Shown here: positions 1 through 64,000 of the stretch, in pieces
How positions within the stretch are numbered: the stretch's first letter is position 1
Layout: each line of letters begins with the position of its first letter
Source: Alphaproteobacteria bacterium
GTDB lineage: Bacteria > Pseudomonadota > Alphaproteobacteria > UBA8366
Length of the DNA stretch: 64,000 nt
Reading direction: 5' to 3'
NCBI GenBank assembly: GCA_021774335.1
Contig: JAJFJD010000005.1
Coordinates: forward strand, 17,632 to 81,631
The notes under the pieces: model-generated
Database searches by the model: none
Told to the model about the DNA's origin: nothing
The model's input: only the letters and a program-made list of their open reading frames with translations
Program-made: the position numbers and the translations under genes

Positions 1-369
1 AAGGAAGCCGGATGCTTTGTTAACGACTTTCCGGACCACGATTGTCTGTTTGACGCTACCCGGTGTGTTGATGTTCCGAAGTGCACCGACGTAGGTCTTG
101 GCTTTGCTGCCGATGCCCTTGGCCAAGTTCACCGCCTCGCCGACAACAACAACATTCTTGACCGAACCGCCGACCTTGACGTTGTCACCGACGGTGCCGA
201 TCGATTGTGTGGCTTTAGAGCCGATGCCGGAAGCCTTGTTGGTCGCGTTTCCAACGACAGATACGTTGACCAGGTTGCCGCCAACTTCAACGTTGCCGGC
301 AAAGCTGGGGCTGGCAGCAACGAGAACGGCTAGGATGCTGGCCGTCAATATTCTGCTTTTTAATGTCAT
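1..369 (-). CDS. Secreted Gly/Val/Asn-rich repeat protein, paralog A (C-terminus runs off the left window edge)
   Basis: Absent from the ORF track because it is open at the window edge. ATG at 369-367 is preceded by AAAGGA. Translation starts MTLKSRILTASILAVLVAASPSFAG (signal-peptide-like), followed by repeats of the type VxVGGxxxNVxVVGxAxNxAxGIGSKA. Clear paralog of 623..934. Confidence 0.6.
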   Translation of the reverse strand, partial: MTLKSRILTASILAVLVAASPSFAGNVEVGGNLVNVSVVGNATNKASGIGSKATQSIGTVGDNVKVGGSVKNVVVVGEAVNLAKGIGSKAKTYVGALRNINTPGSVKQTIVVRKVVNKASGFL

Positions 370-412
370 TGTTTCATTTCCTTTGCGTTCTTTGTGCGAC
401 CTGAATTGGAGG

Positions 413-450
413 TCTCTCTACTACAAACGGGCGGCATGCCGGGATGGGGT
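413..450 (-). promoter_or_regulatory. Conserved upstream block shared by the two paralogous repeat-protein genes (copy A)
   Basis: Plus-strand tctctactacaaacgg..gcggcatgccgggatggggt lies 45-80 nt upstream of the ATG at 369. A near-identical block (tctctacaaacgg..cggcggcatgaggggt) sits at the equivalent distance from the gene 623..934. Confidence 0.35.
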
Positions 451-542
451 CAAACAAATCGAAATAAATTGGCGTCGAGCCTGTTTGTGGTTGAGAGAAC
501 CGATGGGCCGGCCGATGAACGGATCAGAATCCTTCAATGTGA

Positions 543-577
543 AAACGGACCCGGGCGTATTTCGACCGGGTCCGTTT
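543..577 (-). terminator. Hairpin downstream of 623..934 (weak intrinsic terminator candidate)
   Basis: Perfect 12-bp arms aaacggacccgg / ccgggtccgttt with an 11-nt loop. On the minus strand the 3' arm ends in UUU followed by UC only, so the U-tract is poor. Confidence 0.35.
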
Positions 578-622
578 CGAGCCGATAGTTCATTTCGGCT
601 GGTTGAGGTTTGTTTGATGGAG

Positions 623-934
623 TTAGCACTTCTTGCCGATGGAGCCGACTTCCTGGCATGCCTCGGCGAGAAAGCCCGCCGTGTTTGTGGCTGCGCCGGT
701 TACCACACCGACGTTCAACAGGTTGCCACCAACCTTTACGTTGCTGTCGCCGCTGATGACGCCGATACCCTGGTCGGCCTTGGCGAGGAAGCCCGCCGTG
801 TTGGTCGCCGCGCCGGTCACGACACCGACGTTCAGTGCGTTCCCGCCGATCTCGATGTCACCGGCGAATGCGGTGCTGGTGGCCATCAGGGCGAAAACGG
901 CTGCGGCGGCGAGGGATTTGATCTTGGTGGTCAT
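623..934 (-). CDS. Small secreted repeat protein, paralog B (103 aa)
   Basis: AGGAGA lies 7 nt before the ATG. N-terminal signal peptide MTTKIKSLAAAAVFALMATSTAFAG. Internal duplication with the identical 17-mer NVGVVTGAATNTAGFLA present twice. C-terminal CQEVGSIGKKC Cys pair. Confidence 0.7.
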   Translation of the reverse strand: MTTKIKSLAAAAVFALMATSTAFAGDIEIGGNALNVGVVTGAATNTAGFLAKADQGIGVISGDSNVKVGGNLLNVGVVTGAATNTAGFLAEACQEVGSIGKKC

Positions 935-987
935 GGTCTCTGTCTCCTGAAGTTTGTGATCCGAGTGAAGCGCTGTTCGCTTCCCTT

Positions 988-1024
988 ATCTCTACAAACG
1001 GAGACCGGCGGCATGAGGGGTTAG
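988..1024 (-). promoter_or_regulatory. Conserved upstream block (copy B)
   Basis: Plus-strand atctctacaaacggagaccggcggcatgaggggtta lies 54-90 nt upstream of the ATG at 934 and matches the block at 413-450. Confidence 0.35.
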
Positions 1025-1280
1025 ACGGCGGGAAATTTTTCTCGGTACTGAAGATTTCTTGGGGCTTAGTTTGACCCTCGGCGCAACGACACTTTGGTAA
1101 AGGTCATAAGCGACAGTTGGGCTTGGCCGCTGGGATGTCCGTTCCTGGGTGTAAAGCAGACCCAGCTAAAGAGCACCAAGATGTCCGCTAATAGCCAAAA
1201 GGCGACTATTTGACTTTCGCCGAATTGTCAGTCGATGTACGGCCCATGACGCTAGAATTGGCAACTGACAGATAACCGGC

Positions 1281-1481
1281 ATGCATGACTGGTACGGCTT
1301 CGCGATTTGGCTTGGCGTTTTGTTCATTGTGCTGCCGGCCCTAGCCGGAGGTGCAATTGGTTTTGCTCTCTATCGCCGAAAGCTCCGGGGCGGGGGAGCG
1401 AGCCTACAGGGCATAATTGGCGGCGCTGTTATAGGAGCCGCCGCTGGAGGAGGGTTAGCTGTGCTCCTGTTTGCATATTAA
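1281..1481 (+). CDS. Small two-TM glycine-zipper-like membrane protein (hypothetical)
   Basis: 66-aa ORF with two hydrophobic, Gly-rich segments (GIIGGAVIGAAAGGGLAVLLFAY). No clear SD sequence. Lies inside the AT-richer island. Confidence 0.4.
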   Translation: MHDWYGFAIWLGVLFIVLPALAGGAIGFALYRRKLRGGGASLQGIIGGAVIGAAAGGGLAVLLFAY

Positions 1482-1562
1482 GGTCCTGAAGCAATCGTCC
1501 TCAGTCCGCCCTGCTATCGTTAGGGTCTCTCCTCGAATTAGGGTATAACCAGCCCCTTCAAA

Positions 1563-2537
1563 ATGCTGACCAACACCGCACAGGGACCGGCCTTGTACTA
1601 CGAGAAACTGTCGAAGGAGCTTGAAGCGCTTTTCGGAGCGCCGGTCACGGTCAATGCTGAGAGCATCACCATTGGCGATAGGACATGCTCCATCGTCGAT
1701 GACGTAATCATATTGACCGATATTGATTCAGCAGAGCCAGACAAGAAACAGGTTATCGATTCCTTCGGCAGAGAGTGGGAGAGCTTTTCCGACCGCAAGC
1801 CAGAACACGAGAAGGAATTTCACGACTACTTCGATCTAATCGACCTTCAAGCTCTTGAGGGGAAGACCTGTGCAGACTTCGGATGTGGCATGGGCAGGTG
1901 GTCTCAAATTCTTCTAGAGAAGGTCCAACTCCAAACCTTGGTCGCAGTGGACTACTCGGATGCAATCTTCGTTGCCCGTAATAATCTGCGTGATCACCCA
2001 AACATAATTTTCATCAAGGCCGATCTCGAAACGATTTCGTTTACGTCGGATGCCCTCGACTTCTCGTATTGCCTTGGTGTACTGCATCACATCCCTAGTG
2101 GGGTCGAGACAGCGGCAAAGAATATTGCTAGCTGCTCAAAGGAACACCTCTGCTACCTCTACTATGACTTTGAGAATCGAGGGGTTGCATTCAGGACGCT
2201 ATTCAAGCTGGCCGATCTAATTCGTGTGGTCACTGCTCAGATAAACTCAGAAGCGCTGCGGGTGTTTCTGTCGCACGTATTGACGATTTTCGCGTACTAC
2301 CCGTTCGTGTTGATTGCCGGTCTCATGAAACGATTGGGCCTCAACAACTCGATGGTTCCGTTGTTCTACTACGCCGGCTGTAGCTACGAGCGCATCCGGC
2401 AAGATGCTTATGATCGCTTCTTCACGCCTGTGGAACTTCGGTTTAGTCGGCAACGGATCAACAACATATTCCGACGCCTCTACAGCAATGTGACTATCTC
2501 AGAGAACTTGCCGTATTGGCACTTTCTTTGCCGTTAG
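1563..2537 (+). CDS. Class I SAM-dependent methyltransferase (small-molecule/protein type, not a DNA MTase)
   Basis: Motif I DFGCGMGRWS and post-II motif CLGVLHHIP are typical of the Methyltransf_11/23-like fold. No DPPY/NPPY motif. The 3' end overlaps the convergent recombinase gene by 44 bp. Confidence 0.8.
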   Translation: MLTNTAQGPALYYEKLSKELEALFGAPVTVNAESITIGDRTCSIVDDVIILTDIDSAEPDKKQVIDSFGREWESFSDRKPEHEKEFHDYFDLIDLQALEGKTCADFGCGMGRWSQILLEKVQLQTLVAVDYSDAIFVARNNLRDHPNIIFIKADLETISFTSDALDFSYCLGVLHHIPSGVETAAKNIASCSKEHLCYLYYDFENRGVAFRTLFKLADLIRVVTAQINSEALRVFLSHVLTIFAYYPFVLIAGLMKRLGLNNSMVPLFYYAGCSYERIRQDAYDRFFTPVELRFSRQRINNIFRRLYSNVTISENLPYWHFLCR

Positions 2538-4167
2538 TGGCAACTGTTGTGCCACCCGGTAGATTCGCTTCAGTGACTTTGATCGCGTCTATGATCAACT
2601 CATTCAAAGCCTTGTCGTGAATTTTCCCATACGCAGCCAGCACGCAAATTGGATCTAGAGAGTCTGTCCGGTAGATTTCTATAGATGGTCGATTCTCTTC
2701 GAATAATCGAATTGTCTTCGGCTTAATTTCGTCACGTGGCAAAATGAAGTAGGAGACGATGTTCTTGTTTTCATCGTCCATGAGGGCGACAGCGACAATA
2801 TCGATCTTTGATCTGCGCGTCGGACAAATTTGCCAATATTTTTTGCCTGACTTAATTGCGTGCTGTTGAGTAACCATAAAATTAATCGTGATGCTTCCCT
2901 CAATTATTATTGAGGTGTGACGCTTTGTTATGACCGCATGTTGACCATTTCGCCGAATTTTCTCCGCTGTAGTCTTGGTAATCGCCAATCGCAATTCGTG
3001 AAGGGTATGTTGAGTATCCGGGTTCCAATACGCTCGAGGGGATTGGTAACCGACTAACTTATAGGCGCGAAGCAGTCCGCCAAATCGTTGTCCATAGGTG
3101 GTGACGCTGGGGATTCGAGGATCTGTTTGGATGAGTTTCCAGTCCAAATACTGGTGCTCTGACAGCAATACTCTAAGGCCATCGAGCATTTCGTCATCTG
3201 TTGAAAAAGCCCTTTGTTTAGGAAAAGCGTTTTGGACACGCTCAAAGAGTTCTTTGCTAACGATCGCTTTGCAAACGCCATCGACGCGAACCCAGGCGCT
3301 CGGATCATTTATTACCCGAGCGCCACCAAGTTTTTGTGATTTCTTATTCCAAATTTTATTACCGATGTAGATCTCGTTACGGAGCATTTTCCCGAGTAAA
3401 TTATTCCCCCATTTCCTTCGCTTTGCCGCTGGGAGCTTGCTCCTTTGCAGACTACGGTCAATGCTGCCAAGTGATTTACCCGAGGCAAATTCTTCGAAAA
3501 CCCAACGTACAAGTTTGATCTCGTCACTCGGGCCTGGAACAAAGATCGTTCTGTCTGTTGCAAGAGCTTTCGCTTCGCCAGCTTCCATAAGTGTTTTGCG
3601 AGTGCCATCAGGTCCGACGATCAGTCTCCGAAACCCAAAGTTTGTTGTTCCGTTTGTATGGAATCCTTCTCTCGATGCACGCTGCTGTCCGCGGAAAACT
3701 CGGCTGGAGAGGTCGCGGCTATATTCCGCTGCCATCAAACGCTTCATGTTTTTGACTAACGTTGCCGTTGGGCTTCCGTCATTATCAAATTGCTCTCCGC
3801 AGTACTCCACATGAATACCGGATTGACGGCATAGAAATTCGTAGTGTGCACTCTCATCAGTGTCTTGGAAGCGGCCCCAACGACTGACGTCGAAGACGAG
3901 GATAATTGAGAAATCAGCAGCGTTAGACATCACGTCCTGGAGTAGCTGCTTGAGTGCGTCTCGCTTCGCGAGGCTCAAGCCGCTCTTGCCTTGATCGGCG
4001 TATGTCCGGACGATTTCAATGCCGTACCGTTCAGCATACTCATTCAACGCGTTTATTTGGTTCTGAATCGCGTATCGTTGGTGCTCAGTGGAAACTCGTA
4101 CGTATTGGGCTGCGCGTCTCAGATCGGTTCCCGTGGACCGAGCTTCGTCCGAAATTATCGACTCCAT
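2494..4167 (-). CDS. Large serine recombinase (resolvase/invertase N-domain plus recombinase domain)
   Basis: N-terminus RAAQYVRVSTEHQ...YADQGKSGLSLAKRDALKQLL...VFDVSRWGR is the catalytic Ser resolvase domain, followed by a long recombinase-domain extension. Start set at the ATG (M13 of the track ORF, which begins at a TTG at 4203). Confidence 0.9.
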   Translation of the reverse strand: MESIISDEARSTGTDLRRAAQYVRVSTEHQRYAIQNQINALNEYAERYGIEIVRTYADQGKSGLSLAKRDALKQLLQDVMSNAADFSIILVFDVSRWGRFQDTDESAHYEFLCRQSGIHVEYCGEQFDNDGSPTATLVKNMKRLMAAEYSRDLSSRVFRGQQRASREGFHTNGTTNFGFRRLIVGPDGTRKTLMEAGEAKALATDRTIFVPGPSDEIKLVRWVFEEFASGKSLGSIDRSLQRSKLPAAKRRKWGNNLLGKMLRNEIYIGNKIWNKKSQKLGGARVINDPSAWVRVDGVCKAIVSKELFERVQNAFPKQRAFSTDDEMLDGLRVLLSEHQYLDWKLIQTDPRIPSVTTYGQRFGGLLRAYKLVGYQSPRAYWNPDTQHTLHELRLAITKTTAEKIRRNGQHAVITKRHTSIIIEGSITINFMVTQQHAIKSGKKYWQICPTRRSKIDIVAVALMDDENKNIVSYFILPRDEIKPKTIRLFEENRPSIEIYRTDSLDPICVLAAYGKIHDKALNELIIDAIKVTEANLPGGTTVATNGKESANTASSLR

Positions 4168-4273
4168 TGCTTGCAATCCCGTGTAGCGAAAGCAGTAACG
4201 CAAGGTTGCAAATCACAGTCTGAAAACCGTACGGGGAATGATATGAGGGTACAAGGAATATGGGGGATGCAGA

Positions 4274-4471
4274 ATGTCGGGAATAGAACACTCGGTGATC
4301 ACGGTTCGGGAAACGTTGAGTGTGGACGTAATCGATGAGAAGGGGATTGCCGTCATGTTTCTAAGTGCTGACGACACTGAATATATCGTTCAACTGCCTT
4401 TCGATGAAGCTAGCGGCCTAGCCGAGATGATCACCATTGCGCTGACGAGAGTGCAACCACAGCGCACGTAG
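4274..4471 (+). CDS. Hypothetical 65-aa protein divergent from the recombinase gene
   Basis: GGGGGA lies 6 nt before the ATG. Acidic small protein with no recognisable motif. Its position would suit an accessory or directionality factor, but that is only inference. Confidence 0.4.
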   Translation: MSGIEHSVITVRETLSVDVIDEKGIAVMFLSADDTEYIVQLPFDEASGLAEMITIALTRVQPQRT

Positions 4472-4650
4472 ACACAATCCAATTGGATGCCCGAGCCGCA
4501 ACATCTGCTTTGGGTCAGCAGCGGACATTGTGCGCATTCGCTCAGATGTCCGCTATCGAGGGTAAAGCGGACCGAAACCAAAAGAAAGAAGACATCGCTG
4601 GAGTATCCAAATCCGACGGAAGATTAAGGCCGTTTTTCGTTGCGACTAAG

Positions 4651-4700
4651 TCCCTGTTCCTCTGATTCATTTCCCTGTTCTCCTGCAAAACCTCCCTGTT
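4651..4700 (+). repeat. Three direct TCCCTGTT repeats phased exactly 21 bp apart
   Basis: TCCCTGTT at 4651-4658, 4672-4679 and 4693-4700. Units 1 and 2 extend to TCCCTGTTCYYCTG. Confidence 0.7.
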
Positions 4701-4790
4701 TTGCCCTTTAGGGAACCCAAAATTTCGTTACCGAAAACCAATGACTTATGTGGCGCGCAGATACGTCATGGTTGCCGAATCCGCCTAAAA

Positions 4791-4819
4791 TCCCTGTATA
4801 TTCCCTAAGCAACAGGGAA
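4791..4819. repeat. Inverted pair of the same motif (TCCCTGT ... ACAGGGA)
   Basis: tccctgta at 4791-4798. aacagggaa at 4811-4819 is the reverse complement of TTCCCTGTT. The arms are separated by a 14-nt spacer that contains ttcccta. Confidence 0.6.
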
Positions 4820-5094
4820 ACCGGCAGAGACTGGTTCGCCCCAGACTCCGTGCTCCACCACTATTCTCTATTTAATATCAATCTATTATAATGGACGTGC
4901 CGGCGCCGGTACGCCCGACGCGACTGCGTATGCTCTTGGTGGAAAACAGCGCCTGCCACCGTGGCGCAATCGGCGGTTGGCGAGTAGGATTCCGCGAAAC
5001 AAGTCATCCGGAAGAGTCGACTTCCGTTTTGCAGACAACAGCCGGCACGTGGATGGTTTAATCCAACGCGCGCCATAAACCGTGGGAGCACATC

Positions 5095-5526
5095 ATGGAT
5101 TCGTTGATTGGGATATGGCGCCTCGTCGAGGGCAAGGCCTGGGACGAAGATGGGAACAGCCTTTCGCCGCCGTATGGCGCGTGTCCGATGGGACAGATTG
5201 TCTTTACCGCTGAGGGCCGGATGCTGGCTGCCTTGTGCAACGGCGATACGGACGTCGGAAATGAAACTGACCGTGGCTACAGTTCGTACGGGGGCGTCTG
5301 TACCTTACGCGGCACCACCCTGACCACCGACGTCGATATTGCTTCCGATACCCGGCGGATTGGCGGCCAGCAAGTTCGGGAAGCGTTTCTCGACGGCGAC
5401 CGACTGCTGCTGCGGCCGCCGCTGCGGGCCTATAACGGAACGAAACAGCAGCGCGAGCTTCTGTGGCAGCGAATCTGGCGTCCATCGGACGATGGCGACC
5501 AGGGATCAAATGATCGGCAAAAATAA
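5095..5526 (+). CDS. Lipocalin-like domain protein (hypothetical)
   Basis: GGGAG SD. N-terminus LIGIWRLVEGKAWDEDGN...PYG..PMGQIVFTAEGRM and later GGQQVREAFLDGDRLLL resemble the bacterial lipocalin-like beta-barrel family. Confidence 0.65.
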   Translation: MDSLIGIWRLVEGKAWDEDGNSLSPPYGACPMGQIVFTAEGRMLAALCNGDTDVGNETDRGYSSYGGVCTLRGTTLTTDVDIASDTRRIGGQQVREAFLDGDRLLLRPPLRAYNGTKQQRELLWQRIWRPSDDGDQGSNDRQK

Positions 5527-5614
5527 TCGTTCCTTGCGATAGCGGGATCGTTGGCTTGTCTCGCAAGATCCACCTTCACCTTTGCTTCGGCAACAGGTAC
5601 GTCGGTATCTGATT

Positions 5615-5893
5615 CTACGTCCTGCCCGACAGCGCACGCTCCTCTTCTTCGGCAGCTGCGATTGCCCTCTGCAGTGCGTCGCTCAGCGCCTTGGCGGAGT
5701 CGAGCGATAGTTCGACCGCGGCCCGCGCCTCGGCGCCGAGCGAGCGATTCACGAAATCGATGGTGATGGCGTCATCAAACAGGGCGTGGTGCGGATGGTC
5801 GTAGGACACCACCGAATGGGTGAGCGCAAACCATCCGTCACCGCCTTTGCCGGCGCCGTCCGCGTCGACGATTTCAACGATCGAGGTGCACAT
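5615..5893 (-). CDS. Hypothetical protein beginning MCT (resembles the DUF6295-type family from memory)
   Basis: 92 aa with genome-typical codon usage. Starts 8 nt after the stop of the upstream hydrolase gene, so probably co-transcribed. Motifs MCTSIVEIV..GAGKGGDGWF...YDHP. Confidence 0.55.
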   Translation of the reverse strand: MCTSIVEIVDADGAGKGGDGWFALTHSVVSYDHPHHALFDDAITIDFVNRSLGAEARAAVELSLDSAKALSDALQRAIAAAEEEERALSGRT

Positions 5894-5901
5894 CCCGGCG
5901 G

Positions 5902-6648
5902 CTATTCGGCGATGTGTTTTTGCAGGAACGCGAAGACCTTTTGCCAGCCATCGAGCGCCTGCTCGATGCGGTACATGGGCCGGTCGTAATAGAAAAATCC
6001 GTGCCCGGCGCCGTCGTATCGGTGGAACTCGTAGTCTTTGTCGTGCTTCTTGAGTTCGGCCTCGTGTTGATCCACCTGTTCCGGAGTCGGCGAACGGTCC
6101 TCGTTACCGAAGAGGCCGAGTAACGGGCAGGAAAGGTCTTTGGTAAACTCGATCGGCGCTTTCGGCTGCTTGTCCGTCAGCTCCTCCTCACTCATCACCA
6201 CGCGGCCGCCCCACAACTCGACCACGGCGTCGATGCTCTTGGTGTGGCAGGCAAAGAGGAACGCCTGCCGCCCGCCCGAGCAAGACCCGATCACGCCGAC
6301 CTTGCCGTTGTGATACGGCTGCGCGCGCAGCCATGCCACCGCGCCCTCGGTGTCGCCGATGACCTGTGCGTCGGGAACGCCACCCTCGGCGCGTACCTTG
6401 GCGGCGATATCGTCGGATTTACCTTCGCCCGCGCGGTGATAGAGGTTGTGGCTAACCGCGGCATAGCCGTGATGGGCAAACTTGCGGGTTGCCTCGCGGT
6501 AAAATTCGTCCCAGCCGGGCGCGTGATGAATCAGAACGATGCCCGGAAAGGGGCCCGGGCCCAACGGCCTCGCGACATAGGCCGAGATTGGCTCATTCTT
6601 GTCGCCGTTGATCGATACGGTCTCCGCAATCATCCCTTCGTATGCCAT
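5902..6648 (-). CDS. Dienelactone hydrolase family protein
   Basis: GPFPGIVLIHHAPGWDEF, nucleophile region GVIGSCSGGR, and C-terminal YDGAGHGF. Start moved to M40 of the track ORF (GAGGT SD). Confidence 0.85.
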   Translation of the reverse strand: MAYEGMIAETVSINGDKNEPISAYVARPLGPGPFPGIVLIHHAPGWDEFYREATRKFAHHGYAAVSHNLYHRAGEGKSDDIAAKVRAEGGVPDAQVIGDTEGAVAWLRAQPYHNGKVGVIGSCSGGRQAFLFACHTKSIDAVVELWGGRVVMSEEELTDKQPKAPIEFTKDLSCPLLGLFGNEDRSPTPEQVDQHEAELKKHDKDYEFHRYDGAGHGFFYYDRPMYRIEQALDGWQKVFAFLQKHIAE

Positions 6649-6831
6649 CGTCGCTACCTCATAGATAAATAAAGTGTATGGGTTCCGCCGCCGTTCGAGC
6701 AGCGTGCGGTCCTCAAGCGTAACACGCCGGCTGTCGTGCGGCGTAACCGCGCCAGCGGGGCTCAAGCATACCTGGTCTGTCCTGTGTCGAATTTTCGAGT
6801 AGAGTGACTAGGTGGATAGGGAGGATCTATC

Positions 6832-7689
6832 ATGCAGCTTGACGTGACAGCGTTGACACCGGGCTTTTGCGCCGAGATCGACGGTGTGGATATAAGCAAA
6901 CCAATCGCGCCGGAAGTCCGTAAGGAAATCCGGGATGCGTTCGACGCCTACTCCGTCCTAGTGTTCCATGACCAGCCGATGGACGATGACACGCAGGTTG
7001 CCTTCAGCCGCTATTTTGGAAGCGCCGAGATCGGCGGCGGCGCCAATCCCGCCGTCGGAACACCGTTTTCTCGTCAGTCCAACCTGGACATCAAGACCGG
7101 CGAGATCATCCCGTCCGATGACCGGCGCATGCACTATCAGAAAGGCAATATGCTTTGGCATATGGATAGTTCGTTCAAGGCGGACTCGTCCTTGTGTTCG
7201 ATTTTGACCGCGCGCGAGGTGCCGCCGGAAGGCGGCAACACCGAGTTCGCGTCCACGCGGTTGGCCTATGAGAGTTTGACCGAGGACGAGAAGGAGAAAC
7301 TCGAGGTATTGGAGGTCGATCACGACATTCGATTTTCGCGTGGTCTGACCGGTTACAAATATGACGAGGCGGCGGGGAAAGGGTTCATCACCGCGCGGCA
7401 TAAACTTGTGCGCACCAATCCGGGAAACGGCCGGAAATCGCTTCTTATCGGCGTCCATGCGATGGCGATCGTTGGATGGGACGAGGGGGAGAGCCGGGCG
7501 CTGCTGGACGACTTGGCCGCCCGTGCCGAGAACGTCATTTACAGTCATAAATGGCGCAACGACGATGTCGTCGTGTGGGACAATCAGGCGGCGGTCCATC
7601 GCGCGACCCCCTTTGACAACACACGGTATCGCCGATTGATGCAGCGAACGACGATTGCGCTCGAAGGTGCCTGGCCGGCAATGGATTAG
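6832..7689 (+). CDS. TauD/TfdA-family Fe(II)/2-oxoglutarate dioxygenase
   Basis: GGGAGG SD. HMDSSF (HxD iron motif), NTEFAST, and VVWDNQAAVHRATPF are typical of TfdA-like dioxygenases. Confidence 0.9.
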   Translation: MQLDVTALTPGFCAEIDGVDISKPIAPEVRKEIRDAFDAYSVLVFHDQPMDDDTQVAFSRYFGSAEIGGGANPAVGTPFSRQSNLDIKTGEIIPSDDRRMHYQKGNMLWHMDSSFKADSSLCSILTAREVPPEGGNTEFASTRLAYESLTEDEKEKLEVLEVDHDIRFSRGLTGYKYDEAAGKGFITARHKLVRTNPGNGRKSLLIGVHAMAIVGWDEGESRALLDDLAARAENVIYSHKWRNDDVVVWDNQAAVHRATPFDNTRYRRLMQRTTIALEGAWPAMD

Positions 7690-7830
7690 TCCGTTGCTGC
7701 CTAAGAAAAATCCGCTTTAGCTCACACGGCCAAACATCGGCATCGACCTACACTTCGTCCCATTTCACTGGACCGGTATTTTTGCTGTATCCTTTGGAGC
7801 AGTCACCGACGGCTAGGAGGGGATTAAGAT

Positions 7831-8622
7831 ATGCAGACCGTGGCAACCAGCGAAGCAGAATACAAGAAGGTTCAACGCGAAGGCGGCGTTGGCGCGCGGC
7901 GGAGCTATATCGGCACACCTGGGTCGATGGCCGAAGGGGCGCAGGCTTTCCTCGTCGAGCGGCCCTATCCCAATCCGGTTGTTGCGCCGCATTTCCACGA
8001 CATCGACCAGTTTCAGGTGATCGTCGCCGGCGACGGCCGCATGGGCAAGAAGGAGGTCAAGCCGATCACCTTCCAATACGCCGACGCCTTTACGCCCTAT
8101 GGCCCCATCGTCGGACGTGACGACGGCATCAGCTTCTTCACCCTGCGCGCGGTCGCCAGCGGTGGTTACTTTCCGATGCCGGGCTCAAAACATGAGATGC
8201 CTGGCCGTGCCGGACGCAACATCGCCGGCGCTTTCGATATCGAGCGCGAACCGTTGCCGGCGGGAGAAGTCGCTCGCGAACCGTTGATGGAGCCGGAAGC
8301 GGACGGGGTTTATGCCGAAGGCCTGCGTCTCGGCGCAAAGGCGACGGCGAAGGGCCTCGATACGAACGCCGGATGCCAGTTCTATCTTGTTTGTGCCGGA
8401 TCGCTGGTCCAGGACAGCAAGACAATGCCGCCGAAATCCCTGATCCATGTGGAGCCGGGGGAGACGGCACCGAACCTGCAAGCGGGACCGGATGGCGCCT
8501 GCGTGTTGGCCCTGCGCTTTCCGTCACCGTCTGACCGCCCGGGTTCGGACCCACGCAAGCTTGGGGGCCGGAGCGAAGCCGATTATCACATGCGCCCGGA
8601 CATTGTTGACGGCGCACGCTGA
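7831..8622 (+). CDS. Hypothetical protein, possibly cupin-like
   Basis: AGGAGGGGA SD. The segment PHFHDIDQFQVIVAGDG looks like a cupin metal motif. No firm family assignment. Confidence 0.6.
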   Translation: MQTVATSEAEYKKVQREGGVGARRSYIGTPGSMAEGAQAFLVERPYPNPVVAPHFHDIDQFQVIVAGDGRMGKKEVKPITFQYADAFTPYGPIVGRDDGISFFTLRAVASGGYFPMPGSKHEMPGRAGRNIAGAFDIEREPLPAGEVAREPLMEPEADGVYAEGLRLGAKATAKGLDTNAGCQFYLVCAGSLVQDSKTMPPKSLIHVEPGETAPNLQAGPDGACVLALRFPSPSDRPGSDPRKLGGRSEADYHMRPDIVDGAR

Positions 8623-8706
8623 GCTCCCGGCTCCACCACTTCTTTCTATGTTGTAACAGTATCGTATGCGTTGGGAGCCGCGTTGAGGGTATAGCGCCCG
8701 CGGGCT

Positions 8707-9816
8707 TTAAGTCGCGAGGCTTTGTGCACGTAGGCGTCCTTCGCGGTCGGCTGTCTTGAGCGCCCAGAGGACGGTTTCCGGCTTCACATCGGCCGGCTCG
8801 TTGTGGATAGTCTCGCCCGGCGCGCAGGCGGTGCGTGCGACCAGCTCCAGGTCGGCATCGGATACGTTTGCGAGGCCGATGTCGTCCAGAGTTGTGGGCA
8901 GGCCGACCGATTCGCAAAATCCGTAAACCTCGTCGATCATGTCCTTCCGCTTGTCTGTCAGGAAGAGTGCGGCAAGCACGCCGATCGCGACCTTCTCACC
9001 ATGCCAGAATGCATGTGTGTCGCGCAGGCTGGTCAGGCCGTTATGGATGGCGTGACACGCGGCGAGTCCGCCGCTCTCGAATCCGAGACCGGAGAGGAGG
9101 GTGTTCGCTTCGACCACATGGTCGAGCGCCGGGGTAACGCTTTGTGTTTCCACGGCTGTTTTTGCCAGAGGCCCGTACTCGAGGAGCGTATCGTAACAGA
9201 GGCGCGCCAGAGCGTAGGCTGTCATGGTCCCCGGGCGGCCGGTCATGTTGGCGGCTCTGCGAATCCGGCAGGAATCGGCTTCGAACCACGTTGCCAGGGC
9301 ATCTCCCATCCCGGCGACCAGAAAGCGGACCGGCGCTTTGGCCACCAGCGCGGTATCGACGATCACGACGTCCGGGTTGCGCGGCAGGACGAGGTAGCGC
9401 TCGAACGCGCCGTCATCGGTATAGATGACCGATAGGGCGCTGCAGGGTGCATCGGTCGACGCGATCGTCGGGACGATGACGACCGGGAGTTTGAGTTCGA
9501 AAGCAACGGCCTTTGCGGTATCGAGCGTCTTGCCGCCGCCCACGCCGACGACGGTGTCGCAATCGCCCGACTTCGCGCTTTGAATGATTCGGTCGATCTC
9601 ACGCTGGGAGCATTCACCACCGAAGGTTTCGAAAACGGACCCGAGAGCATTTGTGAAACCGGCTTCCAAATCGGTGTCCAACGCATCACGGACATTCGGG
9701 TCTTCCAGCACGAGTGGCCGCGTGCCCAATCGTTCGCATTCCTCGCCAAGCACGGAGAGTGCGTGCGCGCCTTGTACATATCTGCCGGGAAAGATCGCCG
9801 TTGTTAACATGGTCAT
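8707..9816 (-). CDS. gldA: Glycerol dehydrogenase (iron-containing ADH family)
   Basis: AAGGAG SD. GVGGGKTLDTAKAVA and LVAGMGDALATWFEA motifs are characteristic of GldA. Confidence 0.85.
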   Translation of the reverse strand: MTMLTTAIFPGRYVQGAHALSVLGEECERLGTRPLVLEDPNVRDALDTDLEAGFTNALGSVFETFGGECSQREIDRIIQSAKSGDCDTVVGVGGGKTLDTAKAVAFELKLPVVIVPTIASTDAPCSALSVIYTDDGAFERYLVLPRNPDVVIVDTALVAKAPVRFLVAGMGDALATWFEADSCRIRRAANMTGRPGTMTAYALARLCYDTLLEYGPLAKTAVETQSVTPALDHVVEANTLLSGLGFESGGLAACHAIHNGLTSLRDTHAFWHGEKVAIGVLAALFLTDKRKDMIDEVYGFCESVGLPTTLDDIGLANVSDADLELVARTACAPGETIHNEPADVKPETVLWALKTADREGRLRAQSLAT

Positions 9817-9908
9817 CGCTCCTTGTTGGTGTTGGAGAGGGATTGGCCGAAAGCAACGAGAACGATCGAAATCAGGCGTGCATCATGCCTCGCCTGGCTG
9901 GGGTATCG

Positions 9909-9922
9909 TTGATATGCGTCAA
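9909..9922. promoter_or_regulatory. Near-consensus FNR/FixK-type box TTGATatgcGTCAA
   Basis: One mismatch to TTGAT-N4-ATCAA. Intergenic, centred about 100 nt upstream of the gldA ATG and about 198 nt upstream of the RidA-like gene. Confidence 0.4.
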
Positions 9923-10112
9923 GGTTGCGCGGAAATTTCGCCTAAGAAGGCGGCGGGGCGCTCCGGCCCGCGACGGGTGTCTGGGTCTTGGGCGTCTTAT
10001 TGCAAATCCCTGTCGGTAATCTTCCGTGCATCACGATAGTGAACCCCACGCGGCTCGGCTAACATGGTCCGGCTCGCTGGATCTCACACCAAACACGGAC
10101 GGATACTTCCAC

Positions 10113-10493
10113 ATGATCGACTTCATCGGACAGCCGGAGCCGGATTCAATCAGACCCTTTAGCCGTGCGACCCGCGCCGCCGGCCTGATATTCGTTTCCG
10201 GGCATTCAGCACCGCACGATCCCGCGAAGGGTATCGAGCGCGGCGCGACCGCAGGCGAGCAGGTTCGAAACTCGCTCACCTTCATTGACCAGATACTGCG
10301 CGAGCAAGGCAGCTCGCTCCAGCGCGTCGTGCAGGTCACGATGTTGATTACGGACCCGGCGAATTATGCGGCCTGCAACGAAGAGTATGTGAAGCACTTT
10401 CCGGACGGGCTGCCGGCGCGCCACACGGCGCGTTTCGGCGTCCCAACGGAAGCAATGGTCGGATTCTCTTGTATTGCGCTGGCCGCTGACTGA
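10113..10493 (+). CDS. RidA/YjgF/L-PSP family protein
   Basis: PFSRATRAAGLIFVSGHS...ENSLTFIDQILREQGSSLQRVVQVTMLITD...ARHTARFGV is typical of RidA-like proteins. Start moved to M30 of the track ORF. Confidence 0.85.
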   Translation: MIDFIGQPEPDSIRPFSRATRAAGLIFVSGHSAPHDPAKGIERGATAGEQVRNSLTFIDQILREQGSSLQRVVQVTMLITDPANYAACNEEYVKHFPDGLPARHTARFGVPTEAMVGFSCIALAAD

Positions 10494-10606
10494 CACCGTC
10501 GATTTGGATACGCAAAACCGGAAGCCGTGCACTTGGCCGACACTCTGGCGCGCGATACCGCGCATCTTCGTCTCTTCGATGCCTTGGGCTGCGGCTTATG
10601 ACGGGA

Positions 10607-11647
10607 TCAAAAGTTCGATACGCGGACGGAGCATTCCTGGGTCGTGCTGAAAGTCGGAATAAAGGCGGAATGCTTGCCGGGACCGCCCGCGACGAGAATC
10701 TGGATCCTCTCGGGTGACGCGGACAGATAAAGATGATCATTCACGAGCCTGTTGCCCCGTTCCCCCGCATACAGCAACTGCTCGGATGCCACACGGGAAT
10801 AGTGGATCTTGGAATCTTCGTAGAGCTTCTGTTGGATGTCCGGGATCGACCAGCCGTCCCGATCAATCGTCTGCGCATGCTCTGGCCCAAGCGCGATCAC
10901 ATACGGACACGAGCCGCGGATAACATTCACGCCGGTCTGCGAAATCGTGCCTGCGATCGTCGTCAAGATAGCGTCACCGGACGTACTGGCATGATCGTTG
11001 AGGTTATGCGGAGGTTCGCAAGCAAGCATCGTTACGACACTGTCCGTAGCATCAAACCCCCGGCGCACGTGATAGGGTTCCCATGGGCTATCTTCCTCGT
11101 TCTCACCGAAACAAAAGCTGTATTTTGCCGGCGATCCTTGGGTCGCCCGGTCCATCTCGCCCGGCGTCGCGCCGCCGATATTCATCAGTGTTAGTTGGAG
11201 GGCGCGCCCGATTGTTGCATTGGCCCTTGCCCCCTGACCGAAACAGTTGCTGCCGCAATTAATATCCAGAGTCTTCCGCAGCGGCCCGCTGACAATCATC
11301 ATCGGCGCGCAGGAATGCGTCGTCGCCAGTGTTCCATGCAGATTGTAGTCCGGCTGAAGGACGGCACGCACGGCCGCCACGATGACGGGAAGATACTCGG
11401 CCCGGCACCCCGCCATAACCGCATTCGCCGCGATACCTCGAATCGTCGGAATAACCTGGCGCGGCGACATGGGCGGGAACGGCTCATTGTCGCCACGGCA
11501 GATTTCGGCAAATCGTTCGACCACACTCTCGGTCGGCATGATCAGGGGCAAGCCATCGCTCCAACCCTGTTCAATCGCAAAATCATTCCATTGCGCGGGA
11601 TCGAGGTCGCCGACCTCGATCACCTCGTTTTCAGTTTGGTCTGTCAT
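10607..11647 (-). CDS. Conserved hypothetical protein (346 aa)
   Basis: Long ORF with genome-typical composition and no antisense competitor with motifs. Segments GLPLIMPT and ANAVMAGCRAEYLPV look conserved, but I cannot name the family. Confidence 0.65.
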   Translation of the reverse strand: MTDQTENEVIEVGDLDPAQWNDFAIEQGWSDGLPLIMPTESVVERFAEICRGDNEPFPPMSPRQVIPTIRGIAANAVMAGCRAEYLPVIVAAVRAVLQPDYNLHGTLATTHSCAPMMIVSGPLRKTLDINCGSNCFGQGARANATIGRALQLTLMNIGGATPGEMDRATQGSPAKYSFCFGENEEDSPWEPYHVRRGFDATDSVVTMLACEPPHNLNDHASTSGDAILTTIAGTISQTGVNVIRGSCPYVIALGPEHAQTIDRDGWSIPDIQQKLYEDSKIHYSRVASEQLLYAGERGNRLVNDHLYLSASPERIQILVAGGPGKHSAFIPTFSTTQECSVRVSNF

Positions 11648-11841
11648 CGTTAGATGATCGCTTTCCGTCTAGCCACCGTAATTACGCGACGGTTTCTTTC
11701 GGTGCCGCCGACGCCACGTCGATGCGTAAACTAATAATACGCGATGGCGACATTGTCCCCAAAACGCCTCCAGCGGGATGTCGGATTAGGACGACAAAGC
11801 GGACGTCGTCTGGCGGGGCCGGGAAATTCTGCTGTTGGCCA

Positions 11842-12300
11842 TCAAGGGACGTCCACGCCGCCGAGCTCTTCCTCAACCAATCGCCTTAACCAATCGCCGA
11901 CCGGCTCTTGATTCTTGGCCGCGGCGAGTTCAATTTTTTCCATCATGGTTTTTGAAACTCGCAGATCGATTGGGACGGTATCGTGCCCGACCGGCGGTGG
12001 AGCACCGAATAGCTGTTCGATCTGCTTAATATGGTCATGATCCTCCAACCATCGGCATGCTTCGGCCGCCGTCAGGGGAATAATTTCTGTCCCACGAGCC
12101 GGTTTCCCTCCTCGGAGAATGGCAGAATAAAAAGACTCCACGCCTCCTTCGGCCGCCAGAAACAAAACCCCATTATCGTTACGAAAGAGGGCCTCTTTGT
12201 AGTCCTCTTCATCGCTTGCCCCGTCGTAGCGGCTTTCGGCAATAAGCTTTGCCTGTTCAGTATTATAGAGATGCCCGCCGACGACTCGCTTTACCTTCAC
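11842..12300 (-). CDS. Hypothetical 152-aa protein with ribbon-helix-helix-like C-terminal tail
   Basis: GTG start preceded by AGGAGTAGGAG. The C-terminal IDLRVSKTMMEKIELAAAKNQEPVGDWLRRLVEEEL has the beta-strand/helix/helix pattern of RHH domains. Last gene of the AT-richer cassette. Confidence 0.6.
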   Translation of the reverse strand: MKVKRVVGGHLYNTEQAKLIAESRYDGASDEEDYKEALFRNDNGVLFLAAEGGVESFYSAILRGGKPARGTEIIPLTAAEACRWLEDHDHIKQIEQLFGAPPPVGHDTVPIDLRVSKTMMEKIELAAAKNQEPVGDWLRRLVEEELGGVDVP

Positions 12301-12335
12301 TTGCTCCTACTCCTAATTTTCCTATGCCCCACATC

Positions 12336-13064
12336 TTATTCTTCAGGAGCTACTGCCGATTGGAAAACAGGCTCACCGGCTAACCAGCGCTCGCCCGCGT
12401 CTGGTTGATCGAGAGCGATATGTAGCGCGGCAATCAACTCGAGAAAATCGGACGAAAGACCTTCTTCTTTCAATCCGGACGACAACCCCTCCAAAACATC
12501 AGAATAGATGTTCTTTTGAGCACTATCATGAGGGATCAGCCTCCAACTCCTAGGGTAGTTCAAATCCTGTGCACAAATTGCCCAGTTGTAAGAGTTATAG
12601 CCGCGGCAAACGAGCGGACGTGCTGGGTACACAGAGCACTGTCCATCCGAAAGAAGAGGACAGAGCACGCGCGCGAAAAGCCGCTCGTAGGAGTTCATGC
12701 CTCGCGTTTGGAGCTCCGCCTCGTGAACCCGTGCCTTTAAGGCTTCCATCTCTTCTGGTGAAAAATTTTCGTTTACGTATGAAACAAGACTGAGCAGCTC
12801 CGGTACAGAAATCTCAACTTGGAGATGGCAACAGTAGTTGCACCCTGCTCGGCATGCCGCCGGTTTTGACGCACCTTTAACGCGCCGCACCGCAGCCAAA
12901 ACGCCACCGGCCAGCGAAACTGAGCTAGCAAAAATATTATTGAGGGTTTCGATCGTATATCCGCGCCGTAACGCCTTTATGACCAGGCGTCGCGCGGCAT
13001 CTGCAATTTTTTCTTCCGGGTCTTCATGAATGTGATTCTGCGAAGTGCTCGTTTTCTCAGCCAT
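12336..13064 (-). CDS. YkgJ/UPF0153-family cysteine-cluster protein (CxxxCxxCC; FliB-like family)
   Basis: AAGGA SD. The N-terminal cluster ACRAGCNYCCH and the second half CPLLSDGQCSVYPARPLVCRGY match the PF03692-type zinc/iron-chelating domain architecture. Confidence 0.8.
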   Translation of the reverse strand: MAEKTSTSQNHIHEDPEEKIADAARRLVIKALRRGYTIETLNNIFASSVSLAGGVLAAVRRVKGASKPAACRAGCNYCCHLQVEISVPELLSLVSYVNENFSPEEMEALKARVHEAELQTRGMNSYERLFARVLCPLLSDGQCSVYPARPLVCRGYNSYNWAICAQDLNYPRSWRLIPHDSAQKNIYSDVLEGLSSGLKEEGLSSDFLELIAALHIALDQPDAGERWLAGEPVFQSAVAPEE

Positions 13065-13132
13065 ACGATTTTTCCTTGCGATTCTTCAACAAGCGAACGC
13101 AGACGAGTAAAGACGACACTCCAACATTGATC

Positions 13133-13171
13133 ACCAAACAAACAAAGGGCCGGCACACTCAGACCGGCCCT
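13133..13171 (-). terminator. Intrinsic terminator after the polylysine mini-protein gene
   Basis: 8-bp GC stem agggccgg/ccggccct (13146-13153 / 13164-13171) with a 10-nt loop. On the minus strand it is followed by UUGUUUGUUUGG. Lies 22 nt downstream of the stop at 13193. Confidence 0.7.
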
Positions 13172-13192
13172 CAATCTTAGTATATTTTGTTG

Positions 13193-13483
13193 TTATTTTT
13201 TCACGGCTCTCTTTTTTCTCACCGGACGCTTCTTCACAGGGCGCTTTTTAACGGGGCGCTTCTTCACGGGTCTCTTTTTCGTGGCTTTCTTCTTCGTGGC
13301 TTTCTTTTTCGATGGGCTCGCGGCTGCCGTTGAGAACAGCAAACCGTCCTTTGTAAGCGAAGCCATAAGCGGCGCTGCAAACGCTACGCCGGTTACCAAG
13401 CCTGTAAGAAGCTTACGCCGCGTATCGTCGACGTTCTTCGAGAGCTCCGGATGAAGGGTATTCTTCTGATTATCTTTTGGCAT
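13193..13483 (-). CDS. Tat-signal mini-protein with polycationic KKRPV-repeat tail (96 aa)
   Basis: GGGAGA SD. Twin-arginine motif DTRRKLLTG plus hydrophobic region LVTGVAFAAPLMASL. Tail SKKKATKKKATKKRPVKKRPVKKRPVKKRPVRKKRAVKK has 18 Lys and 6 Arg in 39 residues. Confidence 0.75.
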   Translation of the reverse strand: MPKDNQKNTLHPELSKNVDDTRRKLLTGLVTGVAFAAPLMASLTKDGLLFSTAAASPSKKKATKKKATKKRPVKKRPVKKRPVKKRPVRKKRAVKK

Positions 13484-13546
13484 AGATCATCTCCCATTCC
13501 CCAATATTCGGGAATCCTATGCCATATTCAGATACCTTACACGGGA

Positions 13547-13561
13547 GCAATGGTTGTGCCA
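13547..13561 (-). promoter_or_regulatory. Sigma54 (RpoN) -24/-12 promoter element TGGCAC-N5-TTGC
   Basis: The minus strand reads tacattaagTGGCACaaccaTTGCtcccgt, which fits GG-N10-GC exactly. It lies about 64 nt upstream of the ATG at 13483, is intergenic, and is correctly oriented. Confidence 0.6.
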
Positions 13562-13676
13562 CTTAATGTAACACAACCACCATTGGCGTGATTCTCGCCA
13601 TTACAATGAACCGACCGAGCCGACGATATGAAACAGACACCACGTTCATGTATCGGTGGCTAAAAAGTTCTTCGGC

Positions 13677-13958
13677 CTATTTTGTCCCGAAAATTACGAA
13701 TTCTTCTTCGACGAATTCATCGACCGCATCGCGCACGTCTTGCTCCGGTGGCTCTGACAAATCAAATTGCTTTTGCAAAAGTTCGGCGATTGTCTCGATC
13801 GAATTTTGCCCATCGCACAATGTCAGTACCAAACCGGCAGTGTGGTTTAGGTAATGCACCCTGCCTCGACAATTGTCGTTTACGACCAAACCTTCCTCTA
13901 CGGAGGAAATCTCTAATCCATCAACCTGCTTTGGAAAGCTGGGCATCGGTCCAATCAT
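13677..13958 (-). CDS. PqqD-family protein (RiPP recognition element / peptide chaperone fold)
   Basis: RVHYLNHTAGLVLTLCDGQNSIETIAELLQKQFDLSEPPEQDVRDAVDEFVEEEFV matches the PqqD (PF05402) signature (xLNxTaxxixxLcDGxxtxxeIxxxLxxxy....DVxxfl). The true start may be M1 or M5. Confidence 0.8.
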   Translation of the reverse strand: MIGPMPSFPKQVDGLEISSVEEGLVVNDNCRGRVHYLNHTAGLVLTLCDGQNSIETIAELLQKQFDLSEPPEQDVRDAVDEFVEEEFVIFGTK

Positions 13959-14219
13959 GCTCCGTAAATATACATTTTAGTCGGAAGGATTATCCCCGAA
14001 CGCAATAAAACGGCAAAATTGGTGGGAGCCGCCTCACGCTCGACGTACCAGAATAACGCCGATAAACACACAGAACGTCAGCCCCGCGCCCCTAATATGG
14101 CCGGCGCGATTAATTGGGTTTCCCGCCATTCTTTCCGCCACGCCCAAACTGCCGCGGCACTGCCACCAACAAATGCCGGCAGGACGCAATCGCGATCATG
14201 GCTCGGCCTAGACGCCGCC

Positions 14220-15392
14220 TTAAAGCGTTTCGGTGCAGACATAGTCCGCAAGCCGCGCCATGAATTCCTCGCCCTTGCGAACCTGGTCGAGGGTGATGAA
14301 CTCGTTCGGTTTGTGCGCCTGGGCGATGTCACCGGGGCCGCAGACCACCGTGGGGATGCCGACGCGCTTTTGAAATAAGCCGGCTTCCGTGCCGAAACCG
14401 ACCTTGCCATGCTTGTTCTGTCCAGCGAGCCGCTTGACGAAGGCGACGACGGGTTCGTCTGGGTCGGTGTCGAGGGCCAAATTAGGGGGCGTTTCCTCGA
14501 ACTCGAACCCGGCATCCGGGGCGACGGACTTCATCTCGGGCTCGATCACGTCGCGGGCATGGCGTCGGATCTCGTCGAATAGAACCTCGGGGTCGACCGC
14601 CGGGAGGTGCCGGATCTCCATGTTGAAGCTGCAGCTCTTCGGCACGATGTTGGGTGCCGTTCCGCCGCTAATCAAACCAACCTGCATGGTCGTGAAGGGC
14701 ACATCGCAGTCTTCATCGAAGGGGCCTTCCTTCTGCCACTTCCGGGCCAGCTCCTGCATGAAGGTGATCAGGCGCGCGGCATATTCGATCGCGTTGACGC
14801 CTTCATGCGTCAGGCTCGAATGCGCCTCATGGCCATGGACATGAACGCGAACCTTCTTCTTTCCCTTGTGACCGATGATTACGCCGAGGCTTGTCGGTTC
14901 GCCGACGATGCACATGGCGGGCTTTACCGGCATTTCCCGCATCACCTCGACCAGACGCTTTGCGCCGAGATGGCCTACCTCCTCGTCGTAGGAGAAGGCG
15001 AAATGCAGCGGTGTCTTGAGTCCGCGGTCGAGAAGTTGGGGGACGAAGGCCAGCGCGATCGCAATGAAACTTTTCATGTCCGCACTGCCGCGGCCGAAGA
15101 TTTTGCCGTCCTTGACCATCGCTTCGAAGGGATCGCTGTCCCATGCCTGGCCGTCGACCGGCACCACGTCGGTGTGGCCGGACAGGCAGATGCCGGCCCG
15201 GTCCGTCGGCCCTACGGTTGCGTATAGATTTGCCTTCCGCCCTTCCTCGTCGTGCACCAGGCGGGTGTCGATCCCAAACTCGGCAAGATACTGTTGCACG
15301 TAGTCGATCAGCTCAAGATTCGATTCCCGGCTAGTGGTATCGAACCCGATGAGCTTTTGGATAATCGGCAGGCTGATTGGATTGTTGGTCAC
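14220..15392 (-). CDS. Acetylornithine deacetylase-like M20 peptidase (ArgE family)
   Basis: LIGFDTTSRESNLELIDYV, LSGHTDVVPVDGQAWDSDPF, GRGSADMKSF and the C-terminal AHKPNEF are typical of ArgE/M20. The track ORF over-extends at its 5' end. Start placed at an in-frame GTG (V94); the exact start is uncertain. Confidence 0.8.
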   Translation of the reverse strand: MTNNPISLPIIQKLIGFDTTSRESNLELIDYVQQYLAEFGIDTRLVHDEEGRKANLYATVGPTDRAGICLSGHTDVVPVDGQAWDSDPFEAMVKDGKIFGRGSADMKSFIAIALAFVPQLLDRGLKTPLHFAFSYDEEVGHLGAKRLVEVMREMPVKPAMCIVGEPTSLGVIIGHKGKKKVRVHVHGHEAHSSLTHEGVNAIEYAARLITFMQELARKWQKEGPFDEDCDVPFTTMQVGLISGGTAPNIVPKSCSFNMEIRHLPAVDPEVLFDEIRRHARDVIEPEMKSVAPDAGFEFEETPPNLALDTDPDEPVVAFVKRLAGQNKHGKVGFGTEAGLFQKRVGIPTVVCGPGDIAQAHKPNEFITLDQVRKGEEFMARLADYVCTETL

Positions 15393-15441
15393 CGCAATGC
15401 TTTCTGTTGTGGGCCGCTTCAGAATTGTCTGGTAATGCCGG

Positions 15442-15846
15442 CTACTTGCCCGGAATGCGCCAGGACGCTTCCGCGTGCTCGATCGTCGCCACGTCCAGCA
15501 CGACGCCGGTCGGATCGCGGTATTTGCGTTCATATTTCGGGCCCTTGCCCACGCTCTTGACCTGGCCATGGTATTCGCCGCCGGCGTCTTCAACGGACTC
15601 GCATGTTTCGTCCATATCGTCGACGAGGAACCCAAGATGATGGATACCGACGAAATCGGCACCCCGCGCATCGGGCGCGTTGTCGTTGACCCGAAGATTG
15701 AGCAGCGCGAGGCTTACGGTGCCGTCCGACATCATGACTCCGAATTTGGACTCCCGGACCCGTTTCATATCGAAGGCCTGTTCGTAGAATTTCGCTGCCG
15801 CGTCCGGATCGTCAACACTAAGCGCGACGTGACGAAGTTTGGCCAT
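15442..15846 (-). CDS. VOC (glyoxalase/bleomycin-resistance/dioxygenase) family protein
   Basis: GAGGAG SD. MAKLRHVALSVDDPDAAAKFYEQAF...GIHHLGFLVDD. Start moved to M49 of the track ORF. Confidence 0.85.
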   Translation of the reverse strand: MAKLRHVALSVDDPDAAAKFYEQAFDMKRVRESKFGVMMSDGTVSLALLNLRVNDNAPDARGADFVGIHHLGFLVDDMDETCESVEDAGGEYHGQVKSVGKGPKYERKYRDPTGVVLDVATIEHAEASWRIPGK

Positions 15847-16028
15847 TTCGGATGCTCCTCTGAAAATTGCTGTCTCCGTATCGTGCCAAATTATGGCGCG
15901 GGGCACTAGCGCGCGCCGTTGGCGCGTATTTCGAAGGCATCGCTTAACGGGGCGAAGCCGCCGTACTAAACTGCCCTGGGACCAAACCAAATGCCTTCCT
16001 CGTTGAAATGACCTGGGTCGAAGAGAGA

Positions 16029-17441
16029 ATGTCCGCGCCCAAAACCATGTTCGCCAAAATTTGGGATCGCAATGTGGTGGCCGCTGTCGATGACGAGGTC
16101 CTGCTCTATATTGATCGCTGCCTGATCGAGGAAGGGTCGGTTCATGCGTTCCGGGCGTTGAAGGAAAGGGGCTTGAAGGTTTGGCGCCCGGCGCAGTTCA
16201 CGTCCTGCGCCGACCACTATGTGCCGACCGGTGACCGCACGGGGGGCGTCGCGGCAATCGAAGGCACGGAAATCCGCGCGATGGTCGAGGCGATCGAGGC
16301 CAACAGCGAAACGAACGGTATCCGTCATTTCGGCATGGATGATCCTGCGCAGGGGATCGTTCATATCGTCGGCCCGGAACAAGGAATTTCGCAGCCGGGG
16401 CTGATCATGACCGGGAACGATTCCCACGCCTCGACCCACGGTGCGCTCGGGGCGTTGTCCTTCGGGATCGGCTGGTCCGAGCTTACCCACGTGATGGCGA
16501 CGCAGACGCTGTGGCAACGCCGGCCGAAGGCTATGCGTATCGCCATCGATGGTGTCTTGCCCTTCGGCGTGACATCGAAGGACGTAATCATCGCAATTAT
16601 CGCCGAAATCGGCATCGGCGGCGCCACCGGACATGTCATCGAATACGCCGGATCGGCGGTTCGCGCGATGACGGTCGAGCAGCGGCTGACGCTGTGCAAC
16701 ATGTCGATCGAAGCCGGCGGGCGAGCGGGCATGGTGGCCCCGGACGGCACGACCTTCGACTATTTATCGGGGCGGCCTTATGCGCCCAAAGCGGCACTAT
16801 GGGACCGTGCGGTTGCGGATTGGAAGACCTTGCCGTCCGATCCGGAGGCCGCCTTCGACACGGAAATCTCGATCGACGCAGCACACATCGCGCCGATGGT
16901 GACCTGGGGCACGAATCCGGAGCAGGCAGCCCCGGTGACGGAGCGCGTGCCCGATCCGGCGGAGGCCCCCGATTTGGACAGCCGCCGCACCATCATCGAT
17001 GCGTTGGACTACATGGACCTGAAACCCGGGATGCCTTTGACCGATATCCCGATTGACCGCGTCTTCATCGGCTCTTGCACCAATGCGCGAATAGAGGATT
17101 TGCGGGCGGCCGCCGAGGTTGCGGCACAAGGCCGTGCCGTGATTCCGGTTTGGGTCGTCCCAGGGTCTCAGCTCGTGAAACGGCAGGCTGAGGCCGAAGG
17201 GCTCGACAAGATATTTCGGCTGGCCGGATTCGAATGGCGGGAGCCGGGTTGCTCGCTGTGCACCGCGATCAACGGCGATATCCTGGCACCGGGCGAGCGC
17301 TGTGCGTCGACATCCAATCGGAACTTCAAGGGTCGCCAGGGGCCGAACGGCCGCACCCATTTGATGAGCCCGGCGATGGCCGCCGCCGCGGCACTGACCG
17401 GCACCATTGCCGACGTCCGTGCATTGGCGAGAGGAAGCTGA
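16029..17441 (+). CDS. Aconitase-family dehydratase large subunit (LeuC-like)
   Basis: Aconitase/IPM-isomerase motifs: GNDSHASTHGALGALSFGIG, IGSCTNARIEDL and SNRNFKGRQG. The context is not a leu operon, so the substrate is uncertain. Confidence 0.85.
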   Translation: MSAPKTMFAKIWDRNVVAAVDDEVLLYIDRCLIEEGSVHAFRALKERGLKVWRPAQFTSCADHYVPTGDRTGGVAAIEGTEIRAMVEAIEANSETNGIRHFGMDDPAQGIVHIVGPEQGISQPGLIMTGNDSHASTHGALGALSFGIGWSELTHVMATQTLWQRRPKAMRIAIDGVLPFGVTSKDVIIAIIAEIGIGGATGHVIEYAGSAVRAMTVEQRLTLCNMSIEAGGRAGMVAPDGTTFDYLSGRPYAPKAALWDRAVADWKTLPSDPEAAFDTEISIDAAHIAPMVTWGTNPEQAAPVTERVPDPAEAPDLDSRRTIIDALDYMDLKPGMPLTDIPIDRVFIGSCTNARIEDLRAAAEVAAQGRAVIPVWVVPGSQLVKRQAEAEGLDKIFRLAGFEWREPGCSLCTAINGDILAPGERCASTSNRNFKGRQGPNGRTHLMSPAMAAAAALTGTIADVRALARGS

Positions 17442-18080
17442 ATGAAAACTCGCTTTCAATCTTTTTCCGGCATCGCCGCGCCCCTCCCGGTCGCGAATGT
17501 CGATACCAATCAACTGTGCCCGACCCGGTTCAACAAGCGGCCACACGGGCCCGAATTTGCTGAGATATTGTTTCATGATTTGCGGTTCGAACTGGACGGT
17601 ACGGAGAAAACAGACTTCGTTCTAAATCAGGATCCATACCGGAAGGCACGAATCCTCGTTGCCGGTCGAAACTTCGGATGTGGCTCGTCGCGGGAGTCAG
17701 CAGTCATCGGGCTGTCCTATTTCGGTATCCGCTGTGTGATCGCGCCGAGTTTCGGTGACATTTTCTTCAATAACTGCTTCCGCCACAGTGTGTTGCCGGT
17801 TCGCCTGCCGGCGGCTGTCGTCGATGCGATACTCCGGCAGCTCCAAACTACGGACGGCGCTCAAATCGCCGTCGATCTTGAGAAGCAAGCTGTGACGGCG
17901 CCCGACGGCGAGACCCATGCCTTTGAGATCCACCCCCTGCGCAAGCGGTTCCTGGCGGAGGGCATCGACGAGATTGATGTCACGCTCGAGTATCGGACTA
18001 GGATCGAATCCTTTGAGGCCGAGCGGCGACGCACCATGCCTTGGGTCCAGCCGCGGCGTCTAGGAGGGGAGGTCTCGTGA
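17442..18080 (+). CDS. Aconitase-family dehydratase small subunit (LeuD-like)
   Basis: Starts directly after the large-subunit stop (cTGAATG). NFGCGSSRESAV and APSFGDIFFNN are swivel-domain motifs. Confidence 0.85.
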   Translation: MKTRFQSFSGIAAPLPVANVDTNQLCPTRFNKRPHGPEFAEILFHDLRFELDGTEKTDFVLNQDPYRKARILVAGRNFGCGSSRESAVIGLSYFGIRCVIAPSFGDIFFNNCFRHSVLPVRLPAAVVDAILRQLQTTDGAQIAVDLEKQAVTAPDGETHAFEIHPLRKRFLAEGIDEIDVTLEYRTRIESFEAERRRTMPWVQPRRLGGEVS

Positions 18081-19252
18081 AGTTTGATATCGTCATCATC
18101 GGTGGAGGCATCATTGGATCCGCCGCGGCCTATTTTCTCGGAAAGGACGGACGGGCCGGCGACATTGCGGTCATTGAACCCGATCCGACCTATACGGTTG
18201 CAACGACACCCCAAGGCGCCGGCGGCGTGCGGCAGCTGTTCAGCGTGCCCGAAAATATCGCGATGTCGCAATTTAGCTTGGGATTCTATGAAAATTTCGA
18301 CGGCGAGATGACCTTTCCGGACTATCAACCCGACATCGGGTTCCGGCGACAGGGCTATCTCTTCGTCGTTGGTAAAACCGGTGCGGTAACGCTTGAGGAA
18401 AATCACAAACGCCAAACGACGATGGGCGCCCGCGCGGAACTCATGGATGTTGCCGTGCTCGGAGAAAAATTTCCGTCGCTCGGCGTCAGCGATGTGGCGC
18501 TTGGCTGTTACTCGCCCGATGACGGGTGGATCGATCCTTATTCCGCCCTGCAAGGATTCCGGCGCAACGCGGAGCACCATGGCGTCACCTATATAAAAAG
18601 CCGGGTCGCGTCATTGGGTGTGACTGGACGTGCCGTAACCACAGCCACGCTTGAAGATGGCCGAACGATAGAGGGTGCGTTTTTCCTGAACACGGCCGGA
18701 CCCTGGTGCACGGAAATCGCGGCGATGGTCGAGGCGGAGCTTCCGATCAAACCGATGTGCCGCGCTCAGCATTACTGGCTGTGCGATTCGGATGTGGAAC
18801 CGCTGCCGTTGGTGAAGGACGAAACCGGCATGTTCTTTCGGCCGGAAGGCGCGGGCTTCGCGGGCGGCTGTCCGACCTTCGACATCGAACCAGGATTCGT
18901 GCAGGACGTGGACCGGGGTTTCTTTGCGAATTATTTCGAGGAAACGGTCTGGCCGTTGATCGCGAACCGGGTGCCGAAATTCGAAAGCATCAAGCTGGAA
19001 CGCACCTGGGGCGGTCACTACGCCCAAAACATGTTCGACGGAAACATGATCATCGGGACTTTCTCGTCGCGTATCGACAACATCGTCACGGCATGCGGCT
19101 TTTCCGGCCACGGCATCATGCATGCGCCGGCGGTTGGACGCGCGTTGTGCGAACTGGTTCTCGATGGCGACTATCAGACACTCGACTTGGCCGCGCTTGG
19201 GATCGAGCGTGTTTGGCAGGACGAGCCTTACGCCGAATCCGGCATCAAATAG
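18077..19252 (+). CDS. FAD-dependent oxidoreductase (DAO family)
   Basis: GTG start overlaps the upstream stop (GTGA). AGGAGGGGA SD. Dinucleotide fold FDIVIIGGGIIGSAAAYFL. Confidence 0.85.
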   Translation: MKFDIVIIGGGIIGSAAAYFLGKDGRAGDIAVIEPDPTYTVATTPQGAGGVRQLFSVPENIAMSQFSLGFYENFDGEMTFPDYQPDIGFRRQGYLFVVGKTGAVTLEENHKRQTTMGARAELMDVAVLGEKFPSLGVSDVALGCYSPDDGWIDPYSALQGFRRNAEHHGVTYIKSRVASLGVTGRAVTTATLEDGRTIEGAFFLNTAGPWCTEIAAMVEAELPIKPMCRAQHYWLCDSDVEPLPLVKDETGMFFRPEGAGFAGGCPTFDIEPGFVQDVDRGFFANYFEETVWPLIANRVPKFESIKLERTWGGHYAQNMFDGNMIIGTFSSRIDNIVTACGFSGHGIMHAPAVGRALCELVLDGDYQTLDLAALGIERVWQDEPYAESGIK

Positions 19253-19269
19253 GCGGCGGGAAAACTCAG

Positions 19270-20637
19270 ATGGACCGTATCGACTGCAACGTCGTCGTTG
19301 TTGGGGCCGGGATCACCGGAATATCGGCCGCCTACTATTTGTGCGTGGCGCACCAGGTTCGCGACGTTGTCTTGATCGATCCGAATCCGCCGATGAGTTT
19401 CACGTCGGCTCAATCCGGGGAGAACTACCGCAACTGGTGGCCGCATCCGGTCATGACGGCATTTACTGACGACAGCATCGACCTGATGGAGCAGGTGGCG
19501 CGGGACAGCGACAACCGGCTGACCATGACCCGGCGCGGCTATGCCCTGGCGACGCGTGAAAATCCGGATGCGTTGATCGAGGAACTGCATCGCGGATATG
19601 GCGCAAATTCGGACTCCTCGATTCGGATCCACGCCGGTGACACGTCAGAATCCTATCACTTCGACCCATCGGCCGGTTGGGAGGGCTCGCCGGATGGCGT
19701 CGATGTCCTCCGCGACCAAGACCTCATCCGCCGAACTTTCCCAACCTATGCCGATGATGTTTCGACGGTGATTCACATCCGGCGAGCCGGCGACATCAGC
19801 GGGCAGCAGTTGGGGCAATACATGCTGGAACGTCTGCGCGAATCGGGCGGGCGGCTGATCACCGGCAGCGTGGCTTCGGTAGACTCTTCGGACGCCTTCC
19901 TTCTCGACGTGTCTGGGCATGATGAAATCCGTCAAATCCGGTGTGAAAAGATCGTCAACGCGGCCGGACCCTTCGCGGGCGGGGTCGCCGAGATGGTTGG
20001 CGTCACGCTTCCGGTCACGAATGTGTTCCAGCAAAAGATTGCGTTCGAGGATCGGGCCGGCGTCATTCCGCGCGCGATGCCGTTTTCCATCGATCTCGAC
20101 GCGCAGATTATCGATTGGTCGGATGAGGAAACCGGGCTGCTGCGCCAGGATCCGGAAACCGCCTGGCTTACCGAACGCATGCCCGGCGCCATCCATTGCC
20201 GCCCCGATGGCGGCGAGCACGGGCGCTGGATCAAACTGGGGTGGGCGTATGAGCAAAACCCCACCGCAGTCCAGTGGGAGCCGCAGGTCGACGATCATTT
20301 TCCGGAAATCGTTCTGCGCGGCGCATCCCGTTTGATCCCGAGGCTCAAGACCTACTACGGCGCGCTGCCCCGGCAGATGACGCATTACGGCGGCTACTAC
20401 ACGATGACGGATGAGAATTGGCCGCTGATCGGACCGATGGGCGTCGAGGGAAGCTATGTCGTCGGCGCACTGTCGGGCTTCGGGACGATGGCCGCCTGCG
20501 CGGCGGGCAGTCTGTGCGCCAAATGGGTGGTTGGCGATGACCTGCCCGACTATGCCGCCGATCTCAGTCTTGCGCGGTACGAAAATGCGCCTTTGTTGGC
20601 GGCCCTCGCCGAGATGCAAAGCAAGGGTGTCTTGTAG
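19270..20637 (+). CDS. FAD-dependent oxidoreductase (DAO family, second copy)
   Basis: MDRIDCNVVVVGAGITGISAAYYL Rossmann motif. The track ORF 18706..20637 over-extends 5' across the previous gene. Confidence 0.85.
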   Translation: MDRIDCNVVVVGAGITGISAAYYLCVAHQVRDVVLIDPNPPMSFTSAQSGENYRNWWPHPVMTAFTDDSIDLMEQVARDSDNRLTMTRRGYALATRENPDALIEELHRGYGANSDSSIRIHAGDTSESYHFDPSAGWEGSPDGVDVLRDQDLIRRTFPTYADDVSTVIHIRRAGDISGQQLGQYMLERLRESGGRLITGSVASVDSSDAFLLDVSGHDEIRQIRCEKIVNAAGPFAGGVAEMVGVTLPVTNVFQQKIAFEDRAGVIPRAMPFSIDLDAQIIDWSDEETGLLRQDPETAWLTERMPGAIHCRPDGGEHGRWIKLGWAYEQNPTAVQWEPQVDDHFPEIVLRGASRLIPRLKTYYGALPRQMTHYGGYYTMTDENWPLIGPMGVEGSYVVGALSGFGTMAACAAGSLCAKWVVGDDLPDYAADLSLARYENAPLLAALAEMQSKGVL

Positions 20638-20673
20638 AGTCCGAATATCCGCACGCTGTAACCGGTCTATCCA

Positions 20674-20712
20674 CCAGCGGGTTTGATAGGAAAATACTAT
20701 CAAAACCGCTGG
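20674..20712. promoter_or_regulatory. 39-bp near-perfect palindrome containing GATAG-N7-CTATC (OxyR/LysR-type box; could also act as a hairpin terminator)
   Basis: ccagcgggtttgatag gaaaata ctatcaaaaccgctgg has 16-nt arms with one mismatch. Core GATAG(20685)-N7-CTATC(20701). Lies between the FAD oxidoreductase stop (20637) and the usp start (20806). Confidence 0.55.
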
Positions 20713-20805
20713 TTAATTTGCTCGCAGAAATCGTCCCGCCTCACCACATACATGCAATGTCAAACCATCAGGTGGTCATGCCTCTGCCGCATGCGGGACG
20801 GATGA

Positions 20806-21759
20806 ATGCAACGCTTTAAAAATATTCTGATGCTTTACAACCAAAGCGTCGGAGACGATGCCGCCTTGGACCGGGCAACCGCCTTGGCGAAACGCAACGG
20901 CGCACGCTTGACCGTGCTCGAGGTGATCGAGCGGATGCCGAGCCTGGCGGCGGCGCCGTTTGGGTCATCGGCCTCCGAACAGCGCGATCTGCATGGCCGC
21001 TATTTCGATGAGCGGCGGGCACTGATCGAACGGTTGGTCGATCCGTTGCGGCAGGAGGGCGTCGAAGTGGATGGGGCTGTCGCCCAAGGCAAGGTCTTCC
21101 TGGCGATCGTCCGGGCCGTCCTGCGCGACGGTTTCGACCTTGTGGTCATGACGGCGGACAGCCTGCGCGGGCTACGATCGATCACGTTCGGCAGCAATTC
21201 GATGCACGTGATGCGCAAATGCCCGTGCCCGGTCTGGGTCATGAAGCCAAAGGCGGAACGACGTTTCCATCGAATCCTCGCCGCGGTTGATCCGGGCCCA
21301 TCCGACGCTCCGCTCAACCCTCTGGACGTGAAGATCCTCGAGATGGCGAGTTCGCTTGCGCGCATGGAGGATTGCCACCTCGATATCGCAAATGCATGGG
21401 ATTATATCGGCACCGATCTCGATACCAGCCGGTCCGAAATCGACGACACGATCCGCGATCGGCTGGTTACCGTAAACATGGCGGAGCGCAAGGCGGCAGT
21501 CGACCGTCTTCTGGGCGAAGTGGATTTGGGCGGACTGTCCTTCGACGTTCATTTGCCTCGCGGCAACCCCAGCCTGCTCATTCCGGAGTTGGTAGCCGAG
21601 CACGCCGTCGATCTTATCGTCATGGGAACGGCGACACGCTCCGGCATCGCCGGCTTCCTCATTGGCACCACGGCCGAAGACGTCCTTCGGCAGGTGGATT
21701 GCTCGGTGCTGACGCTAAAGCCCAATGGCTTCGTCTCGCCGGTTGCGCTGGAGGGATAA
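20806..21759 (+). CDS. Universal stress protein, tandem UspA domains
   Basis: Two Usp repeats (ILMLYN...DLVVMTA...VMRKCPCPVWV and ILAAVD...DLIVMGTATRSGIAGFLIGTTAEDVLRQVDCSVL). Confidence 0.85.
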   Translation: MQRFKNILMLYNQSVGDDAALDRATALAKRNGARLTVLEVIERMPSLAAAPFGSSASEQRDLHGRYFDERRALIERLVDPLRQEGVEVDGAVAQGKVFLAIVRAVLRDGFDLVVMTADSLRGLRSITFGSNSMHVMRKCPCPVWVMKPKAERRFHRILAAVDPGPSDAPLNPLDVKILEMASSLARMEDCHLDIANAWDYIGTDLDTSRSEIDDTIRDRLVTVNMAERKAAVDRLLGEVDLGGLSFDVHLPRGNPSLLIPELVAEHAVDLIVMGTATRSGIAGFLIGTTAEDVLRQVDCSVLTLKPNGFVSPVALEG

Positions 21760-22028
21760 GGAGGGGACTCTTCCCTATCCCTCCGCGCGGCCAGGGCGTG
21801 TCGGATCGCCCCTACGCCGCCGTCGCTTCAACCGGCAGCGCTCCGGCTCCGCGTATAGCGGCGAGGCATGCGGAGACGGACTCTGTAATGGCTTCAATAT
21901 TCCTGGATTGCGTCGCAAAGCGCGGAACCAGGATACATCCCTTCTGTCGAGAACCGTGCCAGGACGGGTGCTTTAGTCCTAGAAGTATGACGTCGAGGTG
22001 TTGATCGTTCCAATTCGAATTTGGCAAC

Positions 22029-22077
22029 GGTTTGATAGGAAAAACCAATCACAGAGCCGATAGGTCTTTTCTATCAA
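22029..22077. promoter_or_regulatory. OxyR/LysR-type box cluster: TTGATAG half-site plus perfect GATAG-N7-CTATC
   Basis: ggTTTGATAGgaaaaa at 22029-22044 and GATAGgtcttttCTATC at 22059-22075. Intergenic, about 105-150 nt upstream of the ORF at 22180. Confidence 0.45.
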
Positions 22078-22179
22078 TCCATCCCGTCCAAACGATTTGT
22101 CTGTGCCTCGTGGCGCCCCACCTGAGAAAGGGCCGGTTGGTTTTTTGCCGGTACGGCAATTAAGATTGGGGGCCAGGGA

Positions 22180-22398
22180 ATGGATGCAACAAGAACAGAG
22201 TCGGGTACGGTGGTCGGGGTTTCGCTCGCCGCCAACGGAAGCGATGATGCCGCGGCGCTGGTTCTGCCCCCGATCCGGCCGATGCATCAGGACATCGCGC
22301 CGCATGTCGAAGCCTGGGAAAATTTCGTGGCGCTCACCAAGTGGTCGACCATCGGAATCATCGTGATCTTGGGGATGCTCGCCCTGTTCCTGCTGTAA
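22180..22398 (+). CDS. aa3-type cytochrome c oxidase subunit IV-like mini-protein (start uncertain; may begin at M35, coordinate 22282)
   Basis: C-terminal HVEAWENFVALTKWSTIGIIVILGMLALFLL fits the small single-TM subunit IV family (H...F..l.KW.t......l.l.a.FL). No other cta/cox genes are nearby. Confidence 0.55.
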   Translation: MDATRTESGTVVGVSLAANGSDDAAALVLPPIRPMHQDIAPHVEAWENFVALTKWSTIGIIVILGMLALFLL

Positions 22399-22411
22399 CG
22401 TAGTTTCTCCG

Positions 22412-23332
22412 TCACCCCATCACGGTGACGCCGGTGACGCGGTCCTTGAGGATTCGCCGGATCAATGACGCCAGCGTCAGGTAGTCGGCCTGGCTCGGGC
22501 TGTTCTTGCGCCAGATCATCCCCACCATGCGGTTTGGCGGATGCGACCGCATCTGCCGCGCGACCACCTGATCGTCCTCAAGAATCTCGGCATGGACATA
22601 CAGCGACGGGAAGAAGGACAGGCCCATTCCCATGGCAACCATCTGCCGTAAGGTGTCGAGGCTCGTGCCTTCATAGTCCAATGAAAGCGTCGCGCCGTAT
22701 TGCTCGCAGAGATGGCTCACCTGATCGTGTAGGCGGTGGCCGCGTTCGAGGGACAGGACCGTTTCACCCTTGAGGTCGGAGCGGTCCGCGAAATCCTTGT
22801 CCGCCAGCCGGTGATCCGCCGGGGCCGCGATCCAAAGTGGTTCGCGGAACAATCGCGTTGTCTGCAGGTCGCCGTTCCGTACCGGCAGGGCGAACAACAG
22901 CAGGTCAAGCTGTCCTTCCTCCAAGCCGTACATTAACGCCGTCGGCATGCCCTCCCGGACATAGAGTTTGAGGTCCGGATAGTTATCGTGCAATTCCGGC
23001 AGGATATGCGGGAACAGGTAGGGGCCGAGCGTCGGCAGCACGCCGAGCCGGATCGTGCCGCCCAGCGGCTGCTGGCCATGTTTGGCGACCTCGGTAATGC
23101 GCTGGACATCGCGAAGGACCGTGCGCGCTAGCGTCGCAATCTCCTTGCCGACCGGCGTCAGCACGACACGCGCGCGGCTGCGTTCGACCAATTGCACGCC
23201 CAGCCGCGATTCCAATTCCCGCAACTGTCCGCTCAGAGTTGGTTGCGTGACATGCGTCATCTCGGCCGCGCGCCTGAAATGCAGCGTGTCGGCGATGGCG
23301 ACGAGGTAGCGCAACTGTTTGACGGTCGGCAT
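22412..23332 (-). CDS. LysR-family regulator, OxyR-like paralog lacking the Cys199 equivalent
   Basis: HTH VKQLRYLVAIADTLHFRRAAEMTHVTQPTLSGQLRELE is very similar to OxyR. The effector-domain segment ERGHRLHDQVSHLC aligns with EDGHCLRDQAMGFC, so C199 becomes R while C208 is retained. Start moved to M17. Confidence 0.85.
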   Translation of the reverse strand: MPTVKQLRYLVAIADTLHFRRAAEMTHVTQPTLSGQLRELESRLGVQLVERSRARVVLTPVGKEIATLARTVLRDVQRITEVAKHGQQPLGGTIRLGVLPTLGPYLFPHILPELHDNYPDLKLYVREGMPTALMYGLEEGQLDLLLFALPVRNGDLQTTRLFREPLWIAAPADHRLADKDFADRSDLKGETVLSLERGHRLHDQVSHLCEQYGATLSLDYEGTSLDTLRQMVAMGMGLSFFPSLYVHAEILEDDQVVARQMRSHPPNRMVGMIWRKNSPSQADYLTLASLIRRILKDRVTGVTVMG

Positions 23333-23361
23333 CTGGCGTCCTCTCGAACTCAATATTGGCT

Positions 23362-23382
23362 GGTCGGGGTTTTCTATCAAAC
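23362..23382. promoter_or_regulatory. Half-site CTATCAAAC (degenerate partner ggtcg) in the regulator's own upstream region
   Basis: ggtcggggttttCTATCAAAC lies 30-50 nt upstream of the ATG at 23332 on the opposite strand. It matches the TTGATAG motif seen at 20683, 22032 and 23711. Confidence 0.35.
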
Positions 23383-23697
23383 ATCCTATTTAAATCGATT
23401 AGGCCAATCAAAAGTCAAACCCCAAGTCTCTATTAATGAAACCACCATGACCTGGAGGAGCGAGAGATGACGACAATCGCCATAGCGCCGATCGGTTCCT
23501 CGGCCCATTGGTTGGGGCCGGCTCCATGGTATCGCCGCCGACCTAGCTCGGAGGATTCACGCCAAGCACCGCGGTCAGCGTCCGGGCGCGTTGGGCTGCG
23601 CGTTCCTATCGACACGATGCGCGGCTCCAAAGTGGACGTTCACGTGTGATCGGCGGCATGCATCGATCCGGTGTTGGGAATTGGCAGGCCGAAGATG

Positions 23698-23714
23698 GAT
23701 AGAGAAAACCTATC
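23698..23714. promoter_or_regulatory. Perfect GATAG-N7-CTATC box upstream of the IDH-like gene
   Basis: GATAGagaaaacCTATC, followed by AA to give CTATCAA. Intergenic, about 150 nt upstream of 23860. A further GATAG half-site lies at 23807-23811. Confidence 0.45.
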
Positions 23715-23859
23715 AACGACAAGGCGCGTATCGATTGGGACCATGACGGGGAAATCCTCATATCTGGCGGTAGTCGCCTGAAGAAAATTGGGAAATACGA
23801 AGACCCGATAGTAGAGAAAAAAGTTCGGTGCGAGTTCGCCGGGCAGGATGGAGCAAGTC

Positions 23860-25386
23860 ATGATGTACCGATCCGACCCTTACGCTTCGTCGCCGGGCGG
23901 TGTCCGGTCGATGCGGACCGACCCGACCTCGATGGACCGTGCTAATCAGGTCACCCGATCGGTTGTCGTGCTGCCTGGCGACGGTGTTGGTCCGGAACTC
24001 ATGCAAGCGGTGATGTGCGTGATCGACGAGGCTGGTGCCTCGGTCGATTGGCAGATTTGCGATGCCGGCGCCACCGTGTTCCGTGACGGCATCGCATCCG
24101 GCGTCCCGGATGAAACCCTGGACGCCGTCGAAAGCGCGGGCGTGGTCCTGAAGGGTCCGCTCGAAACGCCGGTCGGATACGGAGAGAAGAGCGCGAACGT
24201 CACGCTGCGCAAGCTATTCGAGCTTTACGCCAACATCCGTCCCATCCGAGCTTTGCCGGGAATCGCGACACCCTATAGTGGGCGCGACATCGACTTCGTG
24301 GTCGTTCGCGAAAATGTAGAGGATCTCTACGCCGGCATCGAACATATGCAAACGCCGGATGTGGCGCAGTGCCTCAAGCTGATCTCCCGAAAGGGCAGTG
24401 AGAAGATCGCACGGCTTGCTTTCGCCCTGGCGCGGGCCGAAGACCGGCACAAGGTCGAATGCGCGACCAAGGCGAACATCCTGAAATTGACCGAAGGACT
24501 TTTCAAATCGACCTTCGAATCGGTCGCGGCCGATCATACCCAATTCGAATCCGGTCATCTGATGGTCGATACCTGCGCCCACAAGATGGTGGTCGCGCCT
24601 GAAGACTTCGATGTTCTCGTGACCACCAACATGAATGGCGACATCCTGAGTAACCTTGCCGCGGGTCTGGTCGGCGGCCTCGGCCTTGCGCCGAGCGCGA
24701 ACCTTGGGCGCGATGTCGCGATTTTCGAGGCGGTTCACGGATCGGCACCCGATATTGCCGGGCAAGGTCTCGCCAATCCCACCGCGCTGCTTCTGTCCGC
24801 CGTTCTGATGATGCGTCATATCGGGCAACACGAGGTGGCCGATGTCGTGGAGAATGCATTGTATCGCACTCTGGAAGACGGGACGCATCTCACCGCGGAT
24901 ATTGCGCGCGACGCCGACCCGGTCGGCACGGATGTCTTCGCCGGCGCGGTGCTCGATAACTTTGGGCGGTCCGCCCGGCAATTGGAGAACCGGACGTATA
25001 GCCCATTGCGGATGCCGGATGTCGTGCACGGGCCGTTGGGCGAGGTATCCCGCGACTTGACCGGCGTCGATGTCTTCGTCGAGTGGAAGGGGAACGCGGA
25101 CGCCTTGGGGCAAAGCCTGGAGACGGCGATTTTCGCATCGGGCTTCCGGCTTTCAATGATTTCCAACCGCGGCACCAAGGTTTATCCCGGCCGGATCGGA
25201 TACACGGAAACCGTGAACCATTGGCGTTGCCGGTTCGCCTGGACCGAGCGCGATTGGTCCTGTGTCGATGCCGAAATCCTCGGCCTCCTCAACCGCATCG
25301 GCGAAATCCATCGTTGGATGCATGTGGAAAAGCTACAGCATTTTGACGGAACGCCCGGTTTCACGTTGGCACAAGGGGAGACCTAA
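23860..25386 (+). CDS. Isocitrate/isopropylmalate dehydrogenase-family enzyme, long form with C-terminal extension (NAD(P)-IDH-like)
   Basis: VVLPGDGVGPELM, NIRPIR, DFVVVRENVEDLYAG, NMNGDILSNLAAGLVGGLGLAPSAN and EAVHGSAPDIAG are family motifs. An extra roughly 140-aa C-terminal domain is present. GGAG lies 8 nt before the ATG at 23860. Confidence 0.85.
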   Translation: MMYRSDPYASSPGGVRSMRTDPTSMDRANQVTRSVVVLPGDGVGPELMQAVMCVIDEAGASVDWQICDAGATVFRDGIASGVPDETLDAVESAGVVLKGPLETPVGYGEKSANVTLRKLFELYANIRPIRALPGIATPYSGRDIDFVVVRENVEDLYAGIEHMQTPDVAQCLKLISRKGSEKIARLAFALARAEDRHKVECATKANILKLTEGLFKSTFESVAADHTQFESGHLMVDTCAHKMVVAPEDFDVLVTTNMNGDILSNLAAGLVGGLGLAPSANLGRDVAIFEAVHGSAPDIAGQGLANPTALLLSAVLMMRHIGQHEVADVVENALYRTLEDGTHLTADIARDADPVGTDVFAGAVLDNFGRSARQLENRTYSPLRMPDVVHGPLGEVSRDLTGVDVFVEWKGNADALGQSLETAIFASGFRLSMISNRGTKVYPGRIGYTETVNHWRCRFAWTERDWSCVDAEILGLLNRIGEIHRWMHVEKLQHFDGTPGFTLAQGET

Positions 25387-25640
25387 TGAGCGCGACCGTC
25401 ACGATGAGATTCGACCGGGACCGTTGGCCTGCTATCGTCCGGCGTTACGAACGCCTGATCCAGACGCACCGGCAACTCGAAGACCGGATCGGGCGCGAGT
25501 CGGTCGGCCCCGCCGTCAACGCCTTTGCGATGCAGGAGATGAAGCGGCGCAAGCTGCGGACCAAGGATTCGATTGCCGCAATCGAGCGCTTAATCGATCA
25601 GGCTGGTTCAGAAGGCGTGTTGAAGGCGCGTACTCTATAA
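25386..25640 (+). CDS. Small DUF465/YdcH-like protein
   Basis: The ATG overlaps the IDH stop codon (cctaATGa). Segment HRQLEDRI....MQEMKRRKLRTKDSI resembles the YdcH family (LKK.KL.LKD). Confidence 0.55.
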   Translation: MSATVTMRFDRDRWPAIVRRYERLIQTHRQLEDRIGRESVGPAVNAFAMQEMKRRKLRTKDSIAAIERLIDQAGSEGVLKARTL

Positions 25641-25851
25641 CAGACGTGCACCTTATTTGTAGGCGTCCGCCTTGATGCATGGCGGGCGCTGACGGCTTTC
25701 CGTCCTGTGTGCGCTGCGTGGCTCTGCTATAAAGTCGGCAGGACACCCGGAGAGTTGCCCTGAACAATATCCCAGTATCGATGGCCGGCCCGGCCCGCGA
25801 TTGCGAAGACCGTGGCGGGCGGGTCCGTTGCCGAATGACCACGAGCGCGCG

Positions 25852-27282
25852 ATGACCGAGGACGCAACCTCCGCTCGGTCTGGCTCGCGCGCGGCGCTAG
25901 GACTTTTCATCGTCGGTCTCGGGACGCTGACGGCGCCGCTCGATTCCTCGGTTAATATCGCGTTTCCGGCGATCACGCGCGCTTTCGGGGTGCCGCTCGA
26001 GGACATGCAATGGGTCGTCATCTGCTATGTGTTGATCTATTCGAGCCTGACCCTGGTGTTCGGCAAGATGGGCGACTTGGTCGGCCACCGGCGCATCTTC
26101 GGTATCGGATTGTTCGTGTCGGCAATTGCCTTCGCATTTTGCGGTGCGGCCGATACGTTCGTCGAATTGCTGTTGGCCCGTGCGCTGCAAGGTGTCGGCT
26201 CGGCGCTGGTGATCAGCTGTGGGCCGGCATTGGCGACGATGCTCTTCGCGGAGTCATTTCGCGCCCGCGCGCTTGGCATCTATACGATGGCATTCGGCCT
26301 CGGCGGGGTGATCGGGCCGTCGCTCGGCGGGTTGTTGATCGCGGAGTGGGGTTGGTCGGCGGTCTTCTGGTTTCGGGTTCCGTTGGCCGCGGTGACGCTG
26401 ATGCTGCTCTTCCTGTTGCCGCGGGCGCAACCGGGGGCGGGTTCCCGGTCCTTCGACATCGCTGGCGCAGCATTGCTGGTGGTCGGCCTCAGCACCTTTC
26501 TGCTTGCCATCAATCAGGCCCGGCATGTCGGTGCCGGGGAGCCCGTGGTGCCGGTCTTGCTTGGCCTTGCCGCGGTGGGTTGCTTTGCGGGTTTCTTCTG
26601 GCAGCAACGGCGTTCGCCTGAACCGATCCTGCATCCGAAATGGTTCCGGAACGCGGCGTTCACGGTCGTCAACGTGACGAATGTCATGGTCAACATGGTT
26701 GGCTTCGCCGTGATGTTCCTGGTGCCCTTCTATCTCGACCGGATGACCGACCTGTCCTTGGTGACGGCGGGTGCGGTGCTGGCAATGAGCCCCGCCGGCA
26801 TGGTGCTTGCCGGACCGACTGGCGGCTGGCTGCTTGACCGTATCGCCGCGCCGCGGTTGGCATTTGTCGGGGCGGTTTTGGTCGGAGTGGGATTGCTCGC
26901 CATTGGCCAATGGGGGACGACGACATTGATTGTAGTGATGGTCGCTGGCTTGGCGACGGTCGGGATCGGCTTCGGATTTTTCCAAGTCGCTTATATGGAA
27001 ATTGTTGCCGCGACCCTGCCGCTGCGCGAGCGCGGGGTCGCCGGCAGTCTCGCCATGGTAACGCGAACGATCGGCGTCGTCAGTGGCGCGACGGGCCTGG
27101 CCTTGGCCTTTACCGGCTTTACCCCGGTCGGCGCCGGGACGACAGGGGCGGACTTCCTGGCGCCGTTCGCGACGACTCTAACGGCGGCAGGCGCGCTGCT
27201 GCTTGTTTTCCTCGCCGTGACGCTGTTGCGGCCGCGCATCTGGTTCGCCGCATCCTGGCGTTCTTCGGATTCCTCGCGCTGA
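25852..27282 (+). CDS. MFS transporter, DHA2/EmrB-like (14-TMS type)
   Basis: Multiple hydrophobic helices. MFS motif A-like FGKMGDLVGHRRIF. Length fits the 14-TMS drug:H+ antiporter family. The start (M18 of the track ORF) is uncertain. Confidence 0.85.
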   Translation: MTEDATSARSGSRAALGLFIVGLGTLTAPLDSSVNIAFPAITRAFGVPLEDMQWVVICYVLIYSSLTLVFGKMGDLVGHRRIFGIGLFVSAIAFAFCGAADTFVELLLARALQGVGSALVISCGPALATMLFAESFRARALGIYTMAFGLGGVIGPSLGGLLIAEWGWSAVFWFRVPLAAVTLMLLFLLPRAQPGAGSRSFDIAGAALLVVGLSTFLLAINQARHVGAGEPVVPVLLGLAAVGCFAGFFWQQRRSPEPILHPKWFRNAAFTVVNVTNVMVNMVGFAVMFLVPFYLDRMTDLSLVTAGAVLAMSPAGMVLAGPTGGWLLDRIAAPRLAFVGAVLVGVGLLAIGQWGTTTLIVVMVAGLATVGIGFGFFQVAYMEIVAATLPLRERGVAGSLAMVTRTIGVVSGATGLALAFTGFTPVGAGTTGADFLAPFATTLTAAGALLLVFLAVTLLRPRIWFAASWRSSDSSR

Positions 27283-27325
27283 CAGGGCCAATCCTGCCAA
27301 TTGGATCTGAATTCATTTAGGTTTT

Positions 27326-27339
27326 TTGATCGACATCAA
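27326..27339. promoter_or_regulatory. Perfect FNR/FixK (Crp-Fnr family) box TTGATcgacATCAA
   Basis: Exact match to TTGAT-N4-ATCAA. Centred about 60 nt upstream of the ATG at 27392, a geometry compatible with a class II (-41.5) promoter. Confidence 0.6.
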
Positions 27340-27391
27340 AGCGTGCCGCCGGCGGATGTGCCTATGGTTGCCCATAGAATGGGAGGAAACC

Positions 27392-28117
27392 ATGCCGCTC
27401 AAGGAATCCAACGCCCAAAAATATCATGATGCCGCCTGTGCCTACTGCCCGTCGACCGTGCGTGCGTGCCGGCAAGGCGAGTCCGCGAAACGCGGCCCCG
27501 GCTACTGCCCCTCCAAGGTCGCGCAGGACGCCATCGATACCGCCGCAGAGAAATACGCAGATCCGTTTACCCGCCAAATCGCTCAGGAATCCGCGCGCGT
27601 CGAAAGCGAGGGATACTGTCGCTGGACCCGGGTCGAAGAAGTCTGCCAATTCGCGAAGAAGATGGGCTTCAAAAAAATCGGGATCGCGACCTGTATTAGT
27701 TTCGTCGATCAGGCGCGTGTCCTGACGGGAATCCTCGAAAGCCATGGCTTCGAAGTGGCATCCGCCGCCTGCAAGAACGGGAGTGTCGGGAAAGAGGAGA
27801 TCGGCCTGAAGGATTCCGAGAAAATCCGGCCCGGCGGGCATGAATCCATGTGCAACCCGGTGTCCCAGGCGGAATTGCTGAACGAGGCCGGCTGCGAGTT
27901 CAATGTGGTGCTCGGGTTGTGCGTCGGTCACGACAGTTTGTTCTTCCAGCATTCGGACGGGCTCGTCACCACGCTCGTCGCGAAAGATCGCGTGCTTGCG
28001 CATAATCCGGTTGGCGCCTTGATGCTGGCGGATTCGTATTACGACCGCGTTTGGGGGCCGGACCGCCCGGAGAAACCGCACAAGCTTCCGAAAGAAGGAC
28101 GCAAAGACACACGCTGA
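27392..28117 (+). CDS. DUF1847-family Cys-rich metal-binding protein
   Basis: GGGAGG SD. CAYCPSTVRAC...GYCPSK plus NVVLGLCVGHDSLFFQHSD are as I recall for DUF1847. Start moved to M23. Confidence 0.75.
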   Translation: MPLKESNAQKYHDAACAYCPSTVRACRQGESAKRGPGYCPSKVAQDAIDTAAEKYADPFTRQIAQESARVESEGYCRWTRVEEVCQFAKKMGFKKIGIATCISFVDQARVLTGILESHGFEVASAACKNGSVGKEEIGLKDSEKIRPGGHESMCNPVSQAELLNEAGCEFNVVLGLCVGHDSLFFQHSDGLVTTLVAKDRVLAHNPVGALMLADSYYDRVWGPDRPEKPHKLPKEGRKDTR

Positions 28118-28149
28118 GCGGAACCGTCCGTTCGGGAAAAGGAGAGCGA

Positions 28150-28941
28150 ATGCCGGAACAGCAATTGGGAGGAGGCGCGCTCAAAGCGCTGGCGGAACGG
28201 CTCACTGCCTTGCTGAGTTTGCGCACATTGCCGATCGGCATGAAGCTGTTCGACGATCAGGCTGAAATGGAAGCCGTGCCCCGTTTGCGGCGGCCCAAGG
28301 CCGGCGTTCGGCACACGATGTGTCAGCTCGTGACGCATAGCCGCGTGGCCGGGTTGACCCTTGGGATCACGGCCGAAAATCTTCAATCCGATAGCAACTG
28401 CGCCGGTGTGCCCGGCCTGTGCCAGCCGTCGCCGCAATACTTGTCCGGCGAACGCTTTACGGGCGTGTGGTTCGAAAATCAAGAGGCTGCGCGCCAGCAT
28501 CAGGCGCAGATGACCCGGGTGCCGCCGGACCGTTTTGCCGGTGTTGTCATTTCACCTTTGCGGGCGGCTCGGCTCGATCCGCCGGACATCGCACTGTTCT
28601 ATGCGACGCCAGGTCAGATGATCCTGTTCATCAACGGCCTGCAATGGAAAACCTACCGGCGGTACGACTTTACGATCACCGGCGAGACGGCGTGCTCCGA
28701 TTCATGGGGCCGCGCGCTTGCGACCCGGGAGACCAGCTTGTCGATTCCGTGCTTCGCTGAGCGGCGATACGGTGGCGTGGCGGACGATGAACTGCTCATG
28801 GCGCTGCCGCCGGAGGAGTTGGCCCGGGGTATCGAGGGGATGGAGGGGCTCAGCCGCTCCGGCATACGCTATCCGATCATGCCGTACGGGCCGCAGGCCG
28901 ACCCTGCCGATGGCATGGCCGTGAGTTATGGAGACCAGTAG
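28150..28941 (+). CDS. DUF169-family protein
   Basis: AAGGAGAG SD. LPIGMKLF....HTMCQLV...NCAG...LFYATPGQMILFINGLQW...ETACSDSWG pattern resembles DUF169. Start moved to M34. Confidence 0.75.
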   Translation: MPEQQLGGGALKALAERLTALLSLRTLPIGMKLFDDQAEMEAVPRLRRPKAGVRHTMCQLVTHSRVAGLTLGITAENLQSDSNCAGVPGLCQPSPQYLSGERFTGVWFENQEAARQHQAQMTRVPPDRFAGVVISPLRAARLDPPDIALFYATPGQMILFINGLQWKTYRRYDFTITGETACSDSWGRALATRETSLSIPCFAERRYGGVADDELLMALPPEELARGIEGMEGLSRSGIRYPIMPYGPQADPADGMAVSYGDQ

Positions 28942-29007
28942 GTCTGGTGACCCTGTGACACCGACATCCGGCACCGTCGCATAGCACGTTAATTTGGGAG
29001 GATCGAT

Positions 29008-29952
29008 ATGGGAAAAAACCTTATCACCGGATCGTTTGTCGCGCTGATCACGCCGATGAACAACGACTACTCGATCGACATGGGTGGATTCGACACCCTC
29101 TTGGATTTTCAGCGCGACGCCGGCACGTCGGCCGTCCTCATCATGGGGTCGTCGGGCGAAGTGTCGATGCTGACCCCAGAGGAACGGCATCGCATCGTGG
29201 CGGAAACCATGCCGATGAGAAAAGGAACCATGGAGCACTGGTATGGCTGCACCGGGTCGACCACCGAGGCGACGATCGACTATGTCACCCAGGCCGCGGG
29301 GGAGGGCGCAGACGGTGCGGTCATCGCGGCACCTGCCTATATCTGTGCCTCGACGAAGGATATTGTCCGCTTCTTCCTCGATGTTGCCGACGCATCGCCG
29401 ATCCCGATTGGCATCTACAACAATCCGCCGCGGGTCCAGACCGATCTTTCCGCCGAGGAGATCCTGGAAATCGCCGCGCATCCCAACGTGAGGGTGAACA
29501 AGGAATCGACCGGCCGTGTCGGGCAGGTCGGAAAGGTCTGCGCCGCCAACCCGGACATTTCGATCATGTGCTGCTGTTCGCCCAATCTCGGCCTTGTCGT
29601 GCCGACCATGGCGCTGGGCGGGCACGGCACCGCCAACATGACCGGCAACATCATCCCGCGGGAGATGGTCGAGATTTCGACGCCCTGGGACGACCCGGCA
29701 CAGTCGGCGCGGTTCCGGGAGGCGTATCTGAAAAACCTGCCGATGCTGCATTTCGCCTATTCGGCGATCAATCCGGTGCCTGCAAAATCGCTCCTCGCAG
29801 CGGTCGGCATGCCGGCCGGTCCGCTGCGGCGTCCACTCGCGGCGCTCTCCGGCGAGCATCTCGCGCAGGGGCTGCGACTGGTCTGCGAGCTGGGGCTTGA
29901 GGAAAAATACGGATACCGCGTGCCGGATTCCCTGATGCTGGCGGCTGAATAG
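29008..29952 (+). CDS. Dihydrodipicolinate synthase/N-acetylneuraminate lyase family aldolase (DapA-like)
   Basis: GGGAGG SD. GSFVALITPM, IMGSSGEVSMLTPEER, IGIYNNPPR and VRVNKEST (Schiff-base Lys region). Confidence 0.85.
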   Translation: MGKNLITGSFVALITPMNNDYSIDMGGFDTLLDFQRDAGTSAVLIMGSSGEVSMLTPEERHRIVAETMPMRKGTMEHWYGCTGSTTEATIDYVTQAAGEGADGAVIAAPAYICASTKDIVRFFLDVADASPIPIGIYNNPPRVQTDLSAEEILEIAAHPNVRVNKESTGRVGQVGKVCAANPDISIMCCCSPNLGLVVPTMALGGHGTANMTGNIIPREMVEISTPWDDPAQSARFREAYLKNLPMLHFAYSAINPVPAKSLLAAVGMPAGPLRRPLAALSGEHLAQGLRLVCELGLEEKYGYRVPDSLMLAAE

Positions 29953-30100
29953 CCTTTCGGTTCGACGATTCGCTCCGTTTGCGCGCCGGATTTTTCCGCC
30001 GGCGCGTCCGCCCGTGTTTGTCGCAGGACCTGAATAGCGGGACAATGCCGAAGCGCGGCTTCGCGGCGGCGGCAATCTTAGGGCACGGGAGGACACCGAC

Positions 30101-31018
30101 TTGGCTATCGAATACGAGAAACGCGACGGCGTCGCGTACATCACGATCAACAATATCGACAAGGCGAACATACTCGACAAGGCGACGTCGGATGACATCT
30201 CGGCCGCCTGGATCGATCTTTGGGAAGACCGGGACATCCGTTGCGGTATCGTGACGGGCGCCGGCGACCGGCACTTCTGCGGCGGCCATAACCTCGCGCC
30301 GCGCCCCGACCTCACCGACGACGACCGCGAGTATCTGCGGACCAACCGCATATACTGGCCGCTGGCGGGCACCGTGCACGGCCAGCAGACCGGCGTCGAT
30401 GGCCGGATGGGTGATCACTATCCGCGGGTGTGGAAACCGATCATCGCGGCGGTAAACGGCTGGGCGGCGGGTGCGGGCCTATACCTGCTGCTGGCATCGA
30501 CCGATATTCGGATCGCCAGCGCCGAACACGCACGGTTCAAGTTCGCCCTGTTGACGCAGGGCTGGCTTGGCCATGGTCCAGGGGCCAGCCTGCTGATCCA
30601 GCAACTCCGCTACATCGACGCGATGAAGGTCCTTCTGACCGACGAGCCGTTCGACGCAGAGGAAGCCTTGCGCATCGGATTGATCAACGAAGTGGCCCCC
30701 CATGCCGAGTTGATGGAACGGGCGGAGAGGATGGCCCGCCACATCGTGAAGATGCCCCCCGTCGCCGTTCGGATGATGAAGGAATTCGTCGTCCGTTTCG
30801 GCAACCTGCCGACCGATCAAGCCTGGCATGTTCAGAACCTGATCAACTCGATGCTGATTCAGACCACCGTCGACGGTGAGGAGGGCCGAGAGGCGTTCAA
30901 TGAAAAACGGCCGCCCAACTTTACCGGTGCGTTGCGGCGGCGCGGCGAGGCGTGGGACGAATTGTCGGAAGAAGAAGCGAAACGCCTCGACGAGGCCTAT
31001 CGCAGCGGCGAATTCTGA
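30101..31018 (+). CDS. Enoyl-CoA hydratase/isomerase (crotonase) family protein
   Basis: TTG start with GGGAGGA 7 nt upstream. VAYITINN..KANIL, IVTGAGDRHFCGGHNL and KPIIAAVNGWAAGAGL are crotonase motifs. Confidence 0.85.
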   Translation: MAIEYEKRDGVAYITINNIDKANILDKATSDDISAAWIDLWEDRDIRCGIVTGAGDRHFCGGHNLAPRPDLTDDDREYLRTNRIYWPLAGTVHGQQTGVDGRMGDHYPRVWKPIIAAVNGWAAGAGLYLLLASTDIRIASAEHARFKFALLTQGWLGHGPGASLLIQQLRYIDAMKVLLTDEPFDAEEALRIGLINEVAPHAELMERAERMARHIVKMPPVAVRMMKEFVVRFGNLPTDQAWHVQNLINSMLIQTTVDGEEGREAFNEKRPPNFTGALRRRGEAWDELSEEEAKRLDEAYRSGEF

Positions 31019-31029
31019 GCCTGCAGGTT

Positions 31030-33207
31030 TCAGCCGAGGGCGCCGGCGCGCCGCAGGTCGGCAATCCGGTCGTCCGGCAGTCCAAGCACGTCCCGCAAGA
31101 CATCGTCGGTATCGGCCCCGAGCGCCGGGGCCAAGCCGGTCTTCCGGCCGAAACTCGTCTGCCACGGCAAACCGGGCAGAACGCCGGTTTCGTAGGTGTC
31201 CCAGAAATCGCGATCGTTGAGATGCGGGTCGTCAATAAGGTCGCGTGACGTTGCGAGCGCGGCGGCCGGAACACCCGCCTCCGTCAAAGCGGCGGCGGCC
31301 TTTTGTGCAGGTAATGGGCGAGCCCATTCGGCAAGGGCGTCGTCGATGGCGTCGCGCGCAGCCAGCCGAACCTGCAGACCGTAGTCTGCCATCGAGGAAA
31401 GCGCCGGCACGACCGCGCAGAGGTTCTGCCATTCCTTTTCCTGGATCACCGCGACGGCGATCCAGTCGTCTTCGCCAGCACAGCGATACGCATTATGCGG
31501 TGCGGCCTGCGGGGTGAAGTTTCCGGCCGATTGCGGCGGCGCGCCGAGCTGTGTCGCCAGCAGTGGCTGCGCCATGGTCCAGAGCATGGCCTCGATCATT
31601 GAGAAGTCGATCCGAACGCCGCGTCCGCCGTTGCTCTTCCGCCAGAGCGCGGCGGCCACGACGAAGGGCAGCATGAGGCCGCACATGGGGTCGAGCCACG
31701 CAAAGCCGATGCGCGGCGGGTTCTCCGGATGACGGTTAAGGCCGGCGAATCCGGCATAGCATTGCAGCAGTGTTCCATAGGCGACCGCGCCCGATTCCGG
31801 ACCGGTCCGTCCGAGCCCCGAGGCCGAGAGGTAGACAAGGTCCGGATTCGCCGCCTGCAAATCCGTTGCACCGAGGCCAAGCCGCTCCATCACGCCGGTC
31901 GCGAAATTCTCGATCAACACGTCGGATTGCGCGGCGAGGGCCGTCGCGATCTCGACTGCATCCGGATTCTTCAGGTTGAGGACGATGCCTTTCTTTGCCT
32001 GGCCCAATACCGTGTGCAGTTCCGAGGTGCGGCCGGGATCTCCCCGGCCCGGCGCCTCGACCTTGATGACCTCCGCGCCCATGGCGGCGAGATGCCGTGT
32101 CGCGGTCGGCCCGGCGATGACCCAACTGAAGTCCAGGACCCGGATGCCCGACAACGGCAGTGGGCCCGACGGTGAAGACGGCTCGGGAGGCGTTGCCGCT
32201 TCGTCGCAATAGGCAAGCTTGAATGGTGCAGACGGTGTTTTCACCGTCTGGCCACCGAGGTCGAGCGGCGCATAAAAGTCGCGGTGTGCGAGCTGCGGCG
32301 AATCGAGTTGCTCGGCCGGTTCGCGCAGTGGAAAGCTCGGCACATGCGCCGCTTGCGCGGTGTCGGCGATCCACTGCTTGTCGTGGCGGCGGCTCCATTC
32401 AGACATGTGGGCGTGCAGTGCGTCCCAGTTTTCGACGCGGTCCGGTTTCGTGGCGAAGCGCGGGTCGCCGCCCCAGTCTGGGTTGCCCATCGCCTCGAGC
32501 CAGGCCGCCCATTGGCGATCCTCGCGCGGCGAAATAGCCGTGTAGCCATCCTTGGCGGGAAGGATCGTGACCGTCGCCCCGTTGCCGTCTCTCACGCGTT
32601 TGCGGGACCAGCTATTCCCGGTGAGGCCCGCGCGCGCCAGTTCAGTAATCGCCAGCGTTGCGAGCACTTCCTGGATTGAGATGTCGACCGTCGCGTCGCC
32701 ACCGGGGAACAGGACTGCATGCATGCCGGCACAGGCCGCGGCGACGCCGCCGAGAAATGCCGACTGCTCCCCGACTGGATGCATCGGCGGTTCGGCCAGG
32801 TCGGTCACCTGCCCGGTCAACAGGCGCGCCATGCCGCTGGCGTAGAAAAGCGTCAGGTCGGCGGCCGGGTCGCCGGCGCGGGGGCCGGCCTGTCCGAAAT
32901 TCGAGATCAGAACGATCGCCGCGGTCTTATTCGTATCGCGCAGACTGTCGGTGTCGCGGCCCTGGTCGCGGAGATCGCCGGGCGCGCCTTCGCACACGAT
33001 CAGGTCGGCTGCGGTAATTGCCGAGTTTGCTGCCGCCTCATCATCGGCGGTCGGTTTCCCGGCATTCAAGTAGATTTCGAGTGGGGTCGATAGTGCCGCA
33101 TCGACGGTGGTGACGATGGCGCCCGCATCTGCGAGCAGGCGCCCGCAGACCGCGGCGGCACGTCCGGGGCCGAGTTGCACCATGCGGAATCCCGCCAGCA
33201 GCGTCAT
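31030..33207 (-). CDS. Fused double family-III CoA-transferase (CaiB/BaiF-like), 725 aa
   Basis: Two tandem modules: an N-terminal FRMVQLGPGRAAAVCGRLLADAGA module and a second LSGIRVLDFSWVIAGPTATRHLAAMGAEVIKVE...ENF module. Start moved to M85 (AAAGGA SD). Confidence 0.85.
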   Translation of the reverse strand: MTLLAGFRMVQLGPGRAAAVCGRLLADAGAIVTTVDAALSTPLEIYLNAGKPTADDEAAANSAITAADLIVCEGAPGDLRDQGRDTDSLRDTNKTAAIVLISNFGQAGPRAGDPAADLTLFYASGMARLLTGQVTDLAEPPMHPVGEQSAFLGGVAAACAGMHAVLFPGGDATVDISIQEVLATLAITELARAGLTGNSWSRKRVRDGNGATVTILPAKDGYTAISPREDRQWAAWLEAMGNPDWGGDPRFATKPDRVENWDALHAHMSEWSRRHDKQWIADTAQAAHVPSFPLREPAEQLDSPQLAHRDFYAPLDLGGQTVKTPSAPFKLAYCDEAATPPEPSSPSGPLPLSGIRVLDFSWVIAGPTATRHLAAMGAEVIKVEAPGRGDPGRTSELHTVLGQAKKGIVLNLKNPDAVEIATALAAQSDVLIENFATGVMERLGLGATDLQAANPDLVYLSASGLGRTGPESGAVAYGTLLQCYAGFAGLNRHPENPPRIGFAWLDPMCGLMLPFVVAAALWRKSNGGRGVRIDFSMIEAMLWTMAQPLLATQLGAPPQSAGNFTPQAAPHNAYRCAGEDDWIAVAVIQEKEWQNLCAVVPALSSMADYGLQVRLAARDAIDDALAEWARPLPAQKAAAALTEAGVPAAALATSRDLIDDPHLNDRDFWDTYETGVLPGLPWQTSFGRKTGLAPALGADTDDVLRDVLGLPDDRIADLRRAGALG

Positions 33208-33274
33208 GCGCGCATCCTTTTCGGTTGGGGCGGATCGCGCGTTGCAAGGACGGTTCGATTCGATGGCGCGGGCC

Positions 33275-34087
33275 CTAGGCTGCCCCTTCCCATACCCTCG
33301 GCCAGAGGTCGCTGTCCAGTGCGGCACCGGCCGGCATGCCAGGTTCCCACAACATCTGTTGGATTTTCGGCCGCGGATCGTAGACCACATCGTCGCCGCC
33401 CCAACGGGTGACATAGGCGCGCCGCCGCCGGTCCTTGCGCGTGTTGCCGCCGGCGGCATGCACCAGCAGTCCGTGATGCACGGTGCAGTCGCCCGGCTCG
33501 TAATCGAAGCGCGTGAAGTCCAGCTCGTCGCGCATGGCGTCGATGTCGGGAACGGGCGGCTCGCCGGTCTTGTATTTGTCCGGATCGACGAAGGCGACCG
33601 GACGATACCGCTTGCCCCATTTATGCGAGCCCTTCACGAACTCCATCGAGCCCGAGTCCTGAGTCACCGCATCGAGCGCCAGCCACAGCGTCGCCACCTG
33701 CCGCCCCTTGATCGGCCAATAGGTCAGGTCGTGGTGCCAGACGGTCGGCTCGTCCGTCTCCGGCTCCTTGATTAGGAATTGGTCGAAGACGATATTGATC
33801 TTCGCCGACTGCATGACCTGCCCGGCAATGGCGGCGGCCGGCGACTCATAGATAAAGTCGCGAAAGCCGTCATGCTGGTGCCATAGAAAGGTATCGCTGA
33901 AAAACCGGCCGTCCTCGCGCGCCAATTCGTGGGACAACTTCCCCGGATTGGCCAGCACGTGATCCGCCCGTTCCCGCAGCATCTCGACCCAATCGGCGGC
34001 GAACAGCCCTTTCAAGTGAACAACACCGTCTTCATCGAAGGCGCGAATCTCGTCGTCGGTGATGTTGCGGATGGGGCCGGTGGGCAT
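33275..34087 (-). CDS. Phytanoyl-CoA dioxygenase (PhyH) family protein
   Basis: GAGGAGA SD before M7. WHHDLTYWP (HxD) and TVHHGLLVHAAGGN (distal His) are typical of the PhyH Fe/2OG fold. Confidence 0.85.
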   Translation of the reverse strand: MPTGPIRNITDDEIRAFDEDGVVHLKGLFAADWVEMLRERADHVLANPGKLSHELAREDGRFFSDTFLWHQHDGFRDFIYESPAAAIAGQVMQSAKINIVFDQFLIKEPETDEPTVWHHDLTYWPIKGRQVATLWLALDAVTQDSGSMEFVKGSHKWGKRYRPVAFVDPDKYKTGEPPVPDIDAMRDELDFTRFDYEPGDCTVHHGLLVHAAGGNTRKDRRRRAYVTRWGGDDVVYDPRPKIQQMLWEPGMPAGAALDSDLWPRVWEGAA

Positions 34088-34221
34088 CGATGTTCTCCTC
34101 GTCACGGTGGGGCTCGGCGGCCGGTTATGCGCCGTCCGCGTGCCCGCATGGTAACAACGAAGTGCAATATCATGTCAAATGCGATAATATGATATTGAAT
34201 ATCAAATAAATTGAACTTCAG

Positions 34222-35106
34222 ATGAATCTTCAACAACTTGAGACATTTCTGGAGATCGCGCGCCTGGGCAGTGTGAGCAAGGCCGCCGAGCATCTCAACG
34301 CGACCCAGTCGGCGGTGTCGATGCGGCTTACCGATCTCGAGCGTGAACTCGGTGTCGCGCTGGTCGACCGCCGCCATCGCCCCTACCGGTTGACCGCAAA
34401 GGGCCGCGACCTGGCCGGTCATGCTGAGGAGGTGGTGGCACTGACGCGGCAGATCCACCGCAGCATCGGCGATCCGGCGCGGTTGTCGGGATCGGTCCGG
34501 GTCGGTGTGGCGGAGCATATCGCGCTGACATGGTTGCCAGACATGGTCGCGGCGCTCAACCAGCGGCACCCGGAAGCGATTGTCGAACTCGAGATCGGCT
34601 TGCTTGATGAGATGATGCAGCAAATCCGCACCGGCGATATCGACGTGTTGCTCACCGCGTCGTTGGACTCGCCCGATCCGGCCTTTTCGTATCGACCACT
34701 CGGCAATGTAACTTTCGCGTGGATGGCGAGCCCCGGTATGGGCGTTCCTGCTGCGCCGCTGTCGCCGGCCGACCTCGCGCAATGGCCTTTGATCACGATG
34801 ACCCGCTCGTCGGTGCTGCATCGGTTGATGGAAAACTGGTTCGGCGCGGGCGGTGTTCGTCCGAAACGGGTCAACGCCTGCAACAGTCTGAGTGTCTGCG
34901 CCGGCCTGACGCGGGCGGGGCTGGGCGTGGGGCTGTTGCCGCGCGCGTATCGGGCTGCCGATGGCGACGATACGGGTCTGGTAGAATTATCCGTTCTGCC
35001 CGCGATCGCGCCGACACCCTTCTACGCCATGCATGCGGCATTTTCCGCCCCGCCGCTCGCCGGCATTGCGGCAGACCTCGCGGTCTCCGCGTCGACCTTC
35101 GATTAG
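34222..35106 (+). CDS. LysR-family transcriptional regulator
   Basis: N-terminal HTH MNLQQLETFLEIARLGSVSKAAEHLNATQSAVSMRLTDLE. Divergent from the PhyH/CoA-transferase genes. Confidence 0.9.
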   Translation: MNLQQLETFLEIARLGSVSKAAEHLNATQSAVSMRLTDLERELGVALVDRRHRPYRLTAKGRDLAGHAEEVVALTRQIHRSIGDPARLSGSVRVGVAEHIALTWLPDMVAALNQRHPEAIVELEIGLLDEMMQQIRTGDIDVLLTASLDSPDPAFSYRPLGNVTFAWMASPGMGVPAAPLSPADLAQWPLITMTRSSVLHRLMENWFGAGGVRPKRVNACNSLSVCAGLTRAGLGVGLLPRAYRAADGDDTGLVELSVLPAIAPTPFYAMHAAFSAPPLAGIAADLAVSASTFD

Positions 35107-35137
35107 CGTGGACCTGTGGTCGGGACGCCTGCGAGGT

Positions 35138-35578
35138 TTAGATCACATCGATGCATTTCAGGTAATTCATTAGGTCGGGCTCGGACAGGCCGGCGATTTC
35201 CTTTGCATGTTCCTGGACCAATGCCGATTGGATTCGTTTGGAGAATGCGGACCGCAGGTCACCAAGCGCCGTTGGCGGGGCAATAACGATCAGGCGGGAA
35301 AAGTCGCCGCTGCGGCAGGACCGGTCCAGCCGATCGGCCATCTCGTGCAGGAACTTGCTCTTGCCCAGCCGATGGGCGTCTTGCCGCGGTTCCTTCGCAT
35401 GCCTTCCGGGTCCGGCGCGGTCGAAGGTGCGGCCGGGCCGGTCGGCGGCGATATCGCGGGACGGCAGCAACTCCGAACCGTAGTCACCCATGAAATCGGC
35501 GCGGCCTTTTCCTGCCACCTCGAAAATGCGTGCGCGCTGGCCGTCACAGACCAGCACCCAAGTTATCGGCTTTGGCAT
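35138..35578 (-). CDS. Host-attachment family protein (PF10116-like)
   Basis: TWVLVCDGQRARIF....DRPGRTFDRAGPGRHA......FLHEMADRLD....FSRLIVIAPPTALGDLR matches the family. Start moved to M29. Confidence 0.75.
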   Translation of the reverse strand: MPKPITWVLVCDGQRARIFEVAGKGRADFMGDYGSELLPSRDIAADRPGRTFDRAGPGRHAKEPRQDAHRLGKSKFLHEMADRLDRSCRSGDFSRLIVIAPPTALGDLRSAFSKRIQSALVQEHAKEIAGLSEPDLMNYLKCIDVI

Positions 35579-35707
35579 TCGTTGAATCCGCCCTGGCTCT
35601 CTCTCGTAGGTCCGCACACCCACACTCAACGGCCAATCCGCGTAAAGATTGCCGGGCGGCACGGTCTTCCCCCGAGAGCCCTCTAGCCGAATCGGCGCGG
35701 TTCGTCT

Positions 35708-35721
35708 TTGATCTAGATCAA
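35708..35721. promoter_or_regulatory. Perfect, fully palindromic FNR/FixK box TTGATctagATCAA
   Basis: Exact consensus. Intergenic, centred about 136 nt upstream of the minus-strand ATG at 35578 and about 211 nt upstream of 35926. Confidence 0.55.
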
Positions 35722-35925
35722 TTAATGGTCGAAGATTGTGTTTGGGCTATCGAACGCTCGGCCGACCCGAAAGGCGTGGCTTTGCCAGCCGTCTGAAGCG
35801 CGATGGTTGATTCTCCATCACTCCCTCGCCACTGTGATGCGGCGATTTTACTTCCCGCAATCCGGTCGGGAAGGTCCAATCGACTTTCGAACCAGTGCCA
35901 TTGAGTCTGTATGCAAGGGATTAGG

Positions 35926-36849
35926 ATGCGCGTTGCGATGATGGGAAGCGGTGGTGTGGGTGGCTACTACGGTGGACGGCTTGCCGCCAGCGGCGTTGAT
36001 GTGACTTTCATCGCGCGCGGCCGTCACCTGGATGCGATTCGCAAACATGGGCTGAAAATCGCGAGCCGCAATATGGACGATGCGCATGTGATTCCAGCGC
36101 AAGCCGAGGAGGACCCAGCGGACGTCGGCGCCGTCGACTATGTGATCGTCGCCGTCAAGTTATGGGACACGGCGGAAACCGGTGATCTGATCCGGCCGCT
36201 GCTCGGTCCCGACACGACGGTGCTCTCCCTGCAGAACGGCGTGGAGGGTGACGATATCCTTGCGGCCAAGGTCGGCGCCGACCGAATGATCGGTGGGGTC
36301 GCGTTCATCGCCAGTTCGATCGGCGAGCCCGGCATCATCAGCCATATCGGCACGATGCAGCGCATCGTGATCGGTGAGCGGGCGGGCGGCGGTTCACCGC
36401 GGATCGCCGCATTGCATGATGCGATGCTGCGCGCAGGTATCGATACGGAAACCAGCGAAGATATCGAACGGACGATTTGGGAGAAGTTTGTTTTCCTTGT
36501 TGGGCTCAGTGCGACGACCACACTGATGCGCACGACGCTCGGCCCGATCCGGGAGGACCCGGCGAGCCGCCGGTTCCTGCACGACGTGATGCGCGAGACC
36601 GTAGAAGTGGGTCGCGCCAAAGGAGTCGATCTGCCGGCGGATTACGCCGATGACCGTCTCGTGTTCGCGGATGGCCTTCCCTTCGATATGACGTCGTCGA
36701 TGCATCACGATCTCGAGCGCGGCAATCCCATCGAAGCGGCATGGCTGAGCGGTGCTGTCGCTCGGTTTGGCGACGCACTGAAGGTGCCGACACCGGTTAA
36801 CCGCACGGTGTTCGCCGCGTTAAAACCACATGCGGCGCCAGGGCCATGA
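35926..36849 (+). CDS. Ketopantoate reductase (ApbA/PanE) family oxidoreductase
   Basis: MRVAMMGSGGVGGYYGGRLA Rossmann N-terminus, LQNGV, and SSMHHDLERGNPIE. Start moved to M6. Confidence 0.85.
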   Translation: MRVAMMGSGGVGGYYGGRLAASGVDVTFIARGRHLDAIRKHGLKIASRNMDDAHVIPAQAEEDPADVGAVDYVIVAVKLWDTAETGDLIRPLLGPDTTVLSLQNGVEGDDILAAKVGADRMIGGVAFIASSIGEPGIISHIGTMQRIVIGERAGGGSPRIAALHDAMLRAGIDTETSEDIERTIWEKFVFLVGLSATTTLMRTTLGPIREDPASRRFLHDVMRETVEVGRAKGVDLPADYADDRLVFADGLPFDMTSSMHHDLERGNPIEAAWLSGAVARFGDALKVPTPVNRTVFAALKPHAAPGP

Positions 36850-37940
36850 ATCACCCGCCGCTTACGGTTCGCGCGCTTCGCTGCCGCATCGTGCAAGCGC
36901 CGATGAAGCGGCCGCTCGGCACCAGCGTCGCCCGGATGGCGTTCGCGCCGTTCCTGCTGCTGGATTTGCAGACGGAAGAGGGGGTCACGGGCCGGGCGCA
37001 TGCCTTCTGTTACATGGAATTATCGGCGCCGGCGATGCGTCGGGTGCTGGAGACAGCGGCGGAACTGATCGAAGGGCGTGCTGTGGATCCTGCGGCCATC
37101 GGACAGGTTTGCCGCAACCGCTTCATGCTGCTCGGCACACAAGGCATTGTCGGCATGGCATTGTCGGCATTGGACGTCGCGTGCTGGGATGCGGTGGCGC
37201 AGGCGGCGGGACAGCCGCTTGCCCGCTATCTCGGCGGTACCGTTACCGCGGTCCCAGCCTATAACAGTAATGGACTGGGGTTGGCGCATCCGGACACGTT
37301 GGGCGAAGAAGCCGAGGCATTGCGGCGTGAAGGGTTCGATGCAGTGAAGGTTAGGCTGGGCCGCGCCGATCCGAAGGAAGATTTGCGCGCCGTGCGGGCA
37401 GTCCGCGCCACGATGCCCGATACGTCGCCTCTCATGGCGGATTACAATCAGGCGCTCAGCGCGGAGGATGCGCTTCAGCGCGGTGCGGCGTTGGATGGCG
37501 AGGGGCTGTACTGGATTGAGGAGCCGCTTGCCCACGATGATTTCCGGGGCAGCGCCGCGCTTGCCGCCGCGATCGAAACACCGGTACAGATCGGCGAAAA
37601 CTTTACCGGACCCGACGTGCTGGCAACGGCCATCGACTGTTCAGCAAGCGATTACGTCATGCCGGACCTGATGCGCATCGGTGGGGTGAGTGGATGGTTG
37701 CGCGCCTCGGCATTTGCCGCAGCCGCCGGTGTCCCAATGTCGTCGCATCTCTATCCCGAAGTCAGTGTCCATCTTCTGGCCGCCACGCCGACGGCGCATT
37801 GGCTCGAATATATGGACTGGGCCGAACCGTTTCTCACGGCCGGCGTGACGATATCGGACGGCCGGGCACAGGTCCCCGATAGGCCCGGCACCGGCGTCGA
37901 CTGGGATGAAGACGCGGTCGACCGATTTGCACTGCCGTAG
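36846..37940 (+). CDS. Mandelate racemase/muconate lactonizing enzyme (enolase superfamily)
   Basis: ATGA overlap with the upstream stop. KVRLG, MADYNQA, YWIEEP and DLMRIGG are metal-ligand/catalytic-region motifs. Confidence 0.85.
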   Translation: MNHPPLTVRALRCRIVQAPMKRPLGTSVARMAFAPFLLLDLQTEEGVTGRAHAFCYMELSAPAMRRVLETAAELIEGRAVDPAAIGQVCRNRFMLLGTQGIVGMALSALDVACWDAVAQAAGQPLARYLGGTVTAVPAYNSNGLGLAHPDTLGEEAEALRREGFDAVKVRLGRADPKEDLRAVRAVRATMPDTSPLMADYNQALSAEDALQRGAALDGEGLYWIEEPLAHDDFRGSAALAAAIETPVQIGENFTGPDVLATAIDCSASDYVMPDLMRIGGVSGWLRASAFAAAAGVPMSSHLYPEVSVHLLAATPTAHWLEYMDWAEPFLTAGVTISDGRAQVPDRPGTGVDWDEDAVDRFALP

Positions 37941-37953
37941 GGTGCCGGACGGC

Positions 37954-40900
37954 TTAGGTCGTTCTTTCTGAATTCTGGTCTGACGAACCGCGCAATGACG
38001 CGATCCAGCGGCAGACCACATAGAACACCGGGGTGAACAGCAGCCCGAAAATCGTGACGCCCAACATGCCCGAAAACACAGCCGTTCCGAGGGCGCGGCG
38101 CATCTCGGCACCGGCGCCGGTTGCGATGGCCAGCGGCAGAACACCCAGGATAAAGGCAAGCGCCGTCATGAGGATCGGCCGCAGGCGCACGCGTGCAGCC
38201 TCGACCGCGGCGTCGATCCGGCTCATACCTTCTTCTTCCGCCTGTTTGGCGAATTCGACGATCAGAATCGCATTCTTTGCGGCGAGGGCGATCAAGACAA
38301 CGAAACCGATCTGCACCAGAATATTGCTTTCGATCCCGCGAAGGCCGATGCCCACAAGGGCTGCAAGCAGGCACATGGGCACGATCAAAATGACCGCGAG
38401 CGGCAGCAGCCAGCTTTCATACATCGCCGCCAATAATAGAAAGACGAAGACCACGGCGAGTCCGAACGCGGCGATCGCCGTATCCCCGGCAAGTTTTTCC
38501 TGCAACGCCAGCTCCGTCCATTCGATGTCGAAACCATCGGGCAGGACATTCTCGGCCAAGGCCTCCACCTTTTCGATGGCATCGCCGGTGGAAACGCCGG
38601 GTGCCGTAGCGCCGATCACTTCCGTGGCCGGATAGAGATTGTAGCGCGGCACCCGATGCGGACCCGTGATGTCGCGGAACGTGGCAACCGATCCTAGCGG
38701 CACCATCGCGCCGGTCGTCGACCGGGCGCGCAGCTTGGCGATATCCCCGGGATCGTCACGGTAAGGACCGTCGGCTTGGGCGGTCACGCGGTATGTACGG
38801 CCCAGGAAGTTGAAGTCGTTGATATAAACCGAGCCGATGAACACCTCGAGCGCTTCAAGCACGCGGTCGGCGGGCACATCCAGGATTTCGGCGCGCGTGC
38901 GGTCGATATCCGCATAGATCTTGGGCGTCGCCGTATTAAACAACGTAAAGACGCGGGTCAGGCTTGGATCCTGATTTGCGGCCTGGATCAGCTCGCCGGT
39001 GGCCGCCTCAAGGGCACCGATACCGCGGCCGCGGCGATCCTGCACATACAGCTTCCAGCCGCCGCTGTTGCCGATCCCGCGGACCGGCGGTGGCGCCACG
39101 ATGAAGATGAAGGCTTCTTGAATCTGAAACAGGCTGCCCTGGACTTCGCCGAGAATCTTTTGCGCCGTCGCACCGCGTGCGGCCCGGCCTTTGAAATCCT
39201 TCATCGTGAAAAAGATCGCGCCGGTGTTGGGCGCATTGGTAAAGGTCGCCCCATCGAAACCGGCGAAACCGACAGCATGTTCGACCTCGGGATGTTCGAG
39301 AATCTGGCTCACCGCGCGCTTCACGACGGCGTCGGTGCGCGCCAGGCTGGACCCCGCGGGCAACTGGATGACCGTAATCAGGTATCCTTGGTCCTGATCG
39401 GGGATAAAGCCGGTCGGCGCGGCGCGGAATTGTTGCACCGTCAGGCCGATCAGGCCCGCGTAGACGATCATGACGATCAGGGTCATGCGCACCGCGCGCC
39501 GGGTAAATCCGGCATACCCATTACCCATGCGGCTGAAGGCCCAGTTGAACGCGTCGGCGAATTTGCGGAATGGCCACATGATGGACGAAACCACCGGGTT
39601 TTCTTTGCGCGGTTTGTCGGATTTGTTCAGGAACAAAGCGCATAAGGCCGGTGACAGCGTCAAGGAAACCACTAGCGAGAACATCGTTGCGGTCGCGATG
39701 GTCACCGCGAATTGCCGGTAGAACTGGCCCGAGATGCCCTCGATGAACGCGGTCGGCACGAACACGGCGACCAGCACCAGCGACATTGCAACGAGGGCGG
39801 AGCCGACCTCGTCCATCGTTTTATGGGCTGCTTCCGATGCGCTCATCCCCTTGGCGATATAGCGTTCGACGTTTTCGACGACCACGATGGCGTCATCGAC
39901 GACCACGCCGATCGCCAGCACCAGACCGAACAGGGTCAGGTTGTTGATCGAATAGCCCAATGCCGCCATGACCATGAACGTGCCGACCAGGGAAATCGGG
40001 ATCGCGATGATCGGAATGAAGGCGGCGCGCAGGTTCTGCAGGAATACGACAACGACCAGGACGACGAGGATCACCGCCTCGATCAGGGTCATGTAGACCG
40101 CGTCCACCGACTCTTCGATAAACTCGGTCGGATTATAGACGATGGTGTGCTTGAGGCCGGACGGGAATTCCTCGGCCAGCTCGTTCATTGTTCGTATCAG
40201 TGCGTCGGACGTCTCAAGTGCGTTCGAGCCTGGCCGTTGAAAGATCAGGATCGGCAGGGCCGTCGATTTATCCAGATAGCCGATGGTCGAATAATCCTGC
40301 GACCCCAGCTCGACGCGGGCGATGTCTTTGACCCGCACGGTCGATGTGCCCTCGCCGCGTTTGACGACGATATTGCCGAACGCCTCGGGGGCGATCAGGC
40401 GGCCTTGGGTTTCGACGTTGATCTCGAAGGCGCCGGGATTTGGGACCGGCAACTGGTTGATGATGCCCGAGGCGACTTGAACGTTGTTCTGCTGCAGGGC
40501 GTCGACGACTTCGCCGGGGGTGATGTTGAAGCTTGCCGCGCGTTCCGGATCGAGCCAGATCCGCATGGAATAGGCACGTTCGGCGAATATCCGCGCCTCG
40601 CCGACGCCGTTGATGCGGGCGAGGCGGTCGACGATCTGGGTCCGGCCATAGTTCGAAATATAGAGCTGATCGCGTGAGTCATCGGGCGACAGCAGATGGA
40701 TCACCATCATCAGGTCGGGCGAGCTTTTCTGCACGGTAACGCCGAGGCGCCGCACGGGCTCAGGCAGGCGGGCCTCGGCGATCGCCACCCGGTTCTGGAC
40801 GAGAACCTGTGAGAAATCGAGATCGGTGCCGAGCGCAAAGGTCACGGTCAACGTCAGGCGCCCGTCGCCCGTGGATTCCGAGCGCATGTAGAGCATGTTC

Positions 40901-41124
40901 TCGATGCCGTTGATTTCCTGCTCGATCGGCGTCGCCACGGTATCGGCGATCGTTTCGGCGGAGGCGCCGGGATAGGTCGCCGTGACCTGAATCGTCGGCG
41001 GTGCGACTTCGGGGTACTGAGCGACCGGCAGGCTGAAATAGGAAATCGCACCGAGCAGGGTAATCAGCACCGAGATAACGGTCGCGAAGATCGGATGGTC
41101 GACGAAAAAATGCGTAAAGCGCAT
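37954..41124 (-). CDS. RND efflux transporter permease (HAE1/AcrB-like)
   Basis: 1056 aa. N-terminus MRFTHFFVDHPIFATVISVLITLLG...YPEVAPPTIQV, twelve-TMS architecture, GGAG SD. Confidence 0.95.
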   Translation of the reverse strand: MRFTHFFVDHPIFATVISVLITLLGAISYFSLPVAQYPEVAPPTIQVTATYPGASAETIADTVATPIEQEINGIENMLYMRSESTGDGRLTLTVTFALGTDLDFSQVLVQNRVAIAEARLPEPVRRLGVTVQKSSPDLMMVIHLLSPDDSRDQLYISNYGRTQIVDRLARINGVGEARIFAERAYSMRIWLDPERAASFNITPGEVVDALQQNNVQVASGIINQLPVPNPGAFEINVETQGRLIAPEAFGNIVVKRGEGTSTVRVKDIARVELGSQDYSTIGYLDKSTALPILIFQRPGSNALETSDALIRTMNELAEEFPSGLKHTIVYNPTEFIEESVDAVYMTLIEAVILVVLVVVVFLQNLRAAFIPIIAIPISLVGTFMVMAALGYSINNLTLFGLVLAIGVVVDDAIVVVENVERYIAKGMSASEAAHKTMDEVGSALVAMSLVLVAVFVPTAFIEGISGQFYRQFAVTIATATMFSLVVSLTLSPALCALFLNKSDKPRKENPVVSSIMWPFRKFADAFNWAFSRMGNGYAGFTRRAVRMTLIVMIVYAGLIGLTVQQFRAAPTGFIPDQDQGYLITVIQLPAGSSLARTDAVVKRAVSQILEHPEVEHAVGFAGFDGATFTNAPNTGAIFFTMKDFKGRAARGATAQKILGEVQGSLFQIQEAFIFIVAPPPVRGIGNSGGWKLYVQDRRGRGIGALEAATGELIQAANQDPSLTRVFTLFNTATPKIYADIDRTRAEILDVPADRVLEALEVFIGSVYINDFNFLGRTYRVTAQADGPYRDDPGDIAKLRARSTTGAMVPLGSVATFRDITGPHRVPRYNLYPATEVIGATAPGVSTGDAIEKVEALAENVLPDGFDIEWTELALQEKLAGDTAIAAFGLAVVFVFLLLAAMYESWLLPLAVILIVPMCLLAALVGIGLRGIESNILVQIGFVVLIALAAKNAILIVEFAKQAEEEGMSRIDAAVEAARVRLRPILMTALAFILGVLPLAIATGAGAEMRRALGTAVFSGMLGVTIFGLLFTPVFYVVCRWIASLRGSSDQNSERTT

Positions 41125-41174
41125 GCGCGCGCTCCAATTACCGTGTGAGTTAAAGAATGAAAAGAATAGGAGCC

Positions 41175-42335
41175 CTAACTTCCCGGTGCTTGTTTGACCG
41201 TTCCGTCGGGTTGCAGCTCCGCCTTTTGCGGCACTACCTTGCCGCCGGGGCGGGCGCGCTGGACGCCGCGCACGATGACCATATCGTCCGCGCCGAGTCC
41301 CGAGCGGACGACCCGCAAACCGTTGTGGCGCGGCCCGAGTTTCACGGGTTTCGCGGTGACCATCGCGTCGTCGCCGACGATCAGCACCATCTTCTCGCTT
41401 TGGTCTGAGACCACCGCTTCGTCCGGAATTAGGATCGCGTCATAAGGCGCCGACCCCACCAGGCGTAACCGGCCGAACACGCCGGGCGTCAAAATGCCAT
41501 CCGGATTGTCGAAGATCGCCTTGCCGCGCATCGTCCCGGTTTCCGGCGACAGCTCGTTGTCGACGAAATACATCTGTCCTTCGCGCGACCAGTCGGTCTC
41601 GTCGGCGAGGCGGAGGTAGACCGGGTTCTGTTTTTCGCGGGATGATTCACGCTTCCCCGATAGATCGAGCCGCGTGTATTTGAGGAATTCCGCCTCGGAA
41701 GCGGTAAAGGTGAACAGAATCGGATCGGTTGAGAGCAGGGTGGTCAACAAGGTTGATTGCGCGGTGCCGCCCTCCACCAGATTGCCGACGTCGATCCGGG
41801 CGTCTGATACCCGGCCCTTGAACGATGCCCGGACTTGGGTGAATTCAAGGTTCAGTTCCGCGATACGCACGCGCGCCTTTGCGGACAGGATCTCTGCGCG
41901 GGTGGTTTCCCGAGCGGCGCGGCGCTGGTCGACCGTCTCGCGGGCGATGTTGTTCCGTGAGACCAGCGATTCGGCCCGTTTCAGCTCGCGGACGGCGAGG
42001 TTGAAGGCGGTTTCCGCGCTTTCTACGGCGGCCTTCGCCGCGTCCAACTCTGCTTGGAACGGGCGGGGATCGATGATGAAGAGCACCTGGCCTTTATCGA
42101 CCACTTGTCCTTCGCGGAAGTGGACGGATTCCAAGAAACCGGAAACGCGCGCGCGCACTTCGACCCGCTCAACCGCTTCGAACCGCCCGGTATACTCATC
42201 CCAGTCCGTGATTTGTTTGACCAATGGTTTGGCAACCGTGACCGGCATTGGCCCTCGTTGAGCATGCGCAGGACCACCGGCGAAAAGCAGCGCCCCTAGA
42301 AGTCCGGTTATTGCGGTGCGGAAAAGTTTTTGCAT
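41175..42335 (-). CDS. RND efflux periplasmic adaptor (membrane fusion protein)
   Basis: Signal peptide, biotinyl-lipoyl-like VRARVSGFL...V..GQVLFIIDPRPF, and a coiled-coil hairpin. Immediately upstream of the RND permease. Confidence 0.9.
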   Translation of the reverse strand: MQKLFRTAITGLLGALLFAGGPAHAQRGPMPVTVAKPLVKQITDWDEYTGRFEAVERVEVRARVSGFLESVHFREGQVVDKGQVLFIIDPRPFQAELDAAKAAVESAETAFNLAVRELKRAESLVSRNNIARETVDQRRAARETTRAEILSAKARVRIAELNLEFTQVRASFKGRVSDARIDVGNLVEGGTAQSTLLTTLLSTDPILFTFTASEAEFLKYTRLDLSGKRESSREKQNPVYLRLADETDWSREGQMYFVDNELSPETGTMRGKAIFDNPDGILTPGVFGRLRLVGSAPYDAILIPDEAVVSDQSEKMVLIVGDDAMVTAKPVKLGPRHNGLRVVRSGLGADDMVIVRGVQRARPGGKVVPQKAELQPDGTVKQAPGS

Positions 42336-42607
42336 GATGATATGTGCCCCCGATTTCGCCGTTTTACGCCTAACGGTTGGCGAAGACTACCAAATATCCC
42401 CCGTCGCCGTATCGCATTGCAGCAAAACCGACGATACGTGCGCTATCATGTAAGCCGCCGGTTGGATTTGTCACGGGGTTGCTTTCAGAAAAATCAGTCG
42501 ACGGTTTACGCCGGCCCCGGGTGGCGGGCTGTGAACCGACGCGGCTATTGTCTTGTCGTCAAGTTGTGACAAACTGATTTCAAGGGTGGCTACCGTGCGT
42601 GACATAA

Positions 42608-43528
42608 ATGCGAACATACATCGTCCATAAGTTACTGCACGCCATTGGCGTTGCGCTTGTCGTTTCATTCGTGTCGTTCTTCCTGCTGTTTCATACAGCG
42701 GATCCGGCGTCGACGCTGCTGCCGGAAAACGCCGACGATCAGGACATCGCCCGCTTCGAGGAGCAATACGGTCTCAACCGTCCGCTGCTCATTCAGTATG
42801 GCGACTATATGAGCCGCGTCGTATTCGCCGGTGACTTCGGGGTGTCCTGGGTCGCCAAGGTGCCGGCGGGCGGTCTTATCGGCGCATCCTTGTGGCCGAC
42901 GCTGAAGCTTGCAATCGCTGCCCAGATCCTGGCGACGCTTCTGGCCATTCCCCTTGGTATCATCTCGGCAGTGAAGCGGTATTCGATCGTCGACAACATG
43001 ACGATTCTCATTGTCCTGATCGGACAGGCAATGCCGTTGTTCTGGCTGGGCATCGTACTGATTGTCATATTCGGCGTGTGGCTAAAGTGGCTGCCAGCAT
43101 CCGGCAGCGAGACTTGGCTACACTTGATACTGCCGGCGATCACGTTGGGCTCGTTCATCCTGCCGCTCAACATGCGGCTGGTGCGCTCCGGTATGCTGGA
43201 GGTGTTGAGTCAGGATTATATCCGCACCGCGCGGTCGAAGGGCGTCGAGGAACGGTCCGTGCTGATGCGCCATGCGCTGCGCAATGCGGCTATTCCGCTG
43301 GTGACCGTGTCCGGCATTCAGTTCGGGGCATTGCTCGGCGGCGCGGTGGTGACCGAGACGGTGTTTTCCTGGCCGGGGCTTGGCCGGCTGGCTGTCGAAT
43401 CGATCCAAGTCGGTGATTTCCCCGTGGTTCAGGCGATTGTGATTATCTTTTCCGGCTTTACAATTTTGGCAAATCTCGCCGCCGACGTGGGCGCGGCGTG
43501 GATCGATCCACGCATTCGGTTCGAATAG
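42608..43528 (+). CDS. ABC transporter permease (DppB/OppB type)
   Basis: MRTYIVHKLLHAIGVALVVSFVSFFLL N-terminus and the EAA-like loop YIRTARSKGVEERSVLMRHALRNA. Confidence 0.9.
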   Translation: MRTYIVHKLLHAIGVALVVSFVSFFLLFHTADPASTLLPENADDQDIARFEEQYGLNRPLLIQYGDYMSRVVFAGDFGVSWVAKVPAGGLIGASLWPTLKLAIAAQILATLLAIPLGIISAVKRYSIVDNMTILIVLIGQAMPLFWLGIVLIVIFGVWLKWLPASGSETWLHLILPAITLGSFILPLNMRLVRSGMLEVLSQDYIRTARSKGVEERSVLMRHALRNAAIPLVTVSGIQFGALLGGAVVTETVFSWPGLGRLAVESIQVGDFPVVQAIVIIFSGFTILANLAADVGAAWIDPRIRFE

Positions 43529-43536
43529 GGCAAGCG

Positions 43537-44460
43537 ATGACACTGAGAGTAGAAGACACAGCCGACATGGTGCCCGCCGACAGCAGCGTCGAGGCGCCGC
43601 CGAGCCAAGCCTATATCGTTTTCCGCAAGATGTGGCATCTGCGGCTTGGCGTGTTCGGGCTCCTCTTGATGGTCGCGCTGTTGATCATCGCGTTGTTCGC
43701 ACCCTGGGTCGCGACCCACGAACCGTTGGAACAGGACATCCTGGAACGGTTGACGCCGCCGGTCTTCCTGGAGGGCGGATCGATGGAACATCTGCTTGGA
43801 ACCGATCAGCTTGGCCGCGATGTCTTCAGTCGGATTGTCCACGGCGCCCGAATTTCGCTGACGGTGGGCGTGTCTGCGGTGTTCGTTTCGGCGATCATCG
43901 GCGTGATCCTCGGTTTGTTCGCCGGTTATTTCGGCGGTTGGATCGACGCGGTGGTGGATTTCAGCGTCAACGCCATGCTGGCCTTTCCGTTCATCCTGTT
44001 GGCGATGACATTGGTTATCATCCTTGGCGCGTCGATGCAGAACATCATCCTGGCGCTGGGAATATCGAATTGGCCGATATTTGCGCGCGTCGCGCGCATC
44101 GAGACTCGAAAATTGCGCGATCAGGAATTCGTCGTCGCTGCACGGGCGCAGGGGCTTAGTCATTACAGGATCATCTTCAAGCATATCCTGACCAATCTGG
44201 CGGCCGCCATGCTGGTCATCGCCACCGTCGAAGTCGCGCGCTCGATCATTCGTGAAACCTTCCTCAGCTTCCTCGGTCTCGGCATCCAGCCGCCGACCCC
44301 GTCCTGGGGCCTGATGCTGGCGGAAGGCCGGGATTACATCCTGACCGTTTGGTGGCTGTCGACATTGCCGGGCGTTGCGATCTTCCTGTCCTGTTTGGGC
44401 ATCAACCTGGTTGGCGACGCGTTACGCGATCTGCTCGACCCGCGGATGCGGAAGGCGTAA
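43537..44460 (+). CDS. ABC transporter permease (DppC/OppC type)
   Basis: [24 protein letters not shown] and [24 protein letters not shown]. Start moved to M14. Confidence 0.9.
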
Positions 44461-44465
44461 TCGGA

Positions 44466-45476
44466 ATGGCTGTTCAGGAAGAGGAGACCACCGCCGCGGA
44501 CCAGCCGGTCCTGGATGTCCGCGATTTGAAAATGCATTTCCCGCTGCGCGCGGGGTTGTTGAAGCGGGTCGCCAACTTCGTCTACGCGGTCGATGGCGTT
44601 AGCTTCAAGATTATGCCCGGCGAGACGCTGGGGCTGGTCGGCGAGTCCGGCTGCGGCAAATCGACGGTCGGCCGTGTGCTGCTGAAACTCTACGAGCCAA
44701 CCGCGGGCGAGGTGCGGTTCCACGGGCGCAATATCTTTGCGGTCGACGAGGCCGAGCTCAACCGGATCCGGCAGCGCATCCAGATCATCTTTCAGGACCC
44801 TTTCGCCTCCCTGAATCCGCGGATGCGGGTCAAGGAACTCGTCGGCGAGGCGTATCGCGTCCATACCGGCGACAAGGATTGGGAAAAGAACGTCGAACAG
44901 GTGCTCAAGAAGGTCGGCCTGCAGCCGGAGCATATGCAGCGCTACCCGCACGAGTTTTCCGGCGGGCAGCGTCAGCGCATCGGTATCGCCCGGGCGCTCG
45001 CGATGTCGCCGCAGCTTATTATCGCCGATGAGGCGGTGTCGGCGCTCGACGTGTCGATCCAGGCGCAGGTGATCAATCTGCTTGATTCGCTGAAGGAGGA
45101 GTTCGGCTTCTCCTTCCTGTTCATCTCGCACGATCTGTCGGTGGTCGAGCATATCGCCGATCGGGTCGCCGTGATGTATCTCGGCAAGATCGTCGAGATG
45201 GCGTCGGACCGGAACCTCTACCAGACACCGCTGCATCCTTATACCGATGCGTTGATCGCCGCCGTGCCGCGCGCCGAGGCGGGCAGACGCGCCCGGCGCA
45301 AGACGATCCTTCGAGGCGACGTGCCGAGCCCGGTCAACCCGCCGAGCGGTTGCCGTTTCCATACGCGTTGCCCGAAGGCGATGGACCATTGCCGCGTCGA
45401 AGAACCGACGATGATCGAGGCGCGGCCCGACCATTGGGTTGCTTGTCACTTGCACGGACCGATGCCCCATGACTGA
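44466..45476 (+). CDS. ABC transporter ATP-binding protein (DppF/OppF type)
   Basis: Walker [10 protein letters not shown], signature [15 protein letters not shown], Walker [13 protein letters not shown], and C-terminal oligopeptide domain CRFHTRCP. Confidence 0.9.
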
Positions 45477-46506
45477 TGACGTCGTTCTCACCGTGTCCGG
45501 CCTGCGGACGCATTTCTTCACGCCGACCGGTGTCGTAAAAGCGGTCGATGGCGTCAACTTGCAGATCCATAAAGGCCGGACGCTTGGCGTCCTGGGTGAA
45601 TCCGGCAGCGGCAAGTCGGTGACGGCGCTGTCCGTGATGCGGCTGGTTGCCGATCCGCCGGGCCGGATCGTTGACGGTGAAGTTCACTTCGACGGCCGAG
45701 ACCTTTTGAAAGTGTCGGACAGCGAGATGCGCGACGTGCGCGGCGCCGATATCTCGATGATCTTCCAGGAACCCATGACTTCGTTGAATCCGGTGATGAC
45801 GGTCGGTGATCAGGTCGCCGAAGTGTTCATGATCCATCAGGGAAAAAACCGAGAAGAGGGGCTGGACGCCGCCGCCGAGATGCTCGACCAGGTCGGCATT
45901 CCCAGCGCGAAGACCCGGCTTGGCGACTACCCGCATCAATTCTCCGGCGGCATGCGCCAGAGGGTCATGATCGCGATGGCGATCGCCTGCCGGTCGAAAC
46001 TGTTGATCGCGGACGAGCCGACGACCGCGCTCGACGTGACGATCCAAGCACAGATCCTCGATCTCATCCTGTCGTTGCAGGAAGAGTTGGACATGGCGGT
46101 CATGCTGATCACTCATGATCTGGGCGTGATTGCCGAAACCTCGGACGAGGTCGTCGTCATGTATGCCGGTGAGGTCGTCGAATATCTGCAGATCGACGAT
46201 CTGTTCGAGAATGCGCAGCATCCCTACACGCAAGGTTTGTTGCGGTCGATCCCACGGCTCGGCGACAAGTTTTCGAGAGGTAAGCAGCCGCTGCAGGAGA
46301 TTCCGGGAACGGTGCCGAACCTGATCCGGCTGCCACCCGGATGTCCTTTCGCACCGCGTTGCTCGCATGCCCTGCCGAAATGCCAGCAGGCGCGGCCGCC
46401 AATGTTTGCACTCGGCCCAAGCCATGGCAGCAAGTGCTGGTTATCCGAAAAGGATACCTCGGCCAGTGCGGAGCTGGCGCAGGCCGTTTCGGCCGAGACG
46501 GTATGA
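45469..46506 (+). CDS. ABC transporter ATP-binding protein (DppD/OppD type)
   Basis: Overlaps the previous gene by 8 nt. Walker [36 protein letters not shown] and CPFAPRC. Confidence 0.9.
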
Positions 46507-46755
46507 TGCACCGGCAATATTCTCGCAAAAGGTCAAAAAGCGGCCAAGATTGCGGCGCATTGGTTGTAATCAAAGGGCAAGTGACTTGCGCCGCCTTTGG
46601 CGCACACCCTATTCTTTTGAAACGGAACAACAAAAAGACCATCCGATCCGGCTGCGGCGGAACGAAACGTGTATCCGCTACGGTCGATAAGCGATCATCG
46701 CGAAGATCGGCAAAACGAAGAACAGGAACTCGTATCACAGAAGGAGAGGCCCGCA

Positions 46756-48276
46756 ATGCCAGGCAGACTTAAACTGATATCTATCGCCGCCGCGTTTCTA
46801 GCGGTTGCGATCGTGGCGCCGGCGCAGGCGGCACGCGACAGTTTGAACATCGCGTTCTACACCAAGTTCCACACCATGGAGCCGTATCAGACATCGGCAC
46901 GCCAGATGCTTCAGATGGGGTATATGGTTTGGGACCCGCTGGTGCTGCGCGATCCGGACTCGGGCAAAATCTTGCCCCATGTCGCCACGTCGTGGAGCAC
47001 GCCGACCGATCGGACATGGAAATTCACAATTCGCAAGGACGTGAAATTCCATAACGGAAACCCGCTGACGGCGGAAGCGATCAAATACACGATTGAGAAC
47101 CGCGTCCTCAATCCGGAGCGCAAGTCGCCGCGGTTGCCGAACTTCAAATGGGTCAAGAGGGTCGAAGTGGTCGACGACCACAATTTCATAATCCACACCC
47201 ACGAACCGTATGCGCTCGCGTTGGAACGTCTGAACACGCTCTACATCATGGACCCGAAATGGGGCAAGGACGACCAGTACATGCAGGAACATGCCATGGG
47301 TTCCGGCCCCTACAAGTGGGTGAGCTGGACCAAGGGCAGCCGGGTCGTGCTCGTGCGCAACGAAAATTATTGGATGAAGGGCGTTCCCGCGATCAAGAAT
47401 GTGACGATCAAGGTCGTGCCGGAAGCGTCGACGCGCCTCGCCGAGCTGTTCTCGGGGGGCACCGATGTCTCGTTGAACCTGTTGCTCGACCAGGTGCCGG
47501 GCTTCAAGGATCAGCCGAATTATAAAGTGCTGAACTTCCCGATCATCCGCATCGACTTCTGGCAGTTCGATTCGAAGGGCCGGGCATCAGACACGCCGGT
47601 CAAGGATGTCCGGGTGCGCCGTGCCATTGCGCATGCGATCAACCGGGAAAAGATCGTCACGAAACTGGTCCGAGACGAAGGGTATACGGTGAACACGCCG
47701 ATGAGCCCGTATCACTTCGGCTATGACAAGACCATCAAGTGGTACAACTACGATCCGAAGAAAGCCAAGAAGCTGTTGGCCGAAGCCGGCTATCCGAAAG
47801 GTTTCGAGATCGACCTGTGGCAATATGCCGATCACCAGAATCTGCCCAACCAGGCGGCGATGGAGATGTTGAAGAAGGTCGGCATCAAAGTGAACCTGAA
47901 GGACTACCGCGGCAACTCCCAGCAGATGGGCAAGCTGCGCCGAGGCGGTAAGGTTACCGGTATCGGTAACTTCAACTGGGGCAGCTACAACATCTTCGAT
48001 GCTGATGCCATCCTGTTCCCCTTCTTCGACATGGAGTCGTCGAACAACTATTCCGGCGACAAGGAATTGTCGAAATGGTTGAACGAAGCGCGCAATTCCG
48101 TCGATCCGGAAGTCCGCGCCGCCATCTACAAGAAGGCGCAGAAGCGGATCATCGATCAGGCGTATTGGATGCCGACGTTTGGCGTCAAACGCTTCTACGG
48201 AATCCACAAGGACCTCGATCTGAAAGCTGGGCTCGACGAAGTGCCGCGCTTCCAGTTCGCGAAGTGGAAAAAGTAA
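46756..48276 (+). CDS. ABC transporter substrate-binding protein, family 5 (peptide/nickel/opine type)
   Basis: AAGGAGAGG SD. Signal peptide MPGRLKLISIAAAFLAVAIVAPAQA. SBP_bac_5-like body. Encoded last in the operon. Confidence 0.9.
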   Translation: MPGRLKLISIAAAFLAVAIVAPAQAARDSLNIAFYTKFHTMEPYQTSARQMLQMGYMVWDPLVLRDPDSGKILPHVATSWSTPTDRTWKFTIRKDVKFHNGNPLTAEAIKYTIENRVLNPERKSPRLPNFKWVKRVEVVDDHNFIIHTHEPYALALERLNTLYIMDPKWGKDDQYMQEHAMGSGPYKWVSWTKGSRVVLVRNENYWMKGVPAIKNVTIKVVPEASTRLAELFSGGTDVSLNLLLDQVPGFKDQPNYKVLNFPIIRIDFWQFDSKGRASDTPVKDVRVRRAIAHAINREKIVTKLVRDEGYTVNTPMSPYHFGYDKTIKWYNYDPKKAKKLLAEAGYPKGFEIDLWQYADHQNLPNQAAMEMLKKVGIKVNLKDYRGNSQQMGKLRRGGKVTGIGNFNWGSYNIFDADAILFPFFDMESSNNYSGDKELSKWLNEARNSVDPEVRAAIYKKAQKRIIDQAYWMPTFGVKRFYGIHKDLDLKAGLDEVPRFQFAKWKK

Positions 48277-48301
48277 ACGCCGTCAATTGATTGGCGATCG
48301 A

Positions 48302-48328
48302 GTGGGGCCTTCGGGCCCCACTTTTTTT
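48302..48328 (+). terminator. Intrinsic terminator of the ABC operon
   Basis: gtggggcc-ttcg-ggccccac followed by TTTTTTT, starting 26 nt after the stop at 48276. Confidence 0.85.
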
Positions 48329-48365
48329 GTGCGGTACCGCCGCGGCTGAGGGGCCGACTCTCGGT

Positions 48366-49997
48366 TCAGGCGCGCCGCACCGTCGGCGCCGGATGGCTTT
48401 CAAGCGATACATTCAGGCAGGTCGGCCGGCCCGATTTCAGGGCCTTGTCGAGTGCCGGCGCCATTTCGTCCGCCCGCGTGACGAGGCCCCCTTCGCAACC
48501 CAATGCGACGGCAGCCTGGTCGTAGCGCGTGGCGTTCAGTTCGCATCCCATCATCCGCTGTGGCCCGAAGTCGCGCAGTTGGATCTGGAATTCGGCGTTC
48601 CATTTCGCGTCATTGCCGACGATCAGCACGAAAGGCGAGTTGGTCCGCGCCGCGGTATCGAACTCGCTCAGGTGAAACCCCATCGATCCGTCGCCCATCA
48701 GCGCGATCACCGGCGCGCCGGGTTTCGTCAGTCCGGCGGCGACGCTGAACGGGATGCCTGCGCCGATGGCCCCGCCGGGGCCGTTGATGATGCGGTTGGG
48801 GGCGTGCAGGCAGGCCTGCGCCCACTGCCCGAATTCGCCACCGTCGATGATCAACACCGCGTCGGGCGACTCGTCGAGCTTGGCCTGTACCGCGCGGCAG
48901 ACATCAATCGGGTGCAACGGGTTGTCCGACCCCGCAGACAGGGTGGCCCATTCCGCGGGCCGATGGGTGACCGCGTCTTTGACATTGGCCGACCAGTCGG
49001 CATCGACGGCCGGCGCGTTGGCGAGCGCGATCAGCCTTTCGGCCGCGGGCAAGGCATCGGCCTTGGCGGCAAGGGTCAGGCGGCTGCCGAACAGCGCGCC
49101 GCTTCGGTCGAGCTCCAGTTGCTCCGGGTCGATGTGAATGACGGAACCGTCAGCCGCCATTGCCGCGCCGAGTTGGACGGTGAAGTCCAGCCGCTTGCCG
49201 ACCGATACCACCAGATCGGCGTCCTGCAACGCTTCCGCGAAGGCGCCGAGGCAGGGGTCGTTGGTGCCGCGCGGGCTTTCCGAACACACGACGGGCACGC
49301 CGGTCGCCACCTCCAGGCGCTTCGCGGCTTCCGCCCCTTTCCCACGGGCAAAGGTGGGGCCGACCAGGATCAACGGGCGCGCCGCTGCCGCAATGGCGTC
49401 GAGTGTATTTTGTGCGTCGGCGTCAGCCAGATCGTTCTGGTCTGGCGTGAACGCATCCGCTGCCGGCACAGCACCGCCGTCGGCCTCTGCACACAGGATG
49501 TCGAAGGGCAGGGCGACATGGACCGGCCCGGGCCGGTCGGCGCGGGCGATCCGCATCGCCTCGGCGATGGCGGGGGCGGCGTCTTCGGCTTTCTCGACGG
49601 TCCACGAAGCTTTCGCCAGATGCGCCGCCATATCGGCCTGCGGCATTTCCTGGAAGGCGCCCTGGCCGATGCGGGCGACGGGCGCGTGGCCACTCAACAG
49701 CACCATCGGACTTTCCGACATGCGGGCCGAATAGAGCGCGGACAAGGCGTTCGCGAATCCCGGTCCGGCCGGTACCAAGGCGACGGCGACGTCGCCGGTC
49801 AACTGCGCGCGGGCTTCCGCCATATGGACCGCGGCGGCTTCGTGGCGAATGTGGACGACGCCGATTTGTTCATCCAGGAAGGCATCGAAGAGGACCATGA
49901 TCTGGTTGCCGGACATGGCGAAGACGGTTTCGATGCCGGCCGCCCGAAGGGCTTGCGCGGCCCTGTCCGCACCGCGGACCGAGTCTGATTTTTGCAT
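48366..49997 (-). CDS. Thiamine-pyrophosphate-dependent enzyme (acetolactate synthase/oxalyl-CoA decarboxylase-like)
   Basis: N-terminal GIETVFAMSGNQI...HEAAAVHMAEA, and C-terminal TPP motif GDGSMGF...NDAKWN. Start moved to M39. Confidence 0.9.
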   Translation of the reverse strand: MQKSDSVRGADRAAQALRAAGIETVFAMSGNQIMVLFDAFLDEQIGVVHIRHEAAAVHMAEARAQLTGDVAVALVPAGPGFANALSALYSARMSESPMVLLSGHAPVARIGQGAFQEMPQADMAAHLAKASWTVEKAEDAAPAIAEAMRIARADRPGPVHVALPFDILCAEADGGAVPAADAFTPDQNDLADADAQNTLDAIAAAARPLILVGPTFARGKGAEAAKRLEVATGVPVVCSESPRGTNDPCLGAFAEALQDADLVVSVGKRLDFTVQLGAAMAADGSVIHIDPEQLELDRSGALFGSRLTLAAKADALPAAERLIALANAPAVDADWSANVKDAVTHRPAEWATLSAGSDNPLHPIDVCRAVQAKLDESPDAVLIIDGGEFGQWAQACLHAPNRIINGPGGAIGAGIPFSVAAGLTKPGAPVIALMGDGSMGFHLSEFDTAARTNSPFVLIVGNDAKWNAEFQIQLRDFGPQRMMGCELNATRYDQAAVALGCEGGLVTRADEMAPALDKALKSGRPTCLNVSLESHPAPTVRRA

Positions 49998-50140
49998 GGA
50001 GGTGCTCGCTTTTCTTCGTGTCGCTGCGTCGCAATTCGGTGGGAGGGGAGCGATCCCCATTTGTCTATGTATGCGCGGATTTCGCCGTCGCCGCAATGCG
50101 GCGAACGGCAAAAATCAGCCGGTTTGACGGGGTGTTCCGG

Positions 50141-51007
50141 TCAGGTGCGTCCGGATGCCGCGAGGCCCCGTTCCAATCCGGCGAAGGACATCGTGGGTTG
50201 CGCCATCAGCCAACGGAACCCGCGCTCCAACAGCTCGTCCACATTGCCGGCGTCGACATGCGGATGGCCGCAGACCACGTCATGCTCCTTGCAGATGGTG
50301 AGGATGTCGTCGATGGCGGACGCGACCGTCGGGTGATCGTACTGACGCGGATATCCCAGATCCTGCGACAGGTCGCCTTCGCCGATCAGCACCACGCCGA
50401 TGCCTTGTACTTCCTCAAGCATCTTCGGCAGGTTTTTGATGGCGCGCTTTTCCTCGCACATGATCACGACCAATATTTCGCCGTCCGGGTTGAGCGGCCA
50501 GACGTCGGCGCGTTTGTAATAGGTCTGCTGGTCGATGCCCCAATAGCCGGCGGCGGTGCGCGGTCCATCGCCGCGTTGGCCCGCGGGGTCGAACAGTGGC
50601 GCTTCGGGCGGGCGAGGGTAGCGGCAGGCGGCCACCGCATTGCGCGCTTCGTCGACCGTGCTGACATGCGGCCAGATTACGCCGTAGACGCCAAGGTCGA
50701 GCACCTGCTTCGCCGTCCACTGGTTCATCTCGCCGCCATTCGGCGGAATGCGCACGAAGGGTGCGGTTGCGGGCGCGAGGCTACCACCCTCCAGAATCTG
50801 CCGCCGATCGAGCATATACTGCATGCAGTGGCGCATCGCGGTGACGTCATAGGCGCCATGCTCCATCTCGAACACCAGCGCATCATAGGGGGCGGCGTTG
50901 ATGGCCTGGGTTGCGCCGATCTCCGGCGCGGTAAAGGTGGTGAAGGCGGGCTTGCCCTGTTCGAGCGCCCGGATCGCGCCGTTCAGACGCGGCAAATTCT
51001 TGGCCAT
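50141..51007 (-). CDS. HpcH/HpaI-family aldolase
   Basis: GGGAGAG SD. YDALVFEMEHGAYD, VRIPPNG and IGEGDLSQDLG are typical of 2-keto-3-deoxy-acid aldolases. Confidence 0.85.
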   Translation of the reverse strand: MAKNLPRLNGAIRALEQGKPAFTTFTAPEIGATQAINAAPYDALVFEMEHGAYDVTAMRHCMQYMLDRRQILEGGSLAPATAPFVRIPPNGGEMNQWTAKQVLDLGVYGVIWPHVSTVDEARNAVAACRYPRPPEAPLFDPAGQRGDGPRTAAGYWGIDQQTYYKRADVWPLNPDGEILVVIMCEEKRAIKNLPKMLEEVQGIGVVLIGEGDLSQDLGYPRQYDHPTVASAIDDILTICKEHDVVCGHPHVDAGNVDELLERGFRWLMAQPTMSFAGLERGLAASGRT

Positions 51008-51034
51008 TGTAGCTCTCCCTAGTCTTGATTTCGG

Positions 51035-51883
51035 TTAGCGCTCGGCGAGCGCCAGCACACGCGTCATCGACCGTAGCACGGGGCGTTCGATCAACTCGCC
51101 GTCCACCACCAGCAAGCCGCTGTCGTGGTTGGCGAAGGCTTCGACGATGCGGCGCGCCTTGTCCACCTGTTCCGGGCTTGGGCTGAAGATGCCATTGATC
51201 ACTGGTATCTGCTTGGGGTGGATCGCCGCCTTGCCGGTGTAGCCGATCTCCGCGGATGCGCGCGCCGCCTCCTCAAGCCCCGGCATGTCGTTGAGGTCCA
51301 GAAACGGCACGTCGATCATGTCGACATCCGCGCCCGCGGCGGCATGGACCGCGCGCTGCCGGGCATGCAGCAGGCCGTCCCATGTCGGCTCGACCCGCAG
51401 GTCGGCGGCCATGTCGACCCCGCCGAACAATAGGGAATCGATACGGTCGCAGGACTGCGCAATGTCGTAGGCGGCGTTCAGCCCGTCATTGGTTTCGATG
51501 ATGACGTGAAACCGGATCGCGCCGTGCGGGCCGCTCAACAGGTCGGCCAGCAGGCGAACTTCGTCGGCGGTCTTCACCTTGGTCAGCATCAGTGCCGGCG
51601 GCGGCGTATCGGTCTCGCCGATCGCCAACACGTCGCGTTGCCCTTCCGGTGTGCGCAGGCAGTTGATGCGGACGATCCGCTCGACCCCATCGTCGGCCTG
51701 CGGCTCGGTGAACAGGGCCAGCGTCTTGTCGCGGGCAATTTGTTTGTGCTGCGGCGCGATGGCGTCTTCCAGATCGATGCAGACGATATCGCTGCCGGTC
51801 GTCAGTGCCTTGGGAAACATATCCGGATGGTCGCCTGGAACGAAAATCAGGCTGCGGCGCGGTTGGATCTTGGTATCGGTCAC
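51035..51883 (-). CDS. CitE/HpcH-family lyase (citrate lyase beta / malyl-CoA lyase-thioesterase-like)
   Basis: RRSLIFVPGD, DIVCIDLEDAI, RINC and GGVDMAADL are CitE-like motifs. Confidence 0.85.
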   Translation of the reverse strand: MTDTKIQPRRSLIFVPGDHPDMFPKALTTGSDIVCIDLEDAIAPQHKQIARDKTLALFTEPQADDGVERIVRINCLRTPEGQRDVLAIGETDTPPPALMLTKVKTADEVRLLADLLSGPHGAIRFHVIIETNDGLNAAYDIAQSCDRIDSLLFGGVDMAADLRVEPTWDGLLHARQRAVHAAAGADVDMIDVPFLDLNDMPGLEEAARASAEIGYTGKAAIHPKQIPVINGIFSPSPEQVDKARRIVEAFANHDSGLLVVDGELIERPVLRSMTRVLALAER

Positions 51884-51999
51884 TCTTTCGTAACTCCCCG
51901 TGCATTGCGTTTAGGCACCATCATACGTCAAATTGACCGGCACCGCCGCGCCGATTCTGGATTTCGCGGCAGAACGATCCGTATACCGGGAGCGCCGCC

Positions 52000-52713
52000 A
52001 TGTCCGAACCGCAACCCCGCCGGCCGATCCTGATAGTCGAGGACGACCGCAACATCGCCTCCCTGGTCGAGCAGTATCTGCAGAAGGATGGCTTCGAGAC
52101 GTTGAGCGCCGGCGACGGGGACAACGGCTTGGCCCTGGCGCGCCGCCAGAATCCGGCCTTGGTGATCCTGGACATCAATCTGCCTGGAATGGACGGCTGG
52201 GAAGTGTGCCGGGCGCTGCGGCGGGATTCCGACGTGCCGATCCTGATGCTGACGGCGCGCGCCGAGGAAATGGATCGCGTGGTCGGCCTGTCGATCGGTG
52301 CTGACGACTATGTCGTCAAACCGTTCAGCCCGCGCGAACTGGTGGAACGGGTGAAGGCGATCCTGCGCCGCACGACCGTCCGGGCCGAACCCTCGGCCGC
52401 TGTCATTCTGGAGTCCGGGCCGATCCGGCTGGACCCCGAACGGCATGCGGTCACGATGAACGGCACGGACGTGTCGCTGACGCCGTCCGAATTCAAACTG
52501 CTGCAGACCATGATGCAGACGCCGGGCAAGGTCTTCAGCCGCGATGAGCTGCTCGATCGACTTTATGACAACGGCGGGGTCGTGGTCGACCGTGTCATCG
52601 ACGTTCATATGGGCAAGCTGCGGCAAAAGCTGGAGCCGGACCCGTCGACGCCGCAATTCCTGCTGACGGTGCACGGTATCGGCTATCGCTTCGCCGATCC
52701 CAATACTCCCTAA
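52000..52713 (+). CDS. OmpR-family response regulator
   Basis: Receiver ILIVEDD...LVILDINLPGMDG...ILMLTAR...GADDYVVKPF, plus a winged-helix C-terminus HGIGYRF. Confidence 0.95.
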   Translation: MSEPQPRRPILIVEDDRNIASLVEQYLQKDGFETLSAGDGDNGLALARRQNPALVILDINLPGMDGWEVCRALRRDSDVPILMLTARAEEMDRVVGLSIGADDYVVKPFSPRELVERVKAILRRTTVRAEPSAAVILESGPIRLDPERHAVTMNGTDVSLTPSEFKLLQTMMQTPGKVFSRDELLDRLYDNGGVVVDRVIDVHMGKLRQKLEPDPSTPQFLLTVHGIGYRFADPNTP

Positions 52714-52729
52714 ACGCCAGGAGCCGATT

Positions 52730-53794
52730 ATGCGCGATAAGCTTTTGTGGAAATTGCTGGCGATCAACCTGCCGGTCATCGGCATGGTTATCCTGATCGT
52801 CTGGTTCGCGGTGGATTTCCTGGCCGCCGATTACTTCACCGTGCTGATGGAGGAGTACAAGATCTCTCCTTCCGACACGCACAGGATGTTTGTCGAATCG
52901 GTTCACCGCTATCTGATCCAGGCCAGCATCGTGGCCGCCGCGATCGCGGTTCTGCTGAGCTTCCTGTTGACGCGGACGGTGCTGCGGCCGCTATCGCAGA
53001 TGACCGAAATCAGCCAGCGTGTGGCGGCGGGCGATTACTCGGCGCGCGTCGAGGTGACCTCGAAGGACGAGGTGGGGCGGCTCGGTCTGGCCTTCAATCG
53101 CATGGCGGATAGCCTGGAAAAGATCGAGGGTCTCCGCCGCACCATGGTGGTCGATCTCGCCCATGAACTGCGCACGCCGCTAACCAGCTTGCGTGGCTAT
53201 TTCGAAGCGATGGAAGATGGCGTGGTCGAGGCGAACAAGGGAACCTTCGGAATTTTGCAGGACGAGATCATGCGTCTTGTCCGGCTCGTCGAGAGCCTGC
53301 ACCAGCTCACCAAGGCCGATGCGGCGAAGGCGTTCCTGAGCCGACAGCAGGTCGACCTGCCCGCACTGATCGCGCAGGCGTTGGAACTCGACCGCTTCCA
53401 ATTCCAGTCGCGCGACATCACCGTCGAGACCAAACTGCCGGCCGACCCGTTGATCGTGCAGGGGGACCGGGACAAGCTGCTGCAGGTGCTGCGCAACCTG
53501 ACGCAGAATGCCTGGCAGTACACGCCGGATGGCGGCAGGCTGACGGTCATCGCCGAAAGCGACGGCGACGGCATCACGGTGTCCTTCGCGAACACGGCGG
53601 CCGGTATCGTCGAGACGGATCTGCCGCTGATCTTCGAGCGCTTCTATCGTGTCGACAAGTCGCGGTCGCGCGACAGCGGCGGCGCGGGGATCGGCCTGAC
53701 CATCGTCAAGGAACTGGTCGAAGCGCATGGCGGGCGCGTCGGGGCCGACACCGGGGACGGGGATGTCCGCTTCTGGTTCGAATTGGACCGCTGA
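52730..53794 (+). CDS. Sensor histidine kinase (2 TM, short extracytoplasmic loop, HAMP, HisKA, HATPase)
   Basis: AGGAG SD. H-box AHELRTPLTSLRGY, N-box LRNLTQNAWQYT, and G-boxes GGAGIGLTIVKELVEAHGG. Confidence 0.9.
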   Translation: MRDKLLWKLLAINLPVIGMVILIVWFAVDFLAADYFTVLMEEYKISPSDTHRMFVESVHRYLIQASIVAAAIAVLLSFLLTRTVLRPLSQMTEISQRVAAGDYSARVEVTSKDEVGRLGLAFNRMADSLEKIEGLRRTMVVDLAHELRTPLTSLRGYFEAMEDGVVEANKGTFGILQDEIMRLVRLVESLHQLTKADAAKAFLSRQQVDLPALIAQALELDRFQFQSRDITVETKLPADPLIVQGDRDKLLQVLRNLTQNAWQYTPDGGRLTVIAESDGDGITVSFANTAAGIVETDLPLIFERFYRVDKSRSRDSGGAGIGLTIVKELVEAHGGRVGADTGDGDVRFWFELDR

Positions 53795-53976
53795 AACGCC
53801 CGGTTTCGGCCGGATTGCACCCTTACAAAATCTTTAAATCTTCCTTATCGGGACTTTACGTCTCTTTGCCACACTCCCCGGCATGGCCTCTTCGCCTGCT
53901 TTGCGGCGCGGACGGGGCCCAGAGGCTTCCGGGCCCCGCCAAGAGGGTCCACCAAATGCGTTTGGAGAAACAAATT

Positions 53977-54258
53977 ATGCAGAAGAAGAAATTGCCGCTC
54001 GCCCGCACCGCCCTCGCCCTTGGCGCCGCGGTTGCTCTGTCGAGCGCAGTTGCCCTGCCGACGGCGACCGCGATTGCCGGTGAGCGCATCCAGCTCGCCG
54101 CCTGTAAGGCGAACCCGTGTGCCGGCAAGAACCCCTGTGCGGCCAAGAAAGCGTGCAACCCGTGCGCTGCCAAGAATCCTTGCGCGGCCAAAAAGGCCTG
54201 CAACCCCTGCGCCGCGAAGAAGGCGTGCCGTCCTTGCAACCCCTGCAAAGCCAAGTAA
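53977..54258 (+). CDS. Secreted Cys-rich NPCAAK-repeat peptide (93 aa precursor)
   Basis: GGAG SD. Signal peptide MQKKKLPLARTALALGAAVALSSAVALPTATAIAG. The C-terminal 52 aa, ACKANPCAGKNPCAAKKACNPCAAKNPCAAKKACNPCAAKKACRPCNPCKAK, contain 11 Cys. Start moved to M55 of the track ORF. Confidence 0.7.
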   Translation: MQKKKLPLARTALALGAAVALSSAVALPTATAIAGERIQLAACKANPCAGKNPCAAKKACNPCAAKNPCAAKKACNPCAAKKACRPCNPCKAK

Positions 54259-54417
54259 CCCACCCAGGGTAACCGCTTGCGCGACGCGCATAGCCTTCAT
54301 GTGTCGGTCGAGGTGTCGCCACTGTCCCCCGTTGCGTGCTGGGTGGACGATGGTGGCCCTCGCCGCCATATCTCTTGCATAAGATCATTTGGGCAACCAG
54401 CGACGTAGGAGACGAGA

Positions 54418-55422
54418 ATGCTGATCCGCATACCGAAAGGGTGGGAACTGCCGGAATCGGCCGCGACACCCGAGAGCTTGTTTCGGGATCGCCGGCGCCT
54501 CATCAAGGCGGCCGCTGCGGGTCCGATCCTCTTGGGCATGCCGGCCCTGCTGGCGGCGTGCGACGACGGCGATCCCGCGGCGAAGGCAGCGCTGGAGGCC
54601 GGGGCCAAGATCCCCGATCCGTCCGCGAAGCTTTATCCGTTCGACCGCAATCCGAAGTTCACGCTCGACCGCCCGCTGACCGCGGAAAGACTCGCGACCA
54701 CGTATAACAATTATTACGAATTCGGCTCCTCGAAGAATATCCATGAGAAGGCGCAACGCCTGCCGATCCGGCCCTGGACGATTACGATCGCCGGCCAGGT
54801 CGAGAAGGAGTTCGAGATCGGCATGGACGACCTGCTGGCAAAGATGCCGTTGGAAGAGCGGCTCTACCGGCACCGTTGCGTCGAGGCCTGGTCGATGGCG
54901 GTGCCGTGGAGCGGTTTTGCGATGAAGGCGCTGGTCGATCTGGCCCGGCCGTTATCGTCGGCGAAATACGTGAAGATGGTGACCTTCGAGAATCCCAAGG
55001 TGGCGAGCGGACAAAGCGAGAGCTGGTACCCCTGGCCCTATGTCGAAGGGCTTAGCCTGGCCGAGGCGACGAACGACCTCGCCTTCCTGGCGACCGGGGT
55101 TTACGGCAAGACGATGCCGAAGCAGAACGGTGCGCCGTTGCGGCTGGCGGTGCCGTGGAAATATGGCTTTAAGTCGATCAAGGGGCTGGTGAGGTTCGAA
55201 TTCACGGACAAGCGCCCAGTCAGTTTTTGGGAACAGCTTCAGAACCGCGAGTATGGCTTCTGGGCCAACGTAAACCCGGAAGTGCCGCATCCCCGCTGGA
55301 GCCAGGCGACCGAACGTGTGCTCGGGGTCAACGGCCGGGTGCCGACGCTGCTTTACAACGGCTACGGCGAATTCGTCGCCGACCTGTACAAGGACATGTC
55401 GGGCGAAAAGCTGTTCTTATAG
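54418..55422 (+). CDS. msrP: Protein-methionine-sulfoxide reductase catalytic subunit MsrP (YedY, molybdopterin)
   Basis: Tat signal RDRRRLIKAAAAG. YNNYYEFGSSK, HRCVEAWSMAVPWSGF and LAVPWKYGFKSIK are MsrP hallmarks. AGGAGA SD. Confidence 0.9.
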   Translation: MLIRIPKGWELPESAATPESLFRDRRRLIKAAAAGPILLGMPALLAACDDGDPAAKAALEAGAKIPDPSAKLYPFDRNPKFTLDRPLTAERLATTYNNYYEFGSSKNIHEKAQRLPIRPWTITIAGQVEKEFEIGMDDLLAKMPLEERLYRHRCVEAWSMAVPWSGFAMKALVDLARPLSSAKYVKMVTFENPKVASGQSESWYPWPYVEGLSLAEATNDLAFLATGVYGKTMPKQNGAPLRLAVPWKYGFKSIKGLVRFEFTDKRPVSFWEQLQNREYGFWANVNPEVPHPRWSQATERVLGVNGRVPTLLYNGYGEFVADLYKDMSGEKLFL

Positions 55423-55428
55423 AGGCTA

Positions 55429-56466
55429 TTAGCGGATCTTGGTTTCGTCCGGCTTGCAGTTGATCCCGAACAGCGTGCATTCGAGCGGCTGGATGAACGG
55501 ATCGTTCTGGTCGCCAGTTTCCTGATCGGTGAGTTCTTCCGATCCTGGTCCGGTCGGATCGACCTCGCCATCCAGCGGGCCATGGTCGTCCGTATAGCCC
55601 AATCCTGATTCCTGATCGGTCAGCGCTGCCGATCCGATGCCCGTGGGATCGACTTCGCCGTCACCCGGCCCGTGATCGTCGTCGAAGCCTTCATTACCCT
55701 CTTCTTCAATTTCGGCAAACCGGTCGGAGCAGTCGGGCAGCGTGACGGCGACCGGCACGATCACCTCCGATTTTGCCGGCAATTTTGTGCCGGCGGGCAG
55801 CGGCAGGCGCGGCGCGCGCCGTATATTGTCGCCGATAGCGGCGTCGACCGGTCCGTATCCGGTGCCACGGAGGATCTTGTAGGCCGAGATCCAGCCTTCC
55901 GCGTTGACGGTTAGGCGGACAAGGGCGATGCGCTGCTCGCAGTTGGTCGTCGCCGACCATGGATAGGCGATCAGCGATTTCAGCATCTTCTGCAGATCCG
56001 GGCGTGGCGCCGGCGGCGGGTCGACAACCGCAGGCGGCCGCGGTTTTGGCTCGGGTTTCGGCTGCGGCGCGGGCTTGGGATCAGGCTTGGGTTCCGTTTT
56101 TGGCTCTGGCTTGGGCGGCGGCTTGGCCGCGACCGGCTCGGGTTTCGGCTCTGGTTTCTTCGGTGGTTCCGGTTTGGGGATCGGGATGGCGGCCGGGTCC
56201 GGGACCGGGTCGGCGGGGGCTGGCTCGATCGGAACCGGGGCGGGTGGTGTCGCCTCGACCGGTTCCGGCGGCGGCGGCGGTGGCGGCAGCAGTGGCGCGA
56301 CTTCCAGGACCGGCGGCGGCAGGAACACCATGTTGATCTGTTTTTCCCGCCGGTCAAGATCGTGGGTTTCGAAGGAGGATAGATAAAAGGCCGCCGAGGC
56401 GACCGCGATATGGGCCACGACGGACGTGAAAATTGGTAAGCGGATGGTCCAGCGGAATTTCGGCAT
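55429..56466 (-). CDS. TonB-family energy transducer-like protein with acidic C-terminal repeat extension
   Basis: N-terminal TM anchor, a long Pro/Lys/Glu-rich spacer (PEPKPEP...), and a TonB-C-like module (RLTVNAEGWISAYKILRGTGYGPVDAAIGDNI). This is followed by two roughly 30-aa acidic repeats, DDHGPxDGEVDPTGxGSxxLTDQExG. Confidence 0.65.
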   Translation of the reverse strand: MPKFRWTIRLPIFTSVVAHIAVASAAFYLSSFETHDLDRREKQINMVFLPPPVLEVAPLLPPPPPPPEPVEATPPAPVPIEPAPADPVPDPAAIPIPKPEPPKKPEPKPEPVAAKPPPKPEPKTEPKPDPKPAPQPKPEPKPRPPAVVDPPPAPRPDLQKMLKSLIAYPWSATTNCEQRIALVRLTVNAEGWISAYKILRGTGYGPVDAAIGDNIRRAPRLPLPAGTKLPAKSEVIVPVAVTLPDCSDRFAEIEEEGNEGFDDDHGPGDGEVDPTGIGSAALTDQESGLGYTDDHGPLDGEVDPTGPGSEELTDQETGDQNDPFIQPLECTLFGINCKPDETKIR

Positions 56467-56662
56467 CCGTCCGATGCTCTGGTTCAGGTGTGGCCCCGGG
56501 GCGTGACGCGAATCTCGCCAGGGGTAGGTGCCCTGGGATACTGCTCAGAATCGCAGGCAGACACCATACCCACTATGTAGAAGTGGCATTTGCGGGCCCT
56601 TTTGCTGAAAGCTGAGAATCGCCGAATTTCAGTAGGTTAAACGCCATTAAGGCCTTGTTAAG

Positions 56663-57043
56663 GTGGTCGGCGGACTCTGGTGCGTGTGGGCCGGTCTCGG
56701 GCCGCCCGCCCGATCCAAGAGGAGCACCTTGATCGTGGATACGGCCACAATCGGCATGATCGCCACCTGGGCCTTGCCTGTACTCGCATGCTTGGTCGCG
56801 TTCGTCATAACCATTAATTCGATTCGGCGCATTCGGTCGGACCGGCAACGGCGGCTCGTCGCCCGTGCCATTCTGGGCACCTGGGCGGTGGTAGCGCTGT
56901 TGCTTCCTATCGTGTTGTTGGGTGCGCTTGGCGTGTTGCCCCGCTGGACCTATGGCAGCGCATCTGGCCTCATGCTGATCGCTTCGGCGGTCGGCGGCTG
57001 GATCGTCATGCGGCGGTCTACCCATACGCCGGGTTGGCGATAG
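56663..57043 (+). CDS. Hypothetical membrane protein
   Basis: 126-aa ORF with 3-4 hydrophobic helices. No motif recognised, and the start is uncertain. Confidence 0.4.
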   Translation: MVGGLWCVWAGLGPPARSKRSTLIVDTATIGMIATWALPVLACLVAFVITINSIRRIRSDRQRRLVARAILGTWAVVALLLPIVLLGALGVLPRWTYGSASGLMLIASAVGGWIVMRRSTHTPGWR

Positions 57044-57044
57044 G

Positions 57045-58592
57045 TCATCGCTTCCGGTTCGGCACCCGGACGAAAAACACCAACGGCAGAATGGCGATGC
57101 TGAGCACCGTATAGGCGGTGAAGGCGTTGATATAGCCGATCATGAAAGCCTGCCGGCCGACCTCGCCGCTTAAGGTCGCCAATCCGCGCAAACTCTCCGA
57201 ACTCCATAGCCCGAGCGCCGAGGACTCCTGCAGCGCATCGTTGAAGGGCGTTACGAATTCCGTCATGCGGGCGTAGTTTTCCTGCCCGGTGTGCAACACG
57301 ATCACCACGCTGATCGAGACGAAGGCGCTTGCCGCGATGTAGCGCAGCAGATGAAACACCGCGGTCGCCTCGTTCAAATGCTCCCGGGGCAGCGTGGAAA
57401 AGGAGGCGACGACCAGCGGCACCCAGATCAACCCGACGGCGAATCCCTGCATGACGCTGGTCAGCGCCACGTCAAAGGCGGTCAGGTTGACGTCGAACGC
57501 CATCATCCACCAGCCGGACACCGCCTGTATGAGAAAACCGGCGGTCATCCCGATACGCGGATCGAGCTTGCCGACCCAGATCGAGGCGAAGAAACCCAAC
57601 ATCCCGCCGAACCCGCGCGTCCCGATCAGGAAACCGATGGCGTCGTCGGGATAGCCGGCAAGGTTCTGCAACAGCGGCGGCAGCAGTGCCATCGGGGTGA
57701 AATTCATCATGCCGAAGATCAGTACGACCATAAGACCGATCGCGTAGTTCCGGTCGAGCAGCAGGCGCGGGTTGAGGAACGGCCGGCGGCTGGTCAGGCT
57801 GTGAACGATGAAGACGTAGAAGGCCGCCGCGGCCAGGCCCGCCTGGATTACGATCTCGACGGAGTTGAACCAGTCTTCCTGTTCGCCGCGGTCGAGCACG
57901 AGCTGGAAACACAGGATGGCGATCGCCAGCGTGATGAACCCGGTCCAGTCGAGCGTGAGCTTCGCCTCGCGGCGGTCGTCGCGGATGAAGACGATCGCAC
58001 CAATCACCGCCAGTATCCCGGCGATTCCCACCGCGATGAAGGCCCAGCGCCAGGTATAGGCGTCCGCGATATAACCGCCGAGGATTGGTCCGAGCATCGG
58101 CCCGATGACCACGCCGACGCCGTAGATCGAATTGACCGTGCCGTGTTGTTCGCGCGGGAAGGTGTCCAGCACGATGGCGTTCGACAGCGGGTTGAGCGGC
58201 GCGCCGAACACGCCCTGCAACACACGGTACAGCACCAGCACTTCGAGGCTGTTGGCGGTACCGCAGAGGATCGTGGAGGCGACGAACCCGATCGTGCTGT
58301 AGATCATCACGTTGCGCCGGCCGAACCGGTTGGCCAGCCACCCGGTCATCGGCGTCACCACGGCAATCGCGATGATGTTGAAGGTAATGACCCAGGCGAC
58401 CTGATCCTGAGTCGCCGACAGTGAACCCTGCAACTGCGGCATGATCACGCTGACGATCATCAGGGTCATGCTGACGAGCATCGTCGCCAAAGTCGCCGTC
58501 GCCAGGATCATGGCGCGCTGAAACGCGCCGGGGCTGGCCGGGGTCGCGGGGCCGCCGTCGCTTTCGGTCTCGGCGGTTGATACGGCGCTCAT
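57045..58592 (-). CDS. MFS transporter, DHA2/EmrB-like (14-TMS)
   Basis: 515 aa. LATMLVSMTLMIVSVIMPQLQGSL, motif A-like GWLANRFGRRNVM, and many TM helices. Confidence 0.9.
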   Translation of the reverse strand: MSAVSTAETESDGGPATPASPGAFQRAMILATATLATMLVSMTLMIVSVIMPQLQGSLSATQDQVAWVITFNIIAIAVVTPMTGWLANRFGRRNVMIYSTIGFVASTILCGTANSLEVLVLYRVLQGVFGAPLNPLSNAIVLDTFPREQHGTVNSIYGVGVVIGPMLGPILGGYIADAYTWRWAFIAVGIAGILAVIGAIVFIRDDRREAKLTLDWTGFITLAIAILCFQLVLDRGEQEDWFNSVEIVIQAGLAAAAFYVFIVHSLTSRRPFLNPRLLLDRNYAIGLMVVLIFGMMNFTPMALLPPLLQNLAGYPDDAIGFLIGTRGFGGMLGFFASIWVGKLDPRIGMTAGFLIQAVSGWWMMAFDVNLTAFDVALTSVMQGFAVGLIWVPLVVASFSTLPREHLNEATAVFHLLRYIAASAFVSISVVIVLHTGQENYARMTEFVTPFNDALQESSALGLWSSESLRGLATLSGEVGRQAFMIGYINAFTAYTVLSIAILPLVFFVRVPNRKR

Positions 58593-58684
58593 TTGAGGAG
58601 ACGTCTGCCGTTATGGGACTCGTCGCCTCGACCCTACCGCGTGGCGCTGCGTCGTGCCAAACCAAGGCGGATATGAAACAGGGA

Positions 58685-58718
58685 GGCCGCCGCCCCATGG
58701 GTGGAGGGGGCGGCGGCC
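58685..58718 (-). terminator. GC-rich hairpin between the catalase and MFS genes (possible terminator/attenuator)
   Basis: Perfect 12-bp arms ggccgccgcccc / ggggcggcggcc with a 10-nt loop, 38 nt downstream of the catalase stop. The downstream U-tract on the minus strand (CUCCCUGUUUCAU) is only moderate. Confidence 0.45.
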
Positions 58719-58755
58719 AGGGAAACCGGAGAAGGGGAGAGACTCCGGTTGTCGG

Positions 58756-60219
58756 TTAGGCGGCGATCGCTTCGGCGATCCCGACGCCGAGCGCTTTGGC
58801 GACTCCTTCGCCATAGGCCGGGTCGGCCTTGTGACAGTGCCGGATATGCCGCAGCTGGATCTCCTTGTCCGCGCCGCCAACCGATCGGGCGGTGTTCTCG
58901 AACAACCGTTGCTGCTGGTCCGGGGTCAGGGCGCGAAACAGGTTACCGGCCTGCGAGAAGTAATCGTCGTCGTCCTGGCGGAAGTCCCAGTGGTCGGCGT
59001 CGCCGGTGATCGCCAGCGGCGGCTCCCGGAAGTCGGGCTGCTCCTGCAGCGCGCCGTGGCTGTTCGGCTCGTAGCCGACCTCGCTGCCCTTGTTGTCGTC
59101 GACCCGCATCTGGCCGTCGCGATGGAAGGCGTGGTACGGGCATTTCGGCGCGTTTACCGGCACTTGATAATGGTTCACGCCGAGCCGGTAGCGTTGCGCG
59201 TCGCCGTAGGAGAAGAGCCGCGCCTGCAGCATTTTGTCGGGCGAGAAGCCGATACCGGGCACCACGTTGGCCGGGCTGAATGCAGCCTGTTCCACATCGC
59301 TGAAATAGTTTTCCGAGTTGCGGTTCAGCTCGAGATTCCCGACCTCGATCAGCGGATAGTCCGCATGCGGCCAGACCTTCGTCAGGTCGAACGGGTGGAT
59401 GCGGTAACTGTCGGCGTCCTTCTCCGGCATGATCTGCACGCAGACCCGCCATTTCGGGAAGTTGCCCTCTTCGATGTTGTCGAACAGGTCGCGCTGGAAA
59501 CTCTCGCGATCCTTGCCGACGACCTCTTCCGCCTCCGCATCGGTCAGGTAGGCGTGGCCTTGCATCGACTTGAAATGGAATTTCACCCAGACGCGCTCGT
59601 TGTCGTCGTTGATCAGGCTGAAGGTATGGCTGCCGTAGCCATTCATCTGGCGGTAATTCTTCGGCAGGCCCCGGTCGCTCATCGTGATCGTGATCTGATG
59701 CAGCGCTTCCGGCAGCAGGGTCCAGAAGTCCCAGTTGTTGTTGGCGCTGCGCATGTTGGTCTTGGGGTCGCGCTTCACCGCATGGTTCAGATCCGGGAAC
59801 TTCAACGGATCCCGCAGGAAGAAGACCGGCGTGTTATTGCCGACCATGTCCCAGTTGCCTTCCTCGGTATAGAATTTGACGGCGAAGCCGCGGATATCGC
59901 GCTCGGCGTCGGCCGCGCCGCGCTCACCGGCGACGGAGGAGAAGCGGGCGAAAACGTCGGTCTTCTTGCCCACCTCGGACAGGAACTTGGCGCGCGTGTA
60001 TTGGGTAATGTCGTTGGTCACCGTGAAGGTGCCGAATGCGCCCGACCCTTTCGCATGCATCCGCCGCTCGGGAATCACCTCGCGGTCGAAATGCGCCAGC
60101 TTTTCCAGAAGCCACACATCCTGCATCAGCAGGGGGCCGCGGGGGCCGGCAGTCATTGAATTCTGGTTGTCGACGACCGGCGCGCCGGCGGCCGTGGTGA
60201 GTCGTGATTTCGGTGCCAT
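58756..60219 (-). CDS. katA: Monofunctional heme catalase (small-subunit clade)
   Basis: [49 protein letters not shown] and the proximal-Tyr region [14 protein letters not shown]. Start moved to M19. Confidence 0.95.
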
Positions 60220-60304
60220 GAGCTGTCTCCATCGAGTTGGTTGGTCGCTGTGCCGGCACGGTGCGGCCGACATCGATGGACTAGGAATACGGCACCGGTG
60301 TGAT

Positions 60305-60350
60305 AATGTATAATTACATTAAATATCATTTTCGATTAGAAAAACTTATC
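60305..60350. promoter_or_regulatory. AT-rich katA-oxyR divergent control region with dyad aatgta-taat-tacatt
   Basis: Dyad at 60305-60320, followed by gattagaaaaacttatc, a degenerate version of ATAG-N7-CTAT. This is the only strongly AT-rich stretch between the two divergent starts. Confidence 0.45.
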
Positions 60351-60351
60351 A

Positions 60352-61257
60352 ATGATCAGTCTTCGTCAACTCCGATATCTGACGGCGCTTGCGGAAGCCG
60401 GGAATTTCCGGCGTGCGGCGGCGGCATGCCACGTAACGCAACCGGCTTTGAGCACGCAGGTTCAGCTGATTGAGGAAGGACTCGGCGTATCGTTGGTCGA
60501 ACGCGGCCGGCGCGGCGCGGTGATGACGGCCGCCGGCGAGGAAGTGGTGCGGCGCGGGCGCGCCATTCTCGAGGATGTCGCGGCAATCGAAGACTATGCC
60601 CGCGGCATGCGCGACCCGTTCACCGGTCCGTTGCGACTGGGCGTCATTCCGACGATCGGCCCCTATCTCCTGCCGGACCTGATGCCCGATCTAAACCGCC
60701 GCTATCCTGCGCTGCAGCTCTTTATGCGCGAAGAACAGACCGAGCGGTTGCTGGACAGTTTGCGTGAAGGCCGGCTTGATCTTGCCCTGCTGGCGCTGCC
60801 GGTGCCGGGCGACGACCTGGAGAGCGCCGTGTTGTTCGAGGATCGCTTTCTTGTCGCAGCACCACCGGGCCATCCCTTCGCAAAGATGGATACCGTCGCA
60901 TTGGGCGCCCTGGCCGATGAATCGCTGCTGTTGTTGGAAGACGGCCATTGTCTGCGGGATCAGGCGCTCGCGGTGTGCGCGCTCGATGGCCCGGTCAATG
61001 AAGGTGATTTCCGTGCGACTAGTCTCGCCACGCTGGTACAGATGGTGGCGAGCGGTCTCGGCGTAACGTTGTTGCCCGAGATGGCGCGGCGGCGTGAGGC
61101 CGGCACCGACGGCCGGTTGATCACCCGCTCGCTCGCACCGCCGGAACCGGGTCGGCAGATCGGTTTACTATGGCGCCGCACGTCGGGCCGGAAAGCGGAA
61201 TTTCGTGAACTGGCGGCGGTGATCTCCGAGGTCCATGCGGCCGGGACCACTCTCTGA
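60352..61257 (+). CDS. oxyR: Hydrogen-peroxide-sensing LysR-family regulator OxyR
   Basis: Divergent from the catalase gene. HTH LRQLRYLTALAEAGNFRRAAAACHVTQPALSTQV. Both redox cysteines are present in LLLLEDGHCLRDQALAVC. Confidence 0.9.
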   Translation: MISLRQLRYLTALAEAGNFRRAAAACHVTQPALSTQVQLIEEGLGVSLVERGRRGAVMTAAGEEVVRRGRAILEDVAAIEDYARGMRDPFTGPLRLGVIPTIGPYLLPDLMPDLNRRYPALQLFMREEQTERLLDSLREGRLDLALLALPVPGDDLESAVLFEDRFLVAAPPGHPFAKMDTVALGALADESLLLLEDGHCLRDQALAVCALDGPVNEGDFRATSLATLVQMVASGLGVTLLPEMARRREAGTDGRLITRSLAPPEPGRQIGLLWRRTSGRKAEFRELAAVISEVHAAGTTL

Positions 61258-61408
61258 CCAGCGTTTCGCGGCGCAATTCCGGAACGGGCCCGGCCGGGTG
61301 CGCGACCCGCGACCATACCGGGCCGCGAAGGCTCTGCCGTTTCATCGTCGGCTGCCCCGAGCGGCAGAAAACCGCCCGACTCGCGCCGCCTGACTCATGC
61401 CGCCCAAC

Positions 61409-62101
61409 TCACACTGCGGATAGTTTGGCCGCCGCGCGCTGCACGATTTCCAACCGTTCCTGCTGCCGGGCCGCGCCGCGCTGCCGCACGTCTTCGACCA
61501 GTGCCGGGTCGGCGGTACGCGGCGATCCCGATTGGAACGGCGGCTCCGGGTCATACTCGATGGCCAATTGTGTTTCCTCGGCCACGGCGCGGCCGCGCAG
61601 CGACTCGACGATCGACAAAGCGAAATCAATCCCCGCCGTCACGCCGCCGCCGGTGATCGTATTGCCGTCCCGCACGATGCGGGCATCGACCGCCTCGGCC
61701 CCGAAATGAGGTAACAGATCGCGCGACATCCAATGGCAGGTGGCGCGCTTGCCGGTCAGCAGGCCGGCCGCGCCCAGCACCAGCGAGCCGGTGCAAACCG
61801 ATGTAACGTAATCGGCGTTCTCGGCGCACTGTCGCAGGAAGGCCAGTGTCTCGTCGTCCTCCATCAACTCTGCAACGCCCGGCCCGCCCGGCACGCAGAT
61901 GATGTCGAGCGGCGGCGCGTCCGCGAAGGTCGCCGTCGGCGTGATGCTCATCCCGCTATCCGATGTCACCGGATCGAGCGACTTCCAGATCAGATGCACG
62001 GTGACGCCGGGTGTCCGGGAAAACACTTCGAACGGACCCGTCAGGTCGAGCTGGGTCAGGCGCGGAAACAGGAGAAGTCCAACGGAAATCGGATCGGTCA
62101 T
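61409..62101 (-). CDS. DJ-1/PfpI-family protein
   Basis: VGLLLFPRLTQLDLTGPFEVF, nucleophile elbow VTSVCTGSLVLGAAGLL, and GKRATCHW. Confidence 0.85.
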   Translation of the reverse strand: MTDPISVGLLLFPRLTQLDLTGPFEVFSRTPGVTVHLIWKSLDPVTSDSGMSITPTATFADAPPLDIICVPGGPGVAELMEDDETLAFLRQCAENADYVTSVCTGSLVLGAAGLLTGKRATCHWMSRDLLPHFGAEAVDARIVRDGNTITGGGVTAGIDFALSIVESLRGRAVAEETQLAIEYDPEPPFQSGSPRTADPALVEDVRQRGAARQQERLEIVQRAAAKLSAV

Positions 62102-62211
62102 GGCGGCGATACCTCATAGCGATTGATTGACCGCAGGGTAGCGGAAAACATGTGTGGCAGAAATGACAAATATTCCTCGATTACTGCCAATTCACGTTCT
62201 AAGGTGATTGG

Positions 62212-63204
62212 ATGAATGATTCAGCACCCACTAGAGACATCGCCATCCTCGGCTTTCCGGACGCGCAATTGCTCGACATCGCGGGTCCGGCCCAGGTCTT
62301 CGCTTCCGCGTCGGAACTCGTTGAGCATCGGGAGACGCCGGCGTATCGCGTGACGGTTGTGTCCCGTGGTGGCGGCGAAATCGTCACTTCTGCGGGCCTC
62401 GGCCTGTCCACGATCTCGTTCGATGATGCGGCCGGGCGATCCTTCGACACGGTGATCGCATCCGGCGGGCATGGCGTACACGTGGCGGCCGAGGACATGG
62501 CGATGGTCGACTGGCTGCGCGCGCAGGCCACGGTGTCGCGGCGCTGTTGCTCGGTCTGTACCGGTGCTTTCCTGCTCGCGGCGGCGGGTGTTTTGGCGGG
62601 CAAGCGTGCAGCCACCCATTGGGGCTATTGCGATACGCTGGCGGCGCAGTATCCGGACATTCGGGTCGAAGGCAATCCGATCTTTGTCGAGGATGGCGGC
62701 GTCTGGACGTCGGCAGGCGTAACCGCGGGAATCGATCTCTCGCTGGCCCTTGTCGAAGCCGACCTGGGTCGCCGCTTGGCGTTGCAGACCGCGCAACGGC
62801 TGGTCGTGTTCATGAAGCGGCCCGGCGGTCAGGCGCAGTTCAGTTCGATCCTGGCCGCCCAACTTTCCGATAACGGTGATTTCGCGGAACTTCATGCCTG
62901 GATGGCGGACAATTTGTCGGAGGACCTGCGGGTCGAACATCTCGCGGAGCGGGCGGGCATGAGCCCCCGGACCTTTGCCCGTGTCTATCGGGACCGTACG
63001 GGGATGACGCCGGCCAAGGTGGTCACTGCGCTGCGGGTCGAGGCAGCACGCCGGCTGTTGGAAGAAACCGCACTGCCGGTCGGACAGGTCGCGCTACGCT
63101 GCGGCTTCGGCGAAGAAGAACGCATGCGCCGCGCCTTCTTGCACCGTCTGGGCGTGGCGCCGGGCCGCTACCGCCAGCGCTTCTCGCTCGAAGCGGCGGA
63201 GTGA
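62212..63204 (+). CDS. GlxA-family regulator (DJ-1/PfpI-like N-domain fused to an AraC-type HTH)
   Basis: N-domain ILGFPDAQLLDIAGPAQVF...CSVCTGAFLLAAAGVLAGKRATHW. C-terminal AraC HTH LAERAGMSPRTFARVYRDRTGMTPAK...ALRCGFGEEERMRRAF. Confidence 0.9.
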   Translation: MNDSAPTRDIAILGFPDAQLLDIAGPAQVFASASELVEHRETPAYRVTVVSRGGGEIVTSAGLGLSTISFDDAAGRSFDTVIASGGHGVHVAAEDMAMVDWLRAQATVSRRCCSVCTGAFLLAAAGVLAGKRAATHWGYCDTLAAQYPDIRVEGNPIFVEDGGVWTSAGVTAGIDLSLALVEADLGRRLALQTAQRLVVFMKRPGGQAQFSSILAAQLSDNGDFAELHAWMADNLSEDLRVEHLAERAGMSPRTFARVYRDRTGMTPAKVVTALRVEAARRLLEETALPVGQVALRCGFGEEERMRRAFLHRLGVAPGRYRQRFSLEAAE

Positions 63205-63210
63205 CCCGCC

Positions 63211-64000
63211 CTAATTTTTGGATTTGCTCAGGTCGTCCAGGTGCTCTTGCAACTTGGCGCGGTCCGGCGACCCGGCGGGCAGGCTGTCGAGCGCCTGTTG
63301 CATCATGGCCCGGCCTTCCTCGACCTTTCCGCTCGAAATCTCGGCACGGCCGACCAGCCAGAGCCCTTCGATATTCTTCGCATCGAGCGCCAGCACTTTG
63401 CGCATCACGGCGACCGATTCCGGCGTCTGCTTGTGGTCCGCTGCGGTCCGCAGGGTGCGGGCGTAGAGCATGAGGATGTCGACATTGTCCGGTGCCAGCC
63501 GGGCGGCGTTGGCCATAGCGTCCTTTGCCTCGCCGTGACGGTTCAATACCGTGTAGGCGCGACCGAGGCGCATCCATCCTTCCAGGTCGTCGGGTTCCTC
63601 TTTCAGGCGGCCGGCCAGTTTCGCCACCATGCCTTCGATCATCGCCGCGCGATCCTCGGGAGACATCGATTGTGCGGCAGCCACGTCGCCGCCACTTGGT
63701 CCCGGCGGTTTCTGCGCGGCAGCGGGCGGCGGGATTATGCTGTCCGGCTCGATGCCCGCGGCTTGGGCCGCGTTGATCGCGCGCTGCCGTGCGACCTTGG
63801 CCCAGGGAGCGGTCGGCGGCGAATCTTTCAAGAGCGCAAGCCATCGGTCGAGCGCGGCCCTGTTGTTGCCGGCCTGTTCCTCGGCGATGGCGAGATAGAA
63901 ACGGGCGCGCGGTTCGCCGGCGGATTTTTCCAGCGCGGAATCGAATGCGGCGCGGGCCGCTGGCGTGACCACACCATTGTTGGCCAGGACCAGCGTCTCG
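63211..64000 (-). CDS. ccmI: Cytochrome c-type biogenesis protein CcmI/CycH, TPP-free TPR-containing C-terminal part (N-terminus beyond the right window edge)
   Basis: The frame stays open to position 64000. RARFYLAIAEEQAGNNRAALDRW, GWMRLGRAYTVLNRHGEAKDA and LWLVGRAEISSGK are TPR-like repeats, with a Pro-rich linker, as in CycH/CcmI. Confidence 0.7.
   Translation of the reverse strand, partial: ETLVLANNGVVTPAARAAFDSALEKSAGEPRARFYLAIAEEQAGNNRAALDRWLALLKDSPPTAPWAKVARQRAINAAQAAGIEPDSIIPPPAAAQKPPGPSGGDVAAAQSMSPEDRAAMIEGMVAKLAGRLKEEPDDLEGWMRLGRAYTVLNRHGEAKDAMANAARLAPDNVDILMLYARTLRTAADHKQTPESVAVMRKVLALDAKNIEGLWLVGRAEISSGKVEEGRAMMQQALDSLPAGSPDRAKLQEHLDDLSKSKN

Follow-up and report, generated by a model that had tools for sequence, protein, structure and literature searches.

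The stretch of DNA analysed here, referred to as the window, comprises 64,000 nucleotides of an alphaproteobacterial contig (JAJFJD010000005.1) and contains a cassette of four co-oriented ORFs on the minus strand, located at 11842-12300, 12336-13064, 13193-13483 and 13677-13958, whose products, in ascending coordinates, are 152, 242, 96 and 93 aa long. An ORF check returned the same frames, strand and coordinates that a first-pass annotation, made from the letters alone, had reported. The annotation had also described the block as AT-richer, which holds: the G+C content of the cassette is 50.5% versus 60.6% for the window, a value as low or lower being found in 24 of 619 equal-sized segments, and the two hand counts offered in support, 27/60 at 12301-12360 and 42/60 at 6301-6360, are exact. 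Regarding the PqqD-like protein, the longest ORF begins at 13958 (93 aa), and 13677-13946 (89 aa) is the likelier gene because the orthologues start at Met5. The features of the cassette, where RHH stands for ribbon-helix-helix and RRE for RiPP recognition element, are the following:

11842..12300, minus strand: 152-aa protein (p152) with a beta-rich N-domain carrying an RWLED motif and a C-terminal RHH tail, from family HMM matches
12336..13064, minus strand: YkgJ/CxxCxxCC-family 8-cysteine protein, 242 aa, from PF03692
13135..13172, minus strand: intrinsic-terminator/attenuator-like hairpin with T-run, directly 3' of the peptide gene, from its stem and conservation
13193..13318, minus strand: peptide gene, residues 56-96 and stop, hypervariable polycationic tail, from composition and tandem repeats
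13319..13483, minus strand: peptide gene, residues 1-55, conserved N-domain, from dN/dS and motif conservation
13484..13598, minus strand: conserved non-coding region 5' of the peptide gene, candidate promoter, operator and 5'UTR, from cross-lineage identity
13496-13515, minus strand: hairpin beside the Shine-Dalgarno, inside the region 5' of the peptide gene
13549-13581, minus strand: palindrome/hairpin with a 14-bp stem, inside the same region
13677..13946, minus strand: PqqD-family discrete peptide-binding chaperone (RRE-type), 89 aa, from PF05402

The neighbours of the cassette are ArgE, glyoxalase, RidA-like and similar genes. In the window, the gene annotated as ArgE-like was confirmed by model NF005710 (538 bits); the 346-aa neighbour gave no family match across four libraries, so that the housekeeping label it had received is unsupported. 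Across all the loci examined, there are no flagellar genes, and we found neither a radical-SAM, YcaO or lasso enzyme adjoining the cassette, in agreement with the earlier remark that classical RiPP maturases are absent, nor a lasso B2 protease or cyclase, nor a dedicated leader protease, exporter or transporter encoded in or beside it. None of the four cassette proteins matches a PADLOC or PHROG model, nor MNIO (DUF692), DUF2063 or DUF2282, and Pfam, NCBIfam, PADLOC and PHROGs revealed no toxin family in the cassette.

The association of the four genes is far beyond chance because the set recurs in about twelve lineages. Profile HMMs found all the partners in every cassette locus and cassette partners around distant YkgJ homologues in 0 of 9 loci, and the co-occurrence of the cassette genes is all-or-none. 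The cluster counts of the three protein families are similar and small (21, 22 and 24), and the lengths of the contigs that carry them agree as well. The window and loci L001/9, L010, L011, L020, L017-19, L022 and L026-28 share the order PqqD, peptide, YkgJ, p152; locus L025 has the PqqD, peptide and YkgJ genes, and then its contig ends. A second arrangement, which we call type II, runs from the peptide gene to a YkgJ::p152 fusion and then to PqqD, the fused gene overlapping the PqqD gene by 8-20 nt, and retains every component despite the rearranged order. Conservation extends from about 15 nt upstream of the PqqD start to the p152 stop. The genomic neighbourhoods of the cassette loci are of at least four unrelated kinds, their distribution is narrow and patchy, and the G+C content of the cassette is low in every host. 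The hosts are a few uncultured alphaproteobacteria. The first-pass annotation had treated the four genes as one cassette, and their travelling together in about twelve lineages, along with the natural fusion, bears this out; as judged from these sequence comparisons, the four genes are one functional module.

The PqqD-like gene is found in every cassette locus. Its product in the window matches PF05402 with 38.7 bits (cut-off 23.4; E = 1.2e-9) over profile positions 3-65 of 67, which upholds its earlier assignment to the PqqD family, and scores below the cut-offs of all the NCBIfam PqqD subclass models (PQQ PqqD, lasso B1, HPr-rel-A, GeoRSP and SCM), the best being TIGR03859 with 37.1 against 46. 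The family is strongly acidic, with a median net charge of -11.5 and a pI of 4.3. A discrete protein of 89 aa belongs to the size class usual for stand-alone RREs (PMC12710340). Its gene adjoins the small ORF and co-occurs strictly with it, and the protein is predicted to bind the N-domain of the precursor.

The YkgJ-like protein is the sole enzyme-like component of the cassette and is presumed to be an Fe-S (or Zn) protein. It matches PF03692 (CxxCxxCC) with 29.9 bits (cut-off 23), as had been anticipated, and contains both of the cysteine motifs that had been quoted for it, CRAGCNYCC and CPLLSDGQCSVYPARPLVCRGY. Eight cysteines, those of its CX3CX2CC motif at residues 71-79 and four more (C71, C75, C78, C79, C135, C143, C153 and C164), are the same in all 42 homologues, as are R149 and P150. 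The AlphaFold2 model has a pLDDT of 90.3, and a comparison with the PDB gave neither a fold match nor a sequence match. In P0120, P0121 and P0131, the protein is fused to a p152-like module. The kinship with FliB that had been suggested did not stand, and membership in that family is rejected: none of the NCBIfam models, that of FliB included, matches the protein at E <= 1, its motif has the spacing CX3CX2CC where that of FliB is CX4CX3CC, and flagellin is absent from its context. At about 400 aa, FliB is also longer than the 242-aa cassette protein. Since the latter is not a FliB member, lysine methylation of the peptide remains only an analogy with FliB.

In p152, the RHH tail spans approximately residues 108-146, and the C-terminus is predicted to fold as strand-helix-helix. 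The RHH tail described by the first-pass annotation is supported at the family level, where 13 of 21 members match PF05534 (HicB), with a best E = 8e-6, and 8 of 21 match RHH_10 or TacA1; the copy in the window has no family match above threshold, and its RHH tail is not detected. Weak PDB sequence matches are to the RHH antitoxins TacA/KacA and to HP0222, and models of the HicB N-domain do not match p152. The N-domain is conserved across contexts with different partners. We regard p152 as the partner of the YkgJ-like protein and probably a DNA-binding regulator.

The small ORF is a real gene under purifying selection, with a dN/dS of approximately 0.11 versus 2.8-3.5 in shifted frames. The window's peptide has no family match above threshold in Pfam or NCBIfam. 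Across lineages, the peptides are 65-106 aa long and combine a conserved N-domain with a hypervariable tail. The N-domain, of about 55 residues, contains an RR/KR pair, a hydrophobic stretch and an xxPxxxSF-K-DGL block, and this core block is kept even in the rearranged cassettes; in the window it comprises LHPEL, R22-R23 (13415-13420), an uncharged stretch at residues 25-44 (13352-13411), an AAPLMASL-TKDGL block and A53-x-A55 (13319-13327). The A-x-A, whose middle residue is free, is found without exception in all 9 non-redundant lineages, and 0 of 20,000 composition-matched shuffles reproduced it. It ends 10-14 residues past the hydrophobic stretch and, with alanines at -3/-1 after a hydrophobic region, has the form of a candidate signal-peptidase I site. 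The tail in the window reads SPSKKKAT KKKAT (KKRPV)x4 RKKRAVKK; the final 39 residues hold 18 K and 6 R, exactly as first counted, and the 46 residues beyond the DGL..F motif have a net charge of +24 and no acidic residue. The tail is encoded by 15-bp tandem repeats (13219-13311), whose number varies between near-identical strains (96 vs 106 aa). Tails of different lineages range from 9 to 51 aa and differ in sequence; the KKRPV repeats are lineage-specific, and only a KK[K/R] cluster is universal, its first occurrence lying at a fixed 11-15 residues past the DGL motif. The tail is the predicted mature or modified part of the peptide, and the features of the ORF support the anatomy of an exported, processed, lysine-rich peptide.

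The Tat signal proposed for this peptide is present as a motif in the window's close clade: DTRRKLL, which matches the TatP-style expression RR.[FGAVML][LITMVF], is followed by 20 uncharged residues (KD19 1.83). Of 10 tabulated variants, 9 have an RR or KR pair followed by 19-21 uncharged residues, and so do both type II peptides. The twin arginine itself is limited to the window, L009-11, L020, L019, L027 and L030; L025, L026 and L029 have KR in its place, and L022 has WR and has lost the hydrophobic stretch (KD19 0.94) in a seemingly intact cassette. The curated Tat models PF10518 and TIGR01409 do not match the window's peptide, and the best score in the peptide family, that of L029 with PF10518, is below threshold (13.4 vs 22.7 bits). 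The weak matches of the N-domain are exclusively to Tat-type signals, among them Rieske proteins and a small "formate dehydrogenase region TAT target" family. Tat export of the peptide is plausible. Three considerations count against export and cleavage: 10-14 residues are long for the c-region of a signal peptide; the signal-like region is conserved as strongly as the enzymes, more than is usual for a region that is only a signal peptide; and, by the positive-inside rule, an energised membrane should oppose the passage of a +24 tail.

The non-coding region at 13484..13598 is 89% identical over five lineages, compared with 63-70% for third positions of codons and 55% for the remainder of the spacer; its folding has z = -3.55 versus shuffles, and it has no match in Rfam. 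On the other side of the peptide gene, the terminator-like hairpin has a 10-bp stem, 7 of whose pairs are G-C, and TGTTTGTTTG comes after it. It is conserved in close lineages, and in L019, L026 and L027 a hairpin built on other stem sequences occupies this position.

The reading that we favour, at a probability of about 40%, is that of a self-contained, horizontally mobile, RiPP-like cassette that makes and exports a peptide. The anatomy fits a RiPP system, with a conserved putative recognition region, a variable core, an RRE-type protein and a candidate modifying enzyme, although the family of this enzyme has no known RiPP role, and the cassette probably makes, processes and exports a short, very lysine-rich peptide. 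We infer that the 96-aa product would be the precursor, whose N-domain of approximately 55 residues would be recognised by the acidic PqqD-type chaperone and double as a Tat/Sec-type export signal. The chaperone would deliver the precursor to a complex that the 8-Cys YkgJ-family protein forms with p152, and this complex would modify the lysine-rich C-terminal segment. The precursor would then be translocated and cut after the A-x-A by a signal-peptidase-type activity, freeing a polycationic peptide of 9-51 residues (41 residues, +24, in the window). The RHH tail of p152 probably autoregulates the cassette through the palindrome 5' of the peptide gene, and the terminator 3' of this gene may keep the precursor mRNA above the enzyme mRNA. 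Counting against this reading are a PF03692 domain without a known RiPP role, a p152 family generic to mobile elements and with a member in the antitoxin position beside MazF, the KR of three lineages, the L022 peptide without RR and hydrophobicity, the absence of a cassette-encoded protease or transporter, Tat models below threshold, and a cassette-clade YkgJ protein that is not clearly more acidic than its solo homologues.

Three known systems resemble parts of this scheme. FliB of Salmonella, a lysine methyltransferase that depends on a [4Fe-4S] cluster and has 8 conserved cysteines, works on a secreted substrate prior to its export, and its [4Fe-4S]-binding Cys motif has been likened to the PF03692 motif class (PMC8598068). 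The cassette likewise has a Cys-cluster protein with a PF03692-type motif and 8 conserved cysteines and a putative lysine-rich or lysine-exposed substrate, for which later secretion is predicted; in the FliB system, a small dedicated chaperone, FliS, is proposed to bring in the substrate before export (PMC8598068), and here the chaperone is of the PqqD type. The differences are that the FliB motif, CX4CX3CC (C17/C22/C26/C27), lies at the extreme N-terminus and that of the cassette, CX3CX2CC, at residues 71-79, and that the FliB substrate, flagellin, is replaced by a 65-106-aa peptide with no flagellar context. The bufferin clusters (an MNIO/DUF692 enzyme, a DUF2063 RRE partner and a DUF2282 precursor) are RiPP-type systems with an RRE-type partner (PMC11626156, PMC12710340), whose precursors have Sec signal peptides instead of a classical leader and are cut at the signal-peptidase site (PMC11626156). 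Like the cassette, they encode no dedicated protease or transporter; by analogy, general secretion and signal peptidase could replace these functions here. In contrast, the enzyme candidate of the cassette is a PF03692 protein instead of an MNIO, its chaperone a discrete PqqD protein instead of DUF2063, its signal Tat-like in look and unusually conserved instead of Sec-like, and its product a lysine-rich unstructured tail instead of a Cys-containing, folded, copper-binding domain. Finally, the discrete-RRE pathways (PqqD-PqqE, lasso B1) also place a stand-alone PF05402 protein of about 90 aa beside a small precursor gene and a modifying enzyme, but they use radical-SAM, lasso B2 and cyclase proteins, which the cassette has in no locus, and the cassette precursor is much longer and signal-peptide-like.

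The alternative that survives best, which we nevertheless consider unlikely, is a toxin/immunity or defence-type mobile module in which the small protein, with its hydrophobic and polycationic parts, is a toxic effector that acts on membranes or binds nucleic acids, much like a small membrane toxin, a holin or a bacteriocin. The acidic PqqD-like protein and p152 would neutralise the effector and/or repress its transcription, and the YkgJ-like protein would be a redox/metal sensor or activator, not a modifying enzyme. Here the first-pass annotation overlooked that p152 belongs to a mobile-element family with a member in antitoxin position: the broad family has 1,964 representatives, on plasmids and phages across phyla, and one of them is encoded immediately 5' of a PemK/MazF toxin gene on a plasmid of Methylobacterium, an adjacency seen in a single case. 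The HicB-like architecture of p152, with an N-terminal globular domain and a C-terminal RHH, is that of type II antitoxins (HicB, TacA/KacA, Arc/CopG), but the cassette contains no HicA or other recognised toxin, and the partner of p152 is a Cys-cluster protein, fused to it in some lineages. The order of YkgJ followed by p152 mirrors hicA followed by hicB, and fused toxin-antitoxin proteins exist. The low G+C content in every host, the four or more contexts and the patchy distribution suit a mobile module, as do the charges (about -11 each for p152 and the PqqD-like protein, versus +5 to +30 for the tail); the four proteins match nothing in PADLOC or PHROG, no toxin domain is recognisable, and we know of no antitoxin role for PqqD-family proteins. 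The conservation of the p152 N-domain with different partners argues against partner-specific neutralisation, and the invariant A-x-A with a hypervariable tail is more easily reconciled with a product that is processed and exported than with an intracellular toxin.

Improbable, in our judgement, is a cytoplasm-facing polycation, in which the hydrophobic segment is an uncleaved membrane anchor and the intracellular lysine-rich tail binds DNA, RNA, polyphosphate or acidic lipids in the manner of histone H1, with YkgJ::p152 as a redox-responsive RHH regulator and PqqD as an assembly chaperone. The positive-inside rule favours a +24 tail in the cytoplasm, and the tail has a weak NCBIfam match (E = 0.24) to the Rv3852 family, which we take to be histone-like. 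The weak matches of the N-domain to Rieske proteins are relevant as well, for the Tat signals of these proteins stay as uncleaved anchors, and a Cys-cluster domain joined to a DNA-binding RHH tail is reminiscent of PutA and other fusions of an enzyme or a sensor with a repressor. This account leaves the invariant A-x-A immediately ahead of the tail unexplained, gives no role to a PqqD-type peptide chaperone and does not suit L022, which is without a hydrophobic anchor; a tail of 9-51 residues that is polymorphic within strains would also be odd for a structural polyanion binder.

Very improbable is a proofreading or hitch-hiker system, where the small protein supplies a Tat signal for co-export of a cofactor-loaded YkgJ-like Fe-S protein without a signal of its own, and the PqqD-like protein is a signal-binding proofreading chaperone like TorD or NapD. 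Tat cargo typically includes Fe-S proteins, hydrogenases are an established case of hitch-hiking, and both the RRKLL motif of the window's clade and the weak matches to the "formate dehydrogenase region TAT target" family point in this direction. The RR is not kept in every lineage, being KR in three and WR in L022, the curated Tat models stay below threshold, and a carrier needs neither a hypervariable lysine-rich tail nor a preceding A-x-A. The type II YkgJ, fused as it is to a DNA-binding RHH module, looks cytoplasmic, and the terminator 3' of the peptide gene implies non-stoichiometric expression; both argue against this alternative. Incidental adjacency of four unrelated genes on a low-GC island, with a perhaps spurious small ORF, could draw on the lack of any product with an experimentally known function and on the window's p152 and peptide having no family match above threshold, but it is effectively refuted by the all-or-none co-occurrence in about twelve lineages and two gene orders, the fusion of two components, the dN/dS of the small ORF and the sharp boundaries of the block.

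The favoured reading, a RiPP-like peptide cassette, has no precedent of the same composition in the literature, as the first-pass annotation had supposed, and no PF03692 protein is known there from a RiPP pathway. The cassette would connect the YkgJ-type enzyme family to peptide products, to which it has never before been tied.

The four genes of the cassette are one module. All four open reading frames (ORFs) claimed for the minus strand were found there, and the block and its immediate neighbours are as follows:

11842-12300, minus strand: p152, 152 aa
12336-13064, minus strand: YkgJ-like protein, 242 aa
13193-13483, minus strand: small ORF encoding the peptide, 96 aa
13677-13958, likelier 13677-13946, minus strand: PqqD-like protein, 93 aa as the longest ORF, 89 aa from Met5
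10607-11647, minus strand: 346-aa ORF, downstream neighbour of the cassette
14220-15671, minus strand: ArgE-like ORF, 483 aa as listed, with an over-extended 5' end

The shorter PqqD-like gene is likelier because its orthologues begin at Met5. The G+C values counted by hand in the first-pass annotation (27/60 and 42/60) were exact, and the cassette as a whole has 50.5% GC against 60.6% for the window, a value that is as low or lower in just 24 of 619 equal-length windows. The proposed PqqD and YkgJ assignments are borne out by Pfam, where gene 1 matches PqqD at 38.7 bits (cut-off 23.4) and gene 3 matches CxxCxxCC/PF03692 at 29.9 bits (cut-off 23); in NCBIfam, the PqqD-like protein has sub-threshold matches only, to PqqD-chaperone subclasses. 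None of the four cassette proteins is named in any source, PHROGs and PADLOC gave nothing significant for them, and an Rfam scan of 10000-16000 (E <= 1) returned zero matches. The upstream neighbour proved, as its label had suggested, to be a genuine ArgE-type deacetylase (NCBIfam, 538 bits); the family match begins near residue 95 of the ORF, and L007, a near-identical contig, has a gene call of 390 aa. The 346-aa ORF has no match in Pfam, NCBIfam, PHROGs or PADLOC, and it was rejected as a fifth component, being missing beside the cassette in every other genome.

A second low-GC island occupies positions 600-5400 of the window (about 48% GC vs 60.6%). At about 7.6 kb from the cassette, it is probably the remnant of a separate mobile element, and contains:

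2494-4203, minus strand: large serine recombinase with Resolvase and Recombinase domains
1563-2537, plus strand: class I SAM methyltransferase

The window comes from an uncultured alphaproteobacterium. About 70 homologues of the YkgJ-like protein are detectable, and 21 clusters at >= 52% identity form one clade; the PqqD-like family (22 clusters) and the close family of p152 (24 clusters) are found on contigs of like size to those of the YkgJ clade. Wherever the DNA of this clade was readable, the order is PqqD, small ORF, YkgJ and a ~150-aa protein (type I; the window and, among the other loci examined, L007/8, L001/9, L010, L011, L020/21/24, L023, L017-19, L022 and L025-L028). The co-occurrence of all four genes in other genomes, which the cassette proposal presupposed, was thus found by neighbourhood reading and by profile HMMs. 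Those built for PqqD, p152 and the peptide N-domain detected all partners in every cassette locus and nothing in nine loci of distant YkgJ homologues; the distant homologues (<= 43% identity; Stella, Wenzhouxiangella and others) are solitary. Nucleotide conservation runs from about 15 nt 5' of the PqqD start to the p152 stop codon, and cassette GC lies below flank GC in every host. The flanks vary by lineage: the window has ArgE and the 346-aa gene, three MAG species have a 239-aa gene and AtuA/PhyH, L019 has a LysR fragment and L022 has DUF454; orthologues of these alternative flanks are absent from the window. The cassette borders carry no flanking recombinase and no terminal direct or inverted repeats, and short low-identity repeat pairs seen there were judged to be chance. 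The cassette is rare, being represented by about 20-25 protein clusters; it is rare in JGI data too, where a metagenome scan with the p152 profile yielded 2 loci only.

An exhaustive profile search of the p152 family (1,964 representatives) placed three proteins of ~400 aa, P0120, P0121 and P0131, among its best matches. In each, a cassette-type YkgJ domain with 8/8 cysteines is fused to a p152-like N-domain and a ribbon-helix-helix (RHH) tail. At the fusion loci (L029, L030-32), a related small ORF lies upstream and PqqD downstream, overlapping the fusion gene by 8-20 nt (type II). That the four components stay linked despite rearrangement and fusion speaks for a physical complex of YkgJ and p152 to which the chaperone is coupled. 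A SRAP-domain gene lies 3' of the type II cassette in all three contigs L030-32.

Judged by its codons, the small ORF is a real gene; the dN/dS of codons 1-55 is about 0.11 (five lineages), compared to 2.8-3.5 in shifted frames. The N-terminal ~55 residues are conserved across twelve peptide variants and consist of a basic pair, an uncharged stretch of 19-21 residues and the block (F/L)xVPxxxSF(S/T)(K/R)(D/E)GL. An LHPEL motif is found in type I peptides only, and its absence from type II weakens the idea that it is a universal chaperone-recognition motif comparable to the YxxPxL of lasso peptides. In 9/9 non-redundant lineages, the conserved region closes with an A-x-A that ends 10-14 residues past the SF anchor; its two alanines do not vary, and between them stands any of A, S, M, T, N, E, Y or Q. 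Among 20,000 composition-matched shuffles, not one gives this pattern; the nominal probability overstates the significance, as the lineages are related.

The tail starts right after A-x-A, is 9-51 residues long and always contains KK[K/R], the first of which, by direct reading of the sequences, sits at a roughly fixed distance of 11-15 residues past DGL; the remainder differs. In the window peptide, the reported 18 K and 6 R in the final 39 residues are present, and the 46 residues past the DGL..F motif have a net charge of +24 and zero acidic residues. The tails by lineage are:

Window's clade: (KKKAT)1-3 (KKRPV)3-6
L019: K/R-rich, then GPPP repeats
L025-L027: KKKA-type repeats
L022: 13 residues, QPQRGGKKRAKRA
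L030: 14 residues, LGKDCIKKKACGKP, with two cysteines

The type II peptide (L030 1580-1804; L032 208-378) ends in the last of these sequences, whose cysteines flank KKK and might close a small disulfide loop if the peptide is exported. The tail DNA of the window peptide is made of 15-bp tandem repeats (13219-13311). The peptide has 96 aa in the window and 106 aa in L007 (2552-2872), by one extra KKKAT and one extra KKRPV, and strains differing in repeat number have enzymes that are 99-100% identical. With the YkgJ protein of L007 100% identical, the difference in repeats indicates that tail length evolves fast by slippage.

The twin-arginine signal first ascribed to the peptide stands in part. 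The window peptide (DTRRKLL followed by 20 uncharged residues; KD19 hydrophobicity value 1.83) fits a TatP-style regex, and the RR pair is also found in L019, L027 and L030. On the other side, RR is replaced by KR in L025, L026 and L029 and by WR in L022, whose "h-region" contains D, H and Q (KD19 0.94), and no curated Tat model reaches threshold among the family peptides, the best being PF10518 at 13.4 vs 22.7 bits. Tat-type segments of Rieske proteins and the small formate-dehydrogenase Tat target also gave weak matches. Export of the peptide is plausible on these sequence features and the A-x-A strengthens the case, with Tat as a candidate route. The signal-like region is as conserved as the enzymes, which suggests a second role as a protein-recognition sequence. 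In the high-GC lineage of L022 (1849-2094; 68-72% GC), none of the four genes is missing. Neither the twin arginine (RAWREL in its place) nor the hydrophobic stretch survives in its peptide, which has kept FAAPQIVSFARDG, A-x-A and a short K/R tail and may be a non-exported variant or have a different start codon.

Four non-coding elements surround the peptide gene:

13172-13145, minus strand: strong terminator-like hairpin followed by a T-run, 3' of the peptide gene
13484-13598, minus strand: conserved non-coding stretch, 115 nt 5' of the peptide start
13549-13581: palindrome/hairpin with a 14-bp stem, within 13484-13598
13496-13515: hairpin abutting the Shine-Dalgarno, within 13484-13598

The terminator-like hairpin is found at the corresponding position of diverged loci, where its stem differs in sequence (in L027, CCGG becomes CTGG/CCAG). 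This implies that the peptide transcript is short and abundant, with read-through into the enzyme genes. The stretch 13484-13598 is 89% identical in five lineages, compared to 63-70% at third codon positions of the flanking genes and 55% in the remaining spacer, and folds better than shuffles (z = -3.55). It has no Rfam family match and may serve the RHH protein as operator or be a 5'UTR element. A sigma-70 promoter scan was uninformative (1 site found vs 2.1 expected by chance).

Proteins of the PF03692 (YkgJ/UPF0153) family are very widespread. In the YkgJ-like protein, eight cysteines (C71, C75, C78, C79, C135, C143, C153 and C164), together with R149 and P150, are invariant in 42 homologues. 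Its AlphaFold2 model is confident (pLDDT 90.3), and sequence and fold searches of the PDB found no relative; nor did a solved structure of any other PF03692 member come to light. Net charge was uninformative as a cassette-specific trait, with overlapping ranges in cassette and solo proteins (medians -4.5 vs -2). FliB, the sole functionally characterised protein linked to PF03692 in the literature searched, methylates flagellin lysines in a [4Fe-4S]- and SAM-dependent reaction, has eight conserved cysteines and binds the cluster through CX4CX3CC (PMC8598068). The first-pass annotation had assigned the YkgJ-like protein to a Cys-cluster family that includes FliB; membership of the FliB family itself did not hold, for NCBIfam gives the protein no match, so that no FliB-type model fits. 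The likeness to FliB is real and lies in an enzyme with a Cys cluster and a Lys-rich substrate, presumably secreted and brought by a chaperone.

The best-supported model, to which we give a probability of about 0.4, is that the cassette is a modification and export system guided by a RiPP recognition element (RRE). The acidic PqqD-type chaperone would bind the conserved N-domain of the peptide and hand the precursor to the YkgJ-p152 complex, which would act on the Lys cluster; the precursor would then leave by a general export pathway and be cleaved behind A-x-A. Bufferin precursors (PMC11626156; PMC12710340), which carry a Sec signal, were the first for which such a logic was demonstrated; the signal of the cassette peptide looks Tat-like. 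A more specific version, which we consider doubtful, is a new RiPP class in which a PqqD-type RRE recruits a FliB-superfamily [4Fe-4S] enzyme, complexed with or fused to an RHH-tailed partner, to modify precursor lysines (e.g. by poly-N-methylation), the leader doubles as a Tat-type signal, and A-x-A cleavage frees the modified polycationic peptide outside the cytoplasm.

The RHH tail of p152 is seen in close relatives, 13/21 of which match PF05534 (HicB) and 8/21 RHH_10 or TacA1, while the window copy itself matches no Pfam model. PDB sequence matches to RHH antitoxins are weak. The model (pLDDT 70) has a beta-rich N-domain and a C-terminal strand-helix-helix, and fold searches of the PDB and BFVD gave only a weak PUR-repeat resemblance and uncharacterised phage proteins. 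The motif RWLEDHDH is locally invariant, but HDH is not kept in the fusions or the wider family, so it was rejected as a metal or catalytic site. The p152 family is broad and mobile-element-associated, with members on Roseovarius and Selenomonas plasmids, in Lactobacillus and Paracoccus phages and in an archaeal virus. On a Methylobacterium fujisawaense plasmid (NZ_CP155001.1; L033 3501-4363), one family member (29% identity, 93% query coverage) carries the annotation HicB-family antitoxin and stands 8 nt upstream of the gene for a PemK/MazF toxin, possibly as an unrecognised antitoxin class for MazF. These genomic contexts and the charge pattern of the cassette proteins lend support to a toxin/immunity or defence-type mobile module, a possible if unlikely reading, under which the cassette would be a new four-component module around a peptide chaperone, likewise undescribed. 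That the peptide is a cytoplasm-facing anchored polycation, with a redox-sensing RHH regulator, seems quite improbable, the A-x-A before the tail being left unexplained. A Tat hitch-hiker or proofreading system has very little probability, RR being variable and the curated Tat models sub-threshold. Incidental adjacency of the four genes is effectively excluded for a set inherited as one module.

The view that no system of this composition had been described agrees with our literature searches, which gave no relevant paper and no link of PqqD with YkgJ/PF03692, of FliB with RiPPs, or of RREs with lysine-rich or Tat-type precursors. Under the RRE-guided model the cassette would work in a RiPP-like way, yet its enzyme family is without precedent, its precursor is unusual and it has an RHH partner, fused or associated; the function of the cassette is, throughout, what we infer. 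In the cassette, a PF03692 member comes with a dedicated chaperone and with a candidate substrate that is genetically defined, small and easily synthesised, and the chemistry of PF03692 thereby becomes directly testable by co-expression and mass spectrometry. Were the new RiPP class real, it would be the first assigned YkgJ/PF03692 function beyond flagellin methylation and the first Tat-routed RiPP. If the RiPP-like reading is true, RiPP biosynthesis would gain a new class-defining enzyme, precursors with general secretion signals, recently discovered in the bufferins, would be extended to a Tat-like signal, and the peptides would form a natural polycationic Pro/Lys-repeat family with possible antimicrobial or polyanion-binding activity.

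Follow-up and report, generated by a model that had tools for sequence, protein, structure and literature searches.

A possible sigma-54 promoter and a probable intrinsic terminator flank the peptide gene of an alphaproteobacterial PqqD/YkgJ-like cassette

Promoters of the RpoN (sigma-54) class reportedly follow a -24/-12 consensus of TGGCAC-N5-TTGCW (Barrios et al. 1999). Working examples exist in which the -12 element reads ATGC (E. coli fdhF) or TTGT (E. coli pspA). Two other arrangements of regulatory elements are relevant to small genes embedded in operons. RiPP and bacteriocin operons carry attenuating intrinsic terminators between the genes for the precursor peptide and the modifying enzymes, and intercistronic hairpins confer segmental mRNA stability on the Rhodobacter puf operon, as for its pufBA segment. 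The peptide gene described here resembles each of these systems in part. Like RpoN promoters that are activated from a distance by bEBPs, it is preceded by an exact core with GG-N10-GC that is intergenic, co-oriented and followed by a leader of ~52 nt, and its host has rpoN, AAA+ activators and other exact matches in front of flagellar and nitrogen-scavenging genes. Unlike RpoN systems, its cassette has no recognised upstream activator site or linked activator, and its -24 element forms part of a 12-bp inverted repeat. It also differs from control sigma-54 promoters of the same genus in that the -12 GC is not conserved in orthologous cassettes. As in RiPP and bacteriocin attenuators, a GC-rich stem and a U-run stand directly after the peptide stop codon and before an enzyme-like gene with no promoter visible after them, although here the PqqD-like gene lies upstream of the unit rather than downstream. 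As in the puf operon, stable predicted hairpins stand on both sides of a gene whose product is small and presumably abundant, within a multi-gene unit of an alphaproteobacterium, but the 5' hairpin of the cassette overlaps a promoter-like motif.

The window (the whole stretch of 64,000 nt that was analysed, on contig C35) comes from an uncultured alphaproteobacterial MAG genus with a 5.4-Mb genome of 60.7% GC. The cassette is low in GC (47-52%, versus 61% for the genome) and consists of four genes on the minus strand. A PqqD-like gene of the peptide-binding chaperone type (13677-13958; Pfam PqqD, 1.2e-9) lies 5' of the peptide gene and outside the proposed unit. The peptide gene itself (13193-13483, with its ATG at 13483) has 13 relatives and encodes 96 aa with a twin-arginine-like hydrophobic N-terminal part and a polycationic KKRPV/KKKAT tail. 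The N-terminal 55 residues, which include RRK and the hydrophobic stretch, are nearly fixed among the relatives. The tail repeats differ from cassette to cassette in number and type (KKRPV three to five times versus KKKAT four to seven times; the relatives include P0012 and P0013). A CxxCxxCC (YkgJ-like) gene (12336-13064; PF03692, 9.6e-7) follows 3' of the terminator. PF03692 also includes the flagellin lysine methylase FliB, which may be suggestive for a lysine-rich peptide. The last gene (11842-12300) is conserved in eight cassettes and encodes a 152-aa protein that has no match in Pfam or the PDB. A strand-helix-helix pattern is conserved at its C-terminus, and the model, whose quality does not suffice for a fold search (mean pLDDT only 55), has helices at residues 117-129 and 134-147; this pattern could be a DNA-binding domain. 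A literature search returned no paper that combines PqqD with YkgJ and nothing relevant on sigma-54 and RiPP precursors, and a permissive Rfam scan of 12900-14100 gave nothing above chance. The cassette itself is more unusual than its promoter and terminator, which are both ordinary kinds of element.

Relatives of the cassette were collected from genomes and metagenomes, and the comparison set of 13 comprises 11 close and two divergent cassettes. All 13 share the gene order pqqD, peptide, CxxCxxCC, 147-155-aa gene, and the cassette appears to move as a unit because it is found in two different genomic contexts. In the second context, a gene for a 239-aa pentapeptide-repeat protein lies 5' of pqqD, and some loci have a PhyH-type dioxygenase gene after the 147-aa gene; the copy in the window lacks both. 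These pentapeptide-repeat and PhyH-type genes occur at L027 (2767-3486 and 5789-6646), L062 (1722-2441) and L029 (2225-3097). YkgJ-like paralogues in related families (35-40% identical) were set aside, as they have neither a pqqD or peptide neighbour nor the motif. None of the 13 cassettes has an activator gene nearby.

Upstream of the peptide gene, the minus strand reads tacattaagTGGCACaaccaTTGCtcccgt, with TGGCAC at 13561-13556, the spacer AACCA and TTGC at 13550-13547. This is an exact sigma-54-type -24/-12 motif with GG-N10-GC (TGGCACaaccaTTGC, 13547-13561, minus strand). Its GC is 64 nt from the peptide ATG, and the predicted +1 at about 13535 would leave a leader of ~52 nt. The sequence thus agrees with the earlier note, which had described an exact, intergenic TGGCAC-N5-TTGC match oriented toward the peptide gene at this distance from the ATG. 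The same note put the chance expectation at about 0.1 per window; shuffled sequences give a similar 0.15, but three exact matches are actually present. The other two (2517-2531 on the plus strand and 2540-2554 on the minus strand) lie in the overlapping 3' ends of a methyltransferase and a serine-recombinase gene and are therefore not promoters. These two matches on opposite strands form a 38-bp imperfect palindrome, TGGCACAACAGTTGCCACTAACGGCAAAGAAAGTGCCA, in a low-GC island within the ends of the class I methyltransferase and large serine-recombinase genes. The palindrome shares GTGGCACAAC with the cassette motif and could be a recombinase site or a coincidence.

Across the genome there are 16 exact matches, and 12.6 are expected from base composition, so a match alone is not rare and its weight comes from intergenic position and correct orientation. 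Eight of these are intergenic and oriented toward a gene, where about one or two would be expected. The other seven precede flgE, a FlaG-like gene, urtA, the gene for a peptide-binding ABC protein, a porin-like gene, a membrane protein gene and a small lipoprotein gene that adjoins an activator gene. Since these are typical sigma-54 targets with an exact match, the organism uses canonical TGGCAC-N5-TTGC promoters. Intergenic, co-oriented exact matches in this genome are mostly genuine sigma-54 promoters, and on this ground alone the cassette match is probably real.

The sigma-54-type motif is the only recognisable promoter-class motif in the intergenic region between pqqD and the peptide gene. 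A scan with the sigma-70 consensus finds no site there, and its one hit (14016-13989) lies upstream of pqqD. Several other candidates were judged by eye to be weak or inconsistently conserved, namely -10-like hexamers in the hairpin loop described below (TACATT, TATAAT and TATATA), an RAATAT sequence just 5' of the conserved block, and a GTGGCA-N17-TAAGGT pair. An upstream ORF of 30 codons, from a GTG at 13562 across the peptide ATG, would make the [A/T]TG of the -12 region a start codon. This ORF was rejected because it is interrupted in frame by TGA in L027 and L043 and by TAG in L029 and L030.

The genome contains the proteins that such a promoter would need. One Sigma54_DBD match (232 bits), in an open frame of 533 aa on contig C42, corresponds to rpoN. 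Matches to Sigma54_activat (PF00158) occur on contigs C16, C12, C11, C41 and C34 only, and the claim that the window encodes no activator is correct, as none of them is on C35. Four true enhancer-binding activators are present: an NtrC-like and an NtrX-like protein on C16, a FlbD-like protein on C12 and an NtrC-family regulator on C11. No upstream activator site, expected as a dyad some 80-150 bp upstream, is recognised for the cassette motif, where the upstream dyads are only weak and poorly conserved (for example, CGATA-N21-TATCG). The sigma-54 sites on C11 and C55 have a strong dyad in common, ~120-190 nt 5' of the motif, and this dyad, of the GAGTCTCA-N4-GAGACTC type, is absent at the cassette. 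The dyad TTCGCAAGACGAGTCTCAWTTTGRGACTCAAWGCG common to these two promoters lies outside the window, at about 93,050-93,090 on C11 and 257,850-257,890 on C55, and one of the two promoters is directly 3' of an NtrC-family activator gene. Judging from the sequence, the shared dyad is probably the binding site of that activator and would mark a small regulon.

Conservation of the motif is uneven. Among the 11 close cassettes, conservation is much higher in the ~125 nt before the peptide ATG than elsewhere between the two genes, and AAGTGGCACAACCA is invariant in all 11. TGGCAC at -24 is likewise kept in 11 of 11, and GG-N10-GC in nine. The -12 element reads TTGC in this genome only, ATGC in eight cassettes and ATGT in two (G002 and L061, in which all called gene products are full length). 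Three of the five positions in [A/T]TG[C/T][T/C] vary, between 12 invariant nucleotides on the 5' side and seven on the 3' side, and within a near-invariant stretch of ~60 nt, conservation is lowest in the -12 half. The motif is missing in both divergent cassettes, one of which has TGGCAT-N5-ATTA and the other nothing recognisable. The earlier note had tied its reading to conservation of the motif in homologous cassettes; this is found for the -24 half in every close relative, but the -12 half drifts and neither divergent cassette has the motif.

TTGC is present in all 13 copies of three control promoters from the same genus (flgE, 5/5; urtA, 3/3; porin, 5/5), and the flgE promoter reads TGGCAY-N5-TTGCA in all five of its copies. 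A fourth control, the promoter of the peptide-binding protein gene on C38, has no orthologue in four related genomes. Matches of the ATGC type are not enriched in intergenic regions of this genome, as three are noncoding versus 1.8 expected and none of these is co-oriented. Because the -12 element of the cassette drifts while those of the controls are fixed and ATGC is unenriched, it behaves unlike a selected sigma-54 element. The variants found at the cassette are nevertheless not disqualifying, since those of fdhF and pspA are functional. One public contig (L060, at its position 1) ends exactly one base past the variable C/T position of the -12 element, which may reflect a strain polymorphism at this site that breaks the assembly.

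The earlier note overlooked that TGGCAC lies inside the 3' arm of a conserved 12-bp inverted repeat, TGGTTGTGYTAC-N5-GTGGCACAACCA. As a stem-loop this element reads TGGTTGTGTTAC-ATTAA-GTGGCACAACCA (13551-13579, minus strand), with the left arm at 13579-13568 and the right arm at 13562-13551, and TGGCACAACCA is the 3' arm that contains TGGCAC. The repeat is unique in the window, and its one other match in the genome is unrelated and lies among DnaA-box-like repeats. As RNA, it has a predicted folding energy of -17.9 kcal/mol (z = -5.5), and none of 200 shuffles is as stable. RNAalifold predicts the stem with 91.7% of cells paired across cassettes; no strong hairpin is found in the two divergent cassettes. 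The arms are conserved asymmetrically, with 12 of 12 positions invariant on the right and six of 12 variable on the left. Changes in the upper left arm almost all place C/U opposite G or A/G opposite U, which means that pairing is kept only in the sense-strand RNA. At the base of the stem, the partners of the fixed right arm change in ways that break pairs (G to A three times, G to C once and T to G once), so pairing alone does not explain the conservation of the right arm. Changes on both sides of the stem come from one doubtfully aligned sequence only, and slid controls do equally well. In this genome, the stem gains two G-U pairs through the same A-to-T change that gives rise to TTGC. The inverted repeat alone could account for an invariant -24 half and spacer next to five bases that drift. 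A perfect and well-placed 10-nt sigma-54 match can, as this locus cautions, sit on sequence that is conserved for another reason.

Conserved structures are also predicted downstream of the motif. In the leader (13478-13524, minus strand), UGGCAUAG (13524-13517) could pair with CUAUGCCA (13485-13478), a segment that takes in the start codon. Between these arms lie the Shine-Dalgarno sequence GGGAG (13495-13491) and, just 5' of it, an inner AUUCCC/GGGAAU hairpin. The 59-nt leader folds at -18.8 kcal/mol (z = -2.0), and 89% of the cells in the helix are paired, without any change that affects both strands; the close cassettes keep seven or eight of the eight pairs. The alignment gives moderate support to this putative helix across the peptide start codon.

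The GC-stem and U-rich terminator that was reported after the peptide stop codon is confirmed by its fold and by its conservation in every one of the nine cassettes that were aligned over this region, both divergent ones among them. The U-run is retained throughout, and L043 visibly has the hairpin and U-run too. Located 20 nt after the stop codon (13133-13172, minus strand), it consists of a stem at 13172-13145 followed by UUUGUUUGUUUGG. The consensus scan describes ten pairs, seven of them G-C, a loop of 8 nt and then TGTTTGTTTG. Its RNA is predicted to fold at -21.4 kcal/mol (z = -4.6), and none of 200 shuffles reaches this stability. In 9/9 cassettes, G-C or C-G makes up the seven core pairs save for one U-G, the top pair changes from U-G to U-A in L029, L030 and L043, and a C-G to U-G change also preserves pairing. 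This hairpin is well supported as a probable terminator. The sigma-70 scan finds no promoter-like site between it and the start of the YkgJ-like gene, so the YkgJ-like and 152-aa genes probably depend on read-through. A second conserved hairpin (13072-13098, minus strand) has a 3' arm that covers the Shine-Dalgarno sequence of the YkgJ-like gene (AAGGAA, 13077-13072). Even the two divergent cassettes retain it, with C-G in place of a U-G pair, which suggests that translation of the enzyme-like gene may be controlled here.

The proposal of a sigma-54-controlled unit is sustained by the motif, its orientation and distance, the terminator and the presence of distant activators, but not by the conservation of the -12 element or by an upstream activator site. 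We give a probability of about 0.4 that the motif is a working sigma-54 promoter in this genome. In its favour we count the exact co-oriented match, the enrichment of such matches in the genome, the presence of rpoN and activators, the invariant TGGCAC, the lack of any other promoter class in the region, the low odds (~1e-3 per intergenic region) of even the relaxed TGGCAC-N6-TGC arising by chance, and the conserved terminator with no promoter-like site after it. Against it we count the drift at -12 compared with the controls, the absence of the motif from divergent cassettes, the lack of an upstream site or linked activator, and the invariance of the spacer AACCA, which sigma-54 does not read. 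The overlapping inverted repeat also offers an alternative. If it functions in RNA, as a stem-loop that delimits or stabilises the peptide transcript, then the sigma-54 match would be incidental and transcription would come from the pqqD promoter or from an unrecognised one just 5' of CCAATGG. The 12-bp stem-loop would mark or protect the message at its 5' end, and the terminator hairpin would protect it at its 3' end, such that the peptide segment outlives the rest. The stability of the hairpin, its high level of pairing across cassettes and the upper-stem changes that preserve pairing in the sense-strand RNA fit this explanation, as does the concentration of variation in the five nucleotides just 3' of the stem, which are the supposed -12 element. 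The two G-U pairs gained with TTGC fit it too, and the conserved structures over the peptide start codon and the YkgJ Shine-Dalgarno sequence suggest post-transcriptional control. However, pairs at the base of the stem are broken opposite an invariant right arm, the changes on both sides trace to the one doubtful alignment and are equalled by slid controls, and the divergent cassettes lack a strong hairpin. In addition, no convincing sigma-70 promoter lies upstream, and TGGCAC-N6-TGC is estimated to occur by chance in a 200-nt region at only ~1e-3. We regard an RNA element of this type as somewhat unlikely.

A DNA operator for a dimeric or tetrameric regulator would account for other features of the repeat. 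Its half-sites GGTTGTG and CACAACC are 20 bp apart from center to center (about two helical turns) and invariant in most cassettes, and the repeat recurs in the genome only at the one site among DnaA-box-like repeats. A cassette that is mobile as a unit between two contexts should carry its own control, and the regulator could be its 152-aa protein, whose conserved C-terminal strand-helix-helix pattern may be a ribbon-helix-helix-like tail. Such a regulator might control a non-sigma-54 promoter in the conserved block or repress a sigma-54 one. The fixed right arm and variable left arm are unexpected for a symmetric operator, however, conservation of the AT-rich -10-like hexamers in the loop is inconsistent, and the 152-aa protein has no Pfam or PDB match and a model of low confidence. 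This makes an operator rather improbable. It is more doubtful still that the locus is a composite switch, in which the -24 element of a sigma-54 promoter is buried in a repeat that is bound by a cassette regulator or folds in read-through RNA. If it were, the peptide would be made only when a distant activator and cassette-specific signals coincide, and the cassette would represent a mobile sigma-54 peptide module that is self-insulated and independent of any linked activator.

Sigma-54 control of the peptide gene is plausible but unproven. If it operates, then the peptide gene would be a separately controlled expression module inside the four-gene cassette. RpoN-RNA polymerase would be held at the motif in a closed complex until it is remodeled by a distant AAA+ activator, for which NtrC, NtrX, the FlbD-like protein and the NtrC-family response regulator on C11 are the candidates. 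Transcription would start near 13535 and produce the ~52-nt leader, which may fold over the start codon. The terminator would then end most transcripts, and the fraction that reads through, as a presumably leaky terminator would allow, would supply the YkgJ-like and 152-aa genes. With partial read-through, the peptide message would outnumber the enzyme message. A high ratio of peptide to enzyme message is also what the terminator, together with the two hairpins at Shine-Dalgarno and start-codon sites, predicts. A working promoter would tell when this uncharacterised cassette switches on and would provide a handle for its expression. Sigma-54 control, if true, would tie the cassette to nitrogen status, to the flagellar hierarchy, or to the signal of the C11 regulator.

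Follow-up and report, generated by a model that had tools for sequence, protein, structure and literature searches.

RiPPs that carry a general signal peptide are known but highly unusual: bufferins and oxazolins are exported through Sec, and in one case the lipoprotein pathway is used (PMC12452194, PMC12710340, PMC13056109). The Tat pathway, for its part, accepts unstructured hydrophilic passengers of up to 100–120 aa (PMC6708511). Among proteins that concern lysines, the flagellin lysine methyltransferase FliB has eight conserved cysteines and a [4Fe-4S] cluster, which is bound by a CX4CX3CC motif that its authors likened to the PF03692 motif (PMC8598068), while the mycobacterial HBHA has a C-terminal lysine-rich domain whose lysines are methylated (PMC8467707). 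The literature that we searched contained nothing on a Tat-type RiPP leader, on PqqD together with YkgJ, on CxxCxxCC proteins together with RiPPs, or on the HPr-rel-A system defined in NCBIfam. Here we set beside these systems a four-gene block found in a 64-kb stretch of DNA (64,000 nt, hereafter the window), in which a small gene encodes a twin-arginine peptide with a strongly basic tail.

The peptide is encoded by a 96-aa ORF of the minus strand (13483 to 13193, with the TAA stop), and its sequence is identical to that given in the initial annotation. The twin arginine at residues 22–23 precedes 20 residues without charge, LLTGLVTGVAFAAPLMASLT; the h-region of 19 residues has a mean Kyte–Doolittle value of 1.83. 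Recounting the tail gave the composition claimed before, in that 24 of the final 39 residues are basic (18 K, 6 R) and there are four KKRPV units, which start at residues 69, 74, 79 and 84. The ORF can be divided into a leader module of 55 codons (13319..13483, minus strand), with an invariant LHPE and VD in its n-region, the RR codons 22–23 (13420..13415), the h-region at codons 25–43, a conserved GL.F and an AxA at codons 53–55 (13327..13319), and a core of 41 aa with a net charge of +24, SPSKKKATKKKAT(KKRPV)4RKKRAVKK (13196..13318, minus strand; stop codon 13193..13195). The initial annotation had counted about 15 neutral residues between the h-region and the tail. These residues fall inside the conserved module that ends in AxA and not in the mature peptide, and the predicted product is therefore the 41-residue polycation only.

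The small peptide gene is real, and both of its halves are under constraint. Alignment with 13 homologues (60–100% identity) showed residues 1–56 to be highly conserved, with L10, H11, P12, V18, D19, R22, R23, the block T31–M40, G47, L48, F50, A53 and A55 invariant, while the tail varies in the number and type of its units (KKRPV vs KKKAT) and keeps its basicity. For codons 1–56, dN/dS against four orthologous loci is 0.08–0.23, with values of 0.13–0.21 for a neighbouring gene. In the tail, the four 15-nt KKRPV repeat units are identical to one another at only 11–12 of 15 positions, with the differences at synonymous positions, and across the last 26 codons 26–96% of synonymous sites differ between lineages vs 1.7–12% of non-synonymous sites; that is, synonymous change is near saturation and amino-acid change almost nil. 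The earlier suggestion that selection has acted on the peptide, as opposed to recent slippage, is thus correct, since synonymous divergence of the tail far exceeds non-synonymous divergence. Two candidate explanations, a spurious ORF and an origin of the repeats by recent slippage, were rejected on the dN/dS and codon evidence.

The peptide does not stand alone: a large leader family of some 100 non-identical proteins includes it as one of its branches. A profile of the leader (residues 1–57) searched against 1.84 billion representative proteins returned 75 relatives, and a scan of metagenomes for the module returned 80 loci, which together with one locus already in hand (L092) make up a set of 81 (L092–L172) containing 106 module ORFs, 100 of them non-identical. 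Residues ~8–55 of the peptide correspond to a single conserved module with the family consensus VDESRRDFLRK..GTAFAxPLMASFSMDGL....AxA, and the wider pattern common to the relatives is (V/I)D(E/D)xRR(D/K)F(L/I)(R/K)K..GTAFAxPLMASFSMDGL....AxA, past which the sequences diverge completely. The C-termini that follow the module are very diverse: some are short tails, which may be basic, acidic, rich in His or rich in Gly/Asn, and others are domains of 130–150 residues. No model in Pfam or NCBIfam covers the leader family, and we found no paper on it in the literature searched.

The larger leader-borne domains of 130–150 aa are of two kinds, one Cys-rich and helical (CxNQT...CC; P0086, P0095, P0110, P0113, P0135) and the other beta-rich (P0092, P0097, P0100, P0102, P0106, P0121). 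The beta-rich domains show F.A.L...G.a.f.l...Y.L motifs and are possibly CHRD-like. Since the leader is joined to domains of this size, the system handles whole proteins too, and not peptides alone.

The neighbourhoods of the module genes are informative as well. Of the 81 loci, 46 have a co-oriented gene of the PqqD family upstream of the module gene, and the others are mostly on contigs too short to tell. Other recurrent neighbours are GT2-TPR (44 loci), an HprK-like P-loop protein (21), Mannosyl_trans3 (14), GT4 (13) and NTP_transf_5 (7); no exporter or leader protease occurs among the recurrent neighbour families. Module genes stand in tandem arrays of two to five in many loci (L106, L108, L122, L123, L134, L158, L162, L168 and L172), and the window has a single copy. 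An N-x-S/T sequon falls within the first 20 core residues in 67 of the 100 cores of the 81-locus set, as compared with 29.7 +/- 4.2 in shuffles. In this sister branch a locus has one to five of the small genes, and their very short cores (6–20 aa) bear [S/G]-N-x-[S/T] with few exceptions, for example in L162:5779-9269, L122:3930-6564 and L154:1101-7311. The sister branch resembles a system for glycopeptides or glycoproteins that is guided by the leader and akin to the NCBIfam HPr-rel-A cassette. The genetic coupling of the leader family to a dedicated peptide-binding protein of the PqqD family is solid.

In the window, the genes of the block are ordered on the minus strand as PqqD-family gene, peptide, terminator, YkgJ/CxxCxxCC gene and the gene of a 152-aa protein (p152). 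This four-gene block is kept in all close relatives, while their flanks differ; those relatives that bear a name are all MAGs of uncultured Alphaproteobacteria. The predicted PqqD-family (RRE-type) peptide chaperone (13677..13958, minus strand) has 93 aa counted from the first ATG, or 89 aa as called in the relatives, and matches Pfam PqqD (PF05402) at 38.7 bits (cut-off 23.4). It also scores 94.6 bits against an HMM made from the PqqD genes that adjoin module peptides in the metagenome loci. It lies directly upstream of the peptide gene, an arrangement found in all close relatives, and together with its co-occurrence with the leader across the family this backs the RRE link that the initial annotation had guessed at.

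The peptide gene is preceded by what is presumably a regulatory region (13484..13590, minus strand): ~105 nt 5′ of the ATG are nearly invariant in five lineages, and the rest of the spacer is variable. Within it we identified a sigma-54-like element, TGGCAC-AACCA-TTGCT (TGGCAC-N5-TTGCT; 13561..13546, minus strand), which fits the sigma-54 -24/-12 consensus, is 78 nt away from the start codon of the peptide gene and, when checked across the leader family, occurred in no clade but that of the window. This element overlaps a 9-bp palindrome, TGGTTGTG(T/C)-N11-GCACAACCA (13579..13551, minus strand), in its right arm. Closer to the start codon, a conserved 5′UTR hairpin, ATTCCC-N7-GGGGAAT (13515..13496, minus strand), abuts a Shine–Dalgarno sequence, GGGAG (13495..13491, minus strand), located 7 nt 5′ of the ATG, and this hairpin may be a candidate for control of translation or mRNA stability. 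A predicted intrinsic terminator (13145..13172, minus strand) follows 20 nt past the peptide stop, with a 10-bp stem that includes seven GC pairs and a T-rich tail; across five lineages its stem is invariant and its loop variable. The spacer between this terminator and the YkgJ start (13065–13144, minus strand) is almost invariant in five lineages whose synonymous coding sites have diverged far, which suggests a second promoter or an element controlling read-through. A scan of 12900–14100 against Rfam gave no match, the 5′UTR hairpin and the upstream region included.

Two other genes of the window were considered. Directly downstream of the block lies a gene for a 346-aa protein (10607–11647, minus strand), which has no match in Pfam or NCBIfam; we do not count it as part of the system, as it is present only in window-type genomes (L002) and absent from L001 and L012–14. 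At the edge of the window, an ORF at 63214–63999 (minus strand) matches the HMM of the sister-branch GT2-TPR weakly (E 2.6e-5) and probably encodes a GT2 or TPR protein of no relation to it.

The third gene of the block encodes a YkgJ/CxxCxxCC protein of 242 aa, a putative Fe–S protein (12336..13064, minus strand; PF03692 at 29.9 bits, cut-off 23). Eight cysteines are invariant among 62 sequences (C71, C75, C78, C79, C135, C143, C153 and C164), of which the first four form a CX3CX2CC motif (C71-x3-C75-x2-C78-C79). Searching its profile against PDB sequences gave nothing meaningful, the matches being hydrophobin Cys strings only (E 0.25), and its AF2 model (pLDDT 90.7) has no match below E 0.6 among PDB folds. 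Given the likeness of the Cys motif to that of FliB, our leading guess is that a core so rich in lysine undergoes modification of its lysines. The FliB models in NCBIfam were matched neither by the window YkgJ (E <= 0.1) nor by its 62 homologues (E <= 10), and the link to FliB thus stays an analogy only.

The fourth gene encodes p152 (11842..12300, minus strand), which lies downstream of YkgJ in all close relatives and is predicted from its model to have an N-terminal beta-sheet plus helix and a ribbon-helix-helix-like C-terminus. It matches no family, and a PDB sequence search gave no meaningful match; its own family is narrow, with 24 proteins, one of them tagged HicB/PF05534. PUR-alpha was rejected as an uninformative fold relative, given that this best PDB match of the AF2 model (pLDDT 75) reached only E 0.14 and TM 0.23.

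What ties these two proteins to the peptide is their distribution. Five subtypes of basic core, namely the KKRPV core of the window and those of P0012, P0087, P0093 and P0130, retain PqqD and adjoin a YkgJ/CxxCxxCC protein. Outside the window clade, this adjacency of YkgJ and a basic-core peptide recurs in L173, L175, L177 and L179. The order is PqqD–peptide–YkgJ–p152 around P0012 (KKKAT tail) and PqqD–peptide–YkgJ around both P0087, which has a KKAAKK-type tail and a leader well diverged from that of the window, and P0130, which has a short basic tail. Around P0093 (KAAKKAAAKKAK tail) the order is peptide, 392-aa protein, PqqD, and this 392-aa protein (L174–L176, e.g. L175:857-2035) is a natural fusion of a YkgJ domain (41% identity, E 4e-56) with a p152 domain (36% identity, E 1e-23). 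Such a fusion suggests a substrate-binding partner, and p152 could be either this or a regulator. P0084 has PqqD upstream and its contig stops after the peptide, and P0124 has no recognizable neighbour on its 921-nt contig.

The converse comparisons agree with this pattern. The 64-kb window contains no glycosyltransferase, HprK-like kinase, NTP_transf_5 or GT4 gene of the sister-branch set, and the 81 loci, mostly of the N-x-S/T type, contain no homologue of YkgJ or p152. Around more distant homologues of YkgJ (at most 43% identity), checked in 77 genome loci and for P0035 and P0056, there is no PqqD, basic peptide or p152, and the operon is therefore not a general feature of YkgJ. The coupling of basic cores to YkgJ and, where the contig is long enough, to p152 is solid. 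A leader and a PqqD that stay constant while the enzyme set varies with the chemistry of the core follow the logic of an RRE-dependent RiPP system, and a role of the peptide as a scaffold for lysine modification, one of those first proposed for it, would fit the strict link between basic core and YkgJ.

The initial annotation had also claimed a Tat-like N-terminus, and here the outcome is favourable with some reservation. The window peptide has the motif T21-R22-R23-K-L-L-T, in which RR is invariant among 14 close homologues, an uncharged and moderately hydrophobic h-region, and an AxA whose A53 and A55 are invariant. In the wider family the motif S-R-R-D-F-L-K/R fits the textbook S-R-R-x-F-L-K, with KR in place of RR in a minority, and the AxA stands at the exact end of the module; the TRRKLLT of the window is best described as a weakened form of this family consensus. 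Searches of Pfam and NCBIfam with the window peptide, Tat profiles PF10518 and TIGR01409 included, returned no match at E <= 0.1. In a scan of 33 family members with a limit of E <= 10, PF10518 matched five (best E 0.0026), TIGR02811 17 and TIGR01409 seven, all below cut-offs, and the only recurrent library matches of these members were to Tat-signal models, plus the Tat-containing N-termini of Rieske proteins. Because such models are short and weak, their missed cut-offs lower the Tat claim only slightly. Ordinary Tat signals are much less conserved than this module is over all its 45 residues, and the module may therefore be read also, and maybe mainly, by PqqD or the enzymes. Nor is a disordered polycation as odd a Tat passenger as it had been made out to be, because Tat takes unstructured hydrophilic passengers, and positive charges clustered behind a signal peptide are a hindrance to Sec.

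The reading that we prefer, at a probability of about 0.45, is that the product of the ORF is a RiPP-like precursor and that its leader serves at the same time as a Tat-type export signal, with cleavage after A53-A54-A55 and a polycation that is handled by YkgJ and p152. We found an adjacent RRE/PqqD gene, a conserved leader with a hypervariable core and, in relatives, multiplied precursor genes, as expected of RiPPs; the leader on unrelated C-termini, its tandem copies, a core type that co-varies with the enzymes and the lack of a recurrent exporter or leader peptidase speak for the same reading. In the proposed scheme, PqqD would bind the leader in the cytoplasm and hold the peptide for YkgJ and p152, whose target would be the Lys/Arg-rich core; the leading guess is that they modify its lysines, for example by methylation. 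The twin-arginine leader would then take the hydrophilic, unstructured polycation through Tat, this route being proposed because a run of positive charges makes a poor Sec passenger, and signal peptidase I would cut after A53-A54-A55 to leave a 41-residue, +24 peptide in the envelope. Once released, the peptide might attach to polyanions (LPS, DNA, and polymers that are extracellular or associated with peptidoglycan), or its targets might be competitors. The terminator past the peptide gene would keep precursor transcript in excess over enzyme transcript, as is often the case with RiPP clusters. What we infer in this scheme is the export by Tat, the cut at AxA and the modification of lysines. 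The bolder claim, that this is the first ribosomal-peptide family with a working Tat-signal leader read by PqqD before export, and that YkgJ (with p152) is a new leader-guided lysine- or arginine-modifying enzyme in the basic-core branch, which would give the large YkgJ family (UPF0153) a first class of substrates outside FliB-like proteins, we regard as doubtful.

Other explanations share parts of this evidence. The peptide could be a polycation secreted unmodified through Tat (or Sec), with PqqD only a TorD/NapD-like chaperone that proofreads or holds the signal peptide, and with YkgJ and p152 serving regulation, immunity or redox functions. The Tat-like features of the peptide would suit this as well as they suit a precursor, as would a YkgJ family without demonstrated enzymology, and a regulatory p152 could be seen in its ribbon-helix-helix-like C-terminus, in the one homologue tagged HicB and in the conserved upstream region, whose palindrome is a possible regulator site. 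However, secretion without modification leaves aside the strict co-variation of basic cores with YkgJ in five peptide subtypes and the YkgJ–p152 fusion, and the sister branch couples the same leader and PqqD to obvious modifying enzymes, the glycosyltransferases; we consider it unlikely. A different possibility is that the peptide stays inside the cell, its hydrophobic segment serving either to anchor it in the membrane (N-out/C-in) or as a helix that binds proteins, and its polycation binding DNA, RNA, polyphosphate or acidic lipids in the cytoplasm, as histone-H1-like nucleoid tails do. By the positive-inside rule, +24 charges placed C-terminal to the sole hydrophobic segment favour a cytoplasmic tail, and moving such a charge outward against the membrane potential would be costly, which both count against export in our own reading. 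In composition, the KKKAT/KKRPV repeats are similar to H1-like tails that bind DNA, and the best fold matches of p152, insignificant as they are, are nucleic-acid-binding PUR repeats. Yet the same leader also carries acidic, His-rich and Gly/Asn-rich tails and folded C-termini of 130–150 aa, a range that better fits a targeting or recognition signal, and the AxA is invariant exactly at the end of a module whose family consensus fits SRRxFLK, so that retention in the cytoplasm strikes us as quite unlikely.

Small cationic peptides also invite comparison with toxin–antitoxin-like or defence modules, in which this one would be a membrane-active toxin neutralized by p152 (HicB-like RHH) and PqqD. 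The HicB-annotated homologue of p152 and the tight terminator that the peptide gene has to itself would be in keeping with such a module, but the tail is not amphipathic, the block occurs in different chromosomal contexts among housekeeping-type neighbours with no signs of mobile elements, and the leader family is tied elsewhere to glycosyltransferases; we hold this explanation to be very improbable.

If the precursor reading is true, Tat would be a natural route for small, disordered peptides that have been processed in the cytoplasm, and RRE proteins of the PqqD type would act as holding factors that bind signal peptides. The widespread YkgJ/CxxCxxCC family (PF03692) would likewise gain a concrete, testable substrate, and a naturally exported +24 peptide would be a candidate envelope or matrix binder or antimicrobial. 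The conserved leader offers a handle for mining genomes for unannotated precursors, with N-x-S/T glycopeptide-like cores and polycations alike.

How far, then, does the locus resemble systems already described? Ordinary Tat signals are like the leader in the motif of the window and family, the length of the n-region, the hydrophobicity of the h-region and the AxA, the matches to Tat-signal HMMs being weak only; they are unlike it in that here homology and conservation extend over the entire 45-residue segment, PLMASFSMDGL included, with its own PqqD partner, KR in some members and no curated model reached. HBHA and histone-H1-like tails share K/A/P-rich short repeats that bind polyanions, but HBHA has no homology to the peptide, is larger and lacks a Tat-type leader and a PqqD or YkgJ partner. 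FliB, too, concerns lysines of a protein substrate, and its CX4CX3CC and eight conserved cysteines can be set beside the CX3CX2CC and eight invariant cysteines of YkgJ (PMC8598068). There is, however, no detectable sequence similarity to FliB models, and substrate and context are unrelated, so the likeness is a lead only.

The HPr-rel-A system (TIGR04352, HprK-related kinase A; TIGR04353, PqqD chaperone) finds its counterpart mainly in the sister branch, with a PqqD, a P-loop protein weakly like HprK kinase A, and NTP_transf_5, and TIGR04353 is the fourth-best NCBIfam match of the window PqqD. In contrast, the scores are far under the cut-offs (23 vs 200; 23–30 vs 35), that of the window PqqD for TIGR04353 being 23.1 vs 35, and the window is without kinase, nucleotidyltransferase or glycosyltransferase. 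Similarly, the GT2-TPR of the sister branch has the SunS family (GT2) of the glycocins as its best NCBIfam match, at 57.6 bits, which is far under the cut-off of 350; the cores there bear N-x-S/T sites, as opposed to Cys in helical hairpins, and the branch of the window has no glycosyltransferase.

Further parallels are the bufferins and oxazolins (MNIO plus a DUF2063 partner, Sec) and the RiPPs of the lipoprotein pathway, in which an export signal likewise replaces the classical leader, the partner is RRE-like, and there is no dedicated exporter or protease (PMC12452194, PMC12710340). Unlike in these, the signal here is Tat-type and not Sec or Lol, the PqqD is free-standing, the partners are YkgJ and p152 (glycosyltransferases in the sister branch) in place of MNIO, and the cores are without Cys. 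On this comparison, an RRE-guided precursor with an export-signal leader would be of a known kind, and what would be new at this locus is the Tat-type signal, the polycation core and the putative YkgJ Fe–S partner.

Follow-up and report, generated by a model that had tools for sequence, protein, structure and literature searches.

The periplasm is an oxidising compartment, and its known defences against copper and chlorine oxidants are Met/His sponges, Met-rich decoys recycled by MsrP, and enzymatically masked Cys residues (bufferins). PcoE and SilE are periplasmic metal sponges controlled by CusRS/PcoRS/SilRS, whose Met and His ligands suit such oxidising conditions; like apo-metallothioneins, they are disordered. 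Bufferins comprise BufA1/DUF2282 and BUF_6/12Cys precursors together with the MNIO protein BufB and the DUF2063 protein BufC. In Azospira suillum, a stress-induced exported peptide rich in a sulfur residue, MrpX, is paired with YedY1 (MsrP) under SigF/NrsF control; this hypochlorite scavenger is rich in Met, and MsrP regenerates it (PMC4436054).

We analysed a 64,000-nt stretch of an alphaproteobacterial genome (the window), in which a small ORF for an exported peptide built of NPCAAK-type repeats lies between a two-component system and msrP (Table 1). With MrpX, it shares the plan of a small, Sec-exported, low-complexity peptide with one type of oxidisable sulfur residue, a periplasmic MsrP and a seemingly dedicated envelope-stress sensor. 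However, the NPCAAK peptide contains 11 Cys and shows no sequence similarity to MrpX, and the regulator is of the OmpR two-component type rather than a SigF/NrsF-like ECF sigma/anti-sigma pair. PcoE and SilE are likewise small exported proteins, disordered as the NPCAAK peptide is predicted to be; strong induction from a promoter of their own that depends on a two-component system, and a role as a first-line stoichiometric buffer, are what we propose for it too. The NPCAAK peptide, however, uses Cys and Lys, and its presumed sensor is not an ortholog of CusS or CopS. The likeness to metallothioneins (SmtA/BmtA, MymT and vertebrate MT), read from sequence alone, extends to ∼20% Cys, CxxC motifs, Lys beside Cys, the lack of His and aromatic residues and predicted disorder without metal; those proteins are cytoplasmic, in contrast to the exported NPCAAK peptide, and there is no sequence homology.

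Bufferins likewise have a Sec signal peptide and are Cys-rich, exported and stress-regulated, as the NPCAAK peptide probably is, but its repeat architecture is unlike the bufferin core, and no Pfam or NCBIfam family, including DUF2282, BUF_6/12Cys and DUF2946, matched it at E ≤ 0.01. The whole 5.4-Mb genome (97% complete) contains no MNIO gene (DUF692, PF05114), which was detected in the control Caulobacter vibrioides, and DUF2063 had no match among eight ORFs scanned between 50141 and 58592. The bufferin/MNIO variant of the RiPP-like precursor put forward in a preliminary description of the locus was therefore rejected for this genome.

Table 1. Features of the NPCAAK peptide locus (positions in the window)
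Feature	Position	Strand	Description
OmpR/PhoB-type response regulator	52000..52713	+	Receiver (PF00072) and winged-helix Trans_reg_C (PF00486) domains (Pfam)
Sensor histidine kinase	52730..53794	+	Two TM segments; HAMP, HisKA and HATPase domains
Four direct TTAN repeats, 11-bp period (TTACaaaatctTTAAatcttccTTATcgggactTTAC)	53823..53859	+	Putative response-regulator binding site
Shine–Dalgarno sequence GGAGAA	53964..53969	+	7 nt 5′ of the peptide ATG; sequence reading; kept in congeners
NPCAAK peptide ORF	53977..54258	+	93 aa; ATG start
Sec-type signal peptide	53977..54078	+	34 aa: MQKKK, hydrophobic core, AIA|G; hydropathy profile
Mature poly-Cys peptide and stop codon	54079..54258	+	59 aa: GERIQLAA, then NPCAAK-type array
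Long imperfect hairpin without U tract, peptide–msrP spacer	54299..54371	+	Predicted fold
MsrP, periplasmic methionine-sulfoxide reductase (Mo enzyme)	54418..55422	+	NF003767, 410 bits against a cut-off of 207

The NPCAAK peptide and its conservation

The ORF, its Sec-type signal and the exact spacing of its 11 Cys were as previously described, with a mature part of 59 rather than ∼58 residues. The gaps to its neighbours, given before as 183 and 160 nt, measure 182 nt from the kinase stop to the peptide and 159 nt from the peptide to the msrP start. The hydrophobic stretch of the signal peptide is ∼20 aa long and the cleavage site was read by eye; this layout is common to the whole family. The mature peptide is composed mainly of Ala (16), Cys (11), Lys (11), Pro (7) and Asn (6), and among its 59 residues there is no Met, His, Phe, Tyr or Trp. 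Cys and Lys thus each make up 19%, and the net charge is about +12. One Cys occurs every 3–6 residues (spacings 4, 5, 5, 2, 5, 5, 2, 5, 2 and 2, with CxxC three times), and the C-terminus, ...KKACRPCNPCKAK, lacks a PP motif within its final 15 residues. At the DNA level, a 45-bp repeat is present in 2.4 copies at 54112–54221, inside the part encoding the mature peptide. The AlphaFold model had a mean pLDDT of 46 and no secondary structure, and we therefore predict the peptide to be disordered. Two further readings were tried and discarded. In the conserved IQLAAC, a lipoprotein Cys would be separated from the hydrophobic core by ∼15 residues, some of them charged, and position −1 is Q or S in many homologs. 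A Cys-codon attenuator leader was ruled out by the signal peptide, stand-alone paralogs and domain fusions.

Compared with four congeners, 15–25 of 20–32 substitutions fell at third codon positions, and 13–24 codon changes were synonymous as against 5–6 that were non-synonymous; judged by this pattern, the reading frame is under purifying selection. The ribosome binding site, start codon and signal peptide are kept in the congeners, whereas an upstream in-frame ATG is not (ACG). A search for the same architecture found 202 homologs, which retain the NPC/CxxC pattern, although CxxC itself is not strictly conserved. By its conservation, then, the NPCAAK peptide is a real gene that annotators missed. 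Indeed, a set of 15 billion predicted proteins did not include its exact sequence, indicating that gene callers skipped the ORF. Literature searches for NPCAAK-type strings returned nothing relevant, and a topic search around the peptide returned analogous systems only.

In an alignment with 26 homologs, the N-P-C columns were invariant, and 976 of the ∼1400 Cys examined across the family were preceded by NP. Family-wide, A, C, P, N and K together make up 89% of residues, Cys accounts for 21%, and CxxC and Cx5C spacings recur. In one congener, two of the Cys are replaced by Gly, homologs P0001 and P0005 have Ser, and 44 of 120 homologs contain an odd number of Cys. The invariant unit is the single NPC and not a Cys pair. 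The family alignment has no conserved stretch of 7–10 columns. Related loci were searched for with a single peptide protein as the query. NPC repeats are also found in stand-alone genes and form arms on large haem proteins, and this genome holds two further NPC-repeat proteins. On these sequence comparisons, the NPCAAK peptide is a member of a widespread, undescribed cysteine-repeat family. Betaproteobacterial clusters of the family carry an ECF sigma factor whose neighbour has a soluble-looking N-terminus and a Cys/His motif. An NrsF-type anti-sigma identity for this neighbour was rejected on reading by eye, and the SigF/NrsF analogy was therefore not extended.

A two-component system and a putative operator linked to the peptide

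The flanking genes encode an OmpR-type regulator, a HAMP/HisKA/HATPase kinase with a short outer loop, and MsrP. The regulator scored below every NCBIfam equivalog cut-off (best, BaeR, 241 bits against 380), and neither it nor the kinase is an ortholog of CusRS, CopRS or HprRS. The outer loop of the kinase (∼33 aa) is conserved as DFLAADYFTxLMxxYxIxPxDTHxMFxxxxHxY, with Met, His and Phe among the conserved residues. Of 61 related genomes, 13 (four genera, two families) encode a kinase ortholog of ≥57% identity, and none has more than one copy. In 12 of these 13, an NPC peptide is encoded on the contig that carries the kinase, and in all linked loci regulator orthologs (64–92% identity) adjoin the kinase. 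Metagenome contigs outside GTDB have the same order, RR-HK-peptide-143aa-181aa-SCO1. The association of the peptide with the two-component system and msrP, previously noted for this one locus, is thus conserved across two families.

Upstream of the peptide gene lies a 37-bp box with the consensus TTAC-N7-TTAA-N7-TTAT-N7-TTAC. Throughout the 13 linked genomes, it is kept almost base for base between diverging flanks, and it stays at the peptide promoter even where other genes part the kinase from the peptide. The box matches only once in the 5.4-Mb genome; in 1.3 Mb of retrieved loci, it was present in loci linked to the two-component system and at none of the unlinked NPC loci. This distribution suggests that the response regulator binds the box and that the peptide promoter is the sole target of the two-component system. 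Genomic context further makes it appear that this dedicated sensor switches on the peptide together with MsrP. A sigma-70 consensus scan gave no match, as did an Rfam scan of 53700–54500, and terminator-like sites were no more frequent than in shuffled sequence.

MsrP and the longer operon

MsrP has a Tat motif (RRR) and the lipobox LLAAC-D; a Tat motif and a lipobox of the form L(L/I)(A/S)(A/G)C-D are kept in all linked orthologs. The gene lies downstream of the peptide in every linked locus long enough to show it. There is no msrQ 3′ of msrP, and a Ferric_reduct domain occurs in only one protein of the genome, a 444-aa fusion encoded on another contig. In most lineages, two secreted proteins (143 and 182 aa) and SCO1/SenC (PF02630), a copper chaperone and thiol-disulfide oxidoreductase, are encoded between the peptide and msrP, with the 143-aa protein as the next gene, 20–100 nt from the peptide. 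Intergenic gaps of 3–70 nt indicate that this longer form is one operon. Homologs of the 143- and 182-aa proteins were not found in this genome, and PDB sequence searches with both gave nothing usable.

Here, the peptide and msrP are probably co-transcribed, judging by their arrangement. The spacer between them is conserved in sequence and is predicted to fold into a long hairpin (−68 kcal/mol for 54250–54420, z = −2.0), which was predicted in three of four congeners; the fourth (L089) folds differently. In the predicted fold, the Shine–Dalgarno sequence of msrP is partly paired, with a pairing partner that differs among congeners. Such a hairpin may serve as a transcript stabiliser, a partial terminator or a translational gate.

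A periplasmic thiol buffer as the preferred reading

Our preferred reading, to which we assign a probability of roughly 0.4, is that the peptide is disordered and induced by stress, and that its thiols buffer copper or oxidants in the periplasm. A small envelope-stress operon would have it as its first and principal product. The kinase, whose short outer loop is conserved and contains His and Met, would sense thiophilic stress in the periplasm, and the phosphorylated regulator would bind the four TTAN repeats and activate one promoter. The transcript would then yield large amounts of a Sec-exported, intrinsically disordered and strongly basic poly-Cys peptide, whose thiolates could take up the stressor stoichiometrically, in metal–thiolate clusters or through their own oxidation. 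Neighbouring Lys residues may lower the thiolate pKa and balance charge, as in metallothioneins, and co-transcribed MsrP, anchored in the inner membrane, would repair methionine sulfoxide in other envelope proteins. We infer that the thiols are free in vivo, and likewise their ligand and the signal of the kinase. An oxidant sink and a soft-metal chelator both fit what the sequence context offers (MsrP, and SCO1/SenC in the longer form); as the signal, Cu(I)-type soft metals seem to us slightly likelier than chlorine-type oxidants.

In favour of a buffer are the dedicated regulation suggested by a single-copy kinase that accompanies NPC peptides almost wherever it occurs, and a box found at all linked peptide promoters that has no second match in the genome and is missing from NPC loci lacking the two-component system. 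The link to MsrP, the SCO1/SenC gene of the longer operon, the Met, His and Phe residues of the kinase loop and the precedent of MrpX with YedY1 support it as well. So do the predicted disorder and the Cys/Lys-rich composition free of His, Met and aromatics, which we take to match the classical definition of a metallothionein. Against this reading, DsbA may turn CxxC pairs into disulfides in an oxidising periplasm, which would remove both proposed activities, and a peptide without Met could not be recycled by MsrP in the way of MrpX. The variable CxxC motifs, the odd Cys counts and a two-component system that is not orthologous to the known copper and HprRS systems also speak against it, and the genes that accompany the wider family point to sulfur chemistry or modification instead.

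Alternative readings

A first alternative, rather unlikely in our estimation, is that the peptide is a sulfur-carrier arm under control of the two-component system, its Cys carrying sulfane sulfur or thiosulfate in the periplasm and its Lys stabilising anionic adducts. By analogy with the SoxY Cys that serves SoxAX, these adducts might be persulfide, polysulfide or S-thiosulfonate. Members of the wider family adjoin or are fused to SoxA/TsdA-like cytochrome c domains, which recalls the presentation of an exported Cys to SoxA-type haem proteins, and their other neighbours include multihaem cytochromes, YeeE/YedE sulfur transporters, DUF302, rhodanese and P460 haem domains. The genome studied here encodes a fusion of an NPC array with a cytochrome P460 domain, and its orphan DUF6969 gene has an exported rhodanese in convergent orientation beside it. 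That a single NPC, rather than a Cys pair, is the invariant unit also speaks for a carrier. However, SoxY has one Cys in a GGCGG tail, a folded domain and SoxZ as its partner, whereas the NPCAAK peptide has 11 Cys and no fold, and neither such an end nor such a partner. None of these sulfur genes lies in the loci that combine the two-component system, the peptide and MsrP, where Sox genes are also lacking, and MsrP and Sco are ill-suited to a sulfur-oxidation pathway.

A more general idea, also doubtful, is that NPCAAK arrays form a new class of exported poly-Cys modules served by DUF6969, a His-cluster protein that would be cytoplasmic and would have an exported FGE-type Cys-oxidising partner in this bacterial order. 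The arrays would be loaded or chemically converted and act as free peptides or as arms of periplasmic haem enzymes. Of 62 GTDB loci with NPC peptides, 42 have DUF6969 as the adjoining gene, and DUF6969 is present in 11 of the 13 genomes with the two-component system; the wider family is linked to FGE-like proteins as well. Among 61 relatives, 28 have both DUF6969 and NPC, 3 NPC only, 10 DUF6969 only and 20 neither (odds ratio 18.7, Fisher p = 4e-6, uncorrected for phylogeny). Its His, Glu and Asp clusters are invariant, and its model is confident (pLDDT 90.7) without a fold relative in the PDB (Foldseek best E 1.1, TM ≤ 0.18). A PDB sequence search gave nothing usable, and nothing relevant was found in the literature on DUF6969/PF22308.

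The same evidence bears on the quite unlikely reading that the NPCAAK peptide is a RiPP-like precursor or client, whose Cys are converted or loaded by enzymes encoded elsewhere and whose mature product, rather than plain thiols, is active. Candidate modifiers would be DUF6969 and the exported FGE-sulfatase-domain protein encoded directly 5′ of DUF6969 in 13 of 21 loci of this bacterial order. Enzymes of the FGE type act on C-x-P motifs, whose Cys they oxidise, and such a motif is present within CNPC; the invariant NPC, however, has its Cys after Pro, unlike the CxPxR motif of FGE. In addition, reading by eye showed no signal peptide on DUF6969, which here is encoded in a single copy on another contig (C4:120487–121095), after an FGE-like gene. 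The 10 genomes with DUF6969 but no NPC peptide and the missing MNIO gene weigh against modification too, and we know of no enzymatic activity of DUF6969.

It is improbable that the peptide is regulatory, either as a CpxP-like feedback partner of the kinase or as a nascent exported sensor resembling CutF (DUF2946), the translational copper sensor of Rhodobacter capsulatus (PMC9973294). In the latter version, ligand-slowed co-translational export would open the downstream hairpin and license msrP translation. CutF, too, is small, is exported by Sec and carries a Cys motif, and its gene precedes a stem-loop and the gene of a Tat-exported enzyme (PMC9973294); the strong conserved hairpin and the partly paired msrP Shine–Dalgarno sequence fit this arrangement. 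A system that appears to target the peptide's promoter alone, with a kinase almost devoid of its own sensor domain, agrees with a regulatory role, and the peptide is a possible ligand for this kinase. However, the peptide has neither a DUF2946 match nor the C-terminal PP stalling motif, and the partner with which the msrP Shine–Dalgarno sequence pairs varies among congeners. The next gene in most lineages encodes the 143-aa protein and not MsrP, and members of the family far from any downstream enzyme gene, as stand-alone genes or haem-protein arms, are not expected of a cis-acting leader. Finally, that the ORF is a chance frame in GC-rich DNA or a decaying repeat without a functional protein product is very improbable. 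Its absence from the predicted proteins and the long antisense ORFs that overlap it would fit such a reading, but the synonymous excess, the kept ribosome binding site, start and signal peptide, more than 200 homologs and the conserved dedicated promoter box contradict it.

Significance

A plain poly-Cys peptide in an oxidising compartment fits none of the known types of periplasmic defence. The family to which it belongs has hundreds of members without a model or a name, usually without even a gene call, and the present locus, with apparently a single sensor, a single promoter and a single conserved operator, is its most tractable entry point. In genomes in which MsrQ was not found, MsrP is here anchored to the membrane as a Tat lipoprotein, which raises the question of its electron donor. 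If NPCAAK arrays were indeed modules served by DUF6969, the two-component system described here would be the first identifiable sensor of that system and, with its single operator, would offer a direct experimental handle on the signal to which the family responds.

An unannotated gene for a predicted exported poly-cysteine peptide

The 93-residue NPCAAK-repeat product encoded between the two-component system and msrP, here called the NPC peptide, contains 11 cysteines with spacings of 4, 5, 5, 2, 5, 5, 2, 5, 2 and 2 residues, exactly as the preliminary description had claimed. By eye and hydropathy, its N-terminus opens with basic residues, continues into a hydrophobic stretch ∼20 residues long and reaches A-I-A just ahead of Gly35, a layout that fits the Sec-type signal peptide proposed earlier and that we read as a putative one. 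The mature part (59 residues, with 16 Ala, 11 Cys, 11 Lys, 7 Pro and 6 Asn) has no Met, His or aromatic residues and a net charge of about +12, and the array corresponds in the DNA to 2.4 copies of a 45-bp unit. AlphaFold returned a pLDDT of 46 and no secondary structure, which predicts disorder.

The peptide is 94–95% identical to its counterparts in four same-genus genomes, from which its gene differs by 13–24 synonymous and 5–6 non-synonymous codon changes, the DNA differences falling mainly on third positions. Because an in-frame ATG seven codons 5′ of position 53977 is ACG in these congeners, we take 53977 to be the start. The exact peptide sequence is absent from 15 billion predicted proteins among which its three neighbours are present, and the gene was therefore skipped by gene callers. 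Homologs with the repeat, for which a search had been suggested as a check, are numerous: a word-seeded search of 5.8 billion proteins gave 202 matches at E ≤ 0.01, all of 72–159 aa and either unnamed or labelled 'hypothetical protein', with a precomputed Pfam domain in only one. Those inspected share a common plan, in which (C)NPC(NPC)AAK(K) units come after a signal peptide, again judged by eye. Among 120 homologs, A, C, P, N and K together account for 89% of mature residues, cysteine gaps are mostly 2 and 5 residues, and Asn-Pro precedes Cys in 976 cases. The repeat string of the NPC peptide had no match in the literature searched. At the level of sequence, we conclude that this is a real, conserved and unannotated gene, predicted to encode an exported poly-cysteine peptide.

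Features of the NPC peptide locus and of related loci (window positions unless a contig of the same genome, C, or a fetched locus, L, is named)
Feature	Location	Strand	Remarks
37-bp box	53823–53859	+	Four TTAN words, 11-bp period; alignment of 13 promoter regions
5′ UTR hairpin of peptide gene	53910–53940		GC-rich, GGGGCCC...GGGCCCC (alignment only); other lineages have a hairpin-capable stretch of different sequence at the same place
Shine–Dalgarno sequence	7 nt ahead of the peptide ATG	+	GGAGAA
NPC peptide ORF	53977–54258	+	93 residues
Imperfect hairpin	peptide–msrP spacer		73 nt, without a U tract; fold of 171-nt region −68 kcal/mol, z = −2.0
msrP	54418–55422		Predicted Tat lipoprotein, Asp at +2; no adjacent msrQ
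TonB-like gene	55429–56466	−	Convergent with msrP
Second msrP	C1:206645–207622		Predicted soluble; no adjacent msrQ
Ferric_reduct fusion	C53:82007–82372		444 aa; C-terminal part oxidoreductase-like
Regulator/kinase pair beside closest SCO1/SenC paralog	C55:26017–29306		OmpR-type; paralog 44% identical to Sco of the long-form operon
Insertion between kinase and peptide gene	L087:3032–6882		∼4 kb, same-genus genome G002; box stays directly upstream of peptide
Two secreted proteins between peptide and SCO1/SenC	L093:7509–8493; L128:5400–6381; L129:1260–2304		143–163 and 181–182 aa
NPC paralog	C53:50035–50313; L064:8036–8314	−	92 aa, MLKKTV...IQLAACKAACNPCKAKK..., CNPCK-rich; adjoins TauD-like gene and CutA1; no two-component system or 37-bp box
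NPC/P460 protein	C11:102042–103280; L065:8079–9281	+	400 aa, two long NPC arrays preceding a cytochrome P460 domain (PF16694); exported, C-terminal CxxCH; adjoins small cytochrome c and Sel1-like gene
DUF6969 cluster	C4:119400–121700; L066:7419–9714		Exported FGE-sulfatase-domain protein, DUF6969, convergent exported rhodanese

The peptide recurs with a two-component system, a probable operator and MsrP

The flanking genes are those previously described, an OmpR-type response regulator and a HAMP/HisKA/HATPase kinase on one side and MsrP (410 bits against an NCBIfam equivalog cut-off of 207) on the other. The position of the peptide gene between them also stands, with the gaps corrected from 183 to 182 nt (kinase stop to peptide) and from 160 to 159 nt (peptide to msrP start). 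In a survey of 61 related genomes, a kinase ortholog of 57% identity or more was present as a single copy in exactly 13 genomes from four genera and two families. It shared a contig with an NPC peptide in 12 of them; the thirteenth genome is fragmented, and its peptide and MsrP lie together on another short contig. Metagenome-assembled genomes are among the carriers.

Gene order in the window's genus is regulator, kinase, peptide, MsrP and then a TonB-like gene on the opposite strand, whose position is kept in three of four same-genus genomes (74–87% identity) and not in other lineages. Other lineages have three genes between peptide and msrP, with gaps of 3–70 nt, encoding two secreted proteins (143 aa and 182 aa long) and a SCO1/SenC protein, and two metagenome contigs reached via close homologs have the same long-form order; the operon in the window's genus is therefore a shortened one. 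The two secreted proteins had no relatives in Pfam, NCBIfam or the PDB and no homologs in the window's genome. In the long-form operon they always lie between the peptide and SCO1/SenC, and they share a weak Cys pattern, V-D-x2-C ... C-x3-C-x-G-G.

Alignment of 230 nt upstream of 13 linked peptide genes revealed one block kept almost base for base amid diverged flanks (CCTTACAAAATCTTTAAATCTTCCTTATCGGGACTTTACGTC in the window). Tandem repeats with an 11-bp period are the arrangement expected for binding of OmpR/PhoB-type regulators, and this 37-bp box is a probable operator that the adjacent regulator would bind. It remains directly upstream of the peptide gene where other genes intervene between kinase and peptide (L087, L093 and L095). 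The pattern has a single occurrence in the complete 5.4-Mb genome sequence and, across 1.3 Mb of fetched loci, is confined to those carrying this two-component system; the sensor therefore appears dedicated to a single promoter. We infer that the peptide is co-transcribed with msrP. The hairpin in the spacer between them, conserved within the genus but with no covariation evident and no Rfam match, may serve to stabilise the transcript or to terminate it in part, with more peptide than MsrP as the expected outcome. Gene order and promoter alignment indicate that the peptide belongs with MsrP, its own sensor and a probable dedicated operator in one module; the linkage noted in the preliminary description is conserved across two families.

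A possible periplasmic thiol buffer

All linked MsrP orthologs carry a twin-arginine motif and a lipobox (by eye) followed by Asp, which predicts a Tat lipoprotein held at the inner membrane. No MsrQ was found in the window's genome, in which the sole Ferric_reduct-domain protein is a reductase fusion; the second MsrP (64% identity) adjoins Dps, also without MsrQ. The outer loop of the kinase (∼33 residues) is highly conserved as DFLAADYFTxLMxxYxIxPxDTHxMFxxxxHxY, with Met, His and Phe invariant.

A disordered buffer induced by a two-component system is the sponge logic of PcoE/SilE, which the present system resembles in that the long-form operon includes SCO1/SenC, the kinase loop carries Met, His and Phe, and just one promoter appears to depend on the two-component system. 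The composition of the peptide also matches the classical description of a metallothionein. The nearest parallel is offered by Azospira MrpX and YedY1, where an exported peptide with a high content of one oxidisable sulfur residue is induced by stress and paired with MsrP (PMC4436054). The NPC peptide lacks Met and cannot be recycled by MsrP; it is therefore not an MrpX-type member. The bufferin reading put forward earlier was set aside for this genome, as the peptide had no DUF2282 or BUF match and no MNIO gene was found anywhere in the genome.

By analogy, and with chemical properties that we infer, the NPC peptide may act in the periplasm as a thiol buffer that is induced by stress and takes up copper-type metals or chlorine-type oxidants stoichiometrically; MsrP would repair collateral Met oxidation. 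We hold this reading tentatively, at a probability of about 0.4, and lean slightly towards metal over oxidant as the target. Against it, the periplasm is oxidising, and CxxC is not conserved: one congener has Gly in place of two Cys, and the Cys count is odd in 44 of 120 homologs. A further objection comes from the wider family, which suggests sulfur chemistry or modification.

The wider NPC family and alternative functions

In GTDB representative genomes, NPC-type peptides were encoded at 62 loci; Beta- and Gammaproteobacteria contributed most of these, and Rokubacteria and Alphaproteobacteria some. When their neighbours were clustered, frequent companions included a SoxA/TsdA-like cytochrome c domain (in some cases part of the repeat protein itself), a multihaem cytochrome, DUF302, the YeeE/YedE sulfur transporter, DUF3179 and an ECF sigma factor. 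Such company would suit a SoxY-like sulfur carrier, which we consider fairly unlikely for the peptide studied here. Among the 62 loci, L001 alone has the kinase and MsrP in common with the window.

The commonest partner was DUF6969 (42 of 62 loci). In the survey of 61 relatives, DUF6969 and NPC peptides occur together in 28 genomes, NPC peptides alone in 3, DUF6969 alone in 10 and neither in 20 (odds ratio 18.7, uncorrected for phylogeny). In DUF6969, judged cytoplasmic by eye, clusters of His, Glu and Asp are invariant. Its model is confident (pLDDT 90.7, pTM 0.90), and a Foldseek search of the PDB with it turned up no related structure (best E 1.1, TM at most 0.18). An exported FGE-sulfatase-domain protein lies directly 5′ of it in 13 of 21 loci from this bacterial order, often with a convergent rhodanese. 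That the peptide is modified or loaded via DUF6969 and the FGE-like protein is unlikely in our view; the single DUF6969 gene of the window's genome is on another contig. This genome also encodes two further NPC-repeat proteins, the 92-aa paralog and the NPC/P460 protein.

For a peptide gene so closely tied to one sensor, a regulatory role is conceivable, either by feeding back on the kinase as CpxP does or by gating translation in the manner of CutF (PMC9973294), and we rate it as quite improbable. A non-functional reading frame, with homologs and codon changes such as these, is scarcely credible.

Set beside known stress-regulated periplasmic buffer peptides, with which our preferred thiol-buffer reading would place it, the NPC peptide is new, and it belongs to a large undescribed repeat family whose function the window locus makes directly testable for this member.
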